A DNA stretch of 64,000 nt from an uncultured Candidatus Saccharibacteria bacterium. GTDB taxonomy: Bacteria; Patescibacteriota; Minisyncoccia; Phycocordibacterales; UBA9973. The stretch lies in NCBI GenBank assembly GCA_964596395.1, contig CAZQSY010000001.1:27763-91762 (forward strand). The letters run 5' to 3'. The position numbers were made by a program, and so were the translations under genes. Within the stretch, counting starts at the first letter, position 1. Each line of letters opens with the position of its first letter. Below are positions 1 to 64,000 of this stretch, one piece after another. The notes under the pieces are model-generated. The model was not told the DNA's origin. It saw only the letters and a list, made by a program, of their open reading frames with translations, and searched no databases.

Positions 1-571
1 CAAGAATCAGAATCAAAGGAAGCACAAAGACGAAATTGTAAAGAATAAGGTAAGCAAAACCCCGCCAGTAGCTTGAATAATCGTGAAGCAGCGACAGCAC
101 AAAAAGATACGGGCCGCCCGTGCAGGGAAACTCGAACATCGCTACTAAGGCGCCAAGCAGGAAAAAACCCGGCACGGAACCCTTGTTGATTACTTTCGCC
201 AGCGTGGCGTGCGTGCTTTCGGGTATTTTCAGTTTTACCGGGAAGTTCGGAAAAAATTCGCCCAATAAATTGATACCGCCGTAGGCAAAAAGTATCGCCG
301 CCCCGACTTTCGCCATTACGTTCGGCGCACCAATCGAAGCGAGCGCGCGAAGCATGCCGAGGCCAATCAGCGTATACACCAGAAATATTGCAAATATATA
401 AACCCCGCCCGAGAGCAGTACAAACTTCCTGTCTTTACCCAAACTGAACAAAAAAGCAATCGTCAAAAAAAGCACCGAAATAGCGCACGGATTTATGCTG
501 TCTATCAGCGCCGAGACAACAATCACCGGCAGAAACCCGCCCGCGCCGAGAGCAAAATATTCTGAAAACAT
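1..571 (-). CDS. CcdA/DsbD-family thiol-disulfide transmembrane electron carrier (partial, runs off window start)
   Basis: Manual translation of minus strand from ATG at 569-571: MFSEYFALGAGGFLPVIVVSALIDSINPCAISV...FEFPCTGGPYLF; paralogous to ORF 15933..16712 (same two conserved Cys motifs PC and FPC(M/T)GGPYL). Confidence 0.6.
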   Translation of the reverse strand, partial: MFSEYFALGAGGFLPVIVVSALIDSINPCAISVLFLTIAFLFSLGKDRKFVLLSGGVYIFAIFLVYTLIGLGMLRALASIGAPNVMAKVGAAILFAYGGINLLGEFFPNFPVKLKIPESTHATLAKVINKGSVPGFFLLGALVAMFEFPCTGGPYLFVLSLLHDYSSYWRGFAYLILYNFVFVLPLILIL

Positions 572-624
572 GCGAGTATAATATCACTTTCCCATAGAAT
601 CATCCAGTCGCCGACAAAGCACCT

Positions 625-1113
625 CTAAAATTTTTCACCTGGTCTTGCTTGTGCCACCGCCTGCCGGATAGCCGCTTCCAGTTTTTCAGGCTCATCGGTT
701 CCTATGCGGTAAATTTTCCCGTCCTTCATGCGAATTTCAACCGCGTCAAAACCGGAAACGTTAAAAATCCACGTCTTCGGCCAAAGCCACAATCGTATGC
801 CCCAACCGTAATACCAGTGATTTTTTACTCTTGTTGCTGACACGATTTCGCTCGTCGCGAATTTTTTGTGAAAAATGCCGTAGCCGAACTTGACCGTCAC
901 ACGCTCCTCATCCACATTGACCGTAAGCGCGCCGAAGGACGAAAGAACGAATAAAATTAACGCCATCACCGAGGTCACGAGTAAATTTGTGCCCGAGTCG
1001 TAAGAAGGCGGCTCAGCTCTCGCCGTAATTTGGACCCACGCGAACAGAACCAGAACAGCCAGCGTGACAAAAACCATCAGATAACCGATTTGTGTGTGGC
1101 GATATGGTTGCAT
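625..1113 (-). CDS. membrane-anchored bacterial PH (bPH_2/YdbT-like) domain protein
   Basis: two N-terminal TM helices followed by ~90 aa soluble domain with W/G-rich bPH-like pattern; weak family assignment. Confidence 0.35.
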   Translation of the reverse strand: MQPYRHTQIGYLMVFVTLAVLVLFAWVQITARAEPPSYDSGTNLLVTSVMALILFVLSSFGALTVNVDEERVTVKFGYGIFHKKFATSEIVSATRVKNHWYYGWGIRLWLWPKTWIFNVSGFDAVEIRMKDGKIYRIGTDEPEKLEAAIRQAVAQARPGEKF

Positions 1114-1130
1114 AATTAGCTAATTATACC

Positions 1131-1154
1131 ACGTCATGATTCGAATAATGACGT
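1131..1154. promoter_or_regulatory. inverted repeat ACGTCAT-N10-ATGACGT downstream of AbrB-like gene
   Basis: seen directly: ccACGTCATgattcgaataATGACGTcc. Confidence 0.3.
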
Positions 1155-1207
1155 CCAAATTTCGATACCTAACACGAATGTTTATAATTGTACGAAAAAC
1201 GATATTC

Positions 1208-1438
1208 TTACTTCTTCCAATCCCTAATTTGCACACCTCCATTGATCTTTTTCACCGAGAGTTTCTGCTTTTCCTTCCAGCCCAGGGATTTCAGAATTTC
1301 CACCGGAATTGAAACAACCAAGCTGGTACTGCCCGATTTCATCAATTTCCTCACGTTTTTATCCTTGTATTTTTTATCCGCCATGATATTATCGCTTATT
1401 TTAATTTTATCCACGTCAGTATTCAAATAATGATTCAA
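1208..1438 (-). CDS. SpoVT/AbrB (MazE-like) family small DNA-binding protein
   Basis: 76 aa; core LMKSGSTSLVVSIPVEILKSLGWKEKQKLSVKKINGGVQIRDWKK matches swapped-hairpin AbrB/MazE fold pattern; paralog at 21080..21259. Confidence 0.5.
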   Translation of the reverse strand: MNHYLNTDVDKIKISDNIMADKKYKDKNVRKLMKSGSTSLVVSIPVEILKSLGWKEKQKLSVKKINGGVQIRDWKK

Positions 1439-1452
1439 ATACTGACGTCTTA
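1417..1452. promoter_or_regulatory. 36-bp palindrome (11-bp arms ACGTCAGTATT / AATACTGACGT) immediately upstream of AbrB-like gene; putative autoregulatory operator
   Basis: seen directly in sequence; shares ACGTCA...TGACGT core with 1131..1154 repeat. Confidence 0.35.
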
Positions 1453-1494
1453 TTTCTCCATCATACCACCAGTCTGACCCTAGCAGAAACTGTT

Positions 1495-2235
1495 TTATCC
1501 TAGGGTAACTAGACTCATTCCCCCGTCAACGGTTAACACCTCGCCACACAGAGCATCATTTTTTGCCAGAAAAACTACCGCATCGGCGATTTCCTCTGGT
1601 TGTATCATTCTTTTTATTAGATGGACCTGCCCTAATCTTTTTTGTTTCTTTGCATTAAGATTATCCCACATGGGAGTTGCCACACGCCCCGGAGCAATAG
1701 CATTAACGAGTATTTTGGGCGCGAGATCTTTGGCTAAATTTTTCGTCCAATTTTCCAGGGCGGCCTTCAGGGCAGAATAGGCGGCGGCGGCTGGTCTACC
1801 GTATCCCAGTCGTCCGTGTATTGAGGAAATATTTACTATTTTCCCCGTCCGCATTAAGGGAAGAACGTACTTGGTTACCATCACAGCGCTTAGAAGGTTG
1901 TTCCGAAAAATACTTTCAAGCACTTTGACATTGGTTGGGTCATCGTTTGCGTCAAAAATCCCTGCGTTATTTACGAGCACATCAAAATGAGAAAATTTCC
2001 GCTTTATCTTCTTAAACATTTCAGCTACTTCTTTTTCGTTGGCAGCATCAGCGCGAATAAGCAAGTTTCCTTTAGAGTAAAGATTGCACTCCCTTAAAGT
2101 TTCTTGAGCAGCTTTACGGTCCGATTTAAAATTGATCACCACCGAAGAACCTTCCTTGGCAAAAACAATGGCAATTGCTTTGCCAATTCCCTTTGAGGCC
2201 CCAGTGACCAGCACAACCTTATTTTTCAGTTCCAT
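1495..2235 (-). CDS. short-chain dehydrogenase/reductase (FabG-like 3-oxoacyl-ACP reductase family)
   Basis: VLVTGASKGIGKAIA Rossmann motif, NNAG, YSALKAAL (YxxxK catalytic); start reset to internal ATG (MELKNKVVLVTG). Confidence 0.75.
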   Translation of the reverse strand: MELKNKVVLVTGASKGIGKAIAIVFAKEGSSVVINFKSDRKAAQETLRECNLYSKGNLLIRADAANEKEVAEMFKKIKRKFSHFDVLVNNAGIFDANDDPTNVKVLESIFRNNLLSAVMVTKYVLPLMRTGKIVNISSIHGRLGYGRPAAAAYSALKAALENWTKNLAKDLAPKILVNAIAPGRVATPMWDNLNAKKQKRLGQVHLIKRMIQPEEIADAVVFLAKNDALCGEVLTVDGGMSLVTLG

Positions 2236-2306
2236 TTTTCCATCATACCACCAAATCCCGCATGCCATCAAACTATCGTACGGAATCCTTGCTTCCATCC
2301 TTCACT

Positions 2307-3431
2307 TTACTGGTATTGTATATATATCGGCTTCGGGGAGAGATTAAGGATTTCAGCCGGTGTCATCAGGCGGGAATCTTTTTCGAGCAGGTCGTTTTTG
2401 TAGAAAAGTTTAAAGCCCGTGAACTGCACCGGCTCTTTGTGGACAAATTGCTTATAGGTATTAATTTTTCTTGCCTGATGCCCCCAGCCATCCATATCCA
2501 TGACAATCTGCGTTTCGGGCAAGGGTTTGATGTTTTGGTAATTCGTAACCATGTTCTGAGTAAAACGGTGTATTACCAAAATTTTCGGCGTAAGCTCGTT
2601 TTCCCTCACGACTCTGGCCAAAAAATCCGCCGCGAAATTTATGTCTTTGGCATCGTACGTCCCGATGACTTTGCCCGGTCTGGCCCCCGTCTTCATTGAA
2701 AATTCCGGGTCAATGCCCAGATGCACGTTCGGAAGCTTAAAATATTTTTCAAGCGGCGGAAGCTCTGCCTCTAAATTTGAAAGCCCGACCTGGATATCCA
2801 AGAAAATAAGCGCACCTATTTTCTCGGCCATTTTGAGAACTTTTTCAATCTCTTTGGCCGGCATGCGCGCCCGGTACTTGCCGTCGGCTCCGGCGCTTCC
2901 TTGCGCCACCACCGCGATATAGTGAAGCGCTGGAGTGGCGGGCGTGCCGGGGTCAGCTAATTTCCATTTTTCAACTTCAGCTTTCAGTTTCGCGAGCATT
3001 TCTTCTTCGGGGTACTCGCCGAGCGCCCCCATCTTCTTGGAAAGCAGATTGCCGTAATAGGCGATAATCCGGGAAAAAGGCAGTATCGCTCCGCCGTTCG
3101 GATAAACCGTTTTCGCCGGCCAGAGATTGGGCTTGGGAGGCAAAAGCGGTATGGGCTCGCCGGTTTTCGGGTCGATTTTGGGCTCTACTGTTTTCGGCGG
3201 CGGGTTGTTGGCCAATTCTAAAAGCTTCGCGTCATAAGCCGTTTTGTCGAGCACGGGCGGAGCGGGTTTTTTCTTTACTTCTTCGGCAATTTTCTTTACT
3301 CCGTTTATCACCTTACTAGAAAACACTTCCGGAATAAAAAAATAAAGCAGGACGATAGATATAAGCAGGAAAAAAAGCAAAAAGAGAGTACCACTTGACG
3401 TACCTTTCTGCTTTGAAAAAATATTCATCAT
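2307..3431 (-). CDS. hypothetical N-terminally anchored, Pro-rich linker protein with C-terminal TIM-barrel-like (possible glycoside hydrolase-like, DUF4015-like) domain
   Basis: TM helix + PPPKTVEPKIDPKTGEP linker + ~250 aa conserved-looking domain; family not securely recognised. Confidence 0.25.
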   Translation of the reverse strand: MMNIFSKQKGTSSGTLFLLFFLLISIVLLYFFIPEVFSSKVINGVKKIAEEVKKKPAPPVLDKTAYDAKLLELANNPPPKTVEPKIDPKTGEPIPLLPPKPNLWPAKTVYPNGGAILPFSRIIAYYGNLLSKKMGALGEYPEEEMLAKLKAEVEKWKLADPGTPATPALHYIAVVAQGSAGADGKYRARMPAKEIEKVLKMAEKIGALIFLDIQVGLSNLEAELPPLEKYFKLPNVHLGIDPEFSMKTGARPGKVIGTYDAKDINFAADFLARVVRENELTPKILVIHRFTQNMVTNYQNIKPLPETQIVMDMDGWGHQARKINTYKQFVHKEPVQFTGFKLFYKNDLLEKDSRLMTPAEILNLSPKPIYIQYQ

Positions 3432-4762
3432 TCGCGGGATTTTGCGAGTCCTATAATTTCTTCAACTGTACTGCCTTTTTTGTAAATTAGCAAATCATCG
3501 GTTGGCTTCTTCCATTCCTCCTGTATCGGGCCGACGATTCTCCAGCTTTCAAGTATCTCTTCACTTGAGGCGAACAAACTATGGTCGGAATTAAACGCGC
3601 TGTACAAAACCTGTTCGTAGGCCTCCGGTAATTTTTCATAATGGTCTTTGAAATGAAAACTCAGAACATGCTGGGAGAGTTCCCGTCCGTAGCCCGGCTT
3701 CTTCGCCCATACGCTGAACTTTATGCCCGCGTCCGGCTGTAAACGCAGCAGAAGTTCATTTGATTCGTGCTCCTCGCTTTTCTTGTAACGTATTTTTATT
3801 TCGGTAAACCTGTCCCGCAGCGCTTTGCCGTGGGTGAGCGCCATCGGCACCCCATGCCATTTCGGGTCGTCAGATTCGAGCTGTACCGACACGAATGTCT
3901 CAACATTTGATTTTTCGTTTCCGACTTCTTGCCTGTATCCTTCATACTGTCCGCGCGCGGCGCGCGCGACTTTCAAATGTTTGAGGGTATCTTGACGGCA
4001 CGAAGAAACCTCAGACAAATCGCACTTCGGGGGCAAATCCATCAGAACAAGCGACAGAAGCTGAAGCAGATGGCTCGGCACATAATCCCGCAAAGCGCCG
4101 GTCTGCTCGTAAAAATGCGCCCTGTTTTCGATACCCAGCTCTTCGCTCGCCGTTACCTCGATATTTTCTATAAATTCATTATTCCAAGTTTTTTTGAAAA
4201 GCGAATTGCCGTCGCGGAAGACAATTATGTTCTGCGCCGCTTCCTTGGCCAGATAGTGGTCTATACGGTAGACCTCTTCGGGTTTGAAATATTTTTCTAT
4301 GTGTTCGATTAAGTCCTTGGCGCTCGCGTAATCTTTCCCGAAAGGTTTTTCTAGAAGAAGTTTGCTTTTTCCGCGCTTCGGCAATCCGGCTTTCCCGATG
4401 CATTCTACTATCCCCTTGCATGCCTCGGGCGGTACGGAAAGATAAAAAATTCTCTGCGCCGGCTGGCCGAAAGATTTTTCAATCCCGTCCAAAACTTCTT
4501 CGAGCTTTCTACAATCTCCTTCTTTCTCGGCATCCAGGCGATGAAGTTCCAAATTTTGCCCGACGAATTTCAAATCGCCAGAAGCACGGCACAGGTCTTC
4601 CGCCGAAAGACCGGTCTTCCTGGTAATTCCCACTATCCGAAAATCCTCGGGAAGCATGCTCGCCTGGTGAATCGCTTCAATGGCCGGCAAAAGGTACCGC
4701 CGAGACAAATCGCCGGAAATTCCGAAGATTATTAAAATTGTTGGTTCTCCTTTGTTTGGCAT
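3428..4762 (-). CDS. zwf: glucose-6-phosphate 1-dehydrogenase
   Basis: N-terminal IFGISGDLSRRYLLPAI and RIDHYLAKE active-site signature (G6PD RIDHYLGKE). Confidence 0.85.
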   Translation of the reverse strand: MPNKGEPTILIIFGISGDLSRRYLLPAIEAIHQASMLPEDFRIVGITRKTGLSAEDLCRASGDLKFVGQNLELHRLDAEKEGDCRKLEEVLDGIEKSFGQPAQRIFYLSVPPEACKGIVECIGKAGLPKRGKSKLLLEKPFGKDYASAKDLIEHIEKYFKPEEVYRIDHYLAKEAAQNIIVFRDGNSLFKKTWNNEFIENIEVTASEELGIENRAHFYEQTGALRDYVPSHLLQLLSLVLMDLPPKCDLSEVSSCRQDTLKHLKVARAARGQYEGYRQEVGNEKSNVETFVSVQLESDDPKWHGVPMALTHGKALRDRFTEIKIRYKKSEEHESNELLLRLQPDAGIKFSVWAKKPGYGRELSQHVLSFHFKDHYEKLPEAYEQVLYSAFNSDHSLFASSEEILESWRIVGPIQEEWKKPTDDLLIYKKGSTVEEIIGLAKSRE

Positions 4763-4765
4763 ATT

Positions 4766-5671
4766 TCACTTTCCGTTTAAATCGTGCCCGCCGAAACCAT
4801 TTCTTATCATGGCAAGCAGTTTGGTGGCAAAATTTACTTCTCCTTTCTGCGAACGCAGACGCACTTCAAAAGACGCTTCTATAGACGGCATTTCCATGCC
4901 CATTTCTTTGGCTGTCTCCAGCGCGAAACGCGTCTCACCCGATTCTTTCACGATACCCTCTATCCCCGCCTGTTCCGGATTTTTTTTCAGAGCATCGCGA
5001 GTAAGCTCGTTTAGCCAGGAAGTAATCACACTGTGGCGCTGCCAAACCTCACCCGCCGAAACTAAATCAAGATTTTTGTACGGCCCTTCTTTCAAAAGGC
5101 GATATCCCTCGGCAAGGGATTCCATCATACCATACTCAATCGCGTTGTGGACCATTTTCACAAAATGGCCGGCGCCACTCTCGCCAAAGTAGTGATACCC
5201 GCCTTCTGGCTTGGCTAATTTTTCCAAAACGGGCTCGATTGTTTTAAATGTTTTTGAGTCGCCGCCCACCATCATAGAGAATCCGTTTTGGTAGCCCCAC
5301 ACCCCGCCGCTCGTCCCGACATCTATCAGGACAGAACCGTTTTCAAAAACCAGCTCTGCTCTTTTTTTGGTCAGGCGAAAATCAGAATTTCCTCCGTCAA
5401 TTAAAATACTTTCTTTGGGCACCAGCTTCAGCCATTCATCCAATTCTTTATCAACCGCTTCCGCCGGCACCATCATCCAGATAATTACCCGCTCTCCTTT
5501 AAACGAGCTTACAACTTCTTCTTTTGAATAAGCCGGTATCATCCCCAAAACCTTCATTTCGTCTATCGGACCCCTGCTCCTATTATGGGCAATCACGGCA
5601 AACCCGCCCTCGTGAAGCTTTTTTGCTATTTGCCCTCCCATTCTGCCCAAACCGGAGATTGCTATCTTCAT
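4766..5671 (-). CDS. gnd: 6-phosphogluconate dehydrogenase (decarboxylating), short YqeC/Gnd-like form
   Basis: MKIAISGLGRMGGQIAKKL NAD(P)-binding start, ~300 aa; operon position between pgl and zwf. Confidence 0.75.
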   Translation of the reverse strand: MKIAISGLGRMGGQIAKKLHEGGFAVIAHNRSRGPIDEMKVLGMIPAYSKEEVVSSFKGERVIIWMMVPAEAVDKELDEWLKLVPKESILIDGGNSDFRLTKKRAELVFENGSVLIDVGTSGGVWGYQNGFSMMVGGDSKTFKTIEPVLEKLAKPEGGYHYFGESGAGHFVKMVHNAIEYGMMESLAEGYRLLKEGPYKNLDLVSAGEVWQRHSVITSWLNELTRDALKKNPEQAGIEGIVKESGETRFALETAKEMGMEMPSIEASFEVRLRSQKGEVNFATKLLAMIRNGFGGHDLNGK

Positions 5672-6318
5672 TTTGAATAAAAAATTGTTAATAATGGAAC
5701 TTTTTTCAAAATTTGCGCCGGCTGCTTCGCGATGTCAATACTTTTTTGTAAATCCTCTAGTGCTTCCCTTTTTTCTTCCCCCCGTGCAAACACCACCGCT
5801 TCATCTAGTTTTTCTATGGCCCTCGGTGTCATTGTAATGCGTGAAAAAGCCGGCGTTTCATAACCGCAAGCGTATTCCTCTGAATATACCGCCGGGCTTT
5901 CGGGCAATATGCCGGCAGTGTGCCCATCCGCGCCGACGCCGAACAACCCAATTTTGTAGTCCGCGAAAGAAAGTTCCTCTTTCAACACTTCGTTGAAATT
6001 TTTGGCCGTAGACGCAAAGTCATCCCCAGTGAGCACGGGAATAATTCTTGCCTGCGGAAAATTAAAACCTTTTGATATGAGCTTGGCAAAATTTGAATCG
6101 GAATGCCCCGGCGGGCCGTATCTTTCGTCGGTTAAAGTCACAGTCAAGTTCTTAAGAGAATGCGCCCGCAAAATTTCGGAAATCCCCGCGCCTACTAGCA
6201 CAGAAGACCCTCCGGTCGCGAAGAACAGAACCTTGTTTCCTTCTTCTAGTTTCTTCAGTATGGAAGAAGCGACAAACTCCGCAGAGTTTTCTAACTTCGG
6301 TATGTTTATGAAATTCAC
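5668..6318 (-). CDS. pgl: 6-phosphogluconolactonase (NagB/DevB family)
   Basis: glucosamine-6-P isomerase/6PGL family pattern FFATGGSS...; overlapping stop/start with gnd. Confidence 0.7.
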   Translation of the reverse strand: MNFINIPKLENSAEFVASSILKKLEEGNKVLFFATGGSSVLVGAGISEILRAHSLKNLTVTLTDERYGPPGHSDSNFAKLISKGFNFPQARIIPVLTGDDFASTAKNFNEVLKEELSFADYKIGLFGVGADGHTAGILPESPAVYSEEYACGYETPAFSRITMTPRAIEKLDEAVVFARGEEKREALEDLQKSIDIAKQPAQILKKVPLLTIFYSK

Positions 6319-6332
6319 TCAAATATTATACA

Positions 6333-7373
6333 CTACAAAGCCATTCCTGTATTTTCCTCTGTTAGTACCCCGCGCTGTTTTGGCAACACTCCGTTTTTTA
6401 AGTCGTCCCCTGCTTCTCTTGTCCCCGCCTCTAGAGACAAACCCAAATCTTCTCTGAAATATGCAATTGTTTTCTTGAGCCCTTCTTCTAGTTTTATCTT
6501 CGGCTCCCAGCCGAGCTTCTCGCGGGCTAAAGATATGTCTGGTTTTCGCCTTTCTGGGTCTCCAGACGGCAAGGGCATCTTCACTATTTCGCTTTTTGAA
6601 CCGGTAAGTCGAATTACTTTTTGCGCCAATTCCGATATGGTAAATTCATCCGGGTTGCCGATATTCACGGGACCATAAAAATTTTCACTTTCCATAAGTT
6701 TTACAAAACCCTCTACCAAATCAGACACATACTGAAAACTCCGGGTCTGCTCTCCTTCGCCGTATATAGTTATTGGTTTGCCCTGCAATGCTTGAACAAT
6801 GAAATTTGAAACCACTCTCCCGTCATCTTTAGACATATACGGCCCGTATGTGTTGAAGATGCGCACAATCCTTATGTCCACCCCGTAAAAACGGCGGTAA
6901 TCGCAAAATAGCGTTTCTGCCGCGCGCTTTCCCTCGTCGTAACAAGCCCTGATGTTTGTCGTGTCCACGTTCCCTCGATAATTTTCCTTCTGCGGATGTT
7001 CCTGCGGATTACCGTAAACCTCGGAGGTGGAGGCCTGAAAAACGCGGGCTCCATGCACCCTTGCGTATTCTAAAACATTCAAACTGCCAAAGATGTTTAT
7101 CTTCATCGTGTTTATCGGGTCTCTCTGGTATTGGGGAGGCGAAGCGGGGCAAGCCAGATTATAAATCTGGTCTACCGACTCATCTAAAGGCAGAGGATTC
7201 ACAATGTCGTGCCCAAAAAATCTAAAATTAGGATGGTCTAAAAATTTTTCTATGTTCCTCTCACTTCCACTCAAAAAATTATCTAAACTTATGACCTCGT
7301 TCCCCTCCTTTAAAAACCTATCAGTGAGATTCGTACCTATAAAGCCCGCTCCGCCGGTTATTAATATTTTCAT
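6333..7373 (-). CDS. NAD-dependent UDP-glucuronate decarboxylase (UDP-xylose synthase)-like extended SDR
   Basis: [16 protein letters not shown], YxxxK in [11 protein letters not shown], strong similarity pattern to UXS family (NTYGPYM...). Confidence 0.65.
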
Positions 7374-7375
7374 GT

Positions 7376-8332
7376 TTATTGTCTAATTAAATTGCCATCT
7401 ACCCTCCAATCAGGCGCGGGTAAATCGGCGCCCCACACACCTTCATGGTCGACGGCATTAAAAAACAGTATCGTCTTTATTAAAGGAAATTCGTCAATAT
7501 CGGAATACATGTCTTCTATCCATGCGGATTTGCGGGCATAATCTCCGGCCACCCCGAGTTCAACTATGTAAAGCGGTTTCATGAGCGGCGACAAGCGACT
7601 GTATTTTTCCTGGACCGATTCTTTAAAAGAACGAGCGTGGCCGTAGTACAAAACGTCAAAATCAGGAAAACTGTAAACCGGGAATCCTACTGAATCCACA
7701 TATTCGTCGCCCGGCCAGTATTCAAGGGCTTTGCCGTCACCGGCCGGGGACCAAACGTAAGATGTATTTTCCGCCAGCTTTCTGCATTCCGACACGAAAT
7801 GTTTATATGCGCCGACAAATTCCGCCGGCTTTCCCCCAGACCAATCGTACCTTACCGTCAGGTCGTGGTCCATCTCGTGCGCAAAAGAAACTTCAACTTT
7901 TCCCGAAACTTTTCCGAATTCAGTGCAGACTTTTTTTATATCCGCATCGTATCTACCCAAAGTTATATCGGTAAAAATTTTTTCCTTCCTCGCCGGTTCC
8001 CGAGCCCACGGCTCTAGAGTAATGAAAAGCGAGCGGTTTCTCTGTTTTGATTCCTCCGCCTTGGCTTGAAAATCAAAAGCGTCAAAATTAATCCAGGAAA
8101 AATAATAGTGGTCTACTGCCAGTCCCGTTTCACCTTTCAGTGTACCTTCATAATCGTAAACTCCATACCTGACTTCCTTTCTCTCACACCAAAAATCCAA
8201 GAAGGCGCAGTTTTCTTTGCCTGATTGCCAGATTAGTGCCTGAGGTATATTTTGAGACCTAGAAAAAAGCAGACATGCGAAAACCGCTAAGATCGCCAGC
8301 AGTATAAAAAAGTAAACATATTTTTTAATCAT
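7376..8332 (-). CDS. glycoside hydrolase, GH26-like (clan GH-A) with N-terminal membrane anchor
   Basis: VSFAHEMD matches GH26 acid/base motif (W-x-R-x-x-HE-x-N); candidate nucleophile in YIVELGVAG. Confidence 0.5.
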
Positions 8333-9920
8333 TGATTTTTATGTCAAAAACTCTTTTTTCTCTGTAATGCTTCGTAACTATGACCCATATGCTTAAGATA
8401 TAGTACAGCACTATAAGGTAAGAAAAATAATAGTAGCCCGCTACTTGTGGGCTGTATTCCGAAAAGTACAATATGGTCAGATAAACTGCGACAAGAACCA
8501 CATATGGATTCAATATACCGAAAGAAAAATCTCTTTCAACCGCTTCTCCCTTCGGGGTAATCATTATTTTGAAATCAGACCCCGAAACCACATCTAGGAT
8601 GGCCATAATAATACCATACATCGCGTATGGCCACCTAACCAACTGAAAAACCGCCACTTCCCAAGAAATTATTTTTGCGTTCTCGGGCCGGAACAGTCCG
8701 TTCCTTTTCAAAAAAAACACTATAAGGAGAACCGAGAAATCTAAAAACAAACTCAGCAACAAGAAAGAGAGGTAAGGTATGCTAACTAAGGGCACGCCTA
8801 AAACTACCGATATGAGAGGCAGAAAAAGCCCCAAAAACATAACGCCCGAAAATAAAGGATACCATAGCTGAGAAAATAAAAACTGAAATCTGAATTTTGG
8901 GGTGAGTTTTTTCCATACTTTCGGCATGAGGGTCAAAAGGAGAACCGTCAAACTTCTAGACCAGCGAAATTCTTGAATCATGCAATCGGAAAAAGTCGCC
9001 GGCCCTTCCCCACGGGCTATGGCGTAAAGCGCGTGCGCGCCCCGCCATCCGGCGGCGTTCAAAAGAAGCGTGGTTGAATGGTCTTCGGCAAATTCAGGCC
9101 CGAGCCCGCCTATCTGTTTTAGCGCTTTTGTTCTGACGGCATAGTGGGAACCGATACAAAGAGGCGCGAAACCATTAGTGTGCCCGGCCTGCAAAGGTCC
9201 GTGCATGATACTTTCGGCGTAAAGTCTTGCTCTGGCGCTCCAACTTTCCTTCTCGTTTAGATTACAAATGCTCGGCGCTGATACATATCCGACCTTATCA
9301 TCGGCAAAAGGCCTGAGTATTTCTTCAAGATAGTTTTTACCGGGAATATGGTCAATGTCAAACTGTACAACTATGTCGTAAAATTCGTACCCATACTTGT
9401 CGTAAAAAAAGGCTAAATTTCCTTCCTTTGAACCTGCGCGTCTGGGCCACCTCGCGTTGTGATATCCTGCGGCATCCTTTCTACAAGAAATTCGCACATT
9501 GTTTTCTTTGCACCACTTTATGGTTTCCGGTACAGGGTTTTCATCGGCCACCCAGGTGTCATGAGGAAACTTTTGCTCAAGACATCCTATGAGGGTTTTT
9601 TTTAGTACCGAAAATGGTTCTGCCGGCGTTTTGGTAACTACCATCGCCACCTTAAATTTCGGTACGGGGAGCTTACTGTCTGCAACTTTCATTCGCGCCA
9701 CAAAATAAAAGAAATAGGCCGGTATAAAATAGTTCCAAAAAATTATGATTGAGTTAAGTACAAGGCCGTAGGCGGTAACAAAGTGCCTTTTCTCGAACCA
9801 CCATAGCGTAAAGAAGGTGAGCAGGAAAAACCAAAAAATAATCAAAAGCAGGAGCGTGCGCTTCTGCCTTGGGTTTAAAACATTCCTGTATATTGAATTA
9901 CTGTCGGCAAATTTTGCCAC
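8325..9920 (-). CDS. processive family-2 glycosyltransferase (cellulose/chitin/hyaluronan-synthase-like, multi-TM)
   Basis: DID...D motifs and QEFRWSRS (QxxRW processivity motif); N- and C-terminal TM helices. Confidence 0.75.
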   Translation of the reverse strand: MAKFADSNSIYRNVLNPRQKRTLLLLIIFWFFLLTFFTLWWFEKRHFVTAYGLVLNSIIIFWNYFIPAYFFYFVARMKVADSKLPVPKFKVAMVVTKTPAEPFSVLKKTLIGCLEQKFPHDTWVADENPVPETIKWCKENNVRISCRKDAAGYHNARWPRRAGSKEGNLAFFYDKYGYEFYDIVVQFDIDHIPGKNYLEEILRPFADDKVGYVSAPSICNLNEKESWSARARLYAESIMHGPLQAGHTNGFAPLCIGSHYAVRTKALKQIGGLGPEFAEDHSTTLLLNAAGWRGAHALYAIARGEGPATFSDCMIQEFRWSRSLTVLLLTLMPKVWKKLTPKFRFQFLFSQLWYPLFSGVMFLGLFLPLISVVLGVPLVSIPYLSFLLLSLFLDFSVLLIVFFLKRNGLFRPENAKIISWEVAVFQLVRWPYAMYGIIMAILDVVSGSDFKIMITPKGEAVERDFSFGILNPYVVLVAVYLTILYFSEYSPQVAGYYYFSYLIVLYYILSIWVIVTKHYREKRVFDIKIND

Positions 9921-9992
9921 CAGAAATTTATACCTGATTTAGAAAAATTTTACAACTTCACGATTATTAGCTAATATGCCTACCAGAAAACT

Positions 9993-11021
9993 ATGAATAA
10001 AAAAATTTTAGTCACCGGAGGTCTAGGATATATCGGCTCACACACAGTAGTGGAATTGCTGAAATCCGGATATTCGGTCCTCGTGGTTGACAACCTCTCA
10101 AATTCAAGCAAAAAGATATTAGAACAAATAGAGAAAATAACCGGCGCAAAACCGGACTTTTTGAACATTGACTTATGCGAAGATTTCTCGGTAAATAAAA
10201 TGGCAGAAAGTAACGGCGACATAACCGACATAATACATTTCGCGGCCTGTAAATATGTGGGAGAATCAGTGCAATCGCCCTTGAAATATTACAAAAAAAA
10301 CCTGTTCCCTTTGGTAAATTTACTCCAAGCGTTTGATGGCAGAAAATTAAACATTGTTTTTTCTTCGTCTTGTACTGTTTACGGCACACCTGACATCTTG
10401 CCTGTGACCGAAAATTCTCCGGTAAAAAGAGCCGAATCGCCTTACGGGAACACCAAACAAATCTGCGAAGAGATACTCACGGACGCTTCAAAAGCGAAAG
10501 AGGAATTAAAAGCGATCTCGTTAAGATACTTCAACCCCATCGGCGCTCATGAATCAGGACTGATCGGCGAATTGCCTTTAGGAAAACCGCAATGTTTAGT
10601 GCCTCTCATAACCCAAAGCGCAGTCGGAAAAATAGGGCCGCTCGTTGTGAACGGCATAGATTACGATACACCCGACGGCAGCCCGGTCCGGGATTATATT
10701 CATGTTGTTGATGTAGCTCAAGCACACCTCAAAGCGATAGAAAGAATTGAGAGCGGGGCTATGCAAAAAAATCACGAGATTATAAACATAGGCACAGGAA
10801 AAGGGACTTCCGTGCTGGAAGCGATAAAAACCTTTGAAAACACAACTGGAGTGAAAGTTGATTACAAAATAGGTCCCCGACGAAAAGGAGATATAGAAAA
10901 ACTATGGGCGGATGTTTCACTTTCGGAGAAAATGCTCGGCTTCAAGGCGCGATACGGCCTGGAAGATATGATGCGATCTGCCTGGAGGTGGGAAAAATAT
11001 CTAATGGAAGAGAATTGGTAA
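9993..11021 (+). CDS. galE: UDP-glucose 4-epimerase
   Basis: MNKKILVTGGLGYIGSHTVVEL, YGNTK (YxxxK), full-length GalE-like. Confidence 0.85.
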   Translation: MNKKILVTGGLGYIGSHTVVELLKSGYSVLVVDNLSNSSKKILEQIEKITGAKPDFLNIDLCEDFSVNKMAESNGDITDIIHFAACKYVGESVQSPLKYYKKNLFPLVNLLQAFDGRKLNIVFSSSCTVYGTPDILPVTENSPVKRAESPYGNTKQICEEILTDASKAKEELKAISLRYFNPIGAHESGLIGELPLGKPQCLVPLITQSAVGKIGPLVVNGIDYDTPDGSPVRDYIHVVDVAQAHLKAIERIESGAMQKNHEIINIGTGKGTSVLEAIKTFENTTGVKVDYKIGPRRKGDIEKLWADVSLSEKMLGFKARYGLEDMMRSAWRWEKYLMEENW

Positions 11022-11023
11022 CT

Positions 11024-11896
11024 TCATTTTTCCGAGGCGGCGCGACTCTTCCAGTCATCCAAAAAAAGCTTTATGTAGTCTCTGATGTCAATTTTCGGTT
11101 TCCAACCAAGAATTTCTCTGGCTAAGGTATCGGTGCATAAAGTTTCTTGCGCCTCTCCTTCCTTATCCGGAGCGTAGATTATCTCCCAATCAAACATGTC
11201 AGCAATTTCTTTTATGGAATAATTCTTGCCTCGGCCAAGTTCGAAAGTATAACCCCAAGCTTGTCTGTCTTTGATGGAAGACAACGCGCTAACTATGTCT
11301 TCGATATGTGTAAAATCTCTGCGTTTACTGCCGTCCCCGTAGATGGTGAGCGGAAGATTTTTCTCCACACACGCTTCCCAAACACCTATCAAAGTCGTAT
11401 AACTTCCCTCCTTGAGCTGATACGGACCATAAACATTATAAAACCTGGCAATCGAAGCTTTGAGCCCGTAGATTTTTTGGAAAAGCGTCATTATCTCTTC
11501 TCCGACATCTTTACTGAATGTGTACGGATTTTTGAATTTTCCAGAGTGATGCGAACTACTGCCCGCGTAAACAAGTGGAATATTATTTTTTGCACAAAAA
11601 TCCGCTATCTTGAGAGTAGCATTGGCGTTAGTGGTAAAATATTCTTCCGGCCGGCTGAAAGAGGGCTGAATGCGAGCAATGGCGGCCAAATGAAATACAA
11701 CGTCAAAATTTCCGTATTTTGAATAATCATTAATCTCTCTTATGTCTGCCCTGACATATTCCGCGCCTTCTTGATGGTTCACCTGAAGGCCTGTAGAGTA
11801 GTTGTCTATAGAAACAACCCTATGCCCTTCCTCTAAGAGCTTAATTATCAAATTAGTTCCTACAAACCCCGCCCCGCCGGTTACAAGGATTTTCAT
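11024..11896 (-). CDS. NAD-dependent epimerase/dehydratase family protein (nucleotide-sugar)
   Basis: MKILVTGGAGFVGTNL Rossmann motif, YxxxK (YTFSKDVGEE). Confidence 0.7.
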   Translation of the reverse strand: MKILVTGGAGFVGTNLIIKLLEEGHRVVSIDNYSTGLQVNHQEGAEYVRADIREINDYSKYGNFDVVFHLAAIARIQPSFSRPEEYFTTNANATLKIADFCAKNNIPLVYAGSSSHHSGKFKNPYTFSKDVGEEIMTLFQKIYGLKASIARFYNVYGPYQLKEGSYTTLIGVWEACVEKNLPLTIYGDGSKRRDFTHIEDIVSALSSIKDRQAWGYTFELGRGKNYSIKEIADMFDWEIIYAPDKEGEAQETLCTDTLAREILGWKPKIDIRDYIKLFLDDWKSRAASEK

Positions 11897-12570
11897 AGTT
11901 TCAAAATTTCTTTTACCTTCTCCACAAGGGCGCTCCTGGCTTCTCCGGAAAAATTGTGGTCGCCGTCAAGATCAAGCATTTGTATTTTCTTGCTTAACCT
12001 ATCCAAATTTGTTTCAGCGAGCACATTGTCTTGTTTTGCCCGAATTGCGATTATTTCCGTGATTTCTGAAAAAGCATTGTACTCCGTGATAATATTCTCT
12101 ACTTTCATCCTCTCCTGCCAATACTCCGCTGGTACCAGTCTCCTTAATCCATACTTTGGGTCTAGCTCTGAAACGCCATTAATATCTATGTGTGTTCCAG
12201 GTTTAGATTTGTATCTGTTTACCGACCTAGTGATATCAAGGTCAAAAGGAGGCGCTAGAAAAATCGCCTTCCTTACTCCTTCCGGCTTTGCCAAAGCCGC
12301 TATTATTGTACCTTGAGAGTGACAAACCAAATCTATTATAGTTTCTGGGTTTTCCTCACGCGTTTTTGTTATTTTTTCCTTCAGCATTTTCACCGCCTTG
12401 CTAAAAGGAACGACTGTCATTATCTTCTTATCCCAATCTATGTCGTTGTAATCAAACAAAAATGAAAGAACTTCGGGCATCGCTTGCGCTATATCCGTGA
12501 ATGTCCCGCAGTCGTCCCGAAGCACCCCGAACCCGTGCGAGAAAATTACAATGTGTTTTTTATTTTGCAT
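11893..12570 (-). CDS. alpha/beta hydrolase (esterase/lipase-like)
   Basis: nucleophile elbow CHSQG (GxSxG), ~225 aa. Confidence 0.5.
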   Translation of the reverse strand: MQNKKHIVIFSHGFGVLRDDCGTFTDIAQAMPEVLSFLFDYNDIDWDKKIMTVVPFSKAVKMLKEKITKTREENPETIIDLVCHSQGTIIAALAKPEGVRKAIFLAPPFDLDITRSVNRYKSKPGTHIDINGVSELDPKYGLRRLVPAEYWQERMKVENIITEYNAFSEITEIIAIRAKQDNVLAETNLDRLSKKIQMLDLDGDHNFSGEARSALVEKVKEILKL

Positions 12571-12573
12571 CTT

Positions 12574-13101
12574 TTACTTCAACGTCAGATTGCGAAACAA
12601 ATCCACAAAGAAATACCCCAAAATCATTAGACTTCCAAAGGGTTTTAGTTTCACGTCTTTTCGATCCTTGGCGACAGATTCATTGAAAGTAAGGGCGCAC
12701 CGGCGAACAATCTCTGGGTCGGATGCCTGCCGCATGCTGACCCCAGCTTTCGCAAACTTTTCGCCGGTTTTACTGAAACAATCAGGATTCTGGGCGCCGA
12801 AAATCACATTTTTTATTCCAGCCTCTATTATCGCGTCAGCGCAACTTTTTAGAGCCGGATTCTGTCTCTCGCAGCACGGCAGGAGCGTGCTGAAAAGAAC
12901 AGCTTCAGAGCTGAAAAGGATTTTTTTCTTTAAAATTTCATCGGTCAAAATTGTCTCAGCGTGATATATACCGTCGTCCGAGTTGGCGGAATACGCAATG
13001 ACATTCCCGTTATCAACCAGACACGCCGAAACAATCCCCTTTGGGTCTTTAGATTTTTTAGCCGTTTCAAATAAAAAGTCAAAAACTTCTTTCTCGTTCA
13101 T
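12574..13101 (-). CDS. cytidine/deoxycytidylate deaminase zinc-binding domain protein
   Basis: HAE ... PCC motif arrangement of CDA fold; spacing atypical so moderate. Confidence 0.4.
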   Translation of the reverse strand: MNEKEVFDFLFETAKKSKDPKGIVSACLVDNGNVIAYSANSDDGIYHAETILTDEILKKKILFSSEAVLFSTLLPCCERQNPALKSCADAIIEAGIKNVIFGAQNPDCFSKTGEKFAKAGVSMRQASDPEIVRRCALTFNESVAKDRKDVKLKPFGSLMILGYFFVDLFRNLTLK

Positions 13102-13125
13102 GCTTCACCATTATAGCACGGATCG

Positions 13126-13509
13126 TCAATTAAAATTCACCCTGAAACTGTACATGCCCATACTACAGGTGCCCTGGAGCGGTTTGCCGGCAATGGGTGT
13201 CCCGATATCAATCTCGGTGTCGCCGGAGGGCGATAAAATCTTCTGAAAGCCGACCGAAGGAATCGAAAGCGCGGATGAACAGTCATACACGCCGTTCGTT
13301 TTCACTATAAGTTTCGTCGGTATACCCGCTTTGGCGTTTGAGACCTGCGGAAAATATCCCCCGCCGGCATTAACCGTAACATATTGCACGCCATCTATTA
13401 TTTCTGAATTTTCCACAGGGCCATCCGTCCCGCCCGCGCCGCCCCAGAAGATGATGGCCACGCCCGCGAGAAGCCCGATGGTTAAGATTACGGAAGTAAT
13501 TTTATTCAT
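13126..13509 (-). CDS. small secreted/anchored protein with Cys/Met motif (GTCSMGMY), possible metal-binding
   Basis: N-terminal TM/signal; overlaps start of HMA-transporter gene (operon). Confidence 0.3.
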   Translation of the reverse strand: MNKITSVILTIGLLAGVAIIFWGGAGGTDGPVENSEIIDGVQYVTVNAGGGYFPQVSNAKAGIPTKLIVKTNGVYDCSSALSIPSVGFQKILSPSGDTEIDIGTPIAGKPLQGTCSMGMYSFRVNFN

Positions 13510-14579
13510 ATGTTGAAAATTGGATTAATTATACCTAAACCCGCCAAACCGGAAAGGAGCGCGAAGAGACCGAGACCCGTCACGAAAACCCCGGCTGATT
13601 TGAAGAAAAGCGGCGCGTGTTTCGAATGCGCGAAAGAAGCCGAACCGAAAGAAAGAAGCGACAAAACGGGCAAGGTTCCCAGAGCGAAAGCCGTCATTAT
13701 AAGAAGACCGGAAAGAAAAGAACCCGAAGAAATCGCCGCGACCTGCATCGACTGGGTGAAACCGCACGGCAGGAAAAACGTGCCGAAACCGACCAATACC
13801 GGGGTAAAAGTTCTGTGTTCTATCTTTCTGAAAAATCCGAAAATCGACGAAGGCAGGGTCAGTTTATTTTTGCGAAAAACGCCGGCCAAATCAAGCCCGA
13901 GAGCAAGCATCATCAGAGAAGCGATTATCCCGAGTATTCCCGTGAAAGTGAAATTTATGCCCACCGCTCCGCCTAGCGCCCCCAGTATTCCGCCCAAGAG
14001 AGCGAAACCGCCCAGCCGGCCGGCATGAAACAGTATAAAATTCTTTTTATCGCTCACATTGTCTTGCGAAACTTTTGCCGAAAGAGAGAGTACCAGACCC
14101 CCGACCACCGCCAGACAACTCGAAACCGAAGCAATCAGACCGATTACGAAACTTGCCGTCGGGGTGGTTTTCCCGCCGATGCCGATATTCAAAATCCCGG
14201 ATTTTTGCAGAACAAAGAAAAGCGCGAGGAGTAAAATTCCCAGAGGCATGGCCAGCCAAATCCCCCCGTTTTCCGATTTTTCCACGACTGCCGCCCTTTC
14301 TAAAGAGAGCGCGTAGCCGTGCTGTTTTATTTTTTGCGAGAGAGAGTCGGCGACTTCCTCTGCGCCAAGGTCGCTTTCAATCTGCACGTCAACCGTTTCC
14401 TTTTTCAAGTCAACTTTTACTTTTTCCACTCCTTCCGCTTCTTTCAAAACATCTTCAATCAAGATTTTGCAAGAAGCGCAATGGGTTCCGGAAACATGAA
14501 ATGTGTGTGTTTTCATAAAATTTTTTAAATACTGAAGTTCGACTTCAGTATTTTTAAATCGGCTCATCCTCGGGCGCAC
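13506..14579 (-). CDS. heavy-metal-associated (HMA) domain fused to DsbD_2/TauE-like multi-TM permease
   Basis: N-terminal HMA fold with GTHCASC metal-binding loop; C-terminal ~250 aa polytopic membrane domain. Confidence 0.55.
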   Translation of the reverse strand: MRPRMSRFKNTEVELQYLKNFMKTHTFHVSGTHCASCKILIEDVLKEAEGVEKVKVDLKKETVDVQIESDLGAEEVADSLSQKIKQHGYALSLERAAVVEKSENGGIWLAMPLGILLLALFFVLQKSGILNIGIGGKTTPTASFVIGLIASVSSCLAVVGGLVLSLSAKVSQDNVSDKKNFILFHAGRLGGFALLGGILGALGGAVGINFTFTGILGIIASLMMLALGLDLAGVFRKNKLTLPSSIFGFFRKIEHRTFTPVLVGFGTFFLPCGFTQSMQVAAISSGSFLSGLLIMTAFALGTLPVLSLLSFGSASFAHSKHAPLFFKSAGVFVTGLGLFALLSGLAGLGIINPIFNI

Positions 14580-15084
14580 GGTTATTGTTCGTCTCTATAA
14601 ACTCCTTGATTTTGTCCTCGTCAATTTCCGAAAGCTTAAGAAGATACCCCCAAGAAGTGAGCGCCACCGGCACGTCCAGATTTTCTCTCGGTAGCATAAT
14701 TTTCTTACCAGAAGCTTTACCAAAAGCGTCTTTGATTCTTTCCACATCTTCCACAGGAAGCCCCTGTTTGTACCAAACCACCGCCGCGCCGTGTTCCATG
14801 CTGTGCAACACTAGTTCATCGGCCACGGGTTCGCCTTTTATTCCCGGCCCCGCCGTACCCACCCAATGCCATCCGGTAGTTGGTGGATTCGAACTGTACG
14901 GTGGGTGCACCTCACTCTCACCGACATGCTTCGCCCCATCGTCGGGCATTTTCTCGCCCATCAAAGGTATGGTTTCCCTTTCCTTTTGTTTGGCGGCGTC
15001 CCGGCCAGAATACCAAACTCCACCTAATATCATCAGTAGAGTCACCAACACAATTCCCACGGTTACTTTGTGTTCCGTTGCCAT
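14554..15084 (-). CDS. DUF3105 family membrane-anchored protein
   Basis: HSMEHGAAVVWY conserved motif typical of DUF3105. Confidence 0.5.
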   Translation of the reverse strand: MATEHKVTVGIVLVTLLMILGGVWYSGRDAAKQKERETIPLMGEKMPDDGAKHVGESEVHPPYSSNPPTTGWHWVGTAGPGIKGEPVADELVLHSMEHGAAVVWYKQGLPVEDVERIKDAFGKASGKKIMLPRENLDVPVALTSWGYLLKLSEIDEDKIKEFIETNNNRAPEDEPI

Positions 15085-15105
15085 TGTTCAATTTTACCCG
15101 ACTGT

Positions 15106-15936
15106 TTAAATTCCGCAACCTGTCCCGCTCTTTTTTTCCTGCGGCTCAACCTGGGACATTACTTTTCTGAATCCCGAAGCGCTGGAATATTCCGCCGAAA
15201 TAACTTCCTTCGGGTCGGCTTTTTCCCAATTTACGCCTTTTTGAGCGAAGAAACTTTTTATCGTTTCATACTGCGACGGGAACCAGTAAGTATTCGCTTC
15301 CAGGGCAGCCCGGTACATTTCTCTCTCGCTCGCGCCTTGTGCAGCCATGAGTTCAAGAAGTCCCAGCATGGCCATGCCATGATTGCAGTCGGGGAAATGA
15401 GTCGGGTTGTCGCAACATGGCCGGTAGATATTCTTAGCAACTTTTTCAACCAAAGCCTGCTGTTCATAAGTTAGTTCTACAAAAGAATGCGCGCCGTAAT
15501 GTTCCATTGCGTCACCCTTCGCGAGCGTCCAGCCGCCGGTGGAGGCAAAATTCCCCGCCTTCGCCAAGGCTTCGGCGGGCAAGCCCGCCCCGCCATACGT
15601 CATCATTGGACCTTCTGTTAGAATTAGATTTTTATTGGCAAGCCCGAAAGCCCAGAGTATGTTGAGCATCATTCCGGAATTTTCTTTGGTAATTATCAGG
15701 TTTTTATTGTTCGTGCCATACAGTAATCTTTTATCCGCTTCGGAAAACCCGCCCCTTTCTCTATACAAACTTTCAAACTTATCTTTGTCGATTACTCCAG
15801 CTTCAACCATTTTCCATCCAAGATCCCCCCAATCAAGCAAGGCATGATTTTCTCGCACCACCGGCGAAAAACCCACAAGTAACACGATCAGAATAATTAG
15901 AGCGGAATACAAAATCTCTTTTATTTTTTCTATCAT
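15106..15936 (-). CDS. hypothetical membrane-anchored protein with conserved Cys/His cluster (PCCDNPTHFPDCNHG)
   Basis: start reset to ATG at 15936 (MIEKIKE...), listed ORF N-terminus overlaps CcdA gene in another frame. Confidence 0.4.
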   Translation of the reverse strand: MIEKIKEILYSALIILIVLLVGFSPVVRENHALLDWGDLGWKMVEAGVIDKDKFESLYRERGGFSEADKRLLYGTNNKNLIITKENSGMMLNILWAFGLANKNLILTEGPMMTYGGAGLPAEALAKAGNFASTGGWTLAKGDAMEHYGAHSFVELTYEQQALVEKVAKNIYRPCCDNPTHFPDCNHGMAMLGLLELMAAQGASEREMYRAALEANTYWFPSQYETIKSFFAQKGVNWEKADPKEVISAEYSSASGFRKVMSQVEPQEKKSGTGCGI

Positions 15937-16712
15937 ATGTAGAAGATTAAGATACCGATAATAATCATGGCGATGCCGGCCCAGAGCCGAAGCCCCGCCA
16001 TGTTTTCGCGTTTCCACGTTCCTACCTTTTCCACCATTTCTTTCTTGGCCGATATTAGTAACACCGCCGCGAGCGGCAAGATGAGAATCAAGTTGTAAAG
16101 CAGCAGGTAGCCGAAACCGGCGAAGTACGTCACCTGGTCGCGTAAGAGTCCTATGACCATCAGGTACGGCCCGCCCATGCATGGAAACTGGCAAATGCCC
16201 ACCAGAAACCCCAACCCGAAGACCGCCGGGAAAGAAGCTTTGTCCATCAGCTTAGCCATCGCGCCATGCATGGCGTCGGGAACTTTCAGCTTGATTGGGA
16301 ATTTCGGAAAGAAACGGTTAAGCAAATTCAAAGTCCCGAAAACAATAAGCATAGTTGCTCCCAGTTTACCCATGAAGTGCGGCGTGTTAAAGATATGCAG
16401 TACTTTCAAGACCCCCAGACCAATCAGGAAATAAGCGATAAATATTCCCACCACATAAGTTCCTCCCAGTTCCAAAATTTTCCTCCGGCTCATTTGTATC
16501 CCGAAAAGAAAAGCAATAGTGATGAGTAAGATTGAAAACGAACACGGGTGCACGCTGTCGAGCAAGGCCGAAACGAGAAGGAGTGGCAAGAGCCATGTGC
16601 CTCCGCGGCTGACCTCCCAGAGCAGAGAAGAAACCGCCGGACTGTTTTTGAGAATCACCAAACCAACGATAGCGGCAATGATGATACTGACAGTAATAAT
16701 TATTTTTTTCAT
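15933..16712 (-). CDS. ccdA: CcdA/DsbD-family cytochrome c-type biogenesis / thiol-disulfide transmembrane protein
   Basis: LLDSVHPCSF and FPCMGGPYL conserved Cys motifs, 6-7 TM. Confidence 0.7.
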   Translation of the reverse strand: MKKIIITVSIIIAAIVGLVILKNSPAVSSLLWEVSRGGTWLLPLLLVSALLDSVHPCSFSILLITIAFLFGIQMSRRKILELGGTYVVGIFIAYFLIGLGVLKVLHIFNTPHFMGKLGATMLIVFGTLNLLNRFFPKFPIKLKVPDAMHGAMAKLMDKASFPAVFGLGFLVGICQFPCMGGPYLMVIGLLRDQVTYFAGFGYLLLYNLILILPLAAVLLISAKKEMVEKVGTWKRENMAGLRLWAGIAMIIIGILIFYI

Positions 16713-16719
16713 GATTTTA

Positions 16720-17253
16720 TTAAGGCGTTACGTTCGCCTTGATTTCTAATTGCAGCACTTCACCGTTCGAATCTTCTAAGAAAACAAACCGGTCGACCAT
16801 GCCGACACCGGCCGGTCCGTGCGCATTCGGATCATACACGACTTCTATATCTCTCGACTCTCCCGCCCTGATTGTCTCGTTCAATCTAGGCACGGAGCTT
16901 CCATGCCCCGGCATACCAAAAGGACCTTTGCGGGTTCCGTCCGGCCGGATGAGGTAAGCTGTCGTGCACATGCAGGAAGTCGTCAGCTTCGAAATTTCGA
17001 CCTCCCCGCTTCCGGCGTTGGTTATTTTGAACACCTTGCTTACATTCCCGTTTTTCATGGAGATCGTTCCGAAGTCGTACAATTTTTCTTCAGTAGTCAA
17101 AACATCGCCCTTTCGTGCTAGATGGAAATTACCCGACGTACTGATGCTGTCTTGCGAATTCACTTTGCTGCCCGGCCTGGCATACAAGAGCAGTCCAGCG
17201 AGAAGCACCACGATAACAATTACAAACGAAAAGATTCTATTTTTGTCTGTCAT
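16720..17253 (-). CDS. DUF1573 domain protein (Ig-like, commonly CcdA-associated)
   Basis: YDFGTI...TNAG..E..I motif pattern; N-terminal TM anchor. Confidence 0.5.
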   Translation of the reverse strand: MTDKNRIFSFVIVIVVLLAGLLLYARPGSKVNSQDSISTSGNFHLARKGDVLTTEEKLYDFGTISMKNGNVSKVFKITNAGSGEVEISKLTTSCMCTTAYLIRPDGTRKGPFGMPGHGSSVPRLNETIRAGESRDIEVVYDPNAHGPAGVGMVDRFVFLEDSNGEVLQLEIKANVTP

Positions 17254-17340
17254 AAATTTTTAACAAAGCAAATAGTAAAAACCCCTGTCAGGGATTTCAG
17301 AAAGACACAGCCAGAGATTTTTACGACAAAAATTCTAGAG

Positions 17341-17754
17341 CTATGTCCGGTGTAAAGGAGAGGGACTATTCTCAAAAAGCGAAAGCCATTTAATGATTTC
17401 GCTTAAGTATTTATGTAAATTATTATTTCTTAGATAAGATATCCTTTTATAAAAATTCCGCGCGAGATTCGAGAAATTAATCTTTTCAAGGAAGTAAAAA
17501 ATTATTCCCAGCGTCAAAATTAAAAACGCGAAAACCGAAGAAGATACGACATTAGAAAATTCCTGCCAGTTATCTATGTGCTTAAAATTGTTCGAACAGA
17601 GCGAAAACGCGCCCTGAGCATAGGGGCAGTTGGCCATGGGCATCTCTGAAGTGTGGCTGAATTGAAGCAAGCCAAATATCCCCGCACTCATGTAAGCGAA
17701 GAAAATCAGAAATCCTAAAAGCTTTATAAAAAATTTCGCTCCGCGTAAATTCAT
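17341..17754 (-). CDS. hypothetical membrane protein
   Basis: 2 TM helices; CPYAQGAFSLC motif; no family recognised. Confidence 0.3.
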   Translation of the reverse strand: MNLRGAKFFIKLLGFLIFFAYMSAGIFGLLQFSHTSEMPMANCPYAQGAFSLCSNNFKHIDNWQEFSNVVSSSVFAFLILTLGIIFYFLEKINFSNLARNFYKRISYLRNNNLHKYLSEIIKWLSLFENSPSPLHRT

Positions 17755-17760
17755 TTTGTT

Positions 17761-17880
17761 ATTTACCGATTTGCTTAATCAGCCAGATGCCAACCAAAAC
17801 GAGGTCCACTAAAAGTATCAAGGCCACGATAGAACCCCAACCTCCTCCCATCATTCCACCATATCCATATCCCATCATAA
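17761..17880 (-). CDS. unannotated 39-aa Gly/Met-rich micropeptide with C-terminal TM helix (MMGYGYGGMMGGGWGSIVALILLVDLVLVGIWLIKQIGK)
   Basis: manual translation; sits between copA and membrane protein; below ORF-track cutoff. Confidence 0.3.
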
Positions 17881-17926
17881 AATGATTTTTAAATTACCCT
17901 TGTTCTTAATCTCGACCTTTATAATT

Positions 17927-20230
17927 TTACAACTTTTTGCCTTTAATGCGAAGCGAATTACCTACCACCGATACGCTAGACATAGCCATAGCGAAGCCGG
18001 CAAACACCGGCGACAAAAGCCAGCCGAAGATTGGATAAAAAATTCCAGAGGCGAGCGGTATGCCGACAATGTTGTAAATGAATGCCCAGAAAAGATTTTG
18101 CTTGATGCCGCGCATAGTCATCTTGGAAAGTTTGATTGCCTTGACTAATTTTGAAATATCGCCATTAAGCAGCGTGATGCCCGCCGATTCGATAGCTACG
18201 TCGGTGCCGGTAGCCATAGCGATGCCGACATCGGCCTGCGCCAAGGCCGGCGCATCATTCACGCCGTCGCCGGCCATCGCCACCACTTTACCCTGCGACT
18301 GCAGCTCTTTTATTTTTTCTAGTTTGTCCTGCGGCAAAACGTGGGCTATCACCTCGTCAATGCCGGCAAGCGAAGCTATGTACTTACCCGCCTTCTCTTC
18401 GTCGCCGGTCAGCATGATTACTTTGATTCCGAGCTTGTGCAAACTCGCCACCGCTTCTTTTGATTCTTTTTTGATTTCATCGGCCACCATCACAAATCCT
18501 AAAATCTTGTCTCGCGCGGCCAGAATAACCGGTGTTTTACCTTGGGTCGTGAAAACATCGAGATTCAAAGACCCAGTCTCCAGACCCAAATCCATAGCCA
18601 GTTTGGCGTTGCCGGCAAAATACTCTATTTCATCTATAATTCCTTTTACACCCTTGCCTTGAATGTTTTCAAATCCGGAAACATCCCTGGCTTCAATATT
18701 TTTTTCTTTGGCATAATTCATAATCGCGCTCGCAATCGGATGCTCGGATTTTTTCTCCAAAGATGCCAGTATCGCGACCAATTCTTCGTCTTTCAAATTT
18801 GAAAAGTTTTTGATGTCCACCAATGTCGGTTTGCCTAAAGTAATAGTGCCGGTCTTATCCACCACCACGGTATCAACCCTGTGAAGTTTTTCCAAAGTCG
18901 CCGCGTCCTTGATTAAAATTCCCTCCCTGGCGCCCTTGCCCACGCCGACGATAATCGCCGTCGGTGTAGCGAGCCCCAAAGCGCACGGACAGGCAATCAC
19001 CAAAATTCCCACAAAAGAAACCAGACCAAAAGAAAGCGCCTGGGAAAAACCGAGATAGCCCGTGCCAAAGATTAGCCAAGACCCAAGAGCAATAAAAGCG
19101 AGCGCCAAAACGACAGGCACAAAGACGCTTGAAATTTTGTCGGCCAAGGCCTGTATCGGCGCTTTGCTTCCCTGCGCTTCTTCTACCATTTTGATTATAT
19201 GGGCGAGCAATGTTTCAGAACCAACCTTGATTGCTTTGAAATTAAACGAACCGGTAGTGTTTATGGTGCCGGCTGTCACGCTGTCGCCCGCCTTTTTATC
19301 GGCCGGCATCGGCTCGCCGGTAACCATTGATTCATCAACGTACGAAGAGCCTTCGGTGATTACGCCGTCAACCGGGATCTTTGCTCCCGGCTTCACAATA
19401 ATCAAATCACCGTGAATTACTTCTTCAATTGGGATTTCAATCTCTTTGCCGCCGCGAATTACTAAAGCTGTCTTGGCTTGCAAATTCAAAAGTTTTTCAA
19501 TCGCGTCGCCGGTTTTTATTTTCGACTTCGCCTCCAAATATTTTCCGAGCGCGATGAAAGTAATCACGATAATCGTCACATCATAATAATTTGCGTCAAC
19601 ATTTATAAACGGCGCGAGTGTTTCTTCAAAAGCCGTGACCGCGAAACTGTACAGATACGCCGCGAGCGTTCCTATGCCTATGAGCGTGTCCATATTGGCA
19701 GCGCCGTGGCGCAGAAAGCGGTAGAAACCGAGAAGGTAGGGCTTGCCCACCACGAAAAGCACATAAGTCGCCATTACCGGCAAAAGATGATGAAAAAATT
19801 CCATCAGAATCGGATTCATCTCTGGCGTAACTTCATACTTTATTAAAATCTCCCAAACCATCACAAGAACGCTTATAACGGCCAGCGGCGCGGCTATATT
19901 TAATTTATTCCGCATATCGGCCAACTCAGCCAGTTTTTCCGTTTTGGACTGGCTCAATCCCAAGTGTGCTTTGTGTTCATTTTCACTCATACTCATTTCT
20001 TCGGCGGTCAAATGAGAAGAAGGGAGGATTAAAGAGTATCCAAACGGCTCTATTTTTTTAGATAAATTTTCGGGGCTAGTCTTTAAATTATCAAAGCTCA
20101 CTTTTACCGATTCCGTGCCGTAGTTCGCTTCCGCTTTTTCCACTCCTTCGGTTTTCTTGAAAGTTCTTTCGATAATTCCGGCACAAGAAGCGCAGTGCAT
20201 ACCTTTTATTTTGTAAGTTTCAGTTTTCAT
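17927..20230 (-). CDS. copA: copper-translocating P1B-type ATPase
   Basis: N-terminal HMA (GMHCASC), CPC (ACPCALG), DKTGT, MLTGD, GDGVNDAPAL. Confidence 0.9.
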   Translation of the reverse strand: MKTETYKIKGMHCASCAGIIERTFKKTEGVEKAEANYGTESVKVSFDNLKTSPENLSKKIEPFGYSLILPSSHLTAEEMSMSENEHKAHLGLSQSKTEKLAELADMRNKLNIAAPLAVISVLVMVWEILIKYEVTPEMNPILMEFFHHLLPVMATYVLFVVGKPYLLGFYRFLRHGAANMDTLIGIGTLAAYLYSFAVTAFEETLAPFINVDANYYDVTIIVITFIALGKYLEAKSKIKTGDAIEKLLNLQAKTALVIRGGKEIEIPIEEVIHGDLIIVKPGAKIPVDGVITEGSSYVDESMVTGEPMPADKKAGDSVTAGTINTTGSFNFKAIKVGSETLLAHIIKMVEEAQGSKAPIQALADKISSVFVPVVLALAFIALGSWLIFGTGYLGFSQALSFGLVSFVGILVIACPCALGLATPTAIIVGVGKGAREGILIKDAATLEKLHRVDTVVVDKTGTITLGKPTLVDIKNFSNLKDEELVAILASLEKKSEHPIASAIMNYAKEKNIEARDVSGFENIQGKGVKGIIDEIEYFAGNAKLAMDLGLETGSLNLDVFTTQGKTPVILAARDKILGFVMVADEIKKESKEAVASLHKLGIKVIMLTGDEEKAGKYIASLAGIDEVIAHVLPQDKLEKIKELQSQGKVVAMAGDGVNDAPALAQADVGIAMATGTDVAIESAGITLLNGDISKLVKAIKLSKMTMRGIKQNLFWAFIYNIVGIPLASGIFYPIFGWLLSPVFAGFAMAMSSVSVVGNSLRIKGKKL

Positions 20231-20237
20231 AAAAATT

Positions 20238-20501
20238 TTACTTGCGCTTTAACTGGTAAACTTTCAAAATTTCCTTAGTGGCTTTGCTCGTCTCGCCGTT
20301 CTTAATCTGATTCACCACGCAATGCCCCAAGTGACCCTCGAGCAGCTGGTCTTCGATATTAGAAAGACCCTGTTTCACGGCTGAAGTTTGGGTGATAATA
20401 TCAACACAGTACGAACCCTTCTCTACCATGCCTTGCAGCCCCCGAACCTGGCCTTCAAGTATTTTTAATCTCCTTAAAATTTTTCCTTTATTTGCTTGCA
20501 T
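20238..20501 (-). CDS. csoR: CsoR/RcnR-family copper-sensing transcriptional repressor
   Basis: 87 aa; Cys (SYCVD) and H-x3-C (GHLGHC) ligand pattern of CsoR. Confidence 0.8.
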   Translation of the reverse strand: MQANKGKILRRLKILEGQVRGLQGMVEKGSYCVDIITQTSAVKQGLSNIEDQLLEGHLGHCVVNQIKNGETSKATKEILKVYQLKRK

Positions 20502-20512
20502 GCCAAAAGTAT

Positions 20513-20530
20513 ATACCCCCCTGGGGGTAT
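20513..20530. promoter_or_regulatory. CsoR-type operator: GC-tract palindrome ATACCCCC-CT-GGGGGTAT
   Basis: perfect 8-bp arms seen in sequence, 12 bp upstream of csoR start; resembles B. subtilis copZA operator TACCC-N-GGGTA. Confidence 0.7.
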
Positions 20531-20633
20531 TGTCAAATAGAGTGTGGAAAACTATTTTTCAATAGCAAAAAATTTCTTCGTAAGCTCAGGATGTTCTTTT
20601 ATCGCCCCGGAATTTAAAACATATTTTGTCATT

Positions 20634-21083
20634 TCATCTAAGACGATTCGTGTCTCTTTTAATTTCTAAAGCTTTCTCGTCGCGCCATTTGAAATAATCT
20701 TTAAGTATTTCTTTGCTATAAAAAGCCAATTCCATTGTGTCTATCTCTTGTTTAGAAAAATACTGCAACTTTTGCCCTTCATGCAATTCAGTTTTTGCAA
20801 TATCCAAATCTATTTTTAAATAGAATACATATTCCGTTTTTTCTTTCCATTTATAAATCTTAAAAATGGGGGCGTCGGAAAATTCTAATTCTATTTCTTC
20901 TTTCATCTCTCTTCTAATGGCTTCAAGTGGGAAAGTTTCATACGGTTCAACTATTCCTCCGGGGATATCCCATTTATTTGGATATGGAATTTCTGGTTTA
21001 TCATCTCTTAATAAGAGCAGTATTTCTCCTTTTGTATTTTCAATTATCAGGCAAACAACTTTTTTCCTGTCTTGCTTTTTCAT
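20634..21083 (-). CDS. NUDIX hydrolase
   Basis: Nudix box GGIVEPYETFPLEAIRREMKEEIELE; track start at 21095 is TTG; internal ATG at 21083 overlaps stop of upstream micro-gene (ATGA). Confidence 0.75.
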   Translation of the reverse strand: MKKQDRKKVVCLIIENTKGEILLLLRDDKPEIPYPNKWDIPGGIVEPYETFPLEAIRREMKEEIELEFSDAPIFKIYKWKEKTEYVFYLKIDLDIAKTELHEGQKLQYFSKQEIDTMELAFYSKEILKDYFKWRDEKALEIKRDTNRLR

Positions 21084-21259
21084 CTTCTTTTCCAATCTTT
21101 CACTAACAATCCGCCTCGGACTTTGACGACAACAACTTTTTGTTTTTCCTTCCAGCCAAGTCCAGCCAAAAAATCTTTTGGTATCGTGACCGCGATAGAA
21201 CCCTTGCCGACTTTTGTCAGCTTGCGAATATTTTTATTAATGAGTTTTTGCGTGGGCAT
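21080..21259 (-). CDS. unannotated 59-aa SpoVT/AbrB (MazE-like) protein, paralog of 1208..1438
   Basis: manual translation MPTQKLINKNIRKLTKVGKGSIAVTIPKDFLAGLGWKEKQKVVVVKVRGGLLVKDWKRR; shares GWKEKQK...DWK with first paralog. Confidence 0.55.
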   Translation of the reverse strand: MPTQKLINKNIRKLTKVGKGSIAVTIPKDFLAGLGWKEKQKVVVVKVRGGLLVKDWKRR

Positions 21260-21261
21260 AT

Positions 21262-21290
21262 GTATGCAAGTAATATATTACGTAATGTAT
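21262..21290. promoter_or_regulatory. tandem 12-bp palindromes GTAATATATTAC / GTAATGTATTAC immediately upstream of AbrB-like micro-gene
   Basis: seen directly. Confidence 0.3.
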
Positions 21291-21405
21291 TACTTACCTT
21301 GATTTTAGCATGAATAAAATTAACTTAATATCAGTAACTTCTACATAACGAGAATCGTTCTCTCTAAATATGTTTGACTAGGCCTTGTGTTTGACTAGGC
21401 CTTGC

Positions 21406-21831
21406 CTAGTAAAAGATTTCAAACGGGTCAAAATTTTCTTTCAGCAGATTCTCGAGAGGTATGAAAAGCGGTCTCGGCAGGTTATCCCATTCAAACCATC
21501 CGAATTCTGTACATTTGTTCGGTTCCATTATACGGGGTTCGCCGCTATCGTAATCGGCGACAACGAACAAAGTCACATAATGCTTGCCTTCTTTGGAAAA
21601 AATGTCATTGGTAAAACACGCCTTTTTAATATTTTTTATCGTTATCCCCATTTCTTCCATCACTTCCCTTCTGGCGCAATCTTCTATACTTTCGCCAAAT
21701 TCCAGATGCCCGCCCGTAAGATTCCAAGTCCCCGCGCCGTGGGACCCTTGACGTTTCCAAAGTAAAACTTTCCCGTCTTTTCTAACCACCACGCCAACTC
21801 CCACCTTCGGTCTCTCTTTTTCGCTTTGCAT
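21406..21831 (-). CDS. NUDIX hydrolase (MutT-like)
   Basis: Nudix box GGHLEFGESIEDCARREVMEEMGI. Confidence 0.75.
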   Translation of the reverse strand: MQSEKERPKVGVGVVVRKDGKVLLWKRQGSHGAGTWNLTGGHLEFGESIEDCARREVMEEMGITIKNIKKACFTNDIFSKEGKHYVTLFVVADYDSGEPRIMEPNKCTEFGWFEWDNLPRPLFIPLENLLKENFDPFEIFY

Positions 21832-21881
21832 AATTAGAATTGTGTTCGACTAATCCTTGCCTAGTAAAAATTTTTCAATTT

Positions 21882-22190
21882 CTACAGCACCGAAGTTAAA
21901 ATTAGGGAGCCGACCGAGAGAACCACAAAGCCGGCGAAGGTGCCGAGGGTTTTGAAAAAGAAAGCGAGCGCTTCACTCTTTCGATTTTCCAGAAAAAGCG
22001 AAAGGGGCTGGTAGAAAAATAATGCCCCCATCAAGGCCGCCGAGAACACCAAGAGGGATAACATGGTGATCGGCATCAAAATCGTTTCTTCTATGCTTGA
22101 ATCTTCAAAAGAACTAAGAGCAAGAACGATAACGATAATGTAGGCCGCCGCAAGCAACGCGTTTAAATATGGATTTTTAAGCATGGGCAT
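21882..22190 (-). CDS. small 3-TM membrane protein, hypothetical
   Basis: hydrophobic profile only. Confidence 0.3.
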   Translation of the reverse strand: MPMLKNPYLNALLAAAYIIVIVLALSSFEDSSIEETILMPITMLSLLVFSAALMGALFFYQPLSLFLENRKSEALAFFFKTLGTFAGFVVLSVGSLILTSVL

Positions 22191-22200
22191 ATTATACCAA

Positions 22201-22238
22201 AAAACACCCCGAATGAAATCGGGGTGTTTTTTTCTAGC
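22201..22238. terminator. bidirectional rho-independent terminator (stem CACCCCGA/TCGGGGTG flanked by A- and T-runs)
   Basis: aaaaaacaccccgaatgaaatcggggtgttttttt. Confidence 0.6.
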
Positions 22239-22548
22239 TGGTTCTTGTAAAACCAGGTTTACATCTTCGCGTTTTCCCCTTCAGTGGGAGTCTGCGGAGT
22301 TGCGGGTTGTCCTCCTGCTGGTGGGGTAGTTGTCGTATCGCCTTCTGCCATAGTGTTTTTGAGTTAACTGACAATAGCACAAAAAAGGTAGACGACTACA
22401 CTACCTAGTTTGTTATCTTTATTATACACGAAAAAGTGAAAAAAACAATAGGAAGCAATGGTTCAATACCTTGAAATCACCCAAGTCAACTGAATCTTTT
22501 TTGGGCCTAATCAGCACTCATCCGTCGCCTTGTTCGCCTATTCGCGCG

Positions 22549-22568
22549 CCTGTCTGCCGGCAGGCAGG
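22549..22568. repeat. 20-nt palindromic repeat CCTGTCTGCCGGCAGGCAGG (1-mismatch copy of the element found at 27766 and 28142)
   Basis: seen directly. Confidence 0.6.
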
Positions 22569-22588
22569 AATTAGAGAATAAACATTTT

Positions 22589-23164
22589 CTAACGAGCTTC
22601 TCCTTCAAAATCAGGCACCACGATACCCCATCGCATACTCGCCGGGTCGAGCTTGAGATAAATGCTTTTGCCCACAGACGGCTCGGCGGTCATCGGCTCC
22701 CCTGCCGCGCGCTCGGCATAATTCACGACAATAACATTCTTGTGCCTCGGGTTTGGGCTCGATTCAATCGTTTGCGGGGCGATACGATCACCCAAAAAGT
22801 AGCCATCCGAACCGGCGTAGCCCTTTCCAGCATCAAGCGCGGCGACCGCGTAATAGAAAACGCCAGAGCCGCCAGTTTCTTGCGTTAGAATAAAAACTGC
22901 GTCTTCTTCGCCGTCATCGTTCAAATCTATCCGCAAATCACTGCCGAAGTAGCGAGTGATAATTTTTGAAGCCGAACCGGGAGCAGATTCCTCTTGCGCA
23001 ACTCCATTTTCAAGCTTTACCCTTTCTCCTTCAATGACATACTCTATATTTTTATAATCGGCCGAGACAGCCGGCTGTCGCTCTTTGTCGGCAAACGAAT
23101 TAAATAAAAGAAAGCTTGTTGCGGCTATAACAACAACGCCTAGGACAAAAAATGGTTTTTTCAT
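22589..23164 (-). CDS. hypothetical secreted/lipoprotein-like protein
   Basis: N-terminal signal/TM; no family recognised. Confidence 0.3.
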   Translation of the reverse strand: MKKPFFVLGVVVIAATSFLLFNSFADKERQPAVSADYKNIEYVIEGERVKLENGVAQEESAPGSASKIITRYFGSDLRIDLNDDGEEDAVFILTQETGGSGVFYYAVAALDAGKGYAGSDGYFLGDRIAPQTIESSPNPRHKNVIVVNYAERAAGEPMTAEPSVGKSIYLKLDPASMRWGIVVPDFEGEAR

Positions 23165-23291
23165 TTTTATATGATAGCAAATTATTATTCTTTATTCTCC
23201 CTTATAGTATTTTCAGATGTGAGAATCTGTGTTTTTTAACTCTTTATATTCAACAAAAAATGTGTTAAGTTAAGGGCGTTGAAACATATTT

Positions 23292-23365
23292 TGCGGGATC
23301 GTCTAAAGGTAGGACGTCGCTCTCTGAAAGCGAAAATTTTGGTTCGATTCCAAGTCCCGCAGCCA
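23292..23365 (+). tRNA. tRNA-Gln (anticodon CUG), CCA encoded
   Basis: hand-folded cloverleaf: U1-A72, G73 discriminator (Gln-like), D 4 bp, anticodon stem TCGCT/AGCGA, loop CUCUGAA, T-loop TTCGATT. Confidence 0.75.
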
Positions 23366-23385
23366 TATTGTATGAATTAAAAAAA

Positions 23386-23409
23386 TAATACGTATTATAA
23401 TACGTATTG
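23386..23409. repeat. tandem duplicate of self-complementary motif ATAATACGTATT between convergent tRNA-Gln and pyrG
   Basis: seen directly; possible AT-rich hairpin terminator. Confidence 0.3.
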
Positions 23410-23477
23410 AAATACTTACATGACCAATATAAATAGAAAGCGGCACGAAAGAAATAAGAGGGCCAAATCCCGGAAAA

Positions 23478-25112
23478 TTACTTCTTCCTTCCCCGGACAG
23501 CTGCTTTAACGAAAGCCAAAAAAAGCGGATGTGGCGCGAGCGGGCGGGATTTAAACTCGGGATGAAACTGGGTGCCGAGGTAAAACGGATGCGTTCTTTT
23601 CGGCAGTTCGGCAATCTCCATCAGCACTCCGTCGGGCGATCGGCCTGAAAAAACGAGCCCCGCTTTTTCCAAGCCCTCCACATAATTGTTGTTTACCTCG
23701 TAGCGATGGCGGTGGCGCTCGGAAATTTTCGCCGATTTGTACGCCCCCTCGGCCACGCTCCCCTTCTTCAAGACAGCCGGGTACGCGCCCAAGCGCATGG
23801 TCGCGCCGTAATTTTTGCTTTTTATTTTTTCCACCTGGTCGGCCATGGTAGAAATCACCGGGTCGGGCGTCTTCGAGTCAAGTTCGGTAGAATTCGCCCG
23901 CTTGAGACCCAGCGCCTCGCGCGCAAAAGCGATGGTCATAATCTGCATGCCGAGACATAGCCCGAAGTAAGGAATCTTTTTCTCGCGGGCGTAACCCGCG
24001 GCTAAAATCATGCCTTCAGTACCTCGCTTGCCGAAACCGCCAGGAACAACAATTCCATCTAAGCCGTCAAGCTCTTTCAAAAGGCCTTTGTTGCCCTCGT
24101 ATTTTTCAGAATCCAGCCACAATATCTCGGCCTTACGGCCGGCGGCCCAGGTGGCGTGATTGATTGACTCAATCACCGAAATGTAAGTATCCTTGCAGGA
24201 TTTGAAATTAAAATATTTCCCGACGATGCCGATACGAACTTTCTTGTCTATCTTTTTTATTTTATTGGTAAGCGCCACCCAATCTTTGAGGTCGCGCTCG
24301 CGCGGTTTAAGCCCCAGCGTCCCAAGCAAGGTGGCGCCCAAATTTTCTTTTTCAAAATTTACCGGCACGTCGTAGATAGAATACACATCGGGCGCCGAGA
24401 TTATCCGCTCTACGGGTATGCTACAAACATTGCTGATAGTCCGCTTTATGTCGGGCGAAGCGGGGCGGTCAGAACGGCAAATTACGAAATCGGGATTCAA
24501 CCCCACAGAATGCAGGTCGATTACCGCGCGCTGGGTCGGCTTTGATTTCTGCTCGCCCAAAAGCGAAGGCGTGGGCAGATAGCTCACCAAGATGATAAAT
24601 ACATCTTCGGGATTTTTTGCCTTCATCATCCGAGCGGCTTCTAGAAAAGGAAAAAGCTGATATTCTCCCACCGTACCGCCGAATTCAACCACCGTTACAT
24701 CTGAATTATTTTTTTTCTGGCAGACATTTATCCTTCTGATTATTTCTTTCGGTATGTCGGGATACACTTCTACGTCTTCGCCGTCGTATTCGAGATTGCG
24801 CTCGCGGCGGATCACCTCGGCATAGACCTGGCCGGTAGTAATGTAATCATCCCGGGTGCAAACCTGCCCGGTAAAGCGCTCATAATTGCCCAAGTCCTGG
24901 TCGGCTTCGATACCGTCTTCGCCCACAAAAACCTCGCCGTGTTCAGCCGGCCGTATGGTGCCGGCGTCGATATTCACGTACATATCGGCTTTTAAATTAG
25001 CAACACGATATCCGCGTGACTGTATGATTTTTCCGATAGAGGCCGCGGTCACTCCCTTCCCCACAGAAGACATAACTCCTCCCACCACAAAAATGTATTT
25101 TGCTTTTGACAT
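23478..25112 (-). CDS. pyrG: CTP synthase
   Basis: KYIFVVGGVMSSVGKG N-terminus, GLCLGMQ glutamine amidotransferase Cys motif. Confidence 0.9.
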   Translation of the reverse strand: MSKAKYIFVVGGVMSSVGKGVTAASIGKIIQSRGYRVANLKADMYVNIDAGTIRPAEHGEVFVGEDGIEADQDLGNYERFTGQVCTRDDYITTGQVYAEVIRRERNLEYDGEDVEVYPDIPKEIIRRINVCQKKNNSDVTVVEFGGTVGEYQLFPFLEAARMMKAKNPEDVFIILVSYLPTPSLLGEQKSKPTQRAVIDLHSVGLNPDFVICRSDRPASPDIKRTISNVCSIPVERIISAPDVYSIYDVPVNFEKENLGATLLGTLGLKPRERDLKDWVALTNKIKKIDKKVRIGIVGKYFNFKSCKDTYISVIESINHATWAAGRKAEILWLDSEKYEGNKGLLKELDGLDGIVVPGGFGKRGTEGMILAAGYAREKKIPYFGLCLGMQIMTIAFAREALGLKRANSTELDSKTPDPVISTMADQVEKIKSKNYGATMRLGAYPAVLKKGSVAEGAYKSAKISERHRHRYEVNNNYVEGLEKAGLVFSGRSPDGVLMEIAELPKRTHPFYLGTQFHPEFKSRPLAPHPLFLAFVKAAVRGRKK

Positions 25113-25136
25113 GCAGGATTTGGTTAATTCTTAATC

Positions 25137-26069
25137 TTACTTGTTCAGGTACTTCCTCACCGCTATAAAACTTGAAATCATTCCCAGCACCACTCCGGAC
25201 AACAAAAGTATCACGATAAACTGCAGAAGATTATCGGTGTAGTAGGCGTACAAGTCAAGCCCCAGGAAGTTTCCCAAATTCGAGCTCAGATACGCCGTGG
25301 CCGGCAGAAACAGCACCAAGGCGAAGGCGGTGGCAATAATTCCGTAGATTGCGCCCTCTACCATAAAAGGCCCCCGTACGCGCATTTTTGAGGCCCCCAC
25401 CAGGCGCATGACGCTGATTTCCTCCCGCGCGATAAAAATCGTCAAGCGAATGGTATTGAATGTGATTACCACGGAAACGATAATCAGCAGAAAAGTGAGT
25501 ATCAGCCCCAATTTCTGCGCTCCGCCGATAATATTGCTCAAACGGTCTATCACCAGCTTGTTTTGGTGATAGTTCACCTTGTCTACGATTGAAGAATAGC
25601 CCGAAGAAAGCGCGCTGTCTTCTTTCATAAAATTCGCGATGCTTTCGTACTGCGAAACTTCTTTGGCTTTCACATTAAGGTATGCCCCCAAAGGGTTTTC
25701 ATTTATCTCGTCGAGCGCCGCGATGGTGGGATAATCGTTTTTATGCCGTTCGCGGAAAAGCGCCAAAGCTTCTTCGGCCCCGACGTAAGTTATCTTGTCG
25801 ACTTCGGGCAGTTTCTCTAGGGATTCTTTGAGCGAGAGTATGCGGTTCTCGGGCGCGCCTACCACAAAGTAGATCGTCACGTCCACTTTTTCTTTTATTT
25901 CAAAAAGGGCATTGTTTAGTACCGCGCTCAAAAGAAGGATGGCGCCGATGACAGAAAGAGTAATGGTGACCACCAGCACGGCCGCCCAAGAAGTAGCCCC
26001 GGTGCGCCCGAAATTTACAAAGCCGGCTTTTATTATTCTTCTAAATTCTGTCATTTTGCGATGGCTCAT
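25137..26069 (-). CDS. ftsX: cell division ABC transporter permease FtsX
   Basis: 4 TM with large first periplasmic loop, adjacent to ftsE. Confidence 0.75.
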   Translation of the reverse strand: MSHRKMTEFRRIIKAGFVNFGRTGATSWAAVLVVTITLSVIGAILLLSAVLNNALFEIKEKVDVTIYFVVGAPENRILSLKESLEKLPEVDKITYVGAEEALALFRERHKNDYPTIAALDEINENPLGAYLNVKAKEVSQYESIANFMKEDSALSSGYSSIVDKVNYHQNKLVIDRLSNIIGGAQKLGLILTFLLIIVSVVITFNTIRLTIFIAREEISVMRLVGASKMRVRGPFMVEGAIYGIIATAFALVLFLPATAYLSSNLGNFLGLDLYAYYTDNLLQFIVILLLSGVVLGMISSFIAVRKYLNK

Positions 26070-26749
26070 TATATAACATACTTCCCGTTCTTGTCATCAC
26101 GCACTATTTTGCCTCTTTCCATGGTAATCACCCGCTTGCCGACGGCCTCGACTACCCCTTTGTTGTGAGTCGTCAGAATCACAGTCGTGCCGAGGTCGTT
26201 TATTTTTTTCAGAATTTGGATAATCTCGTGGGCGTTTATGGCATCGAGGTTGCCGGTCGGCTCGTCGGCTATGATGAGTTCGGGCTGATTGATAATCGCG
26301 CGGGCAATGGCCAGGCGCTGCTGTTCCCCGCCCGACATCTCGTAAGGAAAGTGCCCCGTCTTGGCCGACAAATCCACCAGCTCAAGCACGTGCGGCACAT
26401 CCATCTCTATCTCGTCGTTTTTCTTGCCCACCGCTTCCATAGCGAAAGCGATATTTTCATAAGCGGTCTTGTTCGGAAGCAGGCGGAAATCCTGAAAGAC
26501 CACCCCGATTCTCTGGCGAAGTTTGGTGAGCTCGTTACCCCGAAGCTTCGGCACATTCACGGATTCAAAAAAAACCGTCCCCTCGGTCGGGACATCTTCG
26601 GCCAGAATCATTTTTACCAGCGTGGTCTTGCCGGCGCCCGAGTGGCCCACCACCGATACGAATTCTCCCGACGTGACTGTGAGCGTCACATCCTGTAAAG
26701 CCACCGAGTTCTTGTTGTATATCTTCGAAACGTTGTTAAAGTAAATCAC
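26069..26749 (-). CDS. ftsE: cell division ATP-binding protein FtsE
   Basis: Walker A GHSGAGKTT, ABC signature LSGGEQQR, Walker B IIADEPT. Confidence 0.85.
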   Translation of the reverse strand: MIYFNNVSKIYNKNSVALQDVTLTVTSGEFVSVVGHSGAGKTTLVKMILAEDVPTEGTVFFESVNVPKLRGNELTKLRQRIGVVFQDFRLLPNKTAYENIAFAMEAVGKKNDEIEMDVPHVLELVDLSAKTGHFPYEMSGGEQQRLAIARAIINQPELIIADEPTGNLDAINAHEIIQILKKINDLGTTVILTTHNKGVVEAVGKRVITMERGKIVRDDKNGKYVI

Positions 26750-26761
26750 CTAAGCATTTTA

Positions 26762-27670
26762 TCATAATCCCTTCTCTGCCGCACCCCGTCGTTCGCGAAC
26801 GACGGGGTCTATGAATAAATCAAGGTCGCCGTTTAATACTTCGTCCACTTTGGCCGTCTCGGCGAGGGTTCGGTGGTCTTTGACCATTTTGTACGGGTGT
26901 AGGACGTACGAGCGAATTTGGTTCCCCCATTCAATCTCGGTATTTTTGAGCTTCATGCTCTCTTCAACGCTTTTTTCTTTCTCTTCGGCAAGCTTGAAAA
27001 TCTTGGCACGCAATATCGCCATCGCCCTTTCCCTATTCTGCTCTTGGCTGCGCTCGCCGGTCGCGTGCACCGAAATATTCGTGGGTATGTGCACCAGCCG
27101 CACAGCCGTTTCTCTTTTATTCACATTCTGCCCGCCCGGGCCGCCCGACCGGGAATATTCTATCTTTATGTCGGCCGGGTTTATGACGATATCTTTTTCT
27201 TCCAGCTTTGAAAATTTAGGCAAAACCTCTACCAGCGCGAAAGAAGTGTGGCGCAATTTTTTGGCATTGAAAGGCGAAATCCGCACCAACCGGTGCACGC
27301 CGGATTCTTTTTTCAGCTCTCCATAAACCCCCCTGCCGTCGATTTCAAAAGAGACATTGCGAAAGCCCCCGTGGTCGTTTTTGTTTTCATGAATGAAAGA
27401 AATCTGCCGGTTCTTTCGGTCGGCATGCTTCATATACATCTCCAAAAGCATCCTGGCAAAATCTTCGGCGTCGTCTCCCCCAGCCCCGGCGACAATGGTG
27501 ATAATCGCGCTGCCGCGGTCGTATTTACCCAGGCCCTCTCTTTTGCCTTTCAACTCGGCGATTTTCTTGAGCACCTCCTGCGCGTGATTCTTATCCTTCC
27601 AGAAATCCATTCCAACTGTTTCGGCCTCGAGGTTGGCTATTTCTTTTTCAATTTCTTCTTTGTGTTCCAT
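26762..27670 (-). CDS. prfB: peptide chain release factor 2 (short N-terminus, no programmed frameshift)
   Basis: SPF motif (ISPFNAKK) and GGQ in SGGPGGQNVNK; start abuts tRNA-Thr. Confidence 0.8.
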   Translation of the reverse strand: MEHKEEIEKEIANLEAETVGMDFWKDKNHAQEVLKKIAELKGKREGLGKYDRGSAIITIVAGAGGDDAEDFARMLLEMYMKHADRKNRQISFIHENKNDHGGFRNVSFEIDGRGVYGELKKESGVHRLVRISPFNAKKLRHTSFALVEVLPKFSKLEEKDIVINPADIKIEYSRSGGPGGQNVNKRETAVRLVHIPTNISVHATGERSQEQNRERAMAILRAKIFKLAEEKEKSVEESMKLKNTEIEWGNQIRSYVLHPYKMVKDHRTLAETAKVDEVLNGDLDLFIDPVVRERRGAAEKGL

Positions 27671-27671
27671 G

Positions 27672-27744
27672 AGCCGCCCCCGAGGATCGAACTCGGGACC
27701 CCAGCTTTACGAAAGCTGTGCTCTACCAACTGAGCTAGGGCGGC
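27672..27744 (-). tRNA. tRNA-Thr (anticodon CGU), no encoded CCA
   Basis: hand-folded: GCCGCCC acceptor, anticodon stem CAGCT/AGCTG loop TTCGTAA, T-loop TTCGATC. Confidence 0.75.
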
Positions 27745-27757
27745 TTGTTTTTCCCCT

Positions 27758-27806
27758 CTGTGCTCCCTGCCTGCCGGCAGGCAGGTACCAACTGAGCTAG
27801 GGCGGC
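27758..27806 (-). repeat. truncated copy of tRNA-Thr(CGU) nt 1-29 with 20-nt palindrome CCTGCCTGCCGGCAGGCAGG (27766..27785) inserted in the D-loop
   Basis: rc reads GCCGCCCTAGCTCAGTTGGTA-[palindrome]-GAGCACAG then diverges; identical to 5' of adjacent tRNA. Confidence 0.7.
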
Positions 27807-27810
27807 AGGA

Positions 27811-27886
27811 TGGAGCCGTTGATCGGGATTGAACCGATGACCTCGTCATTACCAATGACGTGCTCTACCAACTGAGCTACAACGGC
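27811..27886 (-). tRNA. tRNA-Thr (anticodon GGU), CCA encoded
   Basis: hand-folded 76-nt cloverleaf; anticodon stem CGTCA/TGACG loop TTGGTAA. Confidence 0.8.
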
Positions 27887-28131
27887 AATTTACTTTTCAA
27901 AAACTCTTTTCCCGTGCCTGACTTAAGATATCTCTCCTTAACCCTGCAATTAATGCGACTTCCACATTCTCCGTGATACAAAACTTTCCACGGCCTAAAT
28001 CCTTTAGTGGAAAAGACTCTGCCTAAATTATGATCCAAAAGTCTTTTGGAAAGATTCTGCGTCATGCCCACGTAAACCCTATTCTGTTTGTTGAACAAGG
28101 CGTAAACTAGCATTTTCAAATTATATACCAT
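27877..28131 (-). CDS. small GIY-YIG nuclease superfamily protein (YhbQ/UPF0213-like)
   Basis: VYALFNKQNRVYVGMTQNL...R...E GIY-YIG-type pattern; start reset to ATG 28131; 3' end overlaps tRNA-Thr(GGU) 5' end by ~10 nt. Confidence 0.55.
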   Translation of the reverse strand: MVYNLKMLVYALFNKQNRVYVGMTQNLSKRLLDHNLGRVFSTKGFRPWKVLYHGECGSRINCRVKERYLKSGTGKEFLKSKLPL

Positions 28132-28132
28132 G

Positions 28133-28182
28133 GACGTGCTCCCTGCCTGCCGGCAGGCAGGTACCAACTGAGCTACAACGGC
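28133..28182 (-). repeat. truncated copy of tRNA-Thr(GGU) nt 1-30 with the same 20-nt palindrome (28142..28161) inserted in the D-loop
   Basis: rc reads GCCGTTGTAGCTCAGTTGGTA-[palindrome]-GAGCACGTC then ATG of GIY-YIG gene. Confidence 0.7.
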
Positions 28183-28279
28183 TTATTGAAAAATCAAAAG
28201 AACAAGGAAATACTACTATAATTCGCTTGTTTTTTCAATGAATTCTTGCGCGACTTAGTGAAAGAGGCTAAAACTGTGA

Positions 28280-28675
28280 TTACTTCAGAATATCATTTTT
28301 CCCATTTGAATAACCCTCAATTATCCCAACTTCTTCATTATTTAAGTATTCTATATCATTAGAAACTACAGCTTTCTCAAATAGAATCTTAGAGTAAAGT
28401 CGTGGAGCATTTTCTCCGCGAGATAATGTTATATGAGGATATTTATTTTTAGATTTTGGATTCTCAACAAGAAGGTCATCGCCAAATTCATCCCATGCCC
28501 GTCCAATTATTTTTATGTTATATTCTTTTCCTATTTCTATTCCATCCAAATTTTCTGGCTCAAATTCTATTGTAGAATGATGCCCAAAGATATTTTTATG
28601 TTTTGGAGGAAATCTTTTTAATAAGTCTTGGATATCTTTAACAAACAAAGCCATAAATCTCACATTTTGATTCAT
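28280..28675 (-). CDS. putative 2H phosphoesterase superfamily protein (LigT/CPDase-like)
   Basis: two H-x-T/S-x motifs (HSTI, HITL) at appropriate spacing; weak. Confidence 0.3.
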   Translation of the reverse strand: MNQNVRFMALFVKDIQDLLKRFPPKHKNIFGHHSTIEFEPENLDGIEIGKEYNIKIIGRAWDEFGDDLLVENPKSKNKYPHITLSRGENAPRLYSKILFEKAVVSNDIEYLNNEEVGIIEGYSNGKNDILK

Positions 28676-29088
28676 AAAATGATTATATCAGTTCTTCCAT
28701 CCAATCAGTAGCAACAAAAAGAACCATATTTCGATGACTCTTTTTCTTGCGGAGTTATTAAACGAAGCTCAAACCTATTTTATTAAAAATTCGGCAGAAG
28801 TGTCAAATCCAAATTCGGCGAAAACTTTTTCATATCATTTATTTTATAAAAAATTGTAATGATTTATATATCTCTACGGCTCTACTTGAGTTAAGCGTTT
28901 TTACTGGTCGAAATCTTATTAAATAAGCGATTGGAACAAAAATATATGAACAAAAATATAGAGGAGAAAACAGAAGATACCACACCAAGTACGCCGAGTG
29001 CGCCTCCGGCTCCGAAACCACCCATGAAATAGTTAAGGTGGGGAAATTGAAGTTTATTAACTAATTATTAACTAATGTATTAAAAAGT

Positions 29089-31080
29089 ATGAAAAAAATA
29101 ATTAAAAAAATAGCGCTCTTGGCAGTACTGATGCTACCTCTAGGGATAGCTCTACCTGCACTGGCAGTAGTGGGTGCCACTTGGAACACGACGGGTAGTT
29201 ATGTAGTAAATATGAACTATCTCGGTACCGATTATGCTCACGACATGAATTTAGTTCAGGATGGCCTGGGAAACTTGACCGGTAACGGCGGTTCACCTTC
29301 GCTATCAAATGTTTACACATGGACAATCACATCTGGAACTGTTTCAGGAAATTCAGTTGATTTTCTTGCTAACTACACAGCGACTCCGGACGCAGTGACT
29401 CCCCAAACAGTGCTTCATGTGCTAGCTACGATAGCTTTAGATGGAACAATGTCTGGAACATGGTCTGACAACTATCAAGGAGGTGAGAGAACTGGCACAC
29501 TTACTACGGTAAGCGGTGCAGCGGTCCCGCTTGGCTCTCTGTCGGCTGAGGACTTTGGTGTCGTAAATTATGACACAGGTCTCGGCATGCTCAAGGGTTA
29601 CAGCGCGGGATTTGGACTCACAGATGCCACGTTTGCTGGCGCAACTTCTGTAGTTGTAAAGTTATATTCTGCCGAAAATGCTTTACTGCAAACCAACACA
29701 GCAATCTTTCCGAAGTTCAATACAGACATAACCGGGACACAATTCTCTTCCCCATTTGACGTCTCTGGAAATTTCGACTACGCCACAGATGGATATTGGG
29801 CGAATGTTAGAGAAACACAATTCGGACAAAGCACTCCCGCTACTCGTGTAGTGGCGACTGTCACACTGGCAAACGGTAAAATAGTAACTGCTGAAAACAC
29901 CAATATGGTGGGTGATGCTACTACTATCTACCCTGTAATAATTACCCCGACAGATTCCACAGTCCACATCTTCAAATTAATCGACGGTGTACAGGCGACG
30001 ACAGCCAACGCAAATAGCGTTAGCTTCCCGATGTTTACTTCTACTTACAATGCGCCGTTTACTCTCGGCCCAGGCGGCTGGACGACCGGTGACATTGATT
30101 ACGAGGCCTCAACTTCTCCAATGGCTTTGGGGTCGTCTTATAGCGCCAATGAAGTTCTCACCACCCCTCTCGTCGGTACCACTTGTGATGCAGACCATAC
30201 ATATTCTCTGATTGGGTACGGAGTCGGTAACACACTCCCAGAAGCTGTCGCGGCTACCCCGAGTATCACTACCCCAAGCTTTACCAACCTGCAAGGAGAC
30301 AAATACATAGTTGTGAGAAACCATAAATGCGAGACGACAACTCCTCCGACAACAGAAACAGGACACATAATCATCGCAAAATCAACACTTCCGAACAACA
30401 CCCAGGACTTCTTATTTACCAACAATTTTGAGAATGGTAACCCTGCGACTTTCAGTTTGGATGATGACGGCGATGCCACATTGTCAAACATGCGCGATTC
30501 TGTAGTACTTGCCGGCACATACTCCGTTTCTGAAACTGAAGTAACCGGATGGTCTTCGGTCTCGGCAACTTGTTCTGACGGTAGCCCGGTAAGTGCTATT
30601 GTTGTCTCTGCCGGCGAAACGGTTGTTTGTATGTTCATTAACGCTAAAACAGCACCGGCATCTCCGAGCATTAGCGGCATGAAATACAATGACCTTAATC
30701 GAAACGGCAAGAAAGATACCAATGAACCGGGTCTTTCTGGGTGGGTTATTAAACTAAAAGGTAATAACACTGTTGTTTCCACAACAACTGATGCGAACGG
30801 TAACTACGACTTTGTCAACATTACTCCTGGAACATACAAAGTGCGCGAAGTTCACAAAAATGGATGGAAACGTATGAGCAAGAACCCAAAAAATATTGTT
30901 ATTTCTGCCGATTCTGTTGTCACCGGTGTCAACTTTGGAAATGCGAAGAAACAAAAGTATGAAAAAGAAGACAGCGAACAAGACGACAATCGTAACGAAC
31001 AAAGCGGAAATTATTTTGGAAATCATGGAAGGAGCAACTATGAAAGAGACCAAAATAGAAAGGACCACAGCAATAGATAA
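29089..31080 (+). CDS. secreted cell-surface protein with C-terminal SdrD-B/Cna-B-like domain and charged tail
   Basis: signal peptide; C-terminal GMKYNDLNRNGKKDTNEPGLSGWVIKL...TTTDANGNYDF...GTYKV pattern. Confidence 0.5.
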   Translation: MKKIIKKIALLAVLMLPLGIALPALAVVGATWNTTGSYVVNMNYLGTDYAHDMNLVQDGLGNLTGNGGSPSLSNVYTWTITSGTVSGNSVDFLANYTATPDAVTPQTVLHVLATIALDGTMSGTWSDNYQGGERTGTLTTVSGAAVPLGSLSAEDFGVVNYDTGLGMLKGYSAGFGLTDATFAGATSVVVKLYSAENALLQTNTAIFPKFNTDITGTQFSSPFDVSGNFDYATDGYWANVRETQFGQSTPATRVVATVTLANGKIVTAENTNMVGDATTIYPVIITPTDSTVHIFKLIDGVQATTANANSVSFPMFTSTYNAPFTLGPGGWTTGDIDYEASTSPMALGSSYSANEVLTTPLVGTTCDADHTYSLIGYGVGNTLPEAVAATPSITTPSFTNLQGDKYIVVRNHKCETTTPPTTETGHIIIAKSTLPNNTQDFLFTNNFENGNPATFSLDDDGDATLSNMRDSVVLAGTYSVSETEVTGWSSVSATCSDGSPVSAIVVSAGETVVCMFINAKTAPASPSISGMKYNDLNRNGKKDTNEPGLSGWVIKLKGNNTVVSTTTDANGNYDFVNITPGTYKVREVHKNGWKRMSKNPKNIVISADSVVTGVNFGNAKKQKYEKEDSEQDDNRNEQSGNYFGNHGRSNYERDQNRKDHSNR

Positions 31081-31094
31081 AAGGTAATAAAATA

Positions 31095-31128
31095 CATCTC
31101 AAAGTATTTTACAAAATCACCCTGCCTC
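31095..31128 (+). terminator. rho-independent terminator (ATCACCC...GGGTGAT + T8)
   Basis: seen directly after stop of 29089..31080. Confidence 0.6.
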
Positions 31129-31173
31129 TAGTGGGGTGATTTTTTTTAAAAGAGAGCAGAAACCCGCGAACGG

Positions 31174-31764
31174 TTGTCATGCTTTCCGAACCCCGACGGC
31201 TCCATATATATGAAGAGACCTGTGACAACAATCATGCACGTATCGCTTATGCTCATATCTGTCGCGCTATTTCCCCTTACTTCGTCTGCGATTATTGTGG
31301 ATTATCCCGAGAGTGAATACGGCAGCATATACAAATATAATGCCTTGGAAAATAAAAATCTTTTTGTTTATGCAAAAAACGAAACAACCGCCTCTATAGA
31401 AAAAACACTTCCGCCTGCACAAGAGACAAACCTCGACATAGAAAAATTGAAAGACATCACTAAAAAACAAGCTGACTCTATAAAACAATCCGAGGATTCT
31501 ATGAGAATTGTGGGGAATAAAAGCGGCATGAAAAGATTCTTGGTTGGCGACAATTTAGGCACACTTAAATTCCAAATGGTTCAAATGAAAGACCAAAGAT
31601 ATAATTTAAACATCCTGTTGTCAAAAACAGATTCTGCTGATATTAAAACTCAAATAAATAGTCAAATAGAAACCCTGATTAGAGAAGAAAAAAAGGTCGA
31701 AAATTTTATCCTTCAGACTGAGAGCAAATTCAGTTTATTCGGTTGGTTAATAGCTTCAATTTAA
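31174..31764 (+). CDS. hypothetical secreted protein
   Basis: signal peptide-like N-terminus; no family recognised. Confidence 0.3.
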   Translation: MSCFPNPDGSIYMKRPVTTIMHVSLMLISVALFPLTSSAIIVDYPESEYGSIYKYNALENKNLFVYAKNETTASIEKTLPPAQETNLDIEKLKDITKKQADSIKQSEDSMRIVGNKSGMKRFLVGDNLGTLKFQMVQMKDQRYNLNILLSKTDSADIKTQINSQIETLIREEKKVENFILQTESKFSLFGWLIASI

Positions 31765-31768
31765 ATTT

Positions 31769-31918
31769 ATGATTACAACTATAGCAGTGGTGTTAGTAAT
31801 TCTTTGGCTTCTCGGTATGGTATCTTCCTATACAATGGGAGGGTTCATACACATACTCCTGGTAATCGCGATAATCTTCGCCCTCACCAGAGTAATCCGA
31901 GGCAGAAAAATATTATAG
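31769..31918 (+). CDS. unannotated 49-aa lmo0937-family small membrane protein (MITTIAVVLVILWLLGMVSSYTMGGFIHILLVIAIIFALTRVIRGRKIL)
   Basis: manual translation; matches the conserved ILWLLG...GG.IHILLVIA pattern of this widespread ~45-aa family. Confidence 0.55.
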   Translation: MITTIAVVLVILWLLGMVSSYTMGGFIHILLVIAIIFALTRVIRGRKIL

Positions 31919-31979
31919 AATCGTATTAGACCCACTACACCCGTAAAATTTTGGGCTTTTTTCAGTTTTAAAAATCTTG

Positions 31980-32266
31980 CGCGGCTGAAGGGTGCTGACC
32001 CCTCGACCTCTCCCGTGCACTTATCCTATATTTTCATAAAGGCGTGGACTATATCTTCGCCGTGTCCCGTAAAAACGGAATTTAGGCGCTTTGGTATCTA
32101 GTCTCTACGGAGCCCCCGCTAAGGCGGGGTTCCCACGGTGTTCGCGTGCTCCGACACGAGGTCGGAGTTTAGCCTTCACCGTTATCCCAAAGAGTTTCAA
32201 TCCGCCCTTTCGGCGGAAAGCTGCAGTAATCTACAGGGGAGTGCTCTACCGTTGAGCTACAGCCGC
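31980..32266 (-). tRNA. tRNA-Asp (anticodon GUC; loop CUGUCAC) interrupted in the anticodon loop by a ~215-nt group I intron; mature 73 nt, no encoded CCA, non-canonical T-loop (GTCAGCA)
   Basis: perfect 7-bp acceptor GCGGCTG/CAGCCGC, D-arm GCTC-AACGGTA-GAGC, anticodon stem CTCCC/GGGAG split ~215 nt apart; G73 discriminator; alternative exon boundary would give UGC but G3-C70 argues against Ala. Confidence 0.6.
32018..32232 (-). ncRNA. group I self-splicing intron (boundaries +/-3 nt)
   Basis: conserved S element AAGAUAUAGUCC and R-like GUAGAGACUAGAUAC giving P7 GACUA/UAGUC; 5' exon ends in U, intron ends in G. Confidence 0.65.
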
Positions 32267-32878
32267 GTGTATGTATTTTTCAAACACATTTTTCTTCCTT
32301 TTCAGAAACAATCTTGATGTGCCGAGCTTATTATACATAAAATAATACAATTTCAAAGCGTCTGAGGTGCTGTACTGCAATCTGGAAAAATCTTTCTTTT
32401 TTGACCTATAAACACAGCCACCTCGCAAACCAAGCGCGCGAAGCTTTATGTATAAGCTGCGCATGAAGTCGTGCGACCCCGAAGTGAAGGCCAGCTGTAA
32501 AACCTTGTGTTTAGTTTTCCTGTTCTTGTGGACTTCCCCGGACCAAATATTCCCATCACCATCAAAGTAACCCCTCACAAAATGAGGCGTGTATTTCAAA
32601 GGTATGCGCGGAATTTTCAGGTATTTAGTTTTTCTCTCCCCGAAACCAATTTCTCGCAAATCGTCACACATTTCCTTGCTGCCAATCTGGATCCTGTATT
32701 TGGTACTCTCCCCGATTTTGGAAGACAAACGTACGCTGATTTTATGTTCAGACCTCAAAGCCTTCTTAATACTTTCTAAGAGTTTTTTGTCGCTAATCTG
32801 TATGCACCAAAATTGCCCGCCGCGTTTATTCACAGTTATGTATCCATCGGCGGCAAAAAAACCTAAAACGTACGCCAT
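32246..32878 (-). CDS. LAGLIDADG homing endonuclease (two-motif, single-chain)
   Basis: LGFFAADGYI and RGYFDGDGNI motifs; start reset to ATG 32878 (listed N-terminus is antisense translation of tRNA-Met); stop overlaps 5' exon of intron-containing tRNA. Confidence 0.7.
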   Translation of the reverse strand: MAYVLGFFAADGYITVNKRGGQFWCIQISDKKLLESIKKALRSEHKISVRLSSKIGESTKYRIQIGSKEMCDDLREIGFGERKTKYLKIPRIPLKYTPHFVRGYFDGDGNIWSGEVHKNRKTKHKVLQLAFTSGSHDFMRSLYIKLRALGLRGGCVYRSKKKDFSRLQYSTSDALKLYYFMYNKLGTSRLFLKRKKNVFEKYIHAAVAQR

Positions 32879-32991
32879 CTTCGGAGTCCATCTCTTAAAG
32901 AAATTCTTGTTGATTTTTATATGCACCGGCACAAATATATTATATCTAGTGACAGGATAATATACTAACCGTGCTGGGGAAAAAATTGCTG

Positions 32992-33067
32992 TGGTGTCGG
33001 GGGTGGGAATCGAACCCACGACCCTGGGCTTATGAGTCCCATGCTCTACCGACTGAGCTACCCCGAC
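32992..33067 (-). tRNA. tRNA-Met/Ile2 (anticodon CAU), CCA encoded
   Basis: hand-folded: GTCGGGG acceptor, D GCTC/GAGC, loop CTCATAA, T-loop TTCGATT. Confidence 0.7.
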
Positions 33068-33186
33068 ATAAGGTGGAGAATAGCATATTTCCAATCTTTT
33101 TCAAATTTGCAATTTTCTTTAATTAAGTTAGTATGTTAGGTACGAGCAGGCACGCTGCGCCAGATGGTTTGCCGTCTTAAAATTAT

Positions 33187-33257
33187 AGCGGGGTAGAGAA
33201 GAGGCATCTCGTAAGGCTCATAACCTTAAGACTCTGGTTCGATTCCAGACCCCGCAA
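33187..33257 (+). tRNA. second tRNA with CAU anticodon (Met/initiator/Ile2 undetermined), A1-A72 mismatch, no CCA
   Basis: hand-folded: (A)GCGGGG/CCCCGC(A), D GAGA/TCTC, anticodon stem TAAGG/CCTTA loop CTCATAA, T-loop TTCGATT. Confidence 0.55.
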
Positions 33258-33352
33258 CAAGCAAATTGATTTGCTTTTGCGCCGATTTTGCGGGTTAGCA
33301 AAAATGGCCGTTGCTAAGCAAAGCGAGGCAGGCCATAGGGGCGACAAGCAAA

Positions 33353-34000
33353 TTAAATATATCCAAACTCGGCGAAAATGTTTTCGTACAAGCTGATTAC
33401 CCTTCTCGTTTCATGCTGAGAAAGGCTGAAGTCCGAGCCCTCATGCGCTATTTTGTTGCGTACGTTGTGCGCGTCCCAGGCCAGGTCTAAGGTGCGAAAA
33501 CTCTCCCGGTCAGCCATTTTCAGTTTGTCCCCGACCGTGTCGCCTTTGAAGCCGCGCTCGTTTAGAAGGTCGTAAAGCATTAAATCTGCTTCAATCACGG
33601 CGAGCCGCCAGTCGTTCTCGCTCACCGAAAAAGCGTAATCCAAGACCTTCTTCCAGCGCGGATTTTTGAACACTCCCTCCTCCCGCGCTTTTTTCTCACG
33701 CAAGGCCTGGTTGTGTTTGTATTCCTCGAGTTCGTGGTGCAGATGCGCGTGCTCCTTTTTCCTAATTTCAAACATCCTGACCGTGGTGTAAATGATAACC
33801 GCGATGAAGAAGAGGGATAAGACAGTCATAACCGTATATATGCCGTGCAATGTTTCCCTGGTAAAGATAGCGCCGGCAATATCCGACAGAATGCCGTAAA
33901 GATATCCCGGGTTGAAAAATTTTGAATCCAAAAAAGAACCTTCAAGGTAGGGGCTCGTCTTTGAGAGGGTTTCAGCGGCATAAACGTACATAGCGCTCAC
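33353..34000 (-). CDS. membrane-anchored hypothetical protein with C-terminal HEPN-like domain (R-x4-H: VRNKIAHEG)
   Basis: one TM helix then soluble domain; HEPN assignment from motif only. Confidence 0.3.
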   Translation of the reverse strand: MSAMYVYAAETLSKTSPYLEGSFLDSKFFNPGYLYGILSDIAGAIFTRETLHGIYTVMTVLSLFFIAVIIYTTVRMFEIRKKEHAHLHHELEEYKHNQALREKKAREEGVFKNPRWKKVLDYAFSVSENDWRLAVIEADLMLYDLLNERGFKGDTVGDKLKMADRESFRTLDLAWDAHNVRNKIAHEGSDFSLSQHETRRVISLYENIFAEFGYI

Positions 34001-35463
34001 TTATTATCCCGCAAATCTTCTTCTATGGCAAACAAAGACATGTCTTTCGCATAAGGGGCGGTGAATTCGACGCCGAAAGGCAGGCCGTCTTTCGAGAAAC
34101 CAGAGGGAACAGAAATCGAGGGCAGGCCGGCTAAATTCGCTGAAACCGTAAAAATATCCGAGAGATACATCTGCACCGGGTCTTTCTTTTCGCCCAGCTT
34201 GAAAGCGGTCGTGGGCGTGGTGGGGGTCATCACAAAACCAACCTCTTTGTAAATTGTTTCGTACTCTTTCATGATTTCGCGGCGCACTTTCCAGGCCTGG
34301 TTGTAATAAGCATCGTAGTAGCCGTGTAAAAGAACATACGCGCCCAAAATCACTCTCCTTCTGGTTTCCCGCCCGAAACCGGTTGACCGGCTTTTTTTCA
34401 TGACTTCAAAAATATTGTGACCTTCCTGCCTCAACCCGTAACGCATGCCTTCTAGACGAGCTAGATTAGTAGAAACCTCAGCCGGCAGAATTATATAGTA
34501 GGCCGGCAGAGAATATTTCAGATACGGCATTGAAACGTCTTTCGTCTCATAACCCTTGGCGCGCAATTTTTCCAGCGTTTCTTCAAAATTTTTCAAAACC
34601 TCCGGGTCGACACCCTCTTTCAAAAAATCACGCGGGATGCCGATGACAGAGGCGGAGGAGGGCAAGGATTTTTGAGCGTCTGGTTGAGCCCCGGAGGGGC
34701 GACCCGAGGACCGAAAAAATCCTTGCCCTCCGGAGCTTACATCAATAGACGTCGCGTCCATCTCGTCTTTGCCTACGATGCATTCGTAAATTATTTTCGC
34801 GTCTTCGGATGTTTTAGCGAGCGGCCCTATCTGGTCGAGCGAAGAAGACAAAGCGGTAAGGCCGCGCCGCGATACGGCACCGTAGGTCGGCTTCATACCG
34901 ACAATCCCGCAGAAAGCCGCCGGCTGGCGGATTGATCCGCCGGTGTCGGAACCCAAAGCTCCGAGCGCCATGCCGGCGGCCACCGCCGCGGCCGAACCGC
35001 CCGAAGAACCACCGGGCACCCGGGAAGGGTCGAGAGGATTTCTGGCCGGACCATAAGCAGAATTCTCGGTCGAAGAACCCATGGCGAATTCATCCATATT
35101 CGTACGGCCGATGAAAACCGCGCCGGCCTCTTTTAGTTTTTCTATCACAAAAGCGTCATAGCTCGCCGTATAATTTTCGAGAATCTTGGAAGCAGAGCTC
35201 GTTTTTCGGCCGGTTATCAAGATGTTGTCTTTGACGGCAAGCGGTATGCCGGTAAGCAGCGCGCCTCTGCCTGCTTTTATCATTTCGTCGGAACGTTTCG
35301 CCTGTTCCAGCACGTCATCGAAAACCTCCAGGAAAATATTCAGTTCCTTGTTTTTTGCTTCAATATTTTTTAGGCAGGCCGAAACCAAGTCAACCGAAGT
35401 CAGCTTGCCCTCGCGCATCATTTTACCCGCCGCGGAAATTGTCAGACCCTTAACGTCAATCAT
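33997..35463 (-). CDS. gatA: Glu-tRNA(Gln)/Asp-tRNA(Asn) amidotransferase subunit A
   Basis: amidase signature GGSSGGSAAAVAAG, Ser-cisSer-Lys triad context; contains low-complexity insertion. Confidence 0.85.
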   Translation of the reverse strand: MIDVKGLTISAAGKMMREGKLTSVDLVSACLKNIEAKNKELNIFLEVFDDVLEQAKRSDEMIKAGRGALLTGIPLAVKDNILITGRKTSSASKILENYTASYDAFVIEKLKEAGAVFIGRTNMDEFAMGSSTENSAYGPARNPLDPSRVPGGSSGGSAAAVAAGMALGALGSDTGGSIRQPAAFCGIVGMKPTYGAVSRRGLTALSSSLDQIGPLAKTSEDAKIIYECIVGKDEMDATSIDVSSGGQGFFRSSGRPSGAQPDAQKSLPSSASVIGIPRDFLKEGVDPEVLKNFEETLEKLRAKGYETKDVSMPYLKYSLPAYYIILPAEVSTNLARLEGMRYGLRQEGHNIFEVMKKSRSTGFGRETRRRVILGAYVLLHGYYDAYYNQAWKVRREIMKEYETIYKEVGFVMTPTTPTTAFKLGEKKDPVQMYLSDIFTVSANLAGLPSISVPSGFSKDGLPFGVEFTAPYAKDMSLFAIEEDLRDNK

Positions 35464-35768
35464 AGAATCTTCTTTACCTTCAGGAAAACACCCCCGCCGG
35501 ACGGAGAAGCGGGCTCCCGGTCGGGGAATTGCTTCAGGAGAAGGTCGCGGGAAAATGTTTCCTCCCCCGCCCCTTCTTCACGGGGCAAATCTTCGCGCAG
35601 ATTATTTTTGTTCACGTACTCTACTTCCGAATCCGCCACCTTGAGGTCGCTGATTTGTCTGACATACGCCAAAATGCCGTCTAGGTCTTCGAGCAGACCC
35701 TCTTTTTCGGGCTGAGTCAGTTCAATTTTTGAAATTTCCGCCAGATTTTCAATATCTTTTATCTGCAT
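35460..35768 (-). CDS. gatC: amidotransferase subunit C
   Basis: ~100 aa, LAxLxL...E..L motif, overlapping start of gatA. Confidence 0.7.
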   Translation of the reverse strand: MQIKDIENLAEISKIELTQPEKEGLLEDLDGILAYVRQISDLKVADSEVEYVNKNNLREDLPREEGAGEETFSRDLLLKQFPDREPASPSGGGVFLKVKKIL

Positions 35769-35823
35769 GGCAAAAGTATAGCAGAAACACGTAAAAAACA
35801 GAAAACAACTTATGTTTTTTACA

Positions 35824-36714
35824 TTAACCCTCTAAAAGCGCTTTTATCCTGTCTTCTACGTGCGGATGTGTGGAGAAAAGACCGGAAATTTTGCGACTAA
35901 GCGCATTTCGGTCACCAAAAGGATTGGCAATAAAAAGATGGGCCGTGGCCTTGTGCGCGTGCGCGAGCCGGGCCGAATTGTCGGAAATTTTCCTAAGCGC
36001 GCTCGCCAGCCCTTCCGGATATCTGGTGATGAGAGCCCCCGAAGCGTCGGCTAAAAATTCTCTCTTGCGGGAAACCGCCAGCTGGATAAGCGTGGCGAAA
36101 ATGGGAGCTAGGATAGTCAGAGCTATGCCGACGAGCATGAAAACGCCATTTCCCTTCTCTCTGTCCCGATGCCCACCAAAAAGAGTGCTTCGCAGAAAAA
36201 AATCGGCGGCAATCGAAATGAATCCGGCCAGTACCACCGCCACAGTGGAAATCAAAATATCGCGATTGCCGATATGCGAAAGTTCGTGCGCTATGACCCC
36301 CTCGAGCTCGGTCTTGTCTAAAACTCTGAGAAGGCCGGTAGTTACCCCTACCACCGCGTGTTCTTTGTTTCGGCCGGTGGCGAAAGCGTTCGGCGCGCTG
36401 TCTTCAATCAGGAAAAGCCGGGGCATCGGCAGGCCGGCGGTAATGGCGAGATTCTGTACGATGTTCCAAAGCTCCGGGCTCTCTTCTCTTTTTAATTCGC
36501 GGGCATGGCTCAACCTGAGCGCTATTTTGTCGGAGAACCAGTAACTCGCGATATTCATGATGATGCTGAAAAGTACGAAGAAATACAAAATGCTTGAATC
36601 GCCGTAGTATTGCGAAAAGAAAAAACCGATGGCGATTACCAGCGCGCAAAACCCGCTCATCAGAAACCAGGTCTTCCAAATATTTTTTGACTGCTGTGTG
36701 TATAGCGTGGCCAT
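35824..36714 (-). CDS. htpX: zinc metalloprotease HtpX (M48)
   Basis: HELSHIGNRD HExxH motif, 4 TM. Confidence 0.85.
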   Translation of the reverse strand: MATLYTQQSKNIWKTWFLMSGFCALVIAIGFFFSQYYGDSSILYFFVLFSIIMNIASYWFSDKIALRLSHARELKREESPELWNIVQNLAITAGLPMPRLFLIEDSAPNAFATGRNKEHAVVGVTTGLLRVLDKTELEGVIAHELSHIGNRDILISTVAVVLAGFISIAADFFLRSTLFGGHRDREKGNGVFMLVGIALTILAPIFATLIQLAVSRKREFLADASGALITRYPEGLASALRKISDNSARLAHAHKATAHLFIANPFGDRNALSRKISGLFSTHPHVEDRIKALLEG

Positions 36715-36715
36715 G

Positions 36716-37180
36716 CTATTCCATTATTGTGACGGGTATCAGGATAGACTTGTCGTTTTCTGGCAAACCGGAAGCGTTATCGTTATGAATCTCGATATAA
36801 GCCGGCCCCGGAGGCAATTCGCGAAAATCCAGCGAACCTGCAAAAGAAACCGGGCCGGCAGTCATCCAATCAGCAGTCGCCTCGGCATTCCCCGCCTTCA
36901 ATAAATTTCGGTCTCCGTTTAAAATATTCACCAAGATATTCGCTTCGAAGAAATATCCTCCCTGCAACACACCCTGAAACGGCAGAATCCCGCCAACTTT
37001 TTGCCCCGGCGCAATCGAAAAAGAAACAATGTCCTCTTTATTTCCTAAAACACGCGAAGGAAATATCTCAGGTCCGTCAGGCGTCAAAGGAGGCGATATT
37101 TTTTCCCGCGTCAAAAAAATCGCGAGTGTTACACCGGCTATTACGATTACAAGCAAAAGTAATTTCCCAAATTTAGTCAT
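36716..37180 (-). CDS. secreted protein with Gmad2-like immunoglobulin-like domain
   Basis: signal anchor + pattern GGYFFEANILVNIL...G...A; moderate. Confidence 0.35.
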   Translation of the reverse strand: MTKFGKLLLLVIVIAGVTLAIFLTREKISPPLTPDGPEIFPSRVLGNKEDIVSFSIAPGQKVGGILPFQGVLQGGYFFEANILVNILNGDRNLLKAGNAEATADWMTAGPVSFAGSLDFRELPPGPAYIEIHNDNASGLPENDKSILIPVTIME

Positions 37181-37407
37181 AATTGTTCCAATATTTTCTC
37201 AAACTCCTCCCATGAAATCCCTAATACATCCAGATTGTTTTTCACGATGAACTACGGAAGCGGGTTATCCAGCGGAACGATAATTGGTCTAATCAAATCT
37301 CCACGTGAGTAAACAAAATGGTCACCTTTGATTCGTACGAGCGAGCATCCCACATAACTCAAAAATTTTCTGAATTTCTTAGGGGTTATGCTTTGCTTTT
37401 TAGACAT
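37177..37407 (-). pseudogene. hicA: hicA-family mRNA-interferase toxin gene interrupted by in-frame TAG (codon 52, + coords 37252..37254)
   Basis: manual translation MSKKQSITPKKFRKFLSYVGCSLVRIKGDHFVYSRGDLIRPIIVPLDNPLP*FIVKNNLDVLGISWEEFEKILEQL; HicA pattern (GxxxxRxxGSHxxY...G..TVP.H...L..GTL..IL.QAGL); ATG overlaps hicB stop. Confidence 0.6.
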
Positions 37408-37678
37408 AGCACAAATCCATCGACTGGACGTAATTCGAAATAACAGTAGAAGGCTCCCAATTTGATTTTATTCTACGCCAGCCAAGATTAACAAGTACTT
37501 TGTCCAAAGTCACCATGCGCGTAAGCTCTCCAAAAAAAACTTCAACCGCCTCTCCAAAACATGATTGGACTTTATGGTACGTTTTTGCGGAAGTAGAAAG
37601 GTCAAGAGCCGGGCCGTATGCAACATAGCTCTTGCCTTCCTTTAAAACAGTAACCGGCAAATTTACCTTGGGATTCAA
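37400..37678 (-). CDS. hicB: HicB-family antitoxin-like protein (UPF0150 fold, no obvious DNA-binding extension)
   Basis: VTVLKEGKSYVAYGPALDLSTSAKTYHKVQSCFGEAVEVFF matches HicB N-domain pattern. Confidence 0.5.
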   Translation of the reverse strand: MNPKVNLPVTVLKEGKSYVAYGPALDLSTSAKTYHKVQSCFGEAVEVFFGELTRMVTLDKVLVNLGWRRIKSNWEPSTVISNYVQSMDLCYV

Positions 37679-37750
37679 TTTTTAAATAACTTATCCATTC
37701 TACTAAATTAAAACGGAAAAAACAAACTTACCTATCATTGATTTCTAATT

Positions 37751-38371
37751 TCAGTATGGTTTTTCGTTGGGGGGAAAAAGATCAAAGTACTTCTTTGGGA
37801 TATGATGCCATTGAAACCATACAAATTCCCTGCCCTGAATTTCGAAAGCTATACCATACAAATAAGATTCTGGAATTATTATTTGTGGACGAGAATAGTT
37901 GCCATAACTAATATGATTTTTCCAAACATCTAGACGCATAACGCGAAAGTTTTTACCCCTCAAAATTTCCTTCGCGTTCGGAAACCTGTCTAGTAGGTCC
38001 ATGTCAGAGATTGCACCTAAAATATCTATCCCTTCCCTGGGTATACCCTTGAAATCTTTCTTGAATGAATCAAGCCACTCTTTCCCTTGCACCGAAGGGA
38101 AATTAAGGAATGCATAATAAAGTTTTAAGGCTTCCTGTTTTACAAGATCTCTATCGTAATCTTTGTGCTGATATTTTAACAAAAACTGGTCTCTAACTTT
38201 TTCGAAATTAACAACGAGACTATCCTGAGCTACTTCAGTTTTTCTACTTTTAAAGCTCTCTTCCTCTTGAGATTTCTGTGCCAACACACCTTTATTTACT
38301 GTCCCGATACTAAGCCCCAAGGATGTAGCACCTATTATGAGTTTTTCTAGAAATTTACTTTCCATTATCAC
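37751..38371 (-). CDS. hypothetical secreted protein
   Basis: signal anchor; no family recognised. Confidence 0.3.
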   Translation of the reverse strand: MIMESKFLEKLIIGATSLGLSIGTVNKGVLAQKSQEEESFKSRKTEVAQDSLVVNFEKVRDQFLLKYQHKDYDRDLVKQEALKLYYAFLNFPSVQGKEWLDSFKKDFKGIPREGIDILGAISDMDLLDRFPNAKEILRGKNFRVMRLDVWKNHISYGNYSRPQIIIPESYLYGIAFEIQGREFVWFQWHHIPKKYFDLFPPNEKPY

Positions 38372-38380
38372 ATGCCATAG

Positions 38381-38944
38381 CTAAAACTTCACTTCTACCG
38401 GATTCTGTGCGGCGTCGGCGTCGGGCAAGTCGAAGAGGTCCATTTTATTGAATCCAAAAATTCCGGCAATCAGGTTGTTCGGGAAACTTTCAACCGAGGT
38501 GTTCAAGTCGCGCACGTTTGCGTTGTAAAACCGGCGGGCCGCCTGAATTTTGTTTTCTGTATCCGAAAGCTCGCTCTGCAAGGCCAGGAAATTCTGGTTC
38601 GCCTTTAAATCAGGATAGGCCTCGGAAAGCGCGAAGATTGACTTCAGCGCTCCAGAGAGCATATTCTCGGCTTCGGCGTGGGCCTGGGTCGGGCCTTGCG
38701 CGCTCATGGCGGCACTGCGGGCTTTGGTCACATTCTCAAAAGCCGAAGATTCGTGGGTAGCGTAACCCTTGACGGTATTTACTAAATTGGGAATAAGGTC
38801 GTAACGGCGCTTGAGCTGAACCTCTATGTCGGCCCAGGCCTCTTTGGCACGGTTTACCATGCGCACGAAACCGTTATAGGCGAAAATCGCCCACAACACA
38901 ACAACGCCCAAAATAATATAAATGTATTTCATGGGATTAATCAT
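38381..38944 (-). CDS. lemA: LemA family protein
   Basis: N-terminal TM + WADIEVQLKRRYDLIPNLV LemA signature. Confidence 0.8.
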   Translation of the reverse strand: MINPMKYIYIILGVVVLWAIFAYNGFVRMVNRAKEAWADIEVQLKRRYDLIPNLVNTVKGYATHESSAFENVTKARSAAMSAQGPTQAHAEAENMLSGALKSIFALSEAYPDLKANQNFLALQSELSDTENKIQAARRFYNANVRDLNTSVESFPNNLIAGIFGFNKMDLFDLPDADAAQNPVEVKF

Positions 38945-38954
38945 ACCACAAAAA

Positions 38955-39848
38955 TTACTTTTTGTTCTGTATATCCTCTGCCATCACGAGCAGAGGAGAG
39001 GCAAGAAAGATAGAAGAATACGTGCCGAAGAACATGCCGACTGTGAGCATCAAGGCGAAATATTTGGTTGATTCCGGCCCGAAAAAGAAAAGCGAAAGCA
39101 GAACGATAATGACGGTAACCGAAGTGAAAATAGAACGCATGAACGATTGGTCTAAACTCCTACCCACGTTTTCGTAAAAAGCAAGCTTCGTTTCTCCTTT
39201 CAAATTTTCCCTGATTCTGTCAAAGATTACGATTGTGTCTGAGACCGAAAGTCCGAGTATGGTAAGGCAAGCGACGACAAAAAGAGTGTCTATTTCTGCG
39301 CCGTAAAAATAGCTCAAAGCCGAGAAAATCCCGACCGGAATCATAACATCATGGAGTAGTGCTATCACCGCGATGACTCCGTACTTCCACGAAGACACGG
39401 GACGAGAAACATGCCTGAAGGCGAAAGCGATAAACGCGATTATGGCAAGGGATACCAGAGCGATGGCAACGAATGCCTTTCGTGAAAGTTCGCGGCCGAC
39501 CGAAGGACCAATCGAGTTGAATCCTTTTTCTTCTAACGGGTTTTTCCCGTCCATTGAAAGCGCCTTCAAAAGCTCTGCATGCTTTGCTTCGTCAATCTCT
39601 GGAGATTTTATTATGTACCCCCGCTCCCCCGTCGGCTGAACCAAAACCGAACCGAGCATGAGGGGTTTTAATGATTCTTCAAGTACTTTTTGTTCGGGCC
39701 GGGTTTCTTTGTATTCTACTTCTGTCAGAGCCCCGCCTTTGAATTCAATATTTAAGCGCGGCTTGAACAAGAAAATTGAAACAATCGAAAGGAGCACCAG
39801 CGCCACGGAAATGCTTATGAATATTTTTTTGTGTTTTACAATAAACAT
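38955..39848 (-). CDS. secF: protein-export membrane protein SecF
   Basis: 6 TM, adjacent to secD, family pattern. Confidence 0.8.
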   Translation of the reverse strand: MFIVKHKKIFISISVALVLLSIVSIFLFKPRLNIEFKGGALTEVEYKETRPEQKVLEESLKPLMLGSVLVQPTGERGYIIKSPEIDEAKHAELLKALSMDGKNPLEEKGFNSIGPSVGRELSRKAFVAIALVSLAIIAFIAFAFRHVSRPVSSWKYGVIAVIALLHDVMIPVGIFSALSYFYGAEIDTLFVVACLTILGLSVSDTIVIFDRIRENLKGETKLAFYENVGRSLDQSFMRSIFTSVTVIIVLLSLFFFGPESTKYFALMLTVGMFFGTYSSIFLASPLLVMAEDIQNKK

Positions 39849-39849
39849 G

Positions 39850-41220
39850 TTATTTATTCAATCCGCTTGAAAAAAGAAATCTAGCGACCTTGTTTTCTCC
39901 CACGAACACGAAGCCCGAGAGAAACACTTTGGAAATTAAGATGGCCGAGAACATCGACACCAAGACACCCATACCGAGTACCAGAGCGAAACCTTTGATA
40001 AGCGGAGTGCCGAACCAAAACAATATCAGGGCCGAAATAATGGTGGACAAATTCGAATCCCGAATCGAATTCCATGCCCGGTGAAAACCGGCCGAAACCG
40101 AATCAACAATCGTTCGCCCGGAACGCATTTCTTCTTTCATTCTTTCAAAAATAAGAATGTTCGCGTCTACCGCGATACCGATTGAGATAATAAACCCGGC
40201 AATTCCGGCCGCCGTCAGAGTCACGGGCATAAGTTTGAACAACGCCAGCATGATTATGACGTACATGAAAAGCGCCAGCACCGCCACGAATCCCGGCAAG
40301 CGATACCAAAGCAAGAGAAACAGCGCCACCGCCATAAAACCAACAATCGCGGCTTTGACTCCGGCCGCCACGGCCGTCTCGCCCAATATCGCGCCGATGG
40401 TCTGCCGGGAAAGCAGCGTAATCGGCACCGGTAATGCCCCGGAATTCAATCTGCCAACGAGCTGTTTGCCTTCGCTCGGAGTAAAGTTTCCGGAAATCAC
40501 CGCCTGCCCGCTCGGTATTTCTTCGCGCACCACGGGCGTAGAAATCGGCGCGCCGTCAAGGTAAATCGCCACCATCTTCCCGATGTTTTTCTTGGTAATG
40601 TCGGCGAAAAGTTTGGTTCCCGTATCGTCAAACTGCAAACTTACTGTCGGCTCATTAGTCGTCGGGTCAAAGACAAGCGCTGCTTTTTTCAAATATCTTC
40701 CGGTGAGCTCTGTGGAAACAAACTGAGGCCCAACATCCAAACTCACCTGTCCTTCCGCATTTACTTTCGCTTTCTGCGGAGTTCCTTCCGGCGCTTCAAC
40801 TTTAAATTCCAAGAGCGGGGTCTGCCCTATCATCTCGGTTGCCTTTTCTACATCGGTTACGCCCGGCAAATCAACAATCAGCTGTTCCTCGCCGCCCGAG
40901 ACGAAACTCGCGCTCTGCACATGCACCACCGGCTCGGAAACGCCAAAGAGGTTTACCCGGCGCTCAATCACGTCGCGCAGGGCATCCATCGAAGAAGACA
41001 CTTCGCCCGAAGGCACTTGGGAAACATCCGCCTTGTACACCAAGTGGCTACCTCCCGAAAGGTCGAGCCCCAAATGAAACGGGTGATTTTTGAAAAATGA
41101 AGCGGCGTTCTCGAAACTCTTATTTAGTTTCGGTTCGGACTTAACCACAAAAAAGGCCACCATTGACCCGAGCGCGAGCACTATCAGCATAGAAACTACC
41201 TTTTTCCACATAGACACCAA
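39850..41220 (-). CDS. secD: protein-export membrane protein SecD
   Basis: large periplasmic domain + C-terminal 6 TM, family pattern. Confidence 0.8.
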   Translation of the reverse strand: MVSMWKKVVSMLIVLALGSMVAFFVVKSEPKLNKSFENAASFFKNHPFHLGLDLSGGSHLVYKADVSQVPSGEVSSSMDALRDVIERRVNLFGVSEPVVHVQSASFVSGGEEQLIVDLPGVTDVEKATEMIGQTPLLEFKVEAPEGTPQKAKVNAEGQVSLDVGPQFVSTELTGRYLKKAALVFDPTTNEPTVSLQFDDTGTKLFADITKKNIGKMVAIYLDGAPISTPVVREEIPSGQAVISGNFTPSEGKQLVGRLNSGALPVPITLLSRQTIGAILGETAVAAGVKAAIVGFMAVALFLLLWYRLPGFVAVLALFMYVIIMLALFKLMPVTLTAAGIAGFIISIGIAVDANILIFERMKEEMRSGRTIVDSVSAGFHRAWNSIRDSNLSTIISALILFWFGTPLIKGFALVLGMGVLVSMFSAILISKVFLSGFVFVGENKVARFLFSSGLNK

Positions 41221-41268
41221 ACATTCTACACTTTTATCTTAAAAAAGCAAAAAGAAAAGAACGTGAGA

Positions 41269-41811
41269 TTATTTTCGAGTACAGTAATTGTAAAAATGCC
41301 TGACGACAATCGATACCAGCGCGCCTAGAGCTAAACCGGTCAAAATATCAATCGGAAAATGAACGCCAGCGGCTATGCGAGCCACGCCTATAATGAGAGC
41401 AAAAATTCCGAAAACGTAGCCGACTTTTTTATTGTAAAAATATAAGGCGACAGCCAGGGCGGAGAAAAAAACCGCGTGCCCCGACGGAAAAGCGTAGCCG
41501 CTCTCGTAAAAAAGCGGAGTAACGCCGAAAAAATCAAAGGGCCTCTCTGCCTGAAAAACAAGTTTCAGAACATGCACCAAAAACCAGGCGGAAAACGCGG
41601 ACAAAAAGACGAGAAAAAAATCTCTTATCTTCTGCCTAAAACCTGGCTTGGCGGTTAAACCGCCAAGCGGCGCGTTTTTGAAAATCAAAAACAAAATCGC
41701 CAAGAATACAACAGCGTAAGGCAAAAAGTTAGCCAAAAAAATTACCATTGCGTCTCCGAGTTCAGACCGGTGCGCCAGATTATAAAAAAAATAAAAAATA
41801 TTTTCGTTCAT
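41269..41811 (-). CDS. PAP2-family phosphatase (undecaprenyl-diphosphatase/BcrC-like)
   Basis: PSGHA and SR...H motifs in multi-TM protein. Confidence 0.65.
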   Translation of the reverse strand: MNENIFYFFYNLAHRSELGDAMVIFLANFLPYAVVFLAILFLIFKNAPLGGLTAKPGFRQKIRDFFLVFLSAFSAWFLVHVLKLVFQAERPFDFFGVTPLFYESGYAFPSGHAVFFSALAVALYFYNKKVGYVFGIFALIIGVARIAAGVHFPIDILTGLALGALVSIVVRHFYNYCTRK

Positions 41812-42653
41812 GTTGTTTTATTCTTCGCCGTTTGCAAAACGTTTCTAAGGAGCATGGCCACCGTCACCGGCCCGACGCCGCCCGGAACCGGCGAGACATA
41901 CCCAGCCACGCCCTTTACCGAATCCATATCCACATCTCCCGCTATCCCCCCTTCCGACTCGGATGTGCCGGCGTCTATCAGCACGGCTCCCTTTTTTATC
42001 ATATCCCCTTTTATGTATCCGGGCTTGCCGATGCCGGAAATTATAACATCCGCCTGTTTGATTATTTCCTCTTTGTCTGGCGTATTACTGCCGACAATCT
42101 GCGGCTCATGCCCCCGAAATTTAAGCAAAGCGGCTACGGGCTTACCCACAAGCTCTCCCTGACCCAATACAACTATGTTCTTCCGAAGAGACGGCGGGAG
42201 ACCTAGACCCAAAGAATCAAGTAAATAGATGCAGGCCAGCGCGGCGGGTGAAGCGGCGACGCCTTTACCGCTGTAAAATTTTTCCTTGGCGGATGTAGAA
42301 AGGCAATCAACATCGAGCGCCGGGTCGATTGCGTCAAGCACTTTCTGCCGGTCGATATGCGGCGGTAGCGGCAGCTGCACGATTACCCCGCACATGTTCG
42401 GCACTTCGTTTAATTTTTTTATGCTTTCAGCCAATTCCAGGGAATCTGCGGAAGCGGGAAAGCGGGCTTCGTGAAATTTCACCCCGACCGACTCGGCCGC
42501 TTTCGCTTTCGTCTTGACGTACTGCATAGAAGACGGGTCTTCACCCACCAAAACATCGCAAAAAACCGGTGCGAACGGCAGAATCGTAACTTCTTTTTTT
42601 AGTTCCGCCAAAATTCCATCCCTGATTTTTCTGCCGTCGATTATCTGCATCAA
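41808..42653 (-). CDS. folD: bifunctional methylenetetrahydrofolate dehydrogenase/cyclohydrolase
   Basis: N-terminal IIDGRKI...VLVGEDPSSMQYVKTK and C-terminal GGVGP(V/M)T motifs. Confidence 0.85.
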   Translation of the reverse strand: MMQIIDGRKIRDGILAELKKEVTILPFAPVFCDVLVGEDPSSMQYVKTKAKAAESVGVKFHEARFPASADSLELAESIKKLNEVPNMCGVIVQLPLPPHIDRQKVLDAIDPALDVDCLSTSAKEKFYSGKGVAASPAALACIYLLDSLGLGLPPSLRKNIVVLGQGELVGKPVAALLKFRGHEPQIVGSNTPDKEEIIKQADVIISGIGKPGYIKGDMIKKGAVLIDAGTSESEGGIAGDVDMDSVKGVAGYVSPVPGGVGPVTVAMLLRNVLQTAKNKTT

Positions 42654-42819
42654 ACCACTATAATATCTTTTGCGTCTTTCCGCAAAACCTTACAGCTCGA
42701 GCGGCAGCATACTTTTGCGAGCTGGTCTGGTTGAGGCCGTACCTTTAAAGACCGGCTGCGCGGCCGACCCGAAGACCCGAGCAAAAGCATGCTGCCGCGA
42801 AGGTGATTATAAAAAGATT

Positions 42820-43950
42820 TCACGCCCCCAAAAACTCGTGCTTCGTGTCATCCCGATGCGCAGGTCTCGCGTACCGACGCATGTTCATCAATATGCCCAG
42901 CCCGGCAAATTCGGCCACTAGATGCGAACCGCCGTAACTCATAAAAGGAAGCGGAATCCCGGTAATCGGCATAAGCCCTATGTTCATACCCACGTTTACA
43001 AGTATGTGGCTCATCAGAAAAACGGCCAGGCCCGAGGCGAAAAGCATTTCAAAATTAGACGACCCCAAAGCGGCGGCGGAAAGAATCCTCCAAATCACCA
43101 GGGCAAAAAACAAAAGCACTAGGAACGAGCCCACCAAGCCCCATTCTTCGGCAAAAGCCGCAAAGATGAAATCGGTCTCGGGTTCGGGCAGAAATTTGAG
43201 CCGCGACTGCGTGCCAAAACCGAGACCTTTACCCAAGACCTGGCCGGAACCCACGGCAATGGTCGATTGAAACGCGTTATATCCCGAATCGTGGATATCC
43301 GCCAGCGGATTTATGAAACTCACGATACGGGCTTTCTGATAAGGAGCAAAAACAAAATACCACATGACGATGAAAACAAGCGCGCCCGACAAGAAAACAA
43401 GCAGAAGGTGTGTCTTGGAAATTCCCGAAACCAGCACCATCCCGAGCCAAATCAAAAAAATTACGATGGCCGAACCAAAATCCGGCTGCAACAAGACCAA
43501 TAAGAAAGGCACAAACATGTAAAAACCGGATATGAATATGTGCTTTATGTCTTTTATTTCCACGTGCCGGCGCGAGAAATATTTTGAAAAAATCAAAACT
43601 AGGGCAAGCTTCATCAGGTCGCCGGGCTGAAAAGAAAAAAGACCGAAAGAAAACCAGCTCTGCACTCCCCTGGTGGTATTGCCGAAAAGAAGCAAAGCCA
43701 CGAGGAGTAGGGCGAGCGTGACAAACAATACAACCAGCACATCAGTACGGCGCAGAAAACCAAAGTCGATTTTCGAGAAAACAAAGAAAACAGCGAAGGC
43801 GACCGCTATCCACACAAGTTGGCGGCTGAAAAAATTCACGGAACCCTCTTCGGGCGTGAATGACTTCATGGTGAAAAGCCCCGCCAGAAGAATCGGCACG
43901 ATAAAAAAAACCAAAAGCCAATCAATTTTTCCGGAGATTTTTTCAATCAT
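42820..43950 (-). CDS. SEDS-family peptidoglycan glycosyltransferase (FtsW/RodA)
   Basis: 10 TM, conserved FtsW/RodA C-terminal region. Confidence 0.8.
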   Translation of the reverse strand: MIEKISGKIDWLLVFFIVPILLAGLFTMKSFTPEEGSVNFFSRQLVWIAVAFAVFFVFSKIDFGFLRRTDVLVVLFVTLALLLVALLLFGNTTRGVQSWFSFGLFSFQPGDLMKLALVLIFSKYFSRRHVEIKDIKHIFISGFYMFVPFLLVLLQPDFGSAIVIFLIWLGMVLVSGISKTHLLLVFLSGALVFIVMWYFVFAPYQKARIVSFINPLADIHDSGYNAFQSTIAVGSGQVLGKGLGFGTQSRLKFLPEPETDFIFAAFAEEWGLVGSFLVLLFFALVIWRILSAAALGSSNFEMLFASGLAVFLMSHILVNVGMNIGLMPITGIPLPFMSYGGSHLVAEFAGLGILMNMRRYARPAHRDDTKHEFLGA

Positions 43951-43951
43951 T

Positions 43952-44734
43952 TCAAAGAAGTTTTATCGAGAAAATATCGTATATCGGAATTATTTCTTTC
44001 TCCACTATGTTTTCTGTCATCGGTTCGGGCCAGGTGAAAACAATCTCTTTCTCTTCTTCACCTTTCATCTCTTCCAGATAAGTCCGGCTCACGTTCACGA
44101 CGTTGCCCTTGTCGTCGCGCAAGAGCACTACCGCGCCCACCTCCGACACGGAGAACAAAGAATTGTTTCTAAGCGTTGCGTAAAGGCGCGGCGAAGTATC
44201 CTGGTTCACAAAGTTTACGTTTGAAACAGTGATTCTACGCTCGCGGAGCCGCTCGGCGGGCGCCGCAAACCACTGCGGTGCCTCGGTGAATTCAAAGATG
44301 GTAAACACCGGCACGGAACTTCCTAAATTCACCGCCGCCTCAAAAACAACGAACTTGCCTCCGGGCGGGATAAAGGTCTGCCCATCTCGCTTGCCGATAT
44401 ACAGGTTGTCTTTGTCGTAAAAACGAAAACGGTATCCGATACTCCGTACCGCTGCGCCGCGGTTATAGTTTTCTAAATACGCCACCGCGTTGTAGCGCCC
44501 AGACACCACACGAAACGTGCGCGACCAAAGCACCGAAATTTTATCCGCCTCAAAAGAGCACACGCGAGCGCACATGCCACCGCAATCCACTCCCGTTTCG
44601 TCTCCGTTCATCCTACCGTCCGTGCAAGTCGGTTCTTTGTTTAGATAAGGAGAAATAAAAAGATACCCCGCCGCCGCGAGAAACGCGGCGAAAATACCGG
44701 TGTACAAAAGCTGCCTCCTTAAGGCCCAATTCAT
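43952..44734 (-). CDS. hypothetical membrane-anchored protein with Cys-rich N-terminal module (CTDGRMNGDETGVDCGGMCARVC)
   Basis: no family recognised. Confidence 0.3.
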   Translation of the reverse strand: MNWALRRQLLYTGIFAAFLAAAGYLFISPYLNKEPTCTDGRMNGDETGVDCGGMCARVCSFEADKISVLWSRTFRVVSGRYNAVAYLENYNRGAAVRSIGYRFRFYDKDNLYIGKRDGQTFIPPGGKFVVFEAAVNLGSSVPVFTIFEFTEAPQWFAAPAERLRERRITVSNVNFVNQDTSPRLYATLRNNSLFSVSEVGAVVLLRDDKGNVVNVSRTYLEEMKGEEEKEIVFTWPEPMTENIVEKEIIPIYDIFSIKLL

Positions 44735-44881
44735 GGGGATATTGTAGCATAAAAACTTGTCGAAGGCGTATCTTTTTTAGGGGGTTTGGCGAGCGACGGC
44801 GAGCCAATTTCAGGAATTTTTAAGCTTCAAAAATTCCGTACCCTAAAAAAGGTACGCCGAGAAAAAGTTTTTATAAAAAAA

Positions 44882-46555
44882 CTAAATGGCGTCCAGTTCA
44901 ATCGAGAATACCGACCCGCGGCCATCTTCTTTATTCGGCTCCATCCAGACGCGCCCTTTGTGCGCCTGTATAATCATCCGCACCGAGTATAGGCCGTAGC
45001 CGGTAGAATCAACGTTAACTTTTACCGACTCTTTGCCCCGGCCGCCTTCGGTGAATAGATTTTTCTTGTCCTCTTCCGAAACGCCGATGCCGGTGTCTTT
45101 TACGTAAAAGATTACTTTCTTCTGCTTGCCGTCGGGCGAAATATTTTTCTTGAGCCCCACCGTCACCTTGCCCGAAGGGGTGTAGCGAATGGCATTCTCA
45201 ATCAAATTATTCAGTGCTTCTTTCAGCCAGAAAGAGTCCCCCGAAACGGAACAAGCATCGTCATCAATCTTGGTTTCTACCTGCAGCCCCCTTGATTCGG
45301 CTGAAATTTTCTTCTCGGCCACTGTGCGCAGGACCATCTGTTTGAAATCAAGCGGCTGCATTTCGTATTTCACCGTTCCTTTCTCTAGATTCGCGGCGTT
45401 TAACACCAGGTCAACCGTTTCGATGCCCATGTTGTCTGACTCCAAGCCCTGCTCTACCACTTTTTTCGCTTCTGGCGTTATCACGCCGAACATGCCTTCT
45501 AAAAGACCGCTGAAAACATATTTTGACCGCGTAAACGACCCCTTGACCTTATGCGTCACCAAGTGCACCAGCGATTCCCTCTGCTTCAACAGGTCCTGCA
45601 AATCCGCATTGAGCTTTGCGAGTTCTTCCTTTTGCTGGATTTCTTTTTTGACACCCTTTATCAATAAATAACCAGCCACTAAAACCAATCCTAGGGTAGA
45701 AACAGCTACCCACCGCACATTTTCAATATTGCGGATGAAGATAATGCCTAAGATGGAAATGGCAAGAGCGAACACCAGTACTTGCGCACCTATCAGTTTA
45801 GCATTGAAAGTTTTGAATTTAACAATAAGGTAAGCAAGAAAAACCGTCAGAATAGGCATAGAGAACAACCCCACTTGGGCTAACGTCCAGTTTTCGGTAA
45901 AACTTCCAATAATGTTTCCAGAAACAAAGGCCAACAAGAATAAAGTTACCCCGGCAGTAATCAGAATTATCTGTCTTTTCATTACAGCATCTGCTTTAAC
46001 GTATTTTCGGAAAGCAAAGTCCAATATCCACAATAGGTAAAAAATTTCAATAAAATAAATGTAGTAAGTGGCAATTGGACCTTCTACGGGCTCTCGGTAG
46101 CAATTCGTCAAATCGAAACCGACTAATACCAACTTGGTCGGGAGAAGAATAATTATTGGTAAAAGAAGGGAAAATATACCAACTTTTTTCCTGAAACTTA
46201 TATCCCGTTTCTCCACAAAAACGCTCACAAAGTATACCGACAAAGCATAGATAAGCGGCTCAGCCACTAAAATCATGCCCCAAAAAAACATAATAAGAGA
46301 AGGTTTCTCGTTCGCCCATAAAATCAAGTCAAAGAAAACCCATAGAGCAAACGCCAACATAATCAAGAAGAGCAATCGGTTCACAAGCTCTTTTCGGTTT
46401 TGAAAAAAAACAAAGAATCCTACCGCCACAGCCAAAACCAACGACAACATATGGGAGTAGTAGATGAGTGGGCCAAACACGTTAGCAGAAAAAACAAGAA
46501 ACCGGGCGGTATCCCATTCGCACATCGCTATGAAATCACTAATGACAGTTTCCAT
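44882..46555 (-). CDS. sensor histidine kinase with ~8-TM sensor domain (no adjacent response regulator)
   Basis: H-box HLVTHKVKG, N-box, G-box DTGIGV; HATPase_c. Confidence 0.75.
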   Translation of the reverse strand: METVISDFIAMCEWDTARFLVFSANVFGPLIYYSHMLSLVLAVAVGFFVFFQNRKELVNRLLFLIMLAFALWVFFDLILWANEKPSLIMFFWGMILVAEPLIYALSVYFVSVFVEKRDISFRKKVGIFSLLLPIIILLPTKLVLVGFDLTNCYREPVEGPIATYYIYFIEIFYLLWILDFAFRKYVKADAVMKRQIILITAGVTLFLLAFVSGNIIGSFTENWTLAQVGLFSMPILTVFLAYLIVKFKTFNAKLIGAQVLVFALAISILGIIFIRNIENVRWVAVSTLGLVLVAGYLLIKGVKKEIQQKEELAKLNADLQDLLKQRESLVHLVTHKVKGSFTRSKYVFSGLLEGMFGVITPEAKKVVEQGLESDNMGIETVDLVLNAANLEKGTVKYEMQPLDFKQMVLRTVAEKKISAESRGLQVETKIDDDACSVSGDSFWLKEALNNLIENAIRYTPSGKVTVGLKKNISPDGKQKKVIFYVKDTGIGVSEEDKKNLFTEGGRGKESVKVNVDSTGYGLYSVRMIIQAHKGRVWMEPNKEDGRGSVFSIELDAI

Positions 46556-46720
46556 GATTATTCTTCAAGTAAAGTTTCGTAAAACGTCTCTTCGTCAGTA
46601 AAAAAATCAAAGTCCCTTATGACTACATAGCGGTAATAAGCAACAACGATAGAAATCATTATGATAAAAGCAAACACCGAGAAAAAAGCCCTGGATTTTC
46701 GCTCAACTATCATGCTTGTA

Positions 46721-47272
46721 TTATACACGGAAATCTTTTTTAATAAAATCAACCCAAGTTTTCTTGAAATCTTTATAGCTCTTGAAGTTTTCCCTATTGA
46801 ATTTCCTAAAAACCTCTTTGTAATAAGGTGTGGAACGGTTACAATACCGAGCGAAAAATTTCTTAGGTAAAAACTGGATGGACTGTACTGTCTTTCGACA
46901 ATTTTTCTCTCCGCAACTGCAGTGAAAACGCCAAAAAATATCAGCTTCATAAAAAGAATAATCCGAAGTAATTTCTTCTCCTTTTTTTATATTCTGCAAA
47001 GACACGATCTTATTCTTTTCAGTAAACATTGAATTGGGATTACAGGAGTGGTTGAGGTAAGGCCCGAGGCCTTTGGGGTGAATCCAGGTATTTTTATCGA
47101 CACCATACAGGTTATAACTTATAGTATCTGCTATTTTCTGACTAGTAATCAAAAACTTTACTTTTTTTCCCTGTACTGTAAAAATCTTTTCTCCCTTTTT
47201 TATATCTTTGCGGGCTAAAACACCTTTGCCATGTACTTTGCTTTTACCAATATATGCCTTATTCATGCTCAT
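46721..47272 (-). CDS. SET-domain protein (putative lysine methyltransferase) with post-SET Cys cluster
   Basis: NHSCNPN and C-terminal CSCGEKNC. Confidence 0.65.
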   Translation of the reverse strand: MSMNKAYIGKSKVHGKGVLARKDIKKGEKIFTVQGKKVKFLITSQKIADTISYNLYGVDKNTWIHPKGLGPYLNHSCNPNSMFTEKNKIVSLQNIKKGEEITSDYSFYEADIFWRFHCSCGEKNCRKTVQSIQFLPKKFFARYCNRSTPYYKEVFRKFNRENFKSYKDFKKTWVDFIKKDFRV

Positions 47273-47898
47273 TGATGCTTGGAGAGAAAGCTTATATCTC
47301 TTATAATGTTCTTCTTTCGAAGCAAAAGTATGAAAATTATGATGAGATCCGAAACAAGCATGTAAATCGGATACACTAAAATGGCGAAGGAGAAGCGTTC
47401 TACCGCAAACATATTCAAGCTATCTGCCACGCCGGTGCCAAACCACGCCCAGAAATCTTCCCCTTCCGGCCGCAGAAAGGATTTTTTAATGGTCGGCACA
47501 ATAGCAAAAGAATCAATCACCAGGTTGGTAACCAGGGCTACCACAGGGTTATCAAACACAATCCATAAAACAATACTTATCACTGCGCCCAAAAAACAAA
47601 AAAGGTCAGTACGGTCCTCCATACTTCCTTCTCCGTACTTCATCGACAGTAAAGCTATCAGGAATGGTCCCAGAAATTCCACATACGGCACCCATACTGT
47701 ATTCTCAGCTCCAGAAGAATCATAACTTAGCGCCAACACCAGCCCCATAAAGGCCCAAACCCACCAGGTAACCCTGTTGGGTTTTGACCCGCCCTTAAAT
47801 ATAGAAATTATATAAACAATATAAGCGAAGAATGCTATCGCGCCTGCCACAATTCCCAGAACTGATTTCGTATCGCCGAGAAAAATCAAGTCCAACAT
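47269..47898 (-). CDS. hypothetical polytopic membrane protein
   Basis: 6 TM profile only. Confidence 0.3.
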   Translation of the reverse strand: MLDLIFLGDTKSVLGIVAGAIAFFAYIVYIISIFKGGSKPNRVTWWVWAFMGLVLALSYDSSGAENTVWVPYVEFLGPFLIALLSMKYGEGSMEDRTDLFCFLGAVISIVLWIVFDNPVVALVTNLVIDSFAIVPTIKKSFLRPEGEDFWAWFGTGVADSLNMFAVERFSFAILVYPIYMLVSDLIIIFILLLRKKNIIRDISFLSKHQ

Positions 47899-48179
47899 AT
47901 TTCCTGTATTATATCACGAATATTTTATAATGTAAAGCCGTTGCGCCTTAATTGCCTGATAATTAAGCCGAAAAAAGTCCAACCCAAAAAACAAAAAACC
48001 ACCTTGCAGGTAGTTTTTCACAGGTGCTATTTCATCATTCCCCACGCCGCGGGGGCGCAGTTCTTTCATTATCGGCAAGAAAAGTTTTTCTGGTCTACGG
48101 AAAAAAACTTTCATTCTTTATCTTAAATCATATCATACTGCTTGAGTATAGCAAGACCGAATTTTAAATCAAAACCCCG

Positions 48180-48300
48180 AATTTGCCGTATTAACTTCGG
48201 TAAAGGAGAAAGTCGTGGAATTGCCTGACTGGTCTTCGGCGGTGCAGGACGTTAACCCGCAAACAGAATTTAGTGACTGGTCAAGACTGTCTGTAGCCAG
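48180..48300 (-). other. in-frame fragment homologous to C-terminal region of giant protein 49750..53607 (LATDSLDQSLNSVCGLTSCTAEDQSGNS vs SATDNLDQSLNPVCGLTSCTAEDQSGNT)
   Basis: manual translation and DNA alignment to 50078..50165. Confidence 0.55.
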
Positions 48301-48602
48301 GAAGACGATGGAAAGGGTACCTGACCCCCTTATCCCCTTTCACTCCCCAATCTTCCCATAAAATATTTCTAATCCCTAGGCATCGCCGTTATTCGCGCCA
48401 ATTGGGATGGTTTTGATGAAAGCGCCGGTTGTATTGTATTGGTAGATCTTTTTGTCTTCTTCATCGACCACGAAATAGTTGGTACCGTCAAATGCTACCC
48501 CTTCGGGGTCACCGTTTGATGGGTTAAGCTTGAACGACTTCTGAAATGCTTTAGTCACGAGGTCATAAAGATACACTAAGCGATCGGCTTCGTCATTTTT
48601 TA

Positions 48603-49048
<446 letters not shown>

Positions 49049-49084
49049 AATAATAAATCATTTAATAATTTGCCTTAACGAAGC

Positions 49085-49309
49085 CTTTATCGGTTGTAAT
49101 GCTCATAGTCGCTATTCCACTAACATACTTTTTCGAAACCACGGTTTTTCCGTCAGAAGAAAAGAGCCGTATTTCCGATTTGTCAGCGGTTGGATTATAG
49201 TGGACAGCGACAATTTTCTTGTCGTTCTGAAGAAAGGTTTGAATCAGTTGGGTAATGGCCGTGTCCTGATGTTCATACTCTACTGAAAGAATGCTCTTGG
49301 AAACTGCCG

Positions 49310-49320
<11 letters not shown>
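49085..49320 (-). other. promoterless, in-frame ~88-codon copy of the C-terminus of the giant protein (…KSILSVEYEHQDTAITQLIQTFLQNDKKIVAVHYNPTADKSEIRLFSSDGKTVVSKKYVSGIATMSITTDKGFVKANY*), candidate silent cassette
   Basis: ~85-90% nt identity to 49775..50010; no frameshifts; preceded by stop of small gene. Confidence 0.6.
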
Positions 49321-49735
<415 letters not shown>

Positions 49736-49749
49736 AATAAATAAATCAT

Positions 49750-52700
49750 TTAATAATTCACCTTAACGATACCTTTATCGGTTGTAATATTTATGGTGGT
49801 CACCCCAGTTGTGTACTTTTTCGAAACCACGGTTTTTCCATCAGAAGAAAAGAGCCGTATTTCCGATTTGTCAGCGGTTGGATTATAGTGGACAGCGACA
49901 ATTTTCTTGTCGTTCTGAAGAAAGGTTTGAATCAGTTGGGTGATAGTTCCTCCTTCATGTTCATACTCTACTGAAAGAACGCTCTTAGGAAGAGCTGTTA
50001 TTGTACCACCATATGCGATTTGGGTCATCTTCACCTTGTGCACATCCTCATCCTCTTGACGAGTAAAGAAGAGAGCCGTGGTATTGCCTGATTGATCTTC
50101 GGCGGTGCAGGACGTTAGCCCGCAAACGGGGTTCAATGATTGGTCGAGATTGTCTGTAGCTGAAAAGATAAAGCTCTCAGATGACGTATCGTAGTAAAAT
50201 GCAAACTCGGGAGGAGTTGCGTCATATACAGTCACGCCGCCGGGCGTGGCTTGGAGGGTTTTATCAATTAAGCCATCTCCGTTTTGGTCAATTTGAAGCT
50301 CTGCGGCCGAAACTACGAAATTTGGAACGACTTCTATGTTGGCAACAGTAGAGTCGGAACTAGGAATACCTTGAAAAGAGGTGAACTCGGTTATAGTGTT
50401 GCCTTGTCGTTTTTCAACATCCAAAGAGAAATTCCCCTCTTCATAACCCTGCAGTTTTAGAGTATACGCAATATCGTCAGGAGCTGAGATGAACTGAACA
50501 TCTCCAATTTGTCTGAAAGTGACATTGGGGATTTCTTCTCTGACTTCATCGGTAATCGGATCTCGTCCTGTGTATCTACCTTGCAAATCTGTGATACCAA
50601 GAGTAAGTGGTGAGTGGAGGGTGTAGTGCAAACGGGTTTTATTTGATTCTAAAGTGGAGTCATCGTTCAGCACAATATTATCTGGGTCAGTAGAAGAATC
50701 CTCATCCTCAATTTTGGATTGCAAAAAAGTACGTAAATTCAATATCTCCATTATATTTCTATGAACCCTATCAGGTGAATTATCTTCATTATACCTCTCT
50801 AGGTTCACCCACCATCTTTCAATATTAGGATTACTGTCTGACATCCATAAAGCACTCGGTGTGACTACTGTACCGTCGCCGTCAACAATGAAACGTGGTG
50901 TATAAGAAAGATACTCTACGCCATTTTTGTCTCTGTAAGTTTTGTAATCCAACCCTGCGAGAGTTTCTTCTCCCCATCCTGCCACTTGTATAACCTCAGT
51001 ATCCGAATGTGGTTGCCAAGAATCAAGCACCTGGTGAACATTTTTCGCTTCTTCATATAAATATGAATTTCCGATATTTGGATGAGTAGTATCATTGAAA
51101 GATGGCTCACTTCTACCATCGCTCCCCAAAATGTAATTTTCAAGTTCGTTTTCATCAGATACAAAAAAACTATACTGAGACAACTGCGGGTTGAAAAACG
51201 GCTTATTTTCGAAAGAAATGAGTTTGTCTACCGCAAAACCAGGATCAACCGTAGTGAAGTAACCAGCAGAAGGAAGTAAATTGTAAACCGCCGGCATATT
51301 TTCTGAAAGTTGGCGTGACCTATCGGCATTCATAATAAAACCACGTCCAAGTTCATTGCCATGAAGTAATGCAGTCATCGCATCCGGTGTACCTACCTGC
51401 GGTACCGCGACAAAAATAATTTTGTCTATCTTTTCGTAAAGGGAATTATTGGTGTCTTTTAATTTTTGGACTAAGGCTTTCGCCACCAAACCTCCGTTGG
51501 AGTGAGTAATAATAATCACTTTTCCATTCCTAGAACTTGCCTGCAATTCCTCTAACTTCTTCAGAACAAAAGACTGCGAAAAATCTTGCGAATTCGTGAA
51601 AGACAAATTACCATCTGTTCCGACCGCGCCATTTGTAATAACATCATCAAGCGAAAGCCGCCAGTCATACGGAATGAAAGCATAATCTTCGATGATTTTA
51701 TCTTCCTCTTTCCATTTTTTAAGATTGTCAAGAAATGATTGATAAATATTAGCGCTAAAAACATCGTCGATTATTCCAGTCTCATCTCCATCACCATCTA
51801 ATCTCTGTGTATCATTTTTAGTATAAACATTATTTACGCTTTTTCCCTGAGTATCAAGTGTAAGGCGCGTATGGTCAGTATCACTCGTAGACACCCACAA
51901 CTCATTGTCTGAAGCTCCATCTTGTTCATACAATCTAGAACCCATAATCCCCGGCAAGAAAAGAATATTTGAAAAACAATCAACGGCGCAAGAAGGATTA
52001 GAAGCATTAATCACCACTGTCCCATCCTCTGCTGCTGGAGCGCAACCGTAAAAGCAATACACGCCGGCCTTCGCCGTGGCTGTGCCGGAAAAAGAGGAAT
52101 CTTCGTAGTATATGGCGATGCGTCCGCCTCCGCCGGCGATTCCCGCGAAGGGCCAAGAAGTACCACCACCATCTGCCTTAAAAACCCCTGCGCCACTTAA
52201 ATTGCCAGCGGTGACATAAATACTACCTCCACTTCCCCGCTCTAATGAATTCACCGTACCAGTCGCCGTGTCTGCTACAGAACTTGCGGTAATTAATCCG
52301 TCGTTTTGCAAATTATTTTCCGCAATAATGCGAATAGCGCCGCCGCCCCGAATGCTGTCTCCTCGGCCGCTGCCAAAATCAGTCGGCGCTTCGGCGGAGC
52401 CGTAGACCGGTTTGGCAGGCGCTCCCCCGCCTTTACCGCCATAGCTGGCGCCGGCGGTGTTTTCCGTAACCGGAGTACCCGGACCGCGGACATACCCTTT
52501 GCCGTTTGCGGAAATTCTAGAGCCCTGCTCGATAAAAATATCGGGGATTTCTAAAAAAATAGTGCGCTCTGGTAAAACTGTTATAGTAGAAGATCCCTTT
52601 AGCGCCAGAGAATCCGCGTGAATTGTTTCTTGTCCGGACAAAGTAAATACCGAGGCGCCGTCTATTAAAATGTTCTGTGCTGTAACATCCGCGCCTGATC

Positions 52701-53607
52701 CCATACTCACTACTGATTTATCCGATATAAAAATATCATTTAATGTAAATGGGCTATCGCTGGCGAGAAATTTCCATGAAGAATCCACTGATAAATTATT
52801 ATTTGCCGTGTCAAAAAATCCCGCCGTTCCGTCTTGAGCGCAGGTCTGAGAAAATCCATCGTAACTTCCACAACCCCCTTTGACCTCCACGGTGCCGGTC
52901 ATGAAAGACGTGGCAAAGTAAATGGCGATGCGTCCGCCGCTGCCGCTGCCGCACGTTTGAGAACAGCTAACATCGAGTCCGCCGCCGTTAGCTTGCCACA
53001 CCCCGCTCCCGGTTAAATCGTTAACGGTTACATATATGCTACCGCCACTGGAACTCCGGTCTCCGTTGGCAGAAATTCTGCCGTTATTGTCAATGGAATC
53101 CGCAGTTATCCAAAGGGCCCCGCCTCCGCGGTTGTTGCCGGTGCCTCTGCCACTGCCTAAATCTTTCGGGTAAACGGCACTTCCGTAATAATAATTTGCG
53201 CCGCCAAAGGGCGTGTCGGGAGCGCCGGGACCGTATACATACCCTTGCCGGTCTGCGGAAAGGACGGCCCCATTTTCAACCGTGATATTTTCGGCATTTA
53301 TTTTTACTCCTTTGAAATCCTCCGGGGAATTTAGGTCGCCTTTTAAGGTGAGCACCGCGTTATTGGTTACGGTAAGATTATTGAAATTATATTCGCCGGC
53401 GGGTAACGTAGCGTTTATAGTCATCACAACATCGGTCTCATCGCTGTCGTCAATGCCGTTTTGATTTAGGTCGGACTGCAAAACCGCGGCTTCTGCCGAA
53501 TAAGCAGAGGTTAAAAAATAAAGTAAGAAAACAAACGTTCCTAATTTCAGTAAAACTTTAAATTGGCGGAGATTCGGTATCATCTGGAAATCCTCTAATT
53601 GACGCAC
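49750..53607 (-). CDS. 1285-aa secreted giant protein: signal peptide, Gly-rich parallel beta-helix-like repeats, central alpha/beta-hydrolase (lipase-like, THSNGG nucleophile elbow), C-terminal beta-rich domains
   Basis: repeated GGG(A/R)I..I motifs in N-terminal half; GHSxGG-type motif VIIITHSNGGLVAKAL; domain boundaries inferred. Confidence 0.5.
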   Translation of the reverse strand: MRQLEDFQMIPNLRQFKVLLKLGTFVFLLYFLTSAYSAEAAVLQSDLNQNGIDDSDETDVVMTINATLPAGEYNFNNLTVTNNAVLTLKGDLNSPEDFKGVKINAENITVENGAVLSADRQGYVYGPGAPDTPFGGANYYYGSAVYPKDLGSGRGTGNNRGGGALWITADSIDNNGRISANGDRSSSGGSIYVTVNDLTGSGVWQANGGGLDVSCSQTCGSGSGGRIAIYFATSFMTGTVEVKGGCGSYDGFSQTCAQDGTAGFFDTANNNLSVDSSWKFLASDSPFTLNDIFISDKSVVSMGSGADVTAQNILIDGASVFTLSGQETIHADSLALKGSSTITVLPERTIFLEIPDIFIEQGSRISANGKGYVRGPGTPVTENTAGASYGGKGGGAPAKPVYGSAEAPTDFGSGRGDSIRGGGAIRIIAENNLQNDGLITASSVADTATGTVNSLERGSGGSIYVTAGNLSGAGVFKADGGGTSWPFAGIAGGGGRIAIYYEDSSFSGTATAKAGVYCFYGCAPAAEDGTVVINASNPSCAVDCFSNILFLPGIMGSRLYEQDGASDNELWVSTSDTDHTRLTLDTQGKSVNNVYTKNDTQRLDGDGDETGIIDDVFSANIYQSFLDNLKKWKEEDKIIEDYAFIPYDWRLSLDDVITNGAVGTDGNLSFTNSQDFSQSFVLKKLEELQASSRNGKVIIITHSNGGLVAKALVQKLKDTNNSLYEKIDKIIFVAVPQVGTPDAMTALLHGNELGRGFIMNADRSRQLSENMPAVYNLLPSAGYFTTVDPGFAVDKLISFENKPFFNPQLSQYSFFVSDENELENYILGSDGRSEPSFNDTTHPNIGNSYLYEEAKNVHQVLDSWQPHSDTEVIQVAGWGEETLAGLDYKTYRDKNGVEYLSYTPRFIVDGDGTVVTPSALWMSDSNPNIERWWVNLERYNEDNSPDRVHRNIMEILNLRTFLQSKIEDEDSSTDPDNIVLNDDSTLESNKTRLHYTLHSPLTLGITDLQGRYTGRDPITDEVREEIPNVTFRQIGDVQFISAPDDIAYTLKLQGYEEGNFSLDVEKRQGNTITEFTSFQGIPSSDSTVANIEVVPNFVVSAAELQIDQNGDGLIDKTLQATPGGVTVYDATPPEFAFYYDTSSESFIFSATDNLDQSLNPVCGLTSCTAEDQSGNTTALFFTRQEDEDVHKVKMTQIAYGGTITALPKSVLSVEYEHEGGTITQLIQTFLQNDKKIVAVHYNPTADKSEIRLFSSDGKTVVSKKYTTGVTTINITTDKGIVKVNY

Positions 53608-53682
53608 CTAAATTATATTACCGCCGCAGATTCCTTGAAGAAGAAAGATGTGGATAACTATCAGCGTGAAATCGAGTATTGC

Positions 53683-55161
53683 TTACACTAAGTGATTATA
53701 ATAGCGACGGTCATCGGCATTAGAGAAAACTCCGTTGTCCAGCGCCTCTTTGATTTCTCTCATACCGTCAAGGACAGTGACTTTCGGGCGAAATCCAAGT
53801 TCACGCTCTATTTTTTTGAATTTCACTTTGTAACTGCGCTGGTCGGTGACAGTACCCAATGTTTCAATCTGTACATCGGGAAAAACTTCTTTTACCAATT
53901 CCCCGAGGTCTGATATAAGATAATTTCCCGTGCCGCCGCCGACATTGAATACCCTTCCGCCCACAAGAGCAAGAGGCGCTTCGAGAACCGCGAGTACTGC
54001 CCTTACCACATCGCTCACATGTATCAAAGGCCGCCATTGATTTCCTCCAAAAATAGTAATCTTTTTTTCAAAATACGCCTTCTTGGTAAAAATATTCACT
54101 ACCAAATCAAAACGCATCCGACCTGAGAGCCCAAAAACGGTAGAGAGGCGAAGTATCGTGGGAGAAAATTTTTCGTCGGCCAAGCGGATAATGTCGCGCT
54201 CAGCATAAATTTTAGTTTCCCCATAAAAATCCACGGGGTTAAGGGGCGAGTGTTCGTCTACTTCATCTTCATTATCGGATTTTCCGTACGCGCTACATGT
54301 TGAAAAATAAATAAAACGCTTAACACCGTATGCTTTGGATATTTTTGCCACATTGACCGCCCCTAAATAATTCGTCCTAATGGCAAGGTCCTTGTTCGCA
54401 GAACACGCGGCCTCCCCGACGATAGCCGCCATGTGTACTACAGTATCAACATCAACCATATTCCGCTCTAAAAAAGCCGTATCCAAAATATCACCCTTGA
54501 TAACTTGAAGGCGGGGCGAGGAATTGAATTCAGCAAGCGATTCACCGCCAAAAAGCATTTTGTCATAAACTTTTACCAGATAACCCTTTTTTAAAAGTTC
54601 GCCCACCAGCATTGACCCGATGTATCCAGCGCCACCCGTTATCAGCACGGTTTGTATTTTTGCGCCGTTTAAAAATTTAGAAGTTAGGGGAAAAAGCATC
54701 TGCTCTTTCCCCATGCGAAACACTTCAGGATTGCCGCGCATAATCTGCCAATATATTCTCTTAGAAAAACGCAGGGTCCCGGTAAACAAAAAAAGGAGCA
54801 TGAGGTAGATAAAAATGACAGAACGAGGAAATTCTTGGAGCGGCGGCGTGCCACGAAAAAGAAAAAGCCCGGTACCGAGGATAAATACAGAGACAAAAAC
54901 TCCTTTTGCGATAGCAGGAAGGTCAGTCAAGCTTATAAAAGAATGGGGAAAACGATAGAGCCGAAAAAAACTGAATACGAGAGGAGTTACGACTAGCGCC
55001 GCAGTCATAAACCACAGAAATCCATCAAAACGGATTGACGGAATGGAACCATCAAAACGGATTAAGAATGCCAGGTATGCTGAAAGCGCAACAAGAACAA
55101 GGTCGCATAAAACTAGGATGAGCGCTTTCGGTTTTTTTAAAAAAGATACGAATTTATTCAT
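53683..55161 (-). CDS. membrane-anchored NAD-dependent nucleotide-sugar epimerase/dehydratase (CapD/WbpM-like architecture)
   Basis: 4 N-terminal TM + VLITGGAGYIGSML Rossmann + YxxxK (YGETKIYAE). Confidence 0.65.
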   Translation of the reverse strand: MNKFVSFLKKPKALILVLCDLVLVALSAYLAFLIRFDGSIPSIRFDGFLWFMTAALVVTPLVFSFFRLYRFPHSFISLTDLPAIAKGVFVSVFILGTGLFLFRGTPPLQEFPRSVIFIYLMLLFLFTGTLRFSKRIYWQIMRGNPEVFRMGKEQMLFPLTSKFLNGAKIQTVLITGGAGYIGSMLVGELLKKGYLVKVYDKMLFGGESLAEFNSSPRLQVIKGDILDTAFLERNMVDVDTVVHMAAIVGEAACSANKDLAIRTNYLGAVNVAKISKAYGVKRFIYFSTCSAYGKSDNEDEVDEHSPLNPVDFYGETKIYAERDIIRLADEKFSPTILRLSTVFGLSGRMRFDLVVNIFTKKAYFEKKITIFGGNQWRPLIHVSDVVRAVLAVLEAPLALVGGRVFNVGGGTGNYLISDLGELVKEVFPDVQIETLGTVTDQRSYKVKFKKIERELGFRPKVTVLDGMREIKEALDNGVFSNADDRRYYNHLV

Positions 55162-56290
55162 GAAAAAATCCCTCTATCTCTTTTGCCATAAAATTCATTT
55201 CTTTTTTTGTGAGTGTTGGAAACATCGGCAAGGTAAGAACTTCTTCTGAGATTTTTTCCGTCACGGGTAGATGCCCTTTTTTGAATCCCTGAGATTTATA
55301 AAATTGAGACAAGTGCACCGGCGGAAAATACACTTTTGCCATGATGCCTTTTTCGTTTAAGTATTTCTGCAAAGCGTCTCGCTTGTTCTTACCTCCTTTA
55401 ATCCGCACGATGTACATTTGAAAAATGTGGCGATACCCTGCTGGCTCCGCCGGCACTGAAATTTCTCTCACATTCTTAAGCTGCCGCGACAAGTAAGCCG
55501 CATTTTTTCTGCGGATGGCAATTAACTTCTCAATCTTTCTAAGTTGGGTGCGCCCAAGCGCGGCAAGAATGTTTGAAAGCCTAAAACCATACCCGAGCTG
55601 TATATAATCCAGATATTCGGCGGTTTTAAAATAATCCTTGGTATCGGCCCTGCCATGGGAGCGAAGAAGCTTCAACTGTTCGTATACGTCTTGAGAGTCG
55701 GTAACAATGACGCCACCTTCGCCAGTACTGATGATTTTTGGAGCGCATAAGCTAATCATTCCCGCGTGTCCAAAAGAACCGACCTTCTTGCCTTTAACCG
55801 TCGAGCCAAGGGATTCGGCGGCATCCTCAATAAGAAATAATTTATGTTTCTCCGCTACCCTCTTCAGCTCTAAAATATTTTTGCAAGCAAGCCCTCCGAT
55901 ATGAACAGGGATGATAGCTTTGGTTTTTTTAGTAATTTTTCGTTCCACATCTTTATAATCCAACCCGAGAGTCTCTCGTTCAATTTCGGCAAAGACCGGT
56001 TTTGCCCCCACAAAAACGACAGCATTCACCGTTGAAATAAAGGTAAATGAAGGCACTATAACTTCATCTCCTTTCCCTATACCCAGCGCAAGCAAGAGCG
56101 CGTGCAGAGCCGAAGTACCAGAGCTGAAAGTGACTGCGTACTTTGTTCCCGTGTATTTTGCGAGTTCCCGCTCAAAAAGGGCAACGTCATCTCCGGTTGC
56201 CCAATTCATCCCGCTTTTTATAATTTGAGATACGACCTTGACATCGTTGCTGTCAGAATACAATTTAAATAAAGGAATTTTCCAAGCCAT
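55154..56290 (-). CDS. DegT/DnrJ/EryC1/StrS-family PLP-dependent sugar aminotransferase
   Basis: family-wide pattern, conserved Lys region; overlapping start with upstream gene. Confidence 0.75.
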   Translation of the reverse strand: MAWKIPLFKLYSDSNDVKVVSQIIKSGMNWATGDDVALFERELAKYTGTKYAVTFSSGTSALHALLLALGIGKGDEVIVPSFTFISTVNAVVFVGAKPVFAEIERETLGLDYKDVERKITKKTKAIIPVHIGGLACKNILELKRVAEKHKLFLIEDAAESLGSTVKGKKVGSFGHAGMISLCAPKIISTGEGGVIVTDSQDVYEQLKLLRSHGRADTKDYFKTAEYLDYIQLGYGFRLSNILAALGRTQLRKIEKLIAIRRKNAAYLSRQLKNVREISVPAEPAGYRHIFQMYIVRIKGGKNKRDALQKYLNEKGIMAKVYFPPVHLSQFYKSQGFKKGHLPVTEKISEEVLTLPMFPTLTKKEMNFMAKEIEGFFHE

Positions 56291-56353
56291 AAATAAAATC
56301 GGTAATATTTATATTAGATCATTATTCTGTAATTAGCAACGCGCTTTTATTCA

Positions 56354-57172
56354 CTAAGAAACCTTAGTACCATAAAGTCCCTCCTTTAATTGAGCGTATC
56401 CCCCTAGTTCGGACTCAACTCGTTTTTGATAGCCATCGGTTTTAAAAAATTTTTCTATTATATTTTCATAATGAGAAATATTTTTTAATATATCTTCGGC
56501 CGCAACAAATTCAACTTGCAAATTTTTAATTTTCTCAAAAAACTCTTTTTTTGTTAGAGACAGGGATCCAAAATACTCGTTTAGTTTATCGTCTATGTTT
56601 CTAAGTCGTTCACCATAGAGGGCTTCATCGGCGAGAGTTTCGTAAAAAGCGCGCGCTCGCGGAATATGGTAGCCATTTGTAACAACAACAATTTTTTTAA
56701 AGTTATTTTCATGGGCAACTTTTGCAAGACTGATAAACTCCTGAAGGGTGGTGAACGGCTCCTTCATCTTGATGATCGTTTCTTCCGGCACCCCATGTCT
56801 TTGAAGAAATTGCGCGCCAACATCTGCTTCTAATGGTCCGTCTGGATATAATCCAGTGTGAGTACCAGTCGTTAACATTCTTACTTTTTCTTCCGCTTTT
56901 TTAAAAATATACTTATAGATTCGCACTCCCGCAATAAAACGGGCCTTTCCCCCAGTGACACCGTGAGTATCCCCCTCGGTAAGTCCTGCCAGGTCGTAAA
57001 AAATTTTTGATCCCCGTTCTTTTTTTGTTATATCTCCACCAAGCACCAGGACAGCATCTGGCTTAAATACAGAAACTTCCTCAATAGTGGAAAGCCCATG
57101 CATTTCTCCCATAAACTGTTCCCGGTACCTTTCTTTTAATACTTTAATATCAATCTGTACTGGTTCTTCCAT
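56354..57172 (-). CDS. DUF218 (YdcF/SanA/ElyC-like) domain protein
   Basis: VVVTNGYHIPRA motif. Confidence 0.55.
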   Translation of the reverse strand: MEEPVQIDIKVLKERYREQFMGEMHGLSTIEEVSVFKPDAVLVLGGDITKKERGSKIFYDLAGLTEGDTHGVTGGKARFIAGVRIYKYIFKKAEEKVRMLTTGTHTGLYPDGPLEADVGAQFLQRHGVPEETIIKMKEPFTTLQEFISLAKVAHENNFKKIVVVTNGYHIPRARAFYETLADEALYGERLRNIDDKLNEYFGSLSLTKKEFFEKIKNLQVEFVAAEDILKNISHYENIIEKFFKTDGYQKRVESELGGYAQLKEGLYGTKVS

Positions 57173-57265
57173 GTTATGCTATTCTACACATTTAGTTAAT
57201 ATATTTGCAATTAAGTCGGTCGTGTAAAGGTTCTACTGTTGTAAAACTAATCCTTTCACTTATTA

Positions 57266-58198
57266 CTAAAGAACCAAAAAAACACCGAGAGCAATAGAGA
57301 GGAGCTGGACGATTCCAAATACTAAAAGAACCTTGCGTGAAGAATACCCTGCTTGAAGCATTCGATCGAAGGCATGCCCTCTGTCGCCTAAAAATGGAGA
57401 GGACCCGCTCAATATCCTCCTAATAATGCTAAACATGGCTTCAAAAATAGGCATACCAATCAAGAATATGGCTCCGAGAGAACCTAAGGGGGACGCAAGC
57501 TGGGGTAAAAATAGAGTTAGCATGGCCAGAATTGCACCCAGCATATAGGCCCCGGAATCCCCCATGAATATTGAAGCAGGGGGAAAGTTGTAAATGAGAA
57601 ATCCTAATGTCGCTGCCAGTAAACATAGAGATAACACTAAAGGGAGAAGCTGCCCGCCGGCGAAAAATACTATTGCAAACCCGATAGCCGAAACTAACGT
57701 TAACATACCCGCCAGGCCGTCCATACCGTCTTCAAAATTGATTGTGTTGGCAACTACGAAGATGGCTCCAAACGATACAAAAATTGAAGGCAGAAACGAA
57801 ATAAAGAAGTTGGGAACTATGCCCGCTCGCGCGAGTATGACTGCTACGACCAGGCAAAGAGCAATCATCAAGAGAGTTTTCAACCCGGGTCTGCGGTCCT
57901 TAATATGCTTCCACTTCCAATCATCAAAAAAGCCGAAAGCAAAGATAATAGTAATCCCGGACATAATACCAAGGGTTGCGGTTAAATAATCTTTTTCCAG
58001 AGAAATTAGGAAAATTAAGCTTGCGAGGATCCCCAGGAACATTGCCAAGCCGCCCAGGAACGGCGTCGGCGATTTATGTATTTTCAATTCGTCTCCTTCA
58101 AACGGGTCAAATATTTTGTGCCGTTTCGCAAAAGCGGTAAGAAGCGGCGTAGCAATGAGAGTGACTACAAATGATATTAGGGCGATGTATATTGGCAT
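57266..58198 (-). CDS. polyprenyl-phosphate N-acetylhexosamine-1-phosphate transferase (WecA/TagO/MraY family, GT4 fold family 'glycosyltransferase 4')
   Basis: 10 TM; NFEDGMDGLAG motif. Confidence 0.75.
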   Translation of the reverse strand: MPIYIALISFVVTLIATPLLTAFAKRHKIFDPFEGDELKIHKSPTPFLGGLAMFLGILASLIFLISLEKDYLTATLGIMSGITIIFAFGFFDDWKWKHIKDRRPGLKTLLMIALCLVVAVILARAGIVPNFFISFLPSIFVSFGAIFVVANTINFEDGMDGLAGMLTLVSAIGFAIVFFAGGQLLPLVLSLCLLAATLGFLIYNFPPASIFMGDSGAYMLGAILAMLTLFLPQLASPLGSLGAIFLIGMPIFEAMFSIIRRILSGSSPFLGDRGHAFDRMLQAGYSSRKVLLVFGIVQLLSIALGVFLVL

Positions 58199-58273
58199 GG
58201 GTATGATTTTAGATTATTTTATAAGTAACTCAATCTTACCACAGGGTTAAGTTGTTGCAAAAATTCTATTTTA

Positions 58274-59059
58274 TTGAATAATAAACTCATGAAAGAGGGA
58301 AACTTTTCAGGGATAATAGAAAAAACTAAATCATTTCTTGCCCCAACTACGGTGGTTGAAAAATTAATCAATGAGAAGTGGTTTGAGAATATGCCAAAAG
58401 CTGATGTAGCTATCATACTCGGGTCGGTTAATAAAAAATCAAGATTAACTATAGATTGTAAAATACGCACGATGGCTGCGGAGTGGTTACTCCATAAAGA
58501 AAAAGTAGAACAAATCATAACGACCGGCGGCAAATGGCCTGGCGCTGGTGATGATAAATCCTCATCGGCTGAGCTGGAAAAAGAATATTTAATAAAAAGA
58601 TTGGGAGTCAGGGAGGAATATATAATCGAAGAACCGGGCAAATCATCCACAAGCACGATTGAGAACTTTGAAAAAATTCTAGACGTACTGAAAGGCAAGA
58701 GATCTGTAATGATAGTCTCAAACGGTTATCACTTGTTTAGGGCAGAATCGGATCTTATAAGGATTTTAAAGGAAAATGAAATGGAATATATCCAGGTACG
58801 TAGCATGCCTGCTGAATTAATATTACTAATAAAATTGAAAACAATGCTTCCCAGAGATGATAAAATTAGAGTTAATCAAAAATTGAATAAGATTATTGAA
58901 CATTATGACATCACAAAAAAAGCGATAGACGAGCATTTCTGGAAAGCTTTAAAGCGTTTGGTGTTAGAGACGGGTGGTTTATTCCTTAACGAGTATGCTA
59001 GAAGAAGAGCAGAACAAAGGAAGAAAACCGGTAGACCAAGTTTACTTGGTGGTGAATGA
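58274..59059 (+). CDS. DUF218 (YdcF/SanA-like) domain protein
   Basis: IMIVSNGYHLFRA motif. Confidence 0.5.
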   Translation: MNNKLMKEGNFSGIIEKTKSFLAPTTVVEKLINEKWFENMPKADVAIILGSVNKKSRLTIDCKIRTMAAEWLLHKEKVEQIITTGGKWPGAGDDKSSSAELEKEYLIKRLGVREEYIIEEPGKSSTSTIENFEKILDVLKGKRSVMIVSNGYHLFRAESDLIRILKENEMEYIQVRSMPAELILLIKLKTMLPRDDKIRVNQKLNKIIEHYDITKKAIDEHFWKALKRLVLETGGLFLNEYARRRAEQRKKTGRPSLLGGE

Positions 59060-59121
59060 ATAAAGTAGCCAAGAAAAATGGATAAACTGTATCGTTTTTT
59101 GAAAAAATAAAAACTGCTCAA

Positions 59122-59709
59122 CTAATTGATTTTGTATATGTAAACCCTGGAAGGTTCTTTGCCGTGTACGGTAATATTCGTCGCGAATTCAAAACCATTT
59201 TTTTCATAGAACCTAATCGCTTGTTTTAGTTCCTCTCCGACAACCAACTTGAACTCTTTAACTCCTAGCCTTTTCATTTCAGCAATAAACATTTGAAGTA
59301 TCTGCCCGCCCAATCCGCCACCTTGCGACTCCTTCCGAACGGCTGCAACCAAAAGCTCCGCGCTAGGCAACGCGCTGCTTTTCTTGGGATAAAGCAAATT
59401 TTCAATAATCCGGCGCACAGTGCGAAAATTCAAAAGTCTCGGCAAAAGATATATACCGGCCCTCAAAAAATATTTTGACAGAAAATACTTATAGAACGCG
59501 TTTAGACTTATTGTACCCGTGATAAACCCGATAACTTTCCCTCCCTCTTCGGCGACTACGCATATACCTCCGTCAAACCTTATTAGCGCTTCATAAAACC
59601 TCTCCAAGAATGATAAGGGCAGGGAGCTTAAGAAGCCCTTCCCGATTTCTTGTTGGTGAATCAGGGCAATTTGCCTAGCTTCTTCTTTGTTCGCAAGACG
59701 GATATTCAT
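59122..59709 (-). CDS. GNAT family N-acetyltransferase
   Basis: acetyl-CoA binding QGGGLGGQIL (Q/R-x-x-G-x-G/A). Confidence 0.65.
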   Translation of the reverse strand: MNIRLANKEEARQIALIHQQEIGKGFLSSLPLSFLERFYEALIRFDGGICVVAEEGGKVIGFITGTISLNAFYKYFLSKYFLRAGIYLLPRLLNFRTVRRIIENLLYPKKSSALPSAELLVAAVRKESQGGGLGGQILQMFIAEMKRLGVKEFKLVVGEELKQAIRFYEKNGFEFATNITVHGKEPSRVYIYKIN

Positions 59710-59712
59710 AAT

Positions 59713-60522
59713 TTATACAACCTTATAAAGATAATGGTTAGTCAGGTGGATGACAAACCCGTATTTTTGATATAACTTGTTGGCCGCTTCCCTCTTTGGA
59801 TTGGTGGTAAGCTCTATCATCTCGCAACCATCTGCTTTTGCCTGCTGTATCACATTATCAAGAATTTTATAACCCAAACCCTTTCCTCGCTGAGATTCAT
59901 CTACAATCATGTCTTCTATTACTGCTTGCTTTCGCAGAAGCGTCTGACGAGGAAAAGCCCAGCCCATGCCGACTAAAACGCCATTGTCATATTCGGTGGC
60001 CAAATACCCTTCCAGCACGGCCTTATATAAACTATACTCTTTCACTTCGGCTGAAGGGTCAAGCTGTTTGACCAGTTCTCTCACTCTATCTAAGTCAAAT
60101 GTAAATTTCTCTTTCACAAACTTGAGTATATCCATGTTTGAATCAAACGCCACGCTTTCAATCTCTTTGAGAGGCACCCATTCAAAAGCGGAATTTTCCT
60201 CATTCAGTTTAATTTCTCCTTCGATCTCAACCAAGAAAGCATGGGACGTAATCGGAATGTCCCCGCCTTTCCATTGTCCGTAACCAGGAAAATCTTTTAT
60301 ATGCGTAACTTTCCCCCCTACGCCCAATTCTTCTTTCAATTCCCTTAACATGCTCTGTTCTGGTGTTTCCATTTCCTGCATAAATCCTCCGGGAATATCC
60401 CACATGCCTTTAAACGGTTCTTCATTTCTTTTCAAAACAAGCAATTTGCCGTTTTGAATGATTACAGCCGTGGCGCACCCTTTCGGATTTCTAAAACTAC
60501 ACAATTCGCAATCAGATGACAT
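59713..60522 (-). CDS. NUDIX hydrolase - GNAT acetyltransferase fusion protein
   Basis: N-terminal Nudix box GGFMQEMETPEQSMLRELKEELGV; C-terminal QRGKGLGYKIL GNAT motif. Confidence 0.65.
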   Translation of the reverse strand: MSSDCELCSFRNPKGCATAVIIQNGKLLVLKRNEEPFKGMWDIPGGFMQEMETPEQSMLRELKEELGVGGKVTHIKDFPGYGQWKGGDIPITSHAFLVEIEGEIKLNEENSAFEWVPLKEIESVAFDSNMDILKFVKEKFTFDLDRVRELVKQLDPSAEVKEYSLYKAVLEGYLATEYDNGVLVGMGWAFPRQTLLRKQAVIEDMIVDESQRGKGLGYKILDNVIQQAKADGCEMIELTTNPKREAANKLYQKYGFVIHLTNHYLYKVV

Positions 60523-60627
60523 AATAATTATTTATCTTTTTAACTCTTAATAATCCTTAAATTATCACTATACTTTATATCATAATACATAATATAAAAC
60601 TAGAACCTATATGGTATAGTTTTAACC

Positions 60628-61416
60628 ATGAATCTTATAGACACCTTGCAAAAACTTGAACCTGTTTTTATCCAAGCAGGACAACTTGCGTTAAAAATGC
60701 AAAAAGGTGTCGGTTATCATAATAAATTGAATACCGGCGATAGTGGAACGGATATAGTCACAGAAGCGGATTTTTCGGTGCAGGAACTCTTGTTGCAAAA
60801 AATGTCCGAGACAGACCTGATTAACTGCCGATTGCTAGCCGAAGAGAAAACCGAATCTGCTAAACTTTTTAACGAGAAAGGCAAACATTATTTGAGCATA
60901 GACCCGATAGACGATACCGCTATTTATGCCAAAGGGAATAAACATTTCAGCACAATTATTTCTTTGCACGACGGTAAAAAATTTCTCTATATGTTCGTAT
61001 ATTTTCCTGCGTGGGAATGGACACATAAGATGGTAAATAGCAGATGCTCTGTGTCGGGCAAAACACCAGACCTTCCTTCGAGCATCCAAGACACTGTTGT
61101 CTTCTGGTCTGGCAATCCACAACAAAATATACCAAAGGATGTTTTAGATAAATTAAACGAGAAGGGTATAAAGTTTGTCCTTGTTAGAGATGTGAATTTA
61201 GATGTCGGCAGTATCGGCATGTTTGCGTCTGGCAAAGTTGCTGGTGTTTACCAGGAAGACCCTAATACTTATGATGGCTTAGTAGAGATGAACATAGCTT
61301 TATCCAAGGGGCTAGAAGTACATTCAAGCAATTTTGACCTTGCCGATATAAAGACAAGGGAACAAGGTTTATATTATTCCGGCTGGTATTTAGCGCTAAA
61401 CATCCCGCTTGATTAA
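60628..61416 (+). CDS. inositol-monophosphatase/CysQ-family phosphatase-like protein
   Basis: VTEAD and LSIDPIDDT motifs (IMPase DPIDGT-like). Confidence 0.5.
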   Translation: MNLIDTLQKLEPVFIQAGQLALKMQKGVGYHNKLNTGDSGTDIVTEADFSVQELLLQKMSETDLINCRLLAEEKTESAKLFNEKGKHYLSIDPIDDTAIYAKGNKHFSTIISLHDGKKFLYMFVYFPAWEWTHKMVNSRCSVSGKTPDLPSSIQDTVVFWSGNPQQNIPKDVLDKLNEKGIKFVLVRDVNLDVGSIGMFASGKVAGVYQEDPNTYDGLVEMNIALSKGLEVHSSNFDLADIKTREQGLYYSGWYLALNIPLD

Positions 61417-62577
61417 ATTGGCTTGAACCAATTTCTTATATTCCCTTTCCAATCGCTCAAACACAAAACGCTCGTCAAATTCTGTCTCCATTTTTTTTCT
61501 GCCTGCCTCGCCCAAGAGCTTTGCGTCTTTTGGATGCTCCAACATCCAAATAAGCGCCTCGGCAAGCAAATCTCCATTTTTGTGCGGAACAAGTATGCCG
61601 GTTACCCCGTCATCCACCGCCTCACGGCACCCACGGACATTTGTGGAAACAACAGGAAGCTCCATTGCCGAGGCTTCTAAAATTGAGGTGCCAATCCCTT
61701 CTCTCCATGAGGGAAGAGTAAAAATATCCATGAGCGGAAGGATTTCGTCAACATCTGTTCTTTCCCCTAAAAAAAGAGCGTTGTTCTGGATTCCAAATTT
61801 CCCCACGATGTCAGGATGAAACCCGTCTTTCTTTTCTGGCTCAAAGAATCCGACGGATAGAAGTATCGCGTCCGGGAATTTTACAATAACTTTCTTCATT
61901 GCTTCAAAAAGCTGAAAATACCCTTTCTCCTCTACTAATCTGGCCATAACCCCAATTACGGGAACTCCATTGGGAATCCCGAGCTCTTTCTTTTTGCTAA
62001 CTATAAATTCTTCAGAAAATCTCTTTGGGTTAAATTTATCAAGATTAACCCATCCGCCGAAATATTTCATTTTACTGATAGGCATAATGTGTTCCCGCTC
62101 TGCTGTAGCCATATCTTCTTTATTCACCGAGAAAACCAAGTGCGCGTTCCAAGCAACTGTGCGCTCCATCCACATAAAAATATGCTTGGGAAGCCAGGAA
62201 GAATTTTCATGAAAATAAAAACCGTGATTGGTGTGAATTATAATAGGGACACGAGCCAACCTAGCCGCGAGCGTCCCTAAAAGTCCAGCCTTCGGCGTAT
62301 GAGTGTGTACTATGTCGGGTTTTTGTTCGCGAAGATATTTTACAAGCCGCACAAGAGACACAAAATCTTTGAGCGGAGTAATACGGCGCGTCATAGAAAT
62401 TTGTTTTACTCTGATACCTGACCGTTCAATATCAGAGACCCAAGGTCCAGGCGAACAAATAGTAGAAACATCATAATCTTTGCTTTTTAGAAAGAGCAAC
62501 TGATTAATCATTAAAAATCTGATGGCTAAATCAACCGTCGTAATGTGAAATACTTTGACTTTGGGTTTTGTTTGCAT
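61396..62577 (-). CDS. GT4-family (RfaB-like) glycosyltransferase
   Basis: C-terminal E-x7-E region EGIGTSILEASAMELPVVST. Confidence 0.7.
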   Translation of the reverse strand: MQTKPKVKVFHITTVDLAIRFLMINQLLFLKSKDYDVSTICSPGPWVSDIERSGIRVKQISMTRRITPLKDFVSLVRLVKYLREQKPDIVHTHTPKAGLLGTLAARLARVPIIIHTNHGFYFHENSSWLPKHIFMWMERTVAWNAHLVFSVNKEDMATAEREHIMPISKMKYFGGWVNLDKFNPKRFSEEFIVSKKKELGIPNGVPVIGVMARLVEEKGYFQLFEAMKKVIVKFPDAILLSVGFFEPEKKDGFHPDIVGKFGIQNNALFLGERTDVDEILPLMDIFTLPSWREGIGTSILEASAMELPVVSTNVRGCREAVDDGVTGILVPHKNGDLLAEALIWMLEHPKDAKLLGEAGRKKMETEFDERFVFERLEREYKKLVQANLIKRDV

Positions 62578-62582
62578 TGATT

Positions 62583-63398
62583 TTAATCTATTCTTTTAAA
62601 CCAAACATCGCCCTGGTAAGGCGAACTTTCTTTAAATTTCTCAACAGAAAAACCCCTATTCGTTAGAAAACTTCTTAAATATTTTCCACTATTCTCGTGC
62701 TGATTTAAGTGATTATGATATTCCATCCTGATTTCTTTAATTCTTTTAAAATAAACATCCGGCAGGTTATACAAAATCTCGTATTCCGCGCCTTCGCAAT
62801 CTATCTTTAGAATATCACATTTATTTATTTTATTTTCATCAAAAATATCTTTTAGAGAAATACAGCTGACTTCCAAAAAACTTTGTTCATCTGCCTTCTT
62901 TAAATCACCATACAAAGCATTAAAGGGCGAGCTTTCCACTGGTAAAAACGAGTGAAAGGGCGACTGACCCAAATATAACTTTCTTTTCTCCCGCTTAGCT
63001 CCCACACTAAGATTAAAAACGAGGACCCTGTTCTCTAATTTATTAAGTTTAATATTTTCTTCCAGCAGGCGAAAATTGTTCGGCATTGGTTCATAGCTGT
63101 AAACAATATTGTTTTTACCGGCAGAAAATATTGAGAAAACTCCTATATTTGCTCCAACATCTATTACAACAGAATTATCGGGGATGTCACCGTAATCTTT
63201 TTTGATAAAAATTACAGCGACAGTAGCGGTACTAACAGAATCAGGGGTTTTTATCCTAATGCCGTTTCTGAAAATATATTCGACGGCCGTATTTGTAAAA
63301 TGAGCGTAATTCAATAAAAAAACCGACCAATTTTTAATTTTGAAAATGATTGTCGGTAGATATCTTAGGTAAATTATTATTTTAATAATTTTTCTCAT
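62583..63398 (-). CDS. FkbM-family SAM-dependent methyltransferase
   Basis: IDVGANIGVFSIFSA motif I. Confidence 0.65.
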   Translation of the reverse strand: MRKIIKIIIYLRYLPTIIFKIKNWSVFLLNYAHFTNTAVEYIFRNGIRIKTPDSVSTATVAVIFIKKDYGDIPDNSVVIDVGANIGVFSIFSAGKNNIVYSYEPMPNNFRLLEENIKLNKLENRVLVFNLSVGAKREKRKLYLGQSPFHSFLPVESSPFNALYGDLKKADEQSFLEVSCISLKDIFDENKINKCDILKIDCEGAEYEILYNLPDVYFKRIKEIRMEYHNHLNQHENSGKYLRSFLTNRGFSVEKFKESSPYQGDVWFKRID

Positions 63399-64000
63399 TT
63401 TAAGAACAGCTTCTTCAGTTTAATAAAAACGGGACTAACGCGATATTTGATGGGGATAAAAGAAAACAAATAAGAAAGCCATCCGAGCATGTACCCTTTC
63501 CAAAAATTGGGAAAATCATCTTTATATCTATGCCTTGCAACTATCGCCAGCCAAAGATGGTGACGCATATTTTTGCTGGAGCGCCCCCTGCTTGAAAAAA
63601 TAGAACTCACAAAATATTCTTGAAAGTTGTAATATTTTCCCGTCTTGCCCAGCTTCATCCATAATTCCCAATCCTGGGTGTAATCAAACTCTTCATCATA
63701 GCCCCCAACACTTTCCCAATCCTTTTTTCTAAAAACAGCTGCAACATGCACAATAGGGTCTGTAATAAGCATCTTATTCCTGATGGCCTCATCGGTTTCG
63801 GGGAAAAGCTGCCTAGATATTTCATTGTAATCGATATCGACTCGAATGATACCTCCACCGACTACCGCATATTCAGGGTGTTTGTTTAAAAACTCTATTT
63901 GTTTCAGTAACTTTGCTTTATCTATCCAAACGTCATCGTCGTCGATTCTCGCAATATATTCCCCTTTGGCCTCCCTGATACCCTTATTTAAGGAACGGAC
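63395..64000 (-). CDS. family-2 glycosyltransferase (partial; N-terminus beyond window end)
   Basis: in-frame continuation upstream of listed ORF: ...KGIREAKGEYIARIDDDDVW... (DxD region). Confidence 0.65.
   Translation of the reverse strand, partial: VRSLNKGIREAKGEYIARIDDDDVWIDKAKLLKQIEFLNKHPEYAVVGGGIIRVDIDYNEISRQLFPETDEAIRNKMLITDPIVHVAAVFRKKDWESVGGYDEEFDYTQDWELWMKLGKTGKYYNFQEYFVSSIFSSRGRSSKNMRHHLWLAIVARHRYKDDFPNFWKGYMLGWLSYLFSFIPIKYRVSPVFIKLKKLFLK

Follow-up and report, generated by a model that had tools for sequence, protein, structure and literature searches.

[quoted passage not shown] Zeng, Bonocora and Shub reportedly described such a pairing of a free-standing HEG with an ORF-less group I intron in 2009 as collaborative homing. 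Examples are the cyanophage psbA intron with its neighbour F-CphI and a DNA-polymerase gene of phages T3 and ΦI. They share with the locus described here an endonuclease gene that adjoins a gene with an ORF-less intron. Their HEG and intron are statistically linked in occurrence, and our locus shows a positive association in a sample with kinship ignored. The arrangement has been viewed as one through which mobile introns may pass as they form. Our locus differs in that its host is a cellular bacterium and not a phage, its enzyme belongs to the LAGLIDADG family, the interrupted gene is a tRNA gene, about half of the HEG-bearing genomes in the family are intronless, the HEG separates a promoter from its gene, and cleavage at the intron insertion site is a proposal.

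Phage T4 offers a second point of reference. Its SegB is a free-standing GIY-YIG endonuclease whose gene sits in a tRNA gene cluster and which promotes inheritance of the neighbouring tRNA region. Both SegB and the gene studied here are free-standing endonuclease genes among tRNA genes, but the enzyme families differ, and SegB resides in a phage and is intron-free. We know of no report of an ORF overlapping a tRNA, or of a promoter swap, for SegB.

Nakagawa et al. 2026 (PMC13011429) described group I introns that interrupt tRNA-Asp and tRNA-Asn of Patescibacteria at position 35/36. [quoted passage not shown] The intron of our locus is of the same class and at the same site as those described there; the intron spliced in that work is a more divergent one from Microgenomatia. 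The intron class is thus already published, and the adjacent LAGLIDADG gene is unmentioned there (PMC13011429).

Results

We analysed a 64,000-nucleotide stretch of DNA (the window), in which a double-motif LAGLIDADG gene lies on the minus strand between tRNA-Met(CAU) and a split tRNA-Asp(GUC). The parts are as follows.

32992..33067, minus strand: tRNA-Met(CAU), which precedes the HEG and anchors the locus on its left (ARAGORN; Rfam tRNA, 70.9 bits)
32939..32970, minus strand: promoter-like box before the HEG start, conserved in sequence, with a proposed promoter role; its parts are GGTTAG (32970..32965), TATATTAT, CCTGTCAC (32956..32949), TAGA and TATAAT (32944..32939)
32246..32932, minus strand: free-standing LAGLIDADG HEG of 228 aa, with a GTG start and a TAG stop in the tRNA-Asp D-loop
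32330..32356, minus strand: promoter-like element in the HEG 3′ coding region (codons LKLYYFMYN), with a putative function
32233..32266, minus strand: 5′ exon of tRNA-Asp(GUC), positions 1–35, ending in CCUGU (placed by alignment with intronless alleles; the spliced tRNA is valid)
32018..32232, minus strand: ORF-less group I intron of 215 nt at anticodon-loop position 35/36 (RF00028 match)
31980..32017, minus strand: 3′ exon of tRNA-Asp (CACGGGAG...CAGCCGCG), with CCA unencoded

These coordinates agree with a first-pass annotation that had placed a free-standing HEG between tRNA-Met and tRNA-Asp, outside an intron whose core holds no ORF. It had put the overlap between the ORF and the 5′ exon at about 20 nt, and we found 21 nt, stop codon included. 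It had also treated the N-terminal 72 residues of the ORF as antisense to tRNA-Met and advised discarding them. This proved mistaken: tRNA-Met is on the ORF's own strand, and only the first 54 codons of the longest mechanical ORF (33094..32246, minus strand) have to go, where it reads through that tRNA. The double-motif assignment stood, with LGFFAADGYI and RGYFDGDGNI in one chain, but not the length of 210 aa, which corresponds to the ATG version (32878..32246). The N-terminus is conserved among relatives (xPIYKKVNKxFFKKW) and an ATG or GTG is found 18 codons 5′ of ‘MAY’ in 78 of 83 loci; on these grounds we place the true start at the GTG at 32932..32930, giving 228 aa.

The 210-aa version matched Pfam LAGLIDADG_3 (PF14528) in two stretches with an E value of 4.5e-12 and 46.5 bits (cut-off 22.5), and the score of the ORF for PF00961 was 21.5 bits, slightly below the cut-off of 23.1. 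An AF2 model (pLDDT 89.9, pTM 0.87) comprised two alpha-beta-beta-alpha-beta-beta-alpha domains, the arrangement that builds the DNA-binding saddle of LAGLIDADG enzymes, with the catalytic residues D29 (AADG) and D126 (DGDG; 228-aa numbering) closing helices 17–29 and 112–126. Both residues were invariant in homologue alignments of 36 and 52 sequences. The profile search and the modelling of both motifs had been proposed as checks on the original claim, and each bore it out. Foldseek returned I-Tsp061I as the best match of the model (E 1.6e-10), with a probability of 1.00 for I-Tsp061I, E-DreI, I-AniI and the I-OnuI family; the nearest structures were those of I-Tsp061I, I-DmoI-type and I-AniI enzymes, and the bI3 maturase was also similar. 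A PDB sequence search with the HEG protein gave marginal matches only. With I-Tsp061I, I-DmoI and I-AniI, which come from archaeal and organellar introns, the protein shares two Asp-ending LAGLIDADG helices and a compact fold of ~200–230 aa; it differs in being only 12–20% identical to them, in being neither intron- nor intein-encoded, and in having 18 extra conserved N-terminal residues. Values of dN/dS of 0.06–0.12 in the closest pairs, about 0.1, indicate that the HEG is under strong purifying selection. Judged by sequence and model, the LAGLIDADG gene is apparently intact, free-standing and double-motif.

We then examined the intron. The spliced exons were called tRNA-Asp by ARAGORN. The intron matched RF00028 from end to end of the model at 33.6 bits (E 1.8e-6), as did that of locus L001 at 47.7 bits (E 1.2e-9), both under the gathering score of 50. 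A U·G pair marked the 5′ splice site in all 34 of the aligned introns, and compensatory changes were found in 33 of the 57 predicted pairs of this 34-sequence alignment; the covarying regions correspond to P2, P3 (long-range), P4–P6, P8 and P9. The window's intron has a terminal G and is homologous to the Paceibacteria tRNA-Asp 35/36 intron of Table S3 in PMC13011429. Misplaced intron boundaries were rejected, as intronless alleles align base-for-base across CCTGT/CACG.

A protein that mainly aids the folding or splicing of the neighbouring group I intron in trans would fit the adjacent ORF-less intron, the structural likeness to I-AniI and the bI3 maturase, and the HEG–intron association reported below. 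We consider such a maturase role very improbable. The gene lies outside the intron, its catalytic residues are kept, the intron is absent from 42 of 76 HEG-bearing species and from 12 of 22 HEG-bearing metagenome loci, and a Patescibacteria tRNA-Asp 35/36 intron, from Microgenomatia, self-splices in vitro without protein (PMC13011429). LAGLIDADG maturases are intron-encoded, occur only with their intron and have often lost these residues, and the HEG shows none of these traits. A degenerate or maturase-only protein was rejected in view of the invariant Asp residues, the intronless HEG-bearing loci and the confident fold.

To define the insertion point we compared empty and occupied alleles. 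Two pairs (L108/L051 and L098/L125) locate the insertion precisely: the tRNA-Asp −10 element borders the cassette on one side and tRNA position +1 on the other, with the cassette downstream of the resident −10-like element. Such comparisons put the HEG upstream of tRNA position 1, which excludes a HEG within a larger intron. In 36 of 83 loci the spacing between the TGTCAC core of the box and the start codon is constant. An alignment of 37 boxes was assembled; the left part of the box is homologous to the −10-like element before tRNA-Asp in empty alleles, and the tRNA-Asp anticodon loop likewise reads CCTGTCAC(G). We propose that the box serves as the HEG promoter. Three other readings of the box fared poorly: a conserved RNA hairpin or anticodon-arm mimic (a perfect stem occurs in few loci only), a box that tracks the idiosyncrasies of the resident tRNA (it is conserved across all tRNA types), and a D-loop relic in its left block (weakened by the homology to the empty-site promoter).

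The second element lies inside the HEG and consists of TTGAAA, 15 nt and TATAAT (32335..32330); its end lies 63 nt before tRNA-Asp +1. A like element is found 59–73 nt upstream of tRNA-Asp in 60 of 76 HEG-bearing loci, and 27–28 nt of it persist beside tRNA-Asp in alleles without the rest of the HEG. The 3′ coding region of the HEG probably holds a replacement promoter for tRNA-Asp. A simple sigma-70 consensus scan called neither proposed promoter; the 15-nt −35/−10 spacer of the internal element is suboptimal and falls outside the scan's window. The resulting architecture would be unusual, with the promoter captured from the tRNA, the stop codon supplied by it, and a replacement tRNA promoter inside the HEG coding sequence. 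Sequences upstream of tRNA-Asp are poorly conserved among empty alleles, which is awkward for a LAGLIDADG site of ~20 bp across the junction.

The HEG family was found in at least 480 GTDB species of Paceibacteria and is present at this locus in many candidate lineages. tRNA-Asp adjoins the HEG in 76 of 77 readable loci, and tRNA-Met is upstream of it in most related loci. The ORF ends inside tRNA-Asp in 69 of 76 loci, with the stop usually at U8-A9-G10 of the tRNA; the window's ORF stops at the D-loop TAG. No phage vector with the same cassette was found, and the phage relatives are 28–43% identical and lie away from tRNAs. About three quarters of the loci with this tRNA-Asp type are without the HEG, loci with identical tRNA-Asp included, and at least 12 HEG-less alleles contain remnants, in-frame or short. 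Pseudogenes comprise one frameshifted copy (L210) and truncated ones. HEG identity and that of the flanking gatA are almost uncorrelated (Mantel r = 0.15); one example combines 77% identity in gatA with 43% in the HEG. An unrelated family, a GIY-YIG nuclease, occupies the same spot in other genomes.

One could read the single locus across many candidate lineages, the strong purifying selection, the promoter intimately shared with tRNA-Asp, and a conserved box suggestive of regulation as signs of a domesticated host protein (for example, a tRNA-operon regulator or a DNA/RNA-binding factor) that is immobile, vertically inherited and often lost in streamlined genomes. We find this improbable in view of the two invariant catalytic Asp residues, the discordance with gatA, the prevalence of HEG-less loci, some with identical tRNA-Asp, the remnants and pseudogenes, and the use of the same niche by an unrelated nuclease.

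Next, we related the HEG to the intron. Of the 76 HEG-bearing tRNA-Asp loci, 34 carry the intron and 42 are intronless. The rate of 34/76 is to be set against a baseline of tRNA-Asp introns in only 3 of 95 complete Patescibacteria genomes (PMC13011429). Metagenome loci picked by the tRNA alone, a sample that we call unbiased, included 58 with neither element, 12 with the HEG only, 10 with both, 6 with the intron only and 3 with fragments. The association is positive (odds ratio 8.1, p = 5.6e-4 in this tRNA-anchored sample, kinship ignored), and in 5 of the 6 alleles with the intron only, an in-frame HEG remnant is still there. The first-pass suggestion that the mobility of intron and HEG had become uncoupled holds in part, since each occurs without the other; as a simple uncoupling it conflicts with the positive association and with the remnants in intron-only alleles. 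Intron-bearing alleles are homogenised in the D-arm, which lies just 5′ of the intron site (mean identity 0.87 versus 0.68), but not in the acceptor stem or the T-arm. The distances between introns show no correlation with those between HEGs (r = 0.09), which leaves strict co-transfer of the two unsupported.

Discussion

On balance, the gene is probably a functional, mobile, free-standing LAGLIDADG HEG with a fixed tRNA-Asp niche in Paceibacteria, with which the neighbouring intron spreads. The captured tRNA-Asp promoter would transcribe the HEG, and tRNA-Asp would be transcribed from the replacement promoter within it. The enzyme would break both DNA strands of HEG-less alleles, either in the 5′ half of tRNA-Asp or immediately before it, and the cassette would be copied by repair from a HEG-bearing donor. 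The group I intron, which lies 35 nt farther downstream and has neither an ORF nor an endonuclease of its own, would be carried along by co-conversion and would possibly add immunity; the adjacent HEG would be its missing mobility factor. Later deletion of HEG copies would then account for the patchy distribution. The first-pass annotation had offered the neighbouring tRNA genes as a possible target of the HEG, and they may be one. The mature tRNA sequence by itself is an unlikely target, since HEG-bearing and HEG-less loci can have the same intronless tRNA-Asp.

A more specific possibility, which we regard as doubtful, is collaborative homing in trans: the enzyme would cut canonical tRNA-Asp at GGTTAG-N8-CCTGTCACG, from D-loop to anticodon loop, the 35/36 intron or a variant D-loop would protect HEG-bearing genomes, and the promoter box would be an uncut pseudo-target for autorepression. 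The box shares two blocks in a 23-nt register with canonical tRNA-Asp DNA and scores 11.1 against the tRNA-Asp of its own locus (shuffled, 5.8±1.2; other tRNAs, 6.2–7.0), but homology links its left block to the promoter that resides in empty alleles, and not necessarily to the D-loop. Among HEG-bearing species, GGTTAG-N8-CCTGTCAC alleles have the intron at a ratio of 19:1 and other alleles at 15:41 (odds ratio 52, p = 7e-8, kinship ignored). The cases are dispersed across the HEG tree; the 19:1 ratio could nevertheless stem from exon co-conversion or shared descent. Canonical intronless alleles occur in the LAGLIDADG-less genomes L208 and L220, the only two informative loci obtained when HEG-less canonical-allele lineages were sampled through a neighbouring protein, and the homogenised D-arm beside the intron site also speaks for this reading. 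Against this, the window's allele type (CGGTAG, with a D-loop one base shorter) is represented, with the same exons, in each of the four combinations of HEG and intron, no protective polymorphism was found in the tRNA-Asp of HEG-bearing intronless genomes, and the intron would change just 4 of the 23 target positions. A model for autorepression exists in I-TevI, where an operator resembling the homing site overlaps the endonuclease's own promoter; the CCTGTCAC box is a possible analogue, by a purely hypothetical comparison.

Were collaborative homing in trans to be correct, the ‘HEG-less’ tRNA introns of Patescibacteria would be mobilised by a neighbouring gene, in the first cellular (non-phage) case, and both the 35/36 intron and the unusual D-loop types of tRNA-Asp in Paceibacteria would serve immunity. 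It would also contradict the published view of these introns as largely immobile (PMC13011429).

For the broader reading of a mobile HEG in a tRNA-Asp niche, a conserved, selected and horizontally moving LAGLIDADG gene abutting tRNA-Asp offers a mobility mechanism for one intron class, and the enzyme that mobilises the ‘endonuclease-less’ tRNA introns of these bacteria may be encoded by the gene beside them. The alleles form a natural series (empty, HEG only, HEG with intron, intron with HEG scar) that matches proposed steps in the formation and decay of mobile introns. With proteins of ~228 aa the HEG family is compact, and its target may be a sequence shared by nearly all bacteria, which could make the family a useful meganuclease scaffold. 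A function beneficial to the host could also account for the long-term conservation of the gene at one locus.

A homing-endonuclease gene that ends inside tRNA-Asp

The free-standing LAGLIDADG homing-endonuclease gene (HEG) of the window lies between two tRNA genes, and all features of the locus are on the minus strand:

33067..32992, minus strand, tRNA-Met(CAT) (ARAGORN, Rfam)
ending at 32246, minus strand, open frame with two LAGLIDADG motifs, downstream of tRNA-Met (ORF, Pfam)
starting at 32266, minus strand, tRNA-Asp (GCGGCTGTAGCTCAACGGTAGAGCACTCCCCTGT), interrupted after U35 by 215 nt
after the 215-nt insert, minus strand, tRNA-Asp 3' exon, resuming CACGGGAG...CAGCCGCG

ARAGORN called the spliced exons as tRNA-Asp(GTC). 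The first-pass annotation had described a two-motif frame beside an intron-bearing tRNA, with a stop codon about 20 nt into the 5' exon. Pfam, ARAGORN and Rfam bear out this arrangement, and the stop TAG lies in the D-loop, 21 nt into the exon. We amend its length of 210 aa to 228 aa, starting from GTG at 32932, because homologues share 18 further N-terminal residues (xPIYKKVNKxFFKKW) and an ATG or GTG start is found in 78 of 83 loci. The N-terminal stretch discarded there as antisense to tRNA-Met is tRNA read-through, since the tRNA and the frame share a strand.

Upstream, a further tRNA-Met(CAT) is encoded divergently (33187-33258, plus strand), and a sigma-70-like site (TTGAAA, 16 nt, TATTCT, with TG; 33077-33104, minus strand) precedes the minus-strand tRNA-Met; the first tRNA-Met differs in orientation between related loci. 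Next come a gene for a hypothetical protein of ~200-215 aa and gatA (33353-34000 and 33997-35463, both minus strand). The common order is gatC-gatA-hypothetical protein-tRNA-Met-tRNA-Met-[HEG]-tRNA-Asp; many of the related loci examined have the hypothetical protein, which matched no Pfam family significantly, in this place. In the tRNA-Asp of the window (exons within 31980-32266) the D-loop is short, AACGGTA, and the T-loop reads GUCAGCA rather than the usual UUCRANY; at least 120 metagenome contigs carry the same T-arm.

The protein and its relatives

The HMM search and structural modelling that the first-pass annotation had proposed leave no sign of a degenerate or maturase-only protein. 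The protein matched Pfam PF14528 (E 4.5e-12; 46.5 bits, cut-off 22.5), and its catalytic aspartates D29 and D126 (228-aa numbering) are intact and, like ~50 other positions, invariant when 36 and 52 homologues are aligned. AlphaFold2 gave a confident model (pLDDT 89.9, pTM 0.87) of two alpha-beta-beta-alpha-beta-beta-alpha halves, which Foldseek grouped, at 12-20% identity, with monomeric homing endonucleases; I-Tsp061I ranked first (E 1.6e-10), ahead of E-DreI, I-AniI and the I-OnuI group. The closest homologue pairs showed dN/dS of 0.06-0.12.

Among 2804 database relatives, each of the best 120 had 58-72% identity and a length of about 205-235 aa. When one genome per GTDB species was scanned, at least 480 species encoded a relative; the titles of the best 80 were nearly all candidate Parcubacteria/Paceibacteria lineages (Nomura-, Vogel-, Zambryski-, Campbell-, Kaiser-, Taylor-, Giovannoni- and Harrisonbacteria) or generic Patescibacteria, and the two titled otherwise (Nitrospira sp., Azotimanducaceae) may be mis-binned. 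The HEG adjoined tRNA-Asp(GTC) in 76 of the 77 loci with readable downstream sequence, terminating within it in 69/76; in 46 loci the stop codon was tRNA U8-A9-G10. Upstream there was almost always a tRNA-Met, and often the gatC-gatA-hypothetical protein block. The HEG of the window represents a tRNA-Asp-linked LAGLIDADG cassette that is widespread and had previously gone unremarked; the finding is more interesting than one odd gene.

A group I intron next to the HEG

Rfam's group I intron model aligned over its full length to the 215-nt insert (33.6 bits, E 1.8e-6), with a score under the gathering threshold of 50. Across 34 aligned homologous inserts the U·G at the 5' splice site was invariant, and compensatory changes supported 33 of 57 predicted pairs, including long-range P3. 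Group I introns at position 35/36 of Patescibacteria tRNA-Asp and tRNA-Asn are known, with in vitro self-splicing of a tRNA-Asp example (PMC13011429), and a Paceibacteria tRNA-Asp intron in Table S3 of that study is clearly homologous to ours. HEGs were sought there only inside introns >500 bp, and intron transfer was concluded to be infrequent. Such introns (194-253 nt) occupied 34/76 HEG-adjacent tRNA-Asp genes, 42/76 being intronless, compared with 3 tRNA-Asp introns in 95 complete genomes in that study.

As a sample not selected on the HEG, we took metagenome loci whose tRNA-Asp shares the unusual T-arm found in the window.

HEG and intron states in the T-arm sample (loci with at least 750 nt of upstream sequence, among the matches listed)
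HEG−: intron− 58, intron+ 6
HEG+: intron− 12, intron+ 10
HEG fragment: intron− 2, intron+ 1

Among these matches HEG and intron were associated (Fisher odds ratio 8.1, p = 5.6e-4, uncorrected for phylogeny). The first-pass annotation had asked whether intron-minus alleles exist and whether the HEG varies independently: they do, and each element occurs alone (12 HEG-only and 6 intron-only among the matches listed). Five of those six intron-only alleles keep the last ~30 HEG codons in frame (LKLYDFMYN...KMRL*) and are recent HEG-deletion derivatives. At least 12 alleles lacking both retain a HEG remnant, either long or reduced to the 27-28 nt TTGAAATTATACGATTTTATGTATAAT, with tRNA +1 about 8 nt further on. 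Identical tRNA-Asp sequences occurred across all four states.

In intron+ alleles the D-arm is homogenised: 34 alleles showed 9 variants (mean identity 0.87), compared with 31 variants among 42 intronless HEG+ alleles (0.68). The acceptor stem and T-arm vary as much in one group as in the other. The pattern resembles a co-conversion tract lying 5' of the place of insertion. The distances of HEG and intron were uncorrelated, and the two therefore appear linked but not locked together.

Insertion between a putative promoter and tRNA-Asp

We compared empty and occupied alleles with homologous flanks in two pairs of related loci (L108 vs L051, L098 vs L125). The spacer downstream of tRNA-Met could be aligned as far as a −10-like element (empty alleles: TAGTTTATT or TGGTAATTT; occupied alleles: TAGTGTAAT or TGGTATAAT). 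In empty alleles tRNA-Asp +1 follows after 0-9 nt; occupied alleles have (A)CCTGTCAC after the element, then the start codon, the HEG and tRNA-Asp. These alignments indicate that insertion of the cassette separated the tRNA-Asp −10 element from the tRNA. The motif CCTGTCAC(G), at 32949-32956 (minus strand) within a conserved promoter-like box (32939-32970), is identical to the tRNA-Asp anticodon loop/intron insertion site; it is 90-100% conserved directly before the HEG start codon in long and short box forms alike, and is part of the inserted cassette.

The HEG would then be transcribed from the captured tRNA-Asp promoter, and a TTGAAA-N15-TATAAT element in its 3' coding region (32356..32330, minus strand) would drive tRNA-Asp. 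This element was found 59-73 nt upstream of the tRNA in 60/76 loci and survives HEG loss. A simple consensus promoter scan called neither proposed site, and we thus infer both roles from conservation.

One candidate cut site for the enzyme is the promoter/tRNA +1 junction, which the cassette itself splits, so that HEG+ intronless genomes would be stable; poor conservation of the upstream half across empty alleles speaks against it. The other candidate is the canonical tRNA-Asp segment GGTTAG-N8-CCTGTCACG. The box (32970..32939) carries both of these blocks, spaced as in the tRNA, and is significantly more like its own locus's tRNA-Asp than controls are, although its left block shares homology with the resident promoter. 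Canonical HEG+ alleles with and without the intron stand at 19:1, against 15:41 in variant alleles (p = 7e-8), and the canonical intron-bearing cases are scattered over the HEG tree; yet the window's allele type also occurs HEG+ without the intron, with identical exons.

A probably mobile cassette

Pairwise identities of HEG and gatA were almost uncorrelated (Mantel r = 0.15, p = 0.07; 33 loci with gatA): L039 and L086 share 77% in gatA and 43% in the HEG, L001 and the window 53% and 70%. Decayed copies were truncated (L072, L082, L149) or frameshifted (L210). In other Paceibacteria an unrelated ~98-aa GIY-YIG nuclease gene fills the same tRNA-Met/tRNA-Asp spacer, upstream of tRNA-Asp (L208:3418-3714; L201, L090), where it too stops inside the tRNA ('...KTQMRP*'), or between tRNA-Met genes (L098, L165, L183, L089); small nuclease genes seem to have a hotspot in the tRNA cluster. 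With the patchy distribution, these observations do not match a vertically kept host gene; the pattern is that of a selfish HEG cycling through gain, decay and loss. We commit to a general mechanism in which the free-standing HEG is mobile and the neighbouring intron is inherited along with it.

The components, a LAGLIDADG HEG and a 35/36 tRNA intron, are of known kinds, and free-standing HEGs beside ORF-less introns are known in phages too. What appears to be new in the searchable literature is their cellular tRNA context, the putative capture and replacement of a promoter by the cassette, the tRNA-donated stop codon and the association with Patescibacteria introns that were supposed to be immobile. 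IMG/VR included at least 528 phage contigs with compact (~200 aa), distant relatives of this LAGLIDADG protein (28-43% identity); among the matches listed none lay beside tRNAs, and 1 of 80 (L223-L302) had any tRNA within 2 kb.

The intron mode of ARAGORN also reported ~180-270-nt insertions, possibly further group I introns, in other tRNA genes of related loci:

tRNA-Thr (GGT): L028, L034, L049, L051, L060, L073, L081, L208
tRNA-Met (CAT): L008, L025, L032, L042, L044
tRNA-Arg (GCG): L030, L036
tRNA-His: L065

The tRNA-Thr genes of the window (27671-27744, 27811-27886) are intronless. In L181, the tRNA-Asp 3' end (...CCCCATCAGCCGCGC) is partly repeated twice more downstream of the gene; similar ~200-nt segments separate the copies, which resemble att-type repeats left by elements integrating at a tRNA.

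Follow-up and report, generated by a model that had tools for sequence, protein, structure and literature searches.

The 64,000-nucleotide stretch of DNA analyzed here (the window) carries on its minus strand a locus that is, in all likelihood, a Class 2 hicBA type II toxin-antitoxin cassette of Patescibacteria (Paceibacterota-like) in an early stage of decay, with no recoding of a stop codon. The events leading to its present state can be pictured as follows. In intact relatives, an extended −10 promoter that lies 6 to 9 nt before the ATG of hicB would drive transcription of the operon, giving a leaderless mRNA, and hicA would be translated by coupling via the ATGnnTAA overlap of the two genes. 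In the window, the codon for Gln52 of the toxin (CAR) would have been changed to TAG, and translation would stop after β3 with the release of a 51-aa product. The start of hicB would have been damaged as well, by the changes of ATG to ATT and of the next codon to TAA and by the loss of the TG of the −10 box. Loss of the antitoxin supply would be tolerable only once the toxin was dead.

The hicBA cassette and its products

The hicB-like open reading frame (minus strand, 37678..37400) has 92 codons, from a TTG start to a TAA stop (37402..37400). It overlaps by 8 nt (ATGTCTAA, 37407..37400) the hicA-like frame (minus strand, 37407..37177), which starts with ATG (37407..37405), comprises 76 codons including the TAG, and ends with TGA (37179..37177). 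The translation of the hicA frame is MSKKQSITPKKFRKFLSYVGCSLVRIKGDHFVYSRGDLIRPIIVPLDNPLP, followed by the premature TAG that replaces Gln at codon 52 (37252..37254, minus strand), then by FIVKNNLDVLGISWEEFEKILEQL, encoded by 24 sense codons, and finally by the TGA. Codons 1 to 51 (37255..37407, minus strand) encode α1 and β1 to β3 and include the invariant GDH motif, the His30 codon of which is at 37320..37318 (minus strand). Codons 53 to 76 and the TGA (37177..37251, minus strand) cover α2 and α3 and are in frame and conserved. All of these positions, the overlap, the TAG at codon 52 and the 24 in-register HicA-like codons had been given in a preliminary description of the locus, and direct reading of the minus strand bore them out. 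The same description had called the HicA frame unannotated. In fact, its 51-aa fragment, which is the sole product expected if the TAG terminates, already has an entry in the protein collection (P0004, from both NCBI and Logan), as do the LemA, HtpX and Gmad2-like proteins of the window. It is the HicB open reading frame that is absent from the collection, in its 92-, 86- and 38-aa versions alike.

The probability of finding 24 open codons after the TAG by chance is (61/64)^24, or about 0.3, and the length of this stretch alone is thus not significant. It goes beyond chance because of its sequence similarity to HicA, not because of its openness. Indeed, when the frame was bridged across the TAG, the 76-aa sequence matched Pfam HicA_toxin (PF07927) over profile positions 2 to 57 of 58 with 28.8 bits (gathering cutoff, 27), which confirmed the assignment to HicA; the encoded 51-aa fragment reached 23.8 bits and stayed under the cutoff. 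The bridged frame aligned without gaps and from end to end with intact 76-aa homologues (72 to 78% identity), and the homologue P0001 is identical to it at 18 of the 24 positions downstream of the TAG (counted from the sequences). The profile of the HicA family also matched solved structures of HicA-family proteins, namely, 1whz (E value, 1.4e-5), 9svk and 5yrz_B. The GDH motif occupies residues 28 to 30, and G20 and H30 are invariant in an alignment of 25 sequences (alignment A4); H30, which lies in a Gly-x-His motif, is presumably the catalytic His of HicA. A 2,871-aa protein with a "HicA-repeat" match (P0032; E value, 5e-22; 13 matched stretches) was rejected as a low-complexity false positive. 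In this Ig-like repeat protein, the repeated "IINNNVHLVG" sequence mimics the segment "FIVKNNLDVLG" of HicA, and the protein should be kept out of HicA alignments.

An uninterrupted full-length HicA reading frame is absent from the window owing to the TAG at codon 52. The consequences for the protein were read from the structure that AlphaFold2 predicts for P0001, an intact homologue of the same length (pLDDT, 90.5). This model has α1 at residues 9 to 18, β1 at 22 to 27, β2 at 30 to 34, β3 at 42 to 45, α2 at 52 to 62 and α3 at 66 to 75, and codon 52 thus corresponds to the first residue of α2. In the 51-aa product, α1, all three strands and the GDH motif remain, but α2 and α3, one third of the chain, are lost, and with them one of two fold-defining helices. 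On the basis of the model, it is most likely unstable or unfolded and nontoxic.

The identity of the antitoxin was less apparent. Neither the HicB of the window nor any of its 23 homologues had a significant match in Pfam or NCBIfam, including the HicB, HicB_lk_antitox and UPF0150 profiles. In the PDB, TTHA1756 (2yzt) was the sole sequence match of the family, and a weak one (E value, 0.055), and one homologue, from a Candidatus Paceibacterota MAG, is named HicB family antitoxin by NCBI. Fold comparison identified the fold of the HicB N-terminal domain: the model consists of three strands, a long helix, a short helix and two short strands, without an RHH or HTH domain. Moreover, the gene adjoins hicA and is co-oriented with it, with the 8-nt overlap in the window, and this pairing is kept in 63 loci with intact hicA. 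Therefore, the pair is a hicB-hicA module whose HicB is recognizable only at the level of the fold. At the position where the DNA-binding domain otherwise sits, the subfamily has a C-terminal tail of about 28 aa with the pattern LGWxxxKSNWxPPVVxSNYxQ (residues ~63 to 92 in the window; 37400..37490, minus strand), and it may be through this conserved tail that HicB contacts HicA.

Class 2 has been described as hicBA modules with a small HicB of 63 to 103 codons that lacks a DNA-binding domain and with genes that often overlap (Gerdes, bioRxiv 10.1101/2023.12.08.570793; PMC10865869). It was called the most common bicistronic arrangement, of which no member has yet been tested experimentally (Gerdes, PMC10865869). 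The module in the window has every structural feature of this class, that is, the order B then A, a HicB of 92 to 96 codons, no DNA-binding domain and an overlap, which, as in Class 2, suggests translational coupling. hicB precedes hicA in 63/63 related loci with an intact hicA as well. The order of antitoxin before toxin, which had been listed as the reverse of the canonical one, is therefore no anomaly, because the module fits Class 2. Unlike Class 2 modules, the window has a toxin with a premature TAG, an antitoxin without an ATG and a HicB subfamily without a Pfam or NCBIfam match. The structurally characterized HicAB and HicBA systems are more distant, with a sequence identity to the window of only 11 to 25%. 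The HicB of Burkholderia pseudomallei HicAB (6g26, 6g1c) has a C-terminal RHH or HTH DNA-binding domain, whereas that of the window has the ~28-aa tail, and the RHH/HTH domain on the HicB of Streptococcus pneumoniae HicBA (5yrz) and Yersinia pestis HicA3B3 (4p78) is likewise absent from the window HicB. TTHA1913 of Thermus thermophilus (1whz) is grouped with these RHH/HTH-bearing structural systems, unlike the window. A separate observation is that the HicB tail weakly matches the N terminus of FemX (LGWAKVKNNWEP; E value, ~0.01).

Two neighbors flank the module. Downstream and outside of it lies the gene of a 154-aa membrane-anchored Gmad2-like protein (36716..37180, minus strand), the match of which to Pfam Gmad2 is borderline (25.6 bits; cutoff, 25.7). 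The TGA of hicA overlaps the ATG of this gene in an ATGA junction (37177..37180), which looks as if its translation were coupled to that of the full-length frame of hicA; in other genomes the Gmad2-like neighbor is unrelated to the cassette. A 206-aa open reading frame (37751..38371) between LemA and the cassette had no Pfam match.

TAG as a stop codon

In the window, TAG ends several genes of confident identity. One is LemA, for which the profile match reaches the last position (149/149); others encode a histidine kinase, which ends in its HATPase domain, a glycosyltransferase and an epimerase. No in-frame TAG was found in the long genes of the window (1,286, 774, 672 aa and others), and none of its five tRNAs has a CUA anticodon. 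Of the 63 intact hicA genes in related loci, 14 naturally end in TAG, and a stop at codon 52 of hicA is absent from all of the ~90 loci. Thus, recurrent in-frame TAG codons, a suppressor tRNA and a stop conserved in orthologues, any of which would speak for recoding, were all lacking within the window and the relatives. TAG acts as an ordinary stop here, and the change at codon 52 is a plain nonsense mutation, because TAG ends genes here, there is no suppressor tRNA in the window and no relative has TAG at codon 52. The notion of a toxin truncated by the TAG is therefore upheld, and the local stop-codon readthrough that had been offered along with it finds no support.

These data bear directly on the idea of a reassigned TAG, in the whole genome or in this element, that would encode Gln (as it does in some phages) or pyrrolysine. 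The only point in its favor is that the TAG stands at a Gln position, Gln being the residue used by TAG-recoded phages. The many genes that end in TAG at the expected C terminus, the long genes free of in-frame TAG, the five tRNAs without a CUA anticodon and the same-phylum relatives whose hicA ends in TAG all argue against it, and we regard it as almost certainly wrong. An alternative genetic code was rejected on the stop-codon usage in the window, and pyrrolysine was rejected on the ancestral Gln and the absence of tRNA-CUA from the window.

The ancestral state of codon 52 was deduced from related loci. When species-representative genomes were scanned with the HicB alignment, 80 loci were obtained, mostly from Patescibacteria (Nomurabacteria, Paceibacterota, Saccharibacteria-labeled MAGs and others) and a few from Elusimicrobia, Omnitrophota, Nitrospirota and Chloroflexi; 14 further loci came from searches of proteins and metagenomes. 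An uninterrupted hicA of 74 to 78 aa directly follows hicB in 63 loci. In the family, the two genes are up to 18 nt apart or overlap by up to 23 nt, and eight loci share the 8-nt overlap of the window. All of the ~20 to 24 close relatives examined (sets of 3, 9 and 8) have Gln at codon 52, encoded by CAA (six) or CAG (three) in the first set of nine and by CAA or CAG in the eight metagenomic relatives; distant members of the family (~60) have Val, Ile, Ala or Pro. The simplest history would be a change of CAG to TAG by one C-to-T transition. A syntenic orthologue of the locus was not found: the flanks of the cassettes in L001, L003 and L085 are unrelated to the neighborhood of LemA, 206-aa protein, Gmad2-like protein and HtpX in the window, and the flanks differ in every locus examined. 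As judged from these flanks, the hicBA cassette is mobile.

The ancestral Gln is also a point in favor of leaky termination, in which a few of the ribosomes would read UAG with the near-cognate tRNA-Gln(CUG) and restore Gln; functional toxin would then be made in sharply reduced amounts, and the TAG would attenuate its expression instead of knocking it out. Gln insertion at UAG has been reported in suppressor-free Escherichia coli, and a tRNA-Gln(CTG) gene is present in the window (23292..23365). Natural near-cognate tRNAs insert Gln at UAG in yeast (PMC4150775). Furthermore, the codons after the TAG are unrelaxed and the stop codon of hicA overlaps the start of the next gene. Against this stand several observations: the stop is not conserved in any relative, with no hint of selection for TAG; at other genes of the window, TAG terminates efficiently; the stop is followed by U; and the hicB start that feeds translation of hicA is destroyed. 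U after a stop codon is a strong termination context in E. coli, and basal readthrough is typically far below 1%. We therefore consider leaky termination very unlikely. A TAG that serves as a throttle, such that the trace of wild-type HicA would be tolerable under an impaired antitoxin and the downstream frame and the ATGA junction would be kept by selection, strikes us as highly improbable.

The start region of hicB

In addition to the nonsense mutation in hicA, we found damage at the start of hicB, which is new relative to the preliminary description. In 15/15 close relatives, hicB begins with ATG, then AAA, AAG or AGA, and then AAA; the window reads ATT-TAA-AAA-TTG, as seen in a codon-register table, a DNA alignment (A1) and the stop-bounded frames. 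The relic of the native start (37682..37687, minus strand) thus has ATT (37687..37685) at the place of ATG and TAA (37684..37682) at the place of AAA, AAG or AGA. The only in-frame starts left are two TTG codons, one at 37678 and one at 37660, the latter preceded by AAGG (37669..37666). The earlier view that the antitoxin was retained holds for the reading frame, which is open, but not for its conserved start, of which only the TTG candidates are left. The open frame with its two TTG candidates, one of them after AAGG, is at the same time an argument against reading the locus as decayed.

The region upstream of hicB gave a clue to how the native start may have been used. In 15 close relatives, a TGnTAnnnT box lies 6 to 9 nt before the ATG of hicB. 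Across the family, a TAnnnT sequence was present 4 to 10 nt upstream of 32 of 42 hicB starts versus 44 of 175 control open reading frames (Fisher P = 2e-9), and the TG extension was present at 16 of 42 hicB starts versus 6 of 175 controls (P = 9e-9); the 5′ ends examined in relatives were those of L001, L003 to L011 and L084 to L091. Family members outside the Patescibacteria have Shine-Dalgarno sequences upstream of hicB and no leaderless-type box. In the window, a −10-like hexamer, TAGAAT, is found upstream of hicB (37697..37702, minus strand), and the TGn extension of most close relatives reads TAG here; a simple sigma-70 promoter scan made no call before hicB in the window (weak −35). Because the extended −10 box lies only 6 to 9 nt before the ATG, the data suggest that the hicB mRNA of the relatives is leaderless, with the AUG at its very 5′ end. 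As leaderless initiation requires a 5′-terminal AUG, the change of ATG to ATT should, in that case, cripple translation of hicB and of the coupled hicA. The lack of any HicB version of this locus in the protein collection, which does contain its neighbors and the 51-aa HicA fragment, agrees with a lost start. Antitoxin synthesis in the window is probably reduced or abolished, as far as can be told from the start region. HicB may still be made from a TTG, especially with read-in transcription from the co-directional upstream genes.

Age of the lesion and decay across the family

Apart from these lesions, the cassette is well preserved. In the 24 codons after the TAG, pN/pS was 0.239/0.974 in comparison with nine close relatives and 0.193/0.749 among the intact relatives themselves, with synonymous sites being saturated. 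At the 21 HicA columns conserved in at least 85% of the 63 members, the window has no deviation (0/21). Within the close clade, the window deviates at 4/39 columns of HicA and 5/39 columns of HicB, which is slightly above the relatives and would be equally well explained by early branching. Since both frames, the stop aside, are intact and conserved without relaxed constraint, the lesions, and the stop in particular, look recent on the scale of the sampled divergence. The preserved frame after the TAG and the TGA/ATG overlap would be equally expected if translation continued through the stop, and to that extent they speak against decay.

The flawless state of the rest of hicA raises the question of whether the TAG arose through faulty sequencing or assembly, or represents a minority variant that became fixed in a MAG consensus, the population having CAG and a functional hicBA. 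The source sequence appears to be a metagenomic contig, and a single C-to-T change is all that separates CAG from TAG. However, the 51-aa product is found in NCBI and in an independent Logan assembly, though probably from the same reads, and the further, independent damage to the start of hicB, where ATG has become ATT and AAA has become TAA, fits real decay better than a lone base error. An error or minority variant thus appears unlikely to us. An exact-DNA scan of metagenome contigs for strain variants, in which the 33 nt around the TAG were used and codon 52 itself was masked, gave no match.

If the cassette of the window is indeed decaying, it is not alone in its family. In L090 (702-932), the conserved Arg25 of hicA is hit by an independent nonsense mutation, CGA to TGA, and in L036 (3260-3510), a change of GGA to TGA in the GDH motif is combined with a frameshift. 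hicA has a frameshift in L018, in-frame deletions in L023 and L043, and a truncation in L024. L006 (3264-3300) has an intact hicB and a hicA deleted after codon 4. Six to seven loci (L037, L051, L053, L067, L070 and L073 are listed) have a truncated hicB and no hicA, and in L066, L080 and L083 only remnants of hicA are left. Toxin decay, as read from these sequences, is an independently recurring event in the family, and the window is at the mild end of the series.

Solitary hicB genes have been reported (Gerdes, PMC10865869). The window resembles orphan type II antitoxins and degraded toxin genes in that the toxin is inactivated and the open reading frame of the antitoxin persists; in the same family, L006 has a solitary hicB, and hicA is broken in L018, L023, L036, L043 and L090. 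Unlike in orphan antitoxins, the start codon of hicB itself is gone in the window, and a function as an orphan antitoxin is therefore doubtful.

Toxin genes of toxin-antitoxin modules are often knocked out, and the window provides one more example, from a poorly studied phylum. For an in-frame TAG in a genome of the candidate phyla radiation, the usage of TAG nearby should be checked before recoding is called. Beyond the single locus, the analysis documents a widespread subfamily of Class 2 hicBA in Patescibacteria with a HicB that current Pfam and NCBIfam models miss, and the −10 box right before the ATG of hicB in relatives, which suggests leaderless expression, may bear on how a HicB without a DNA-binding domain is regulated.
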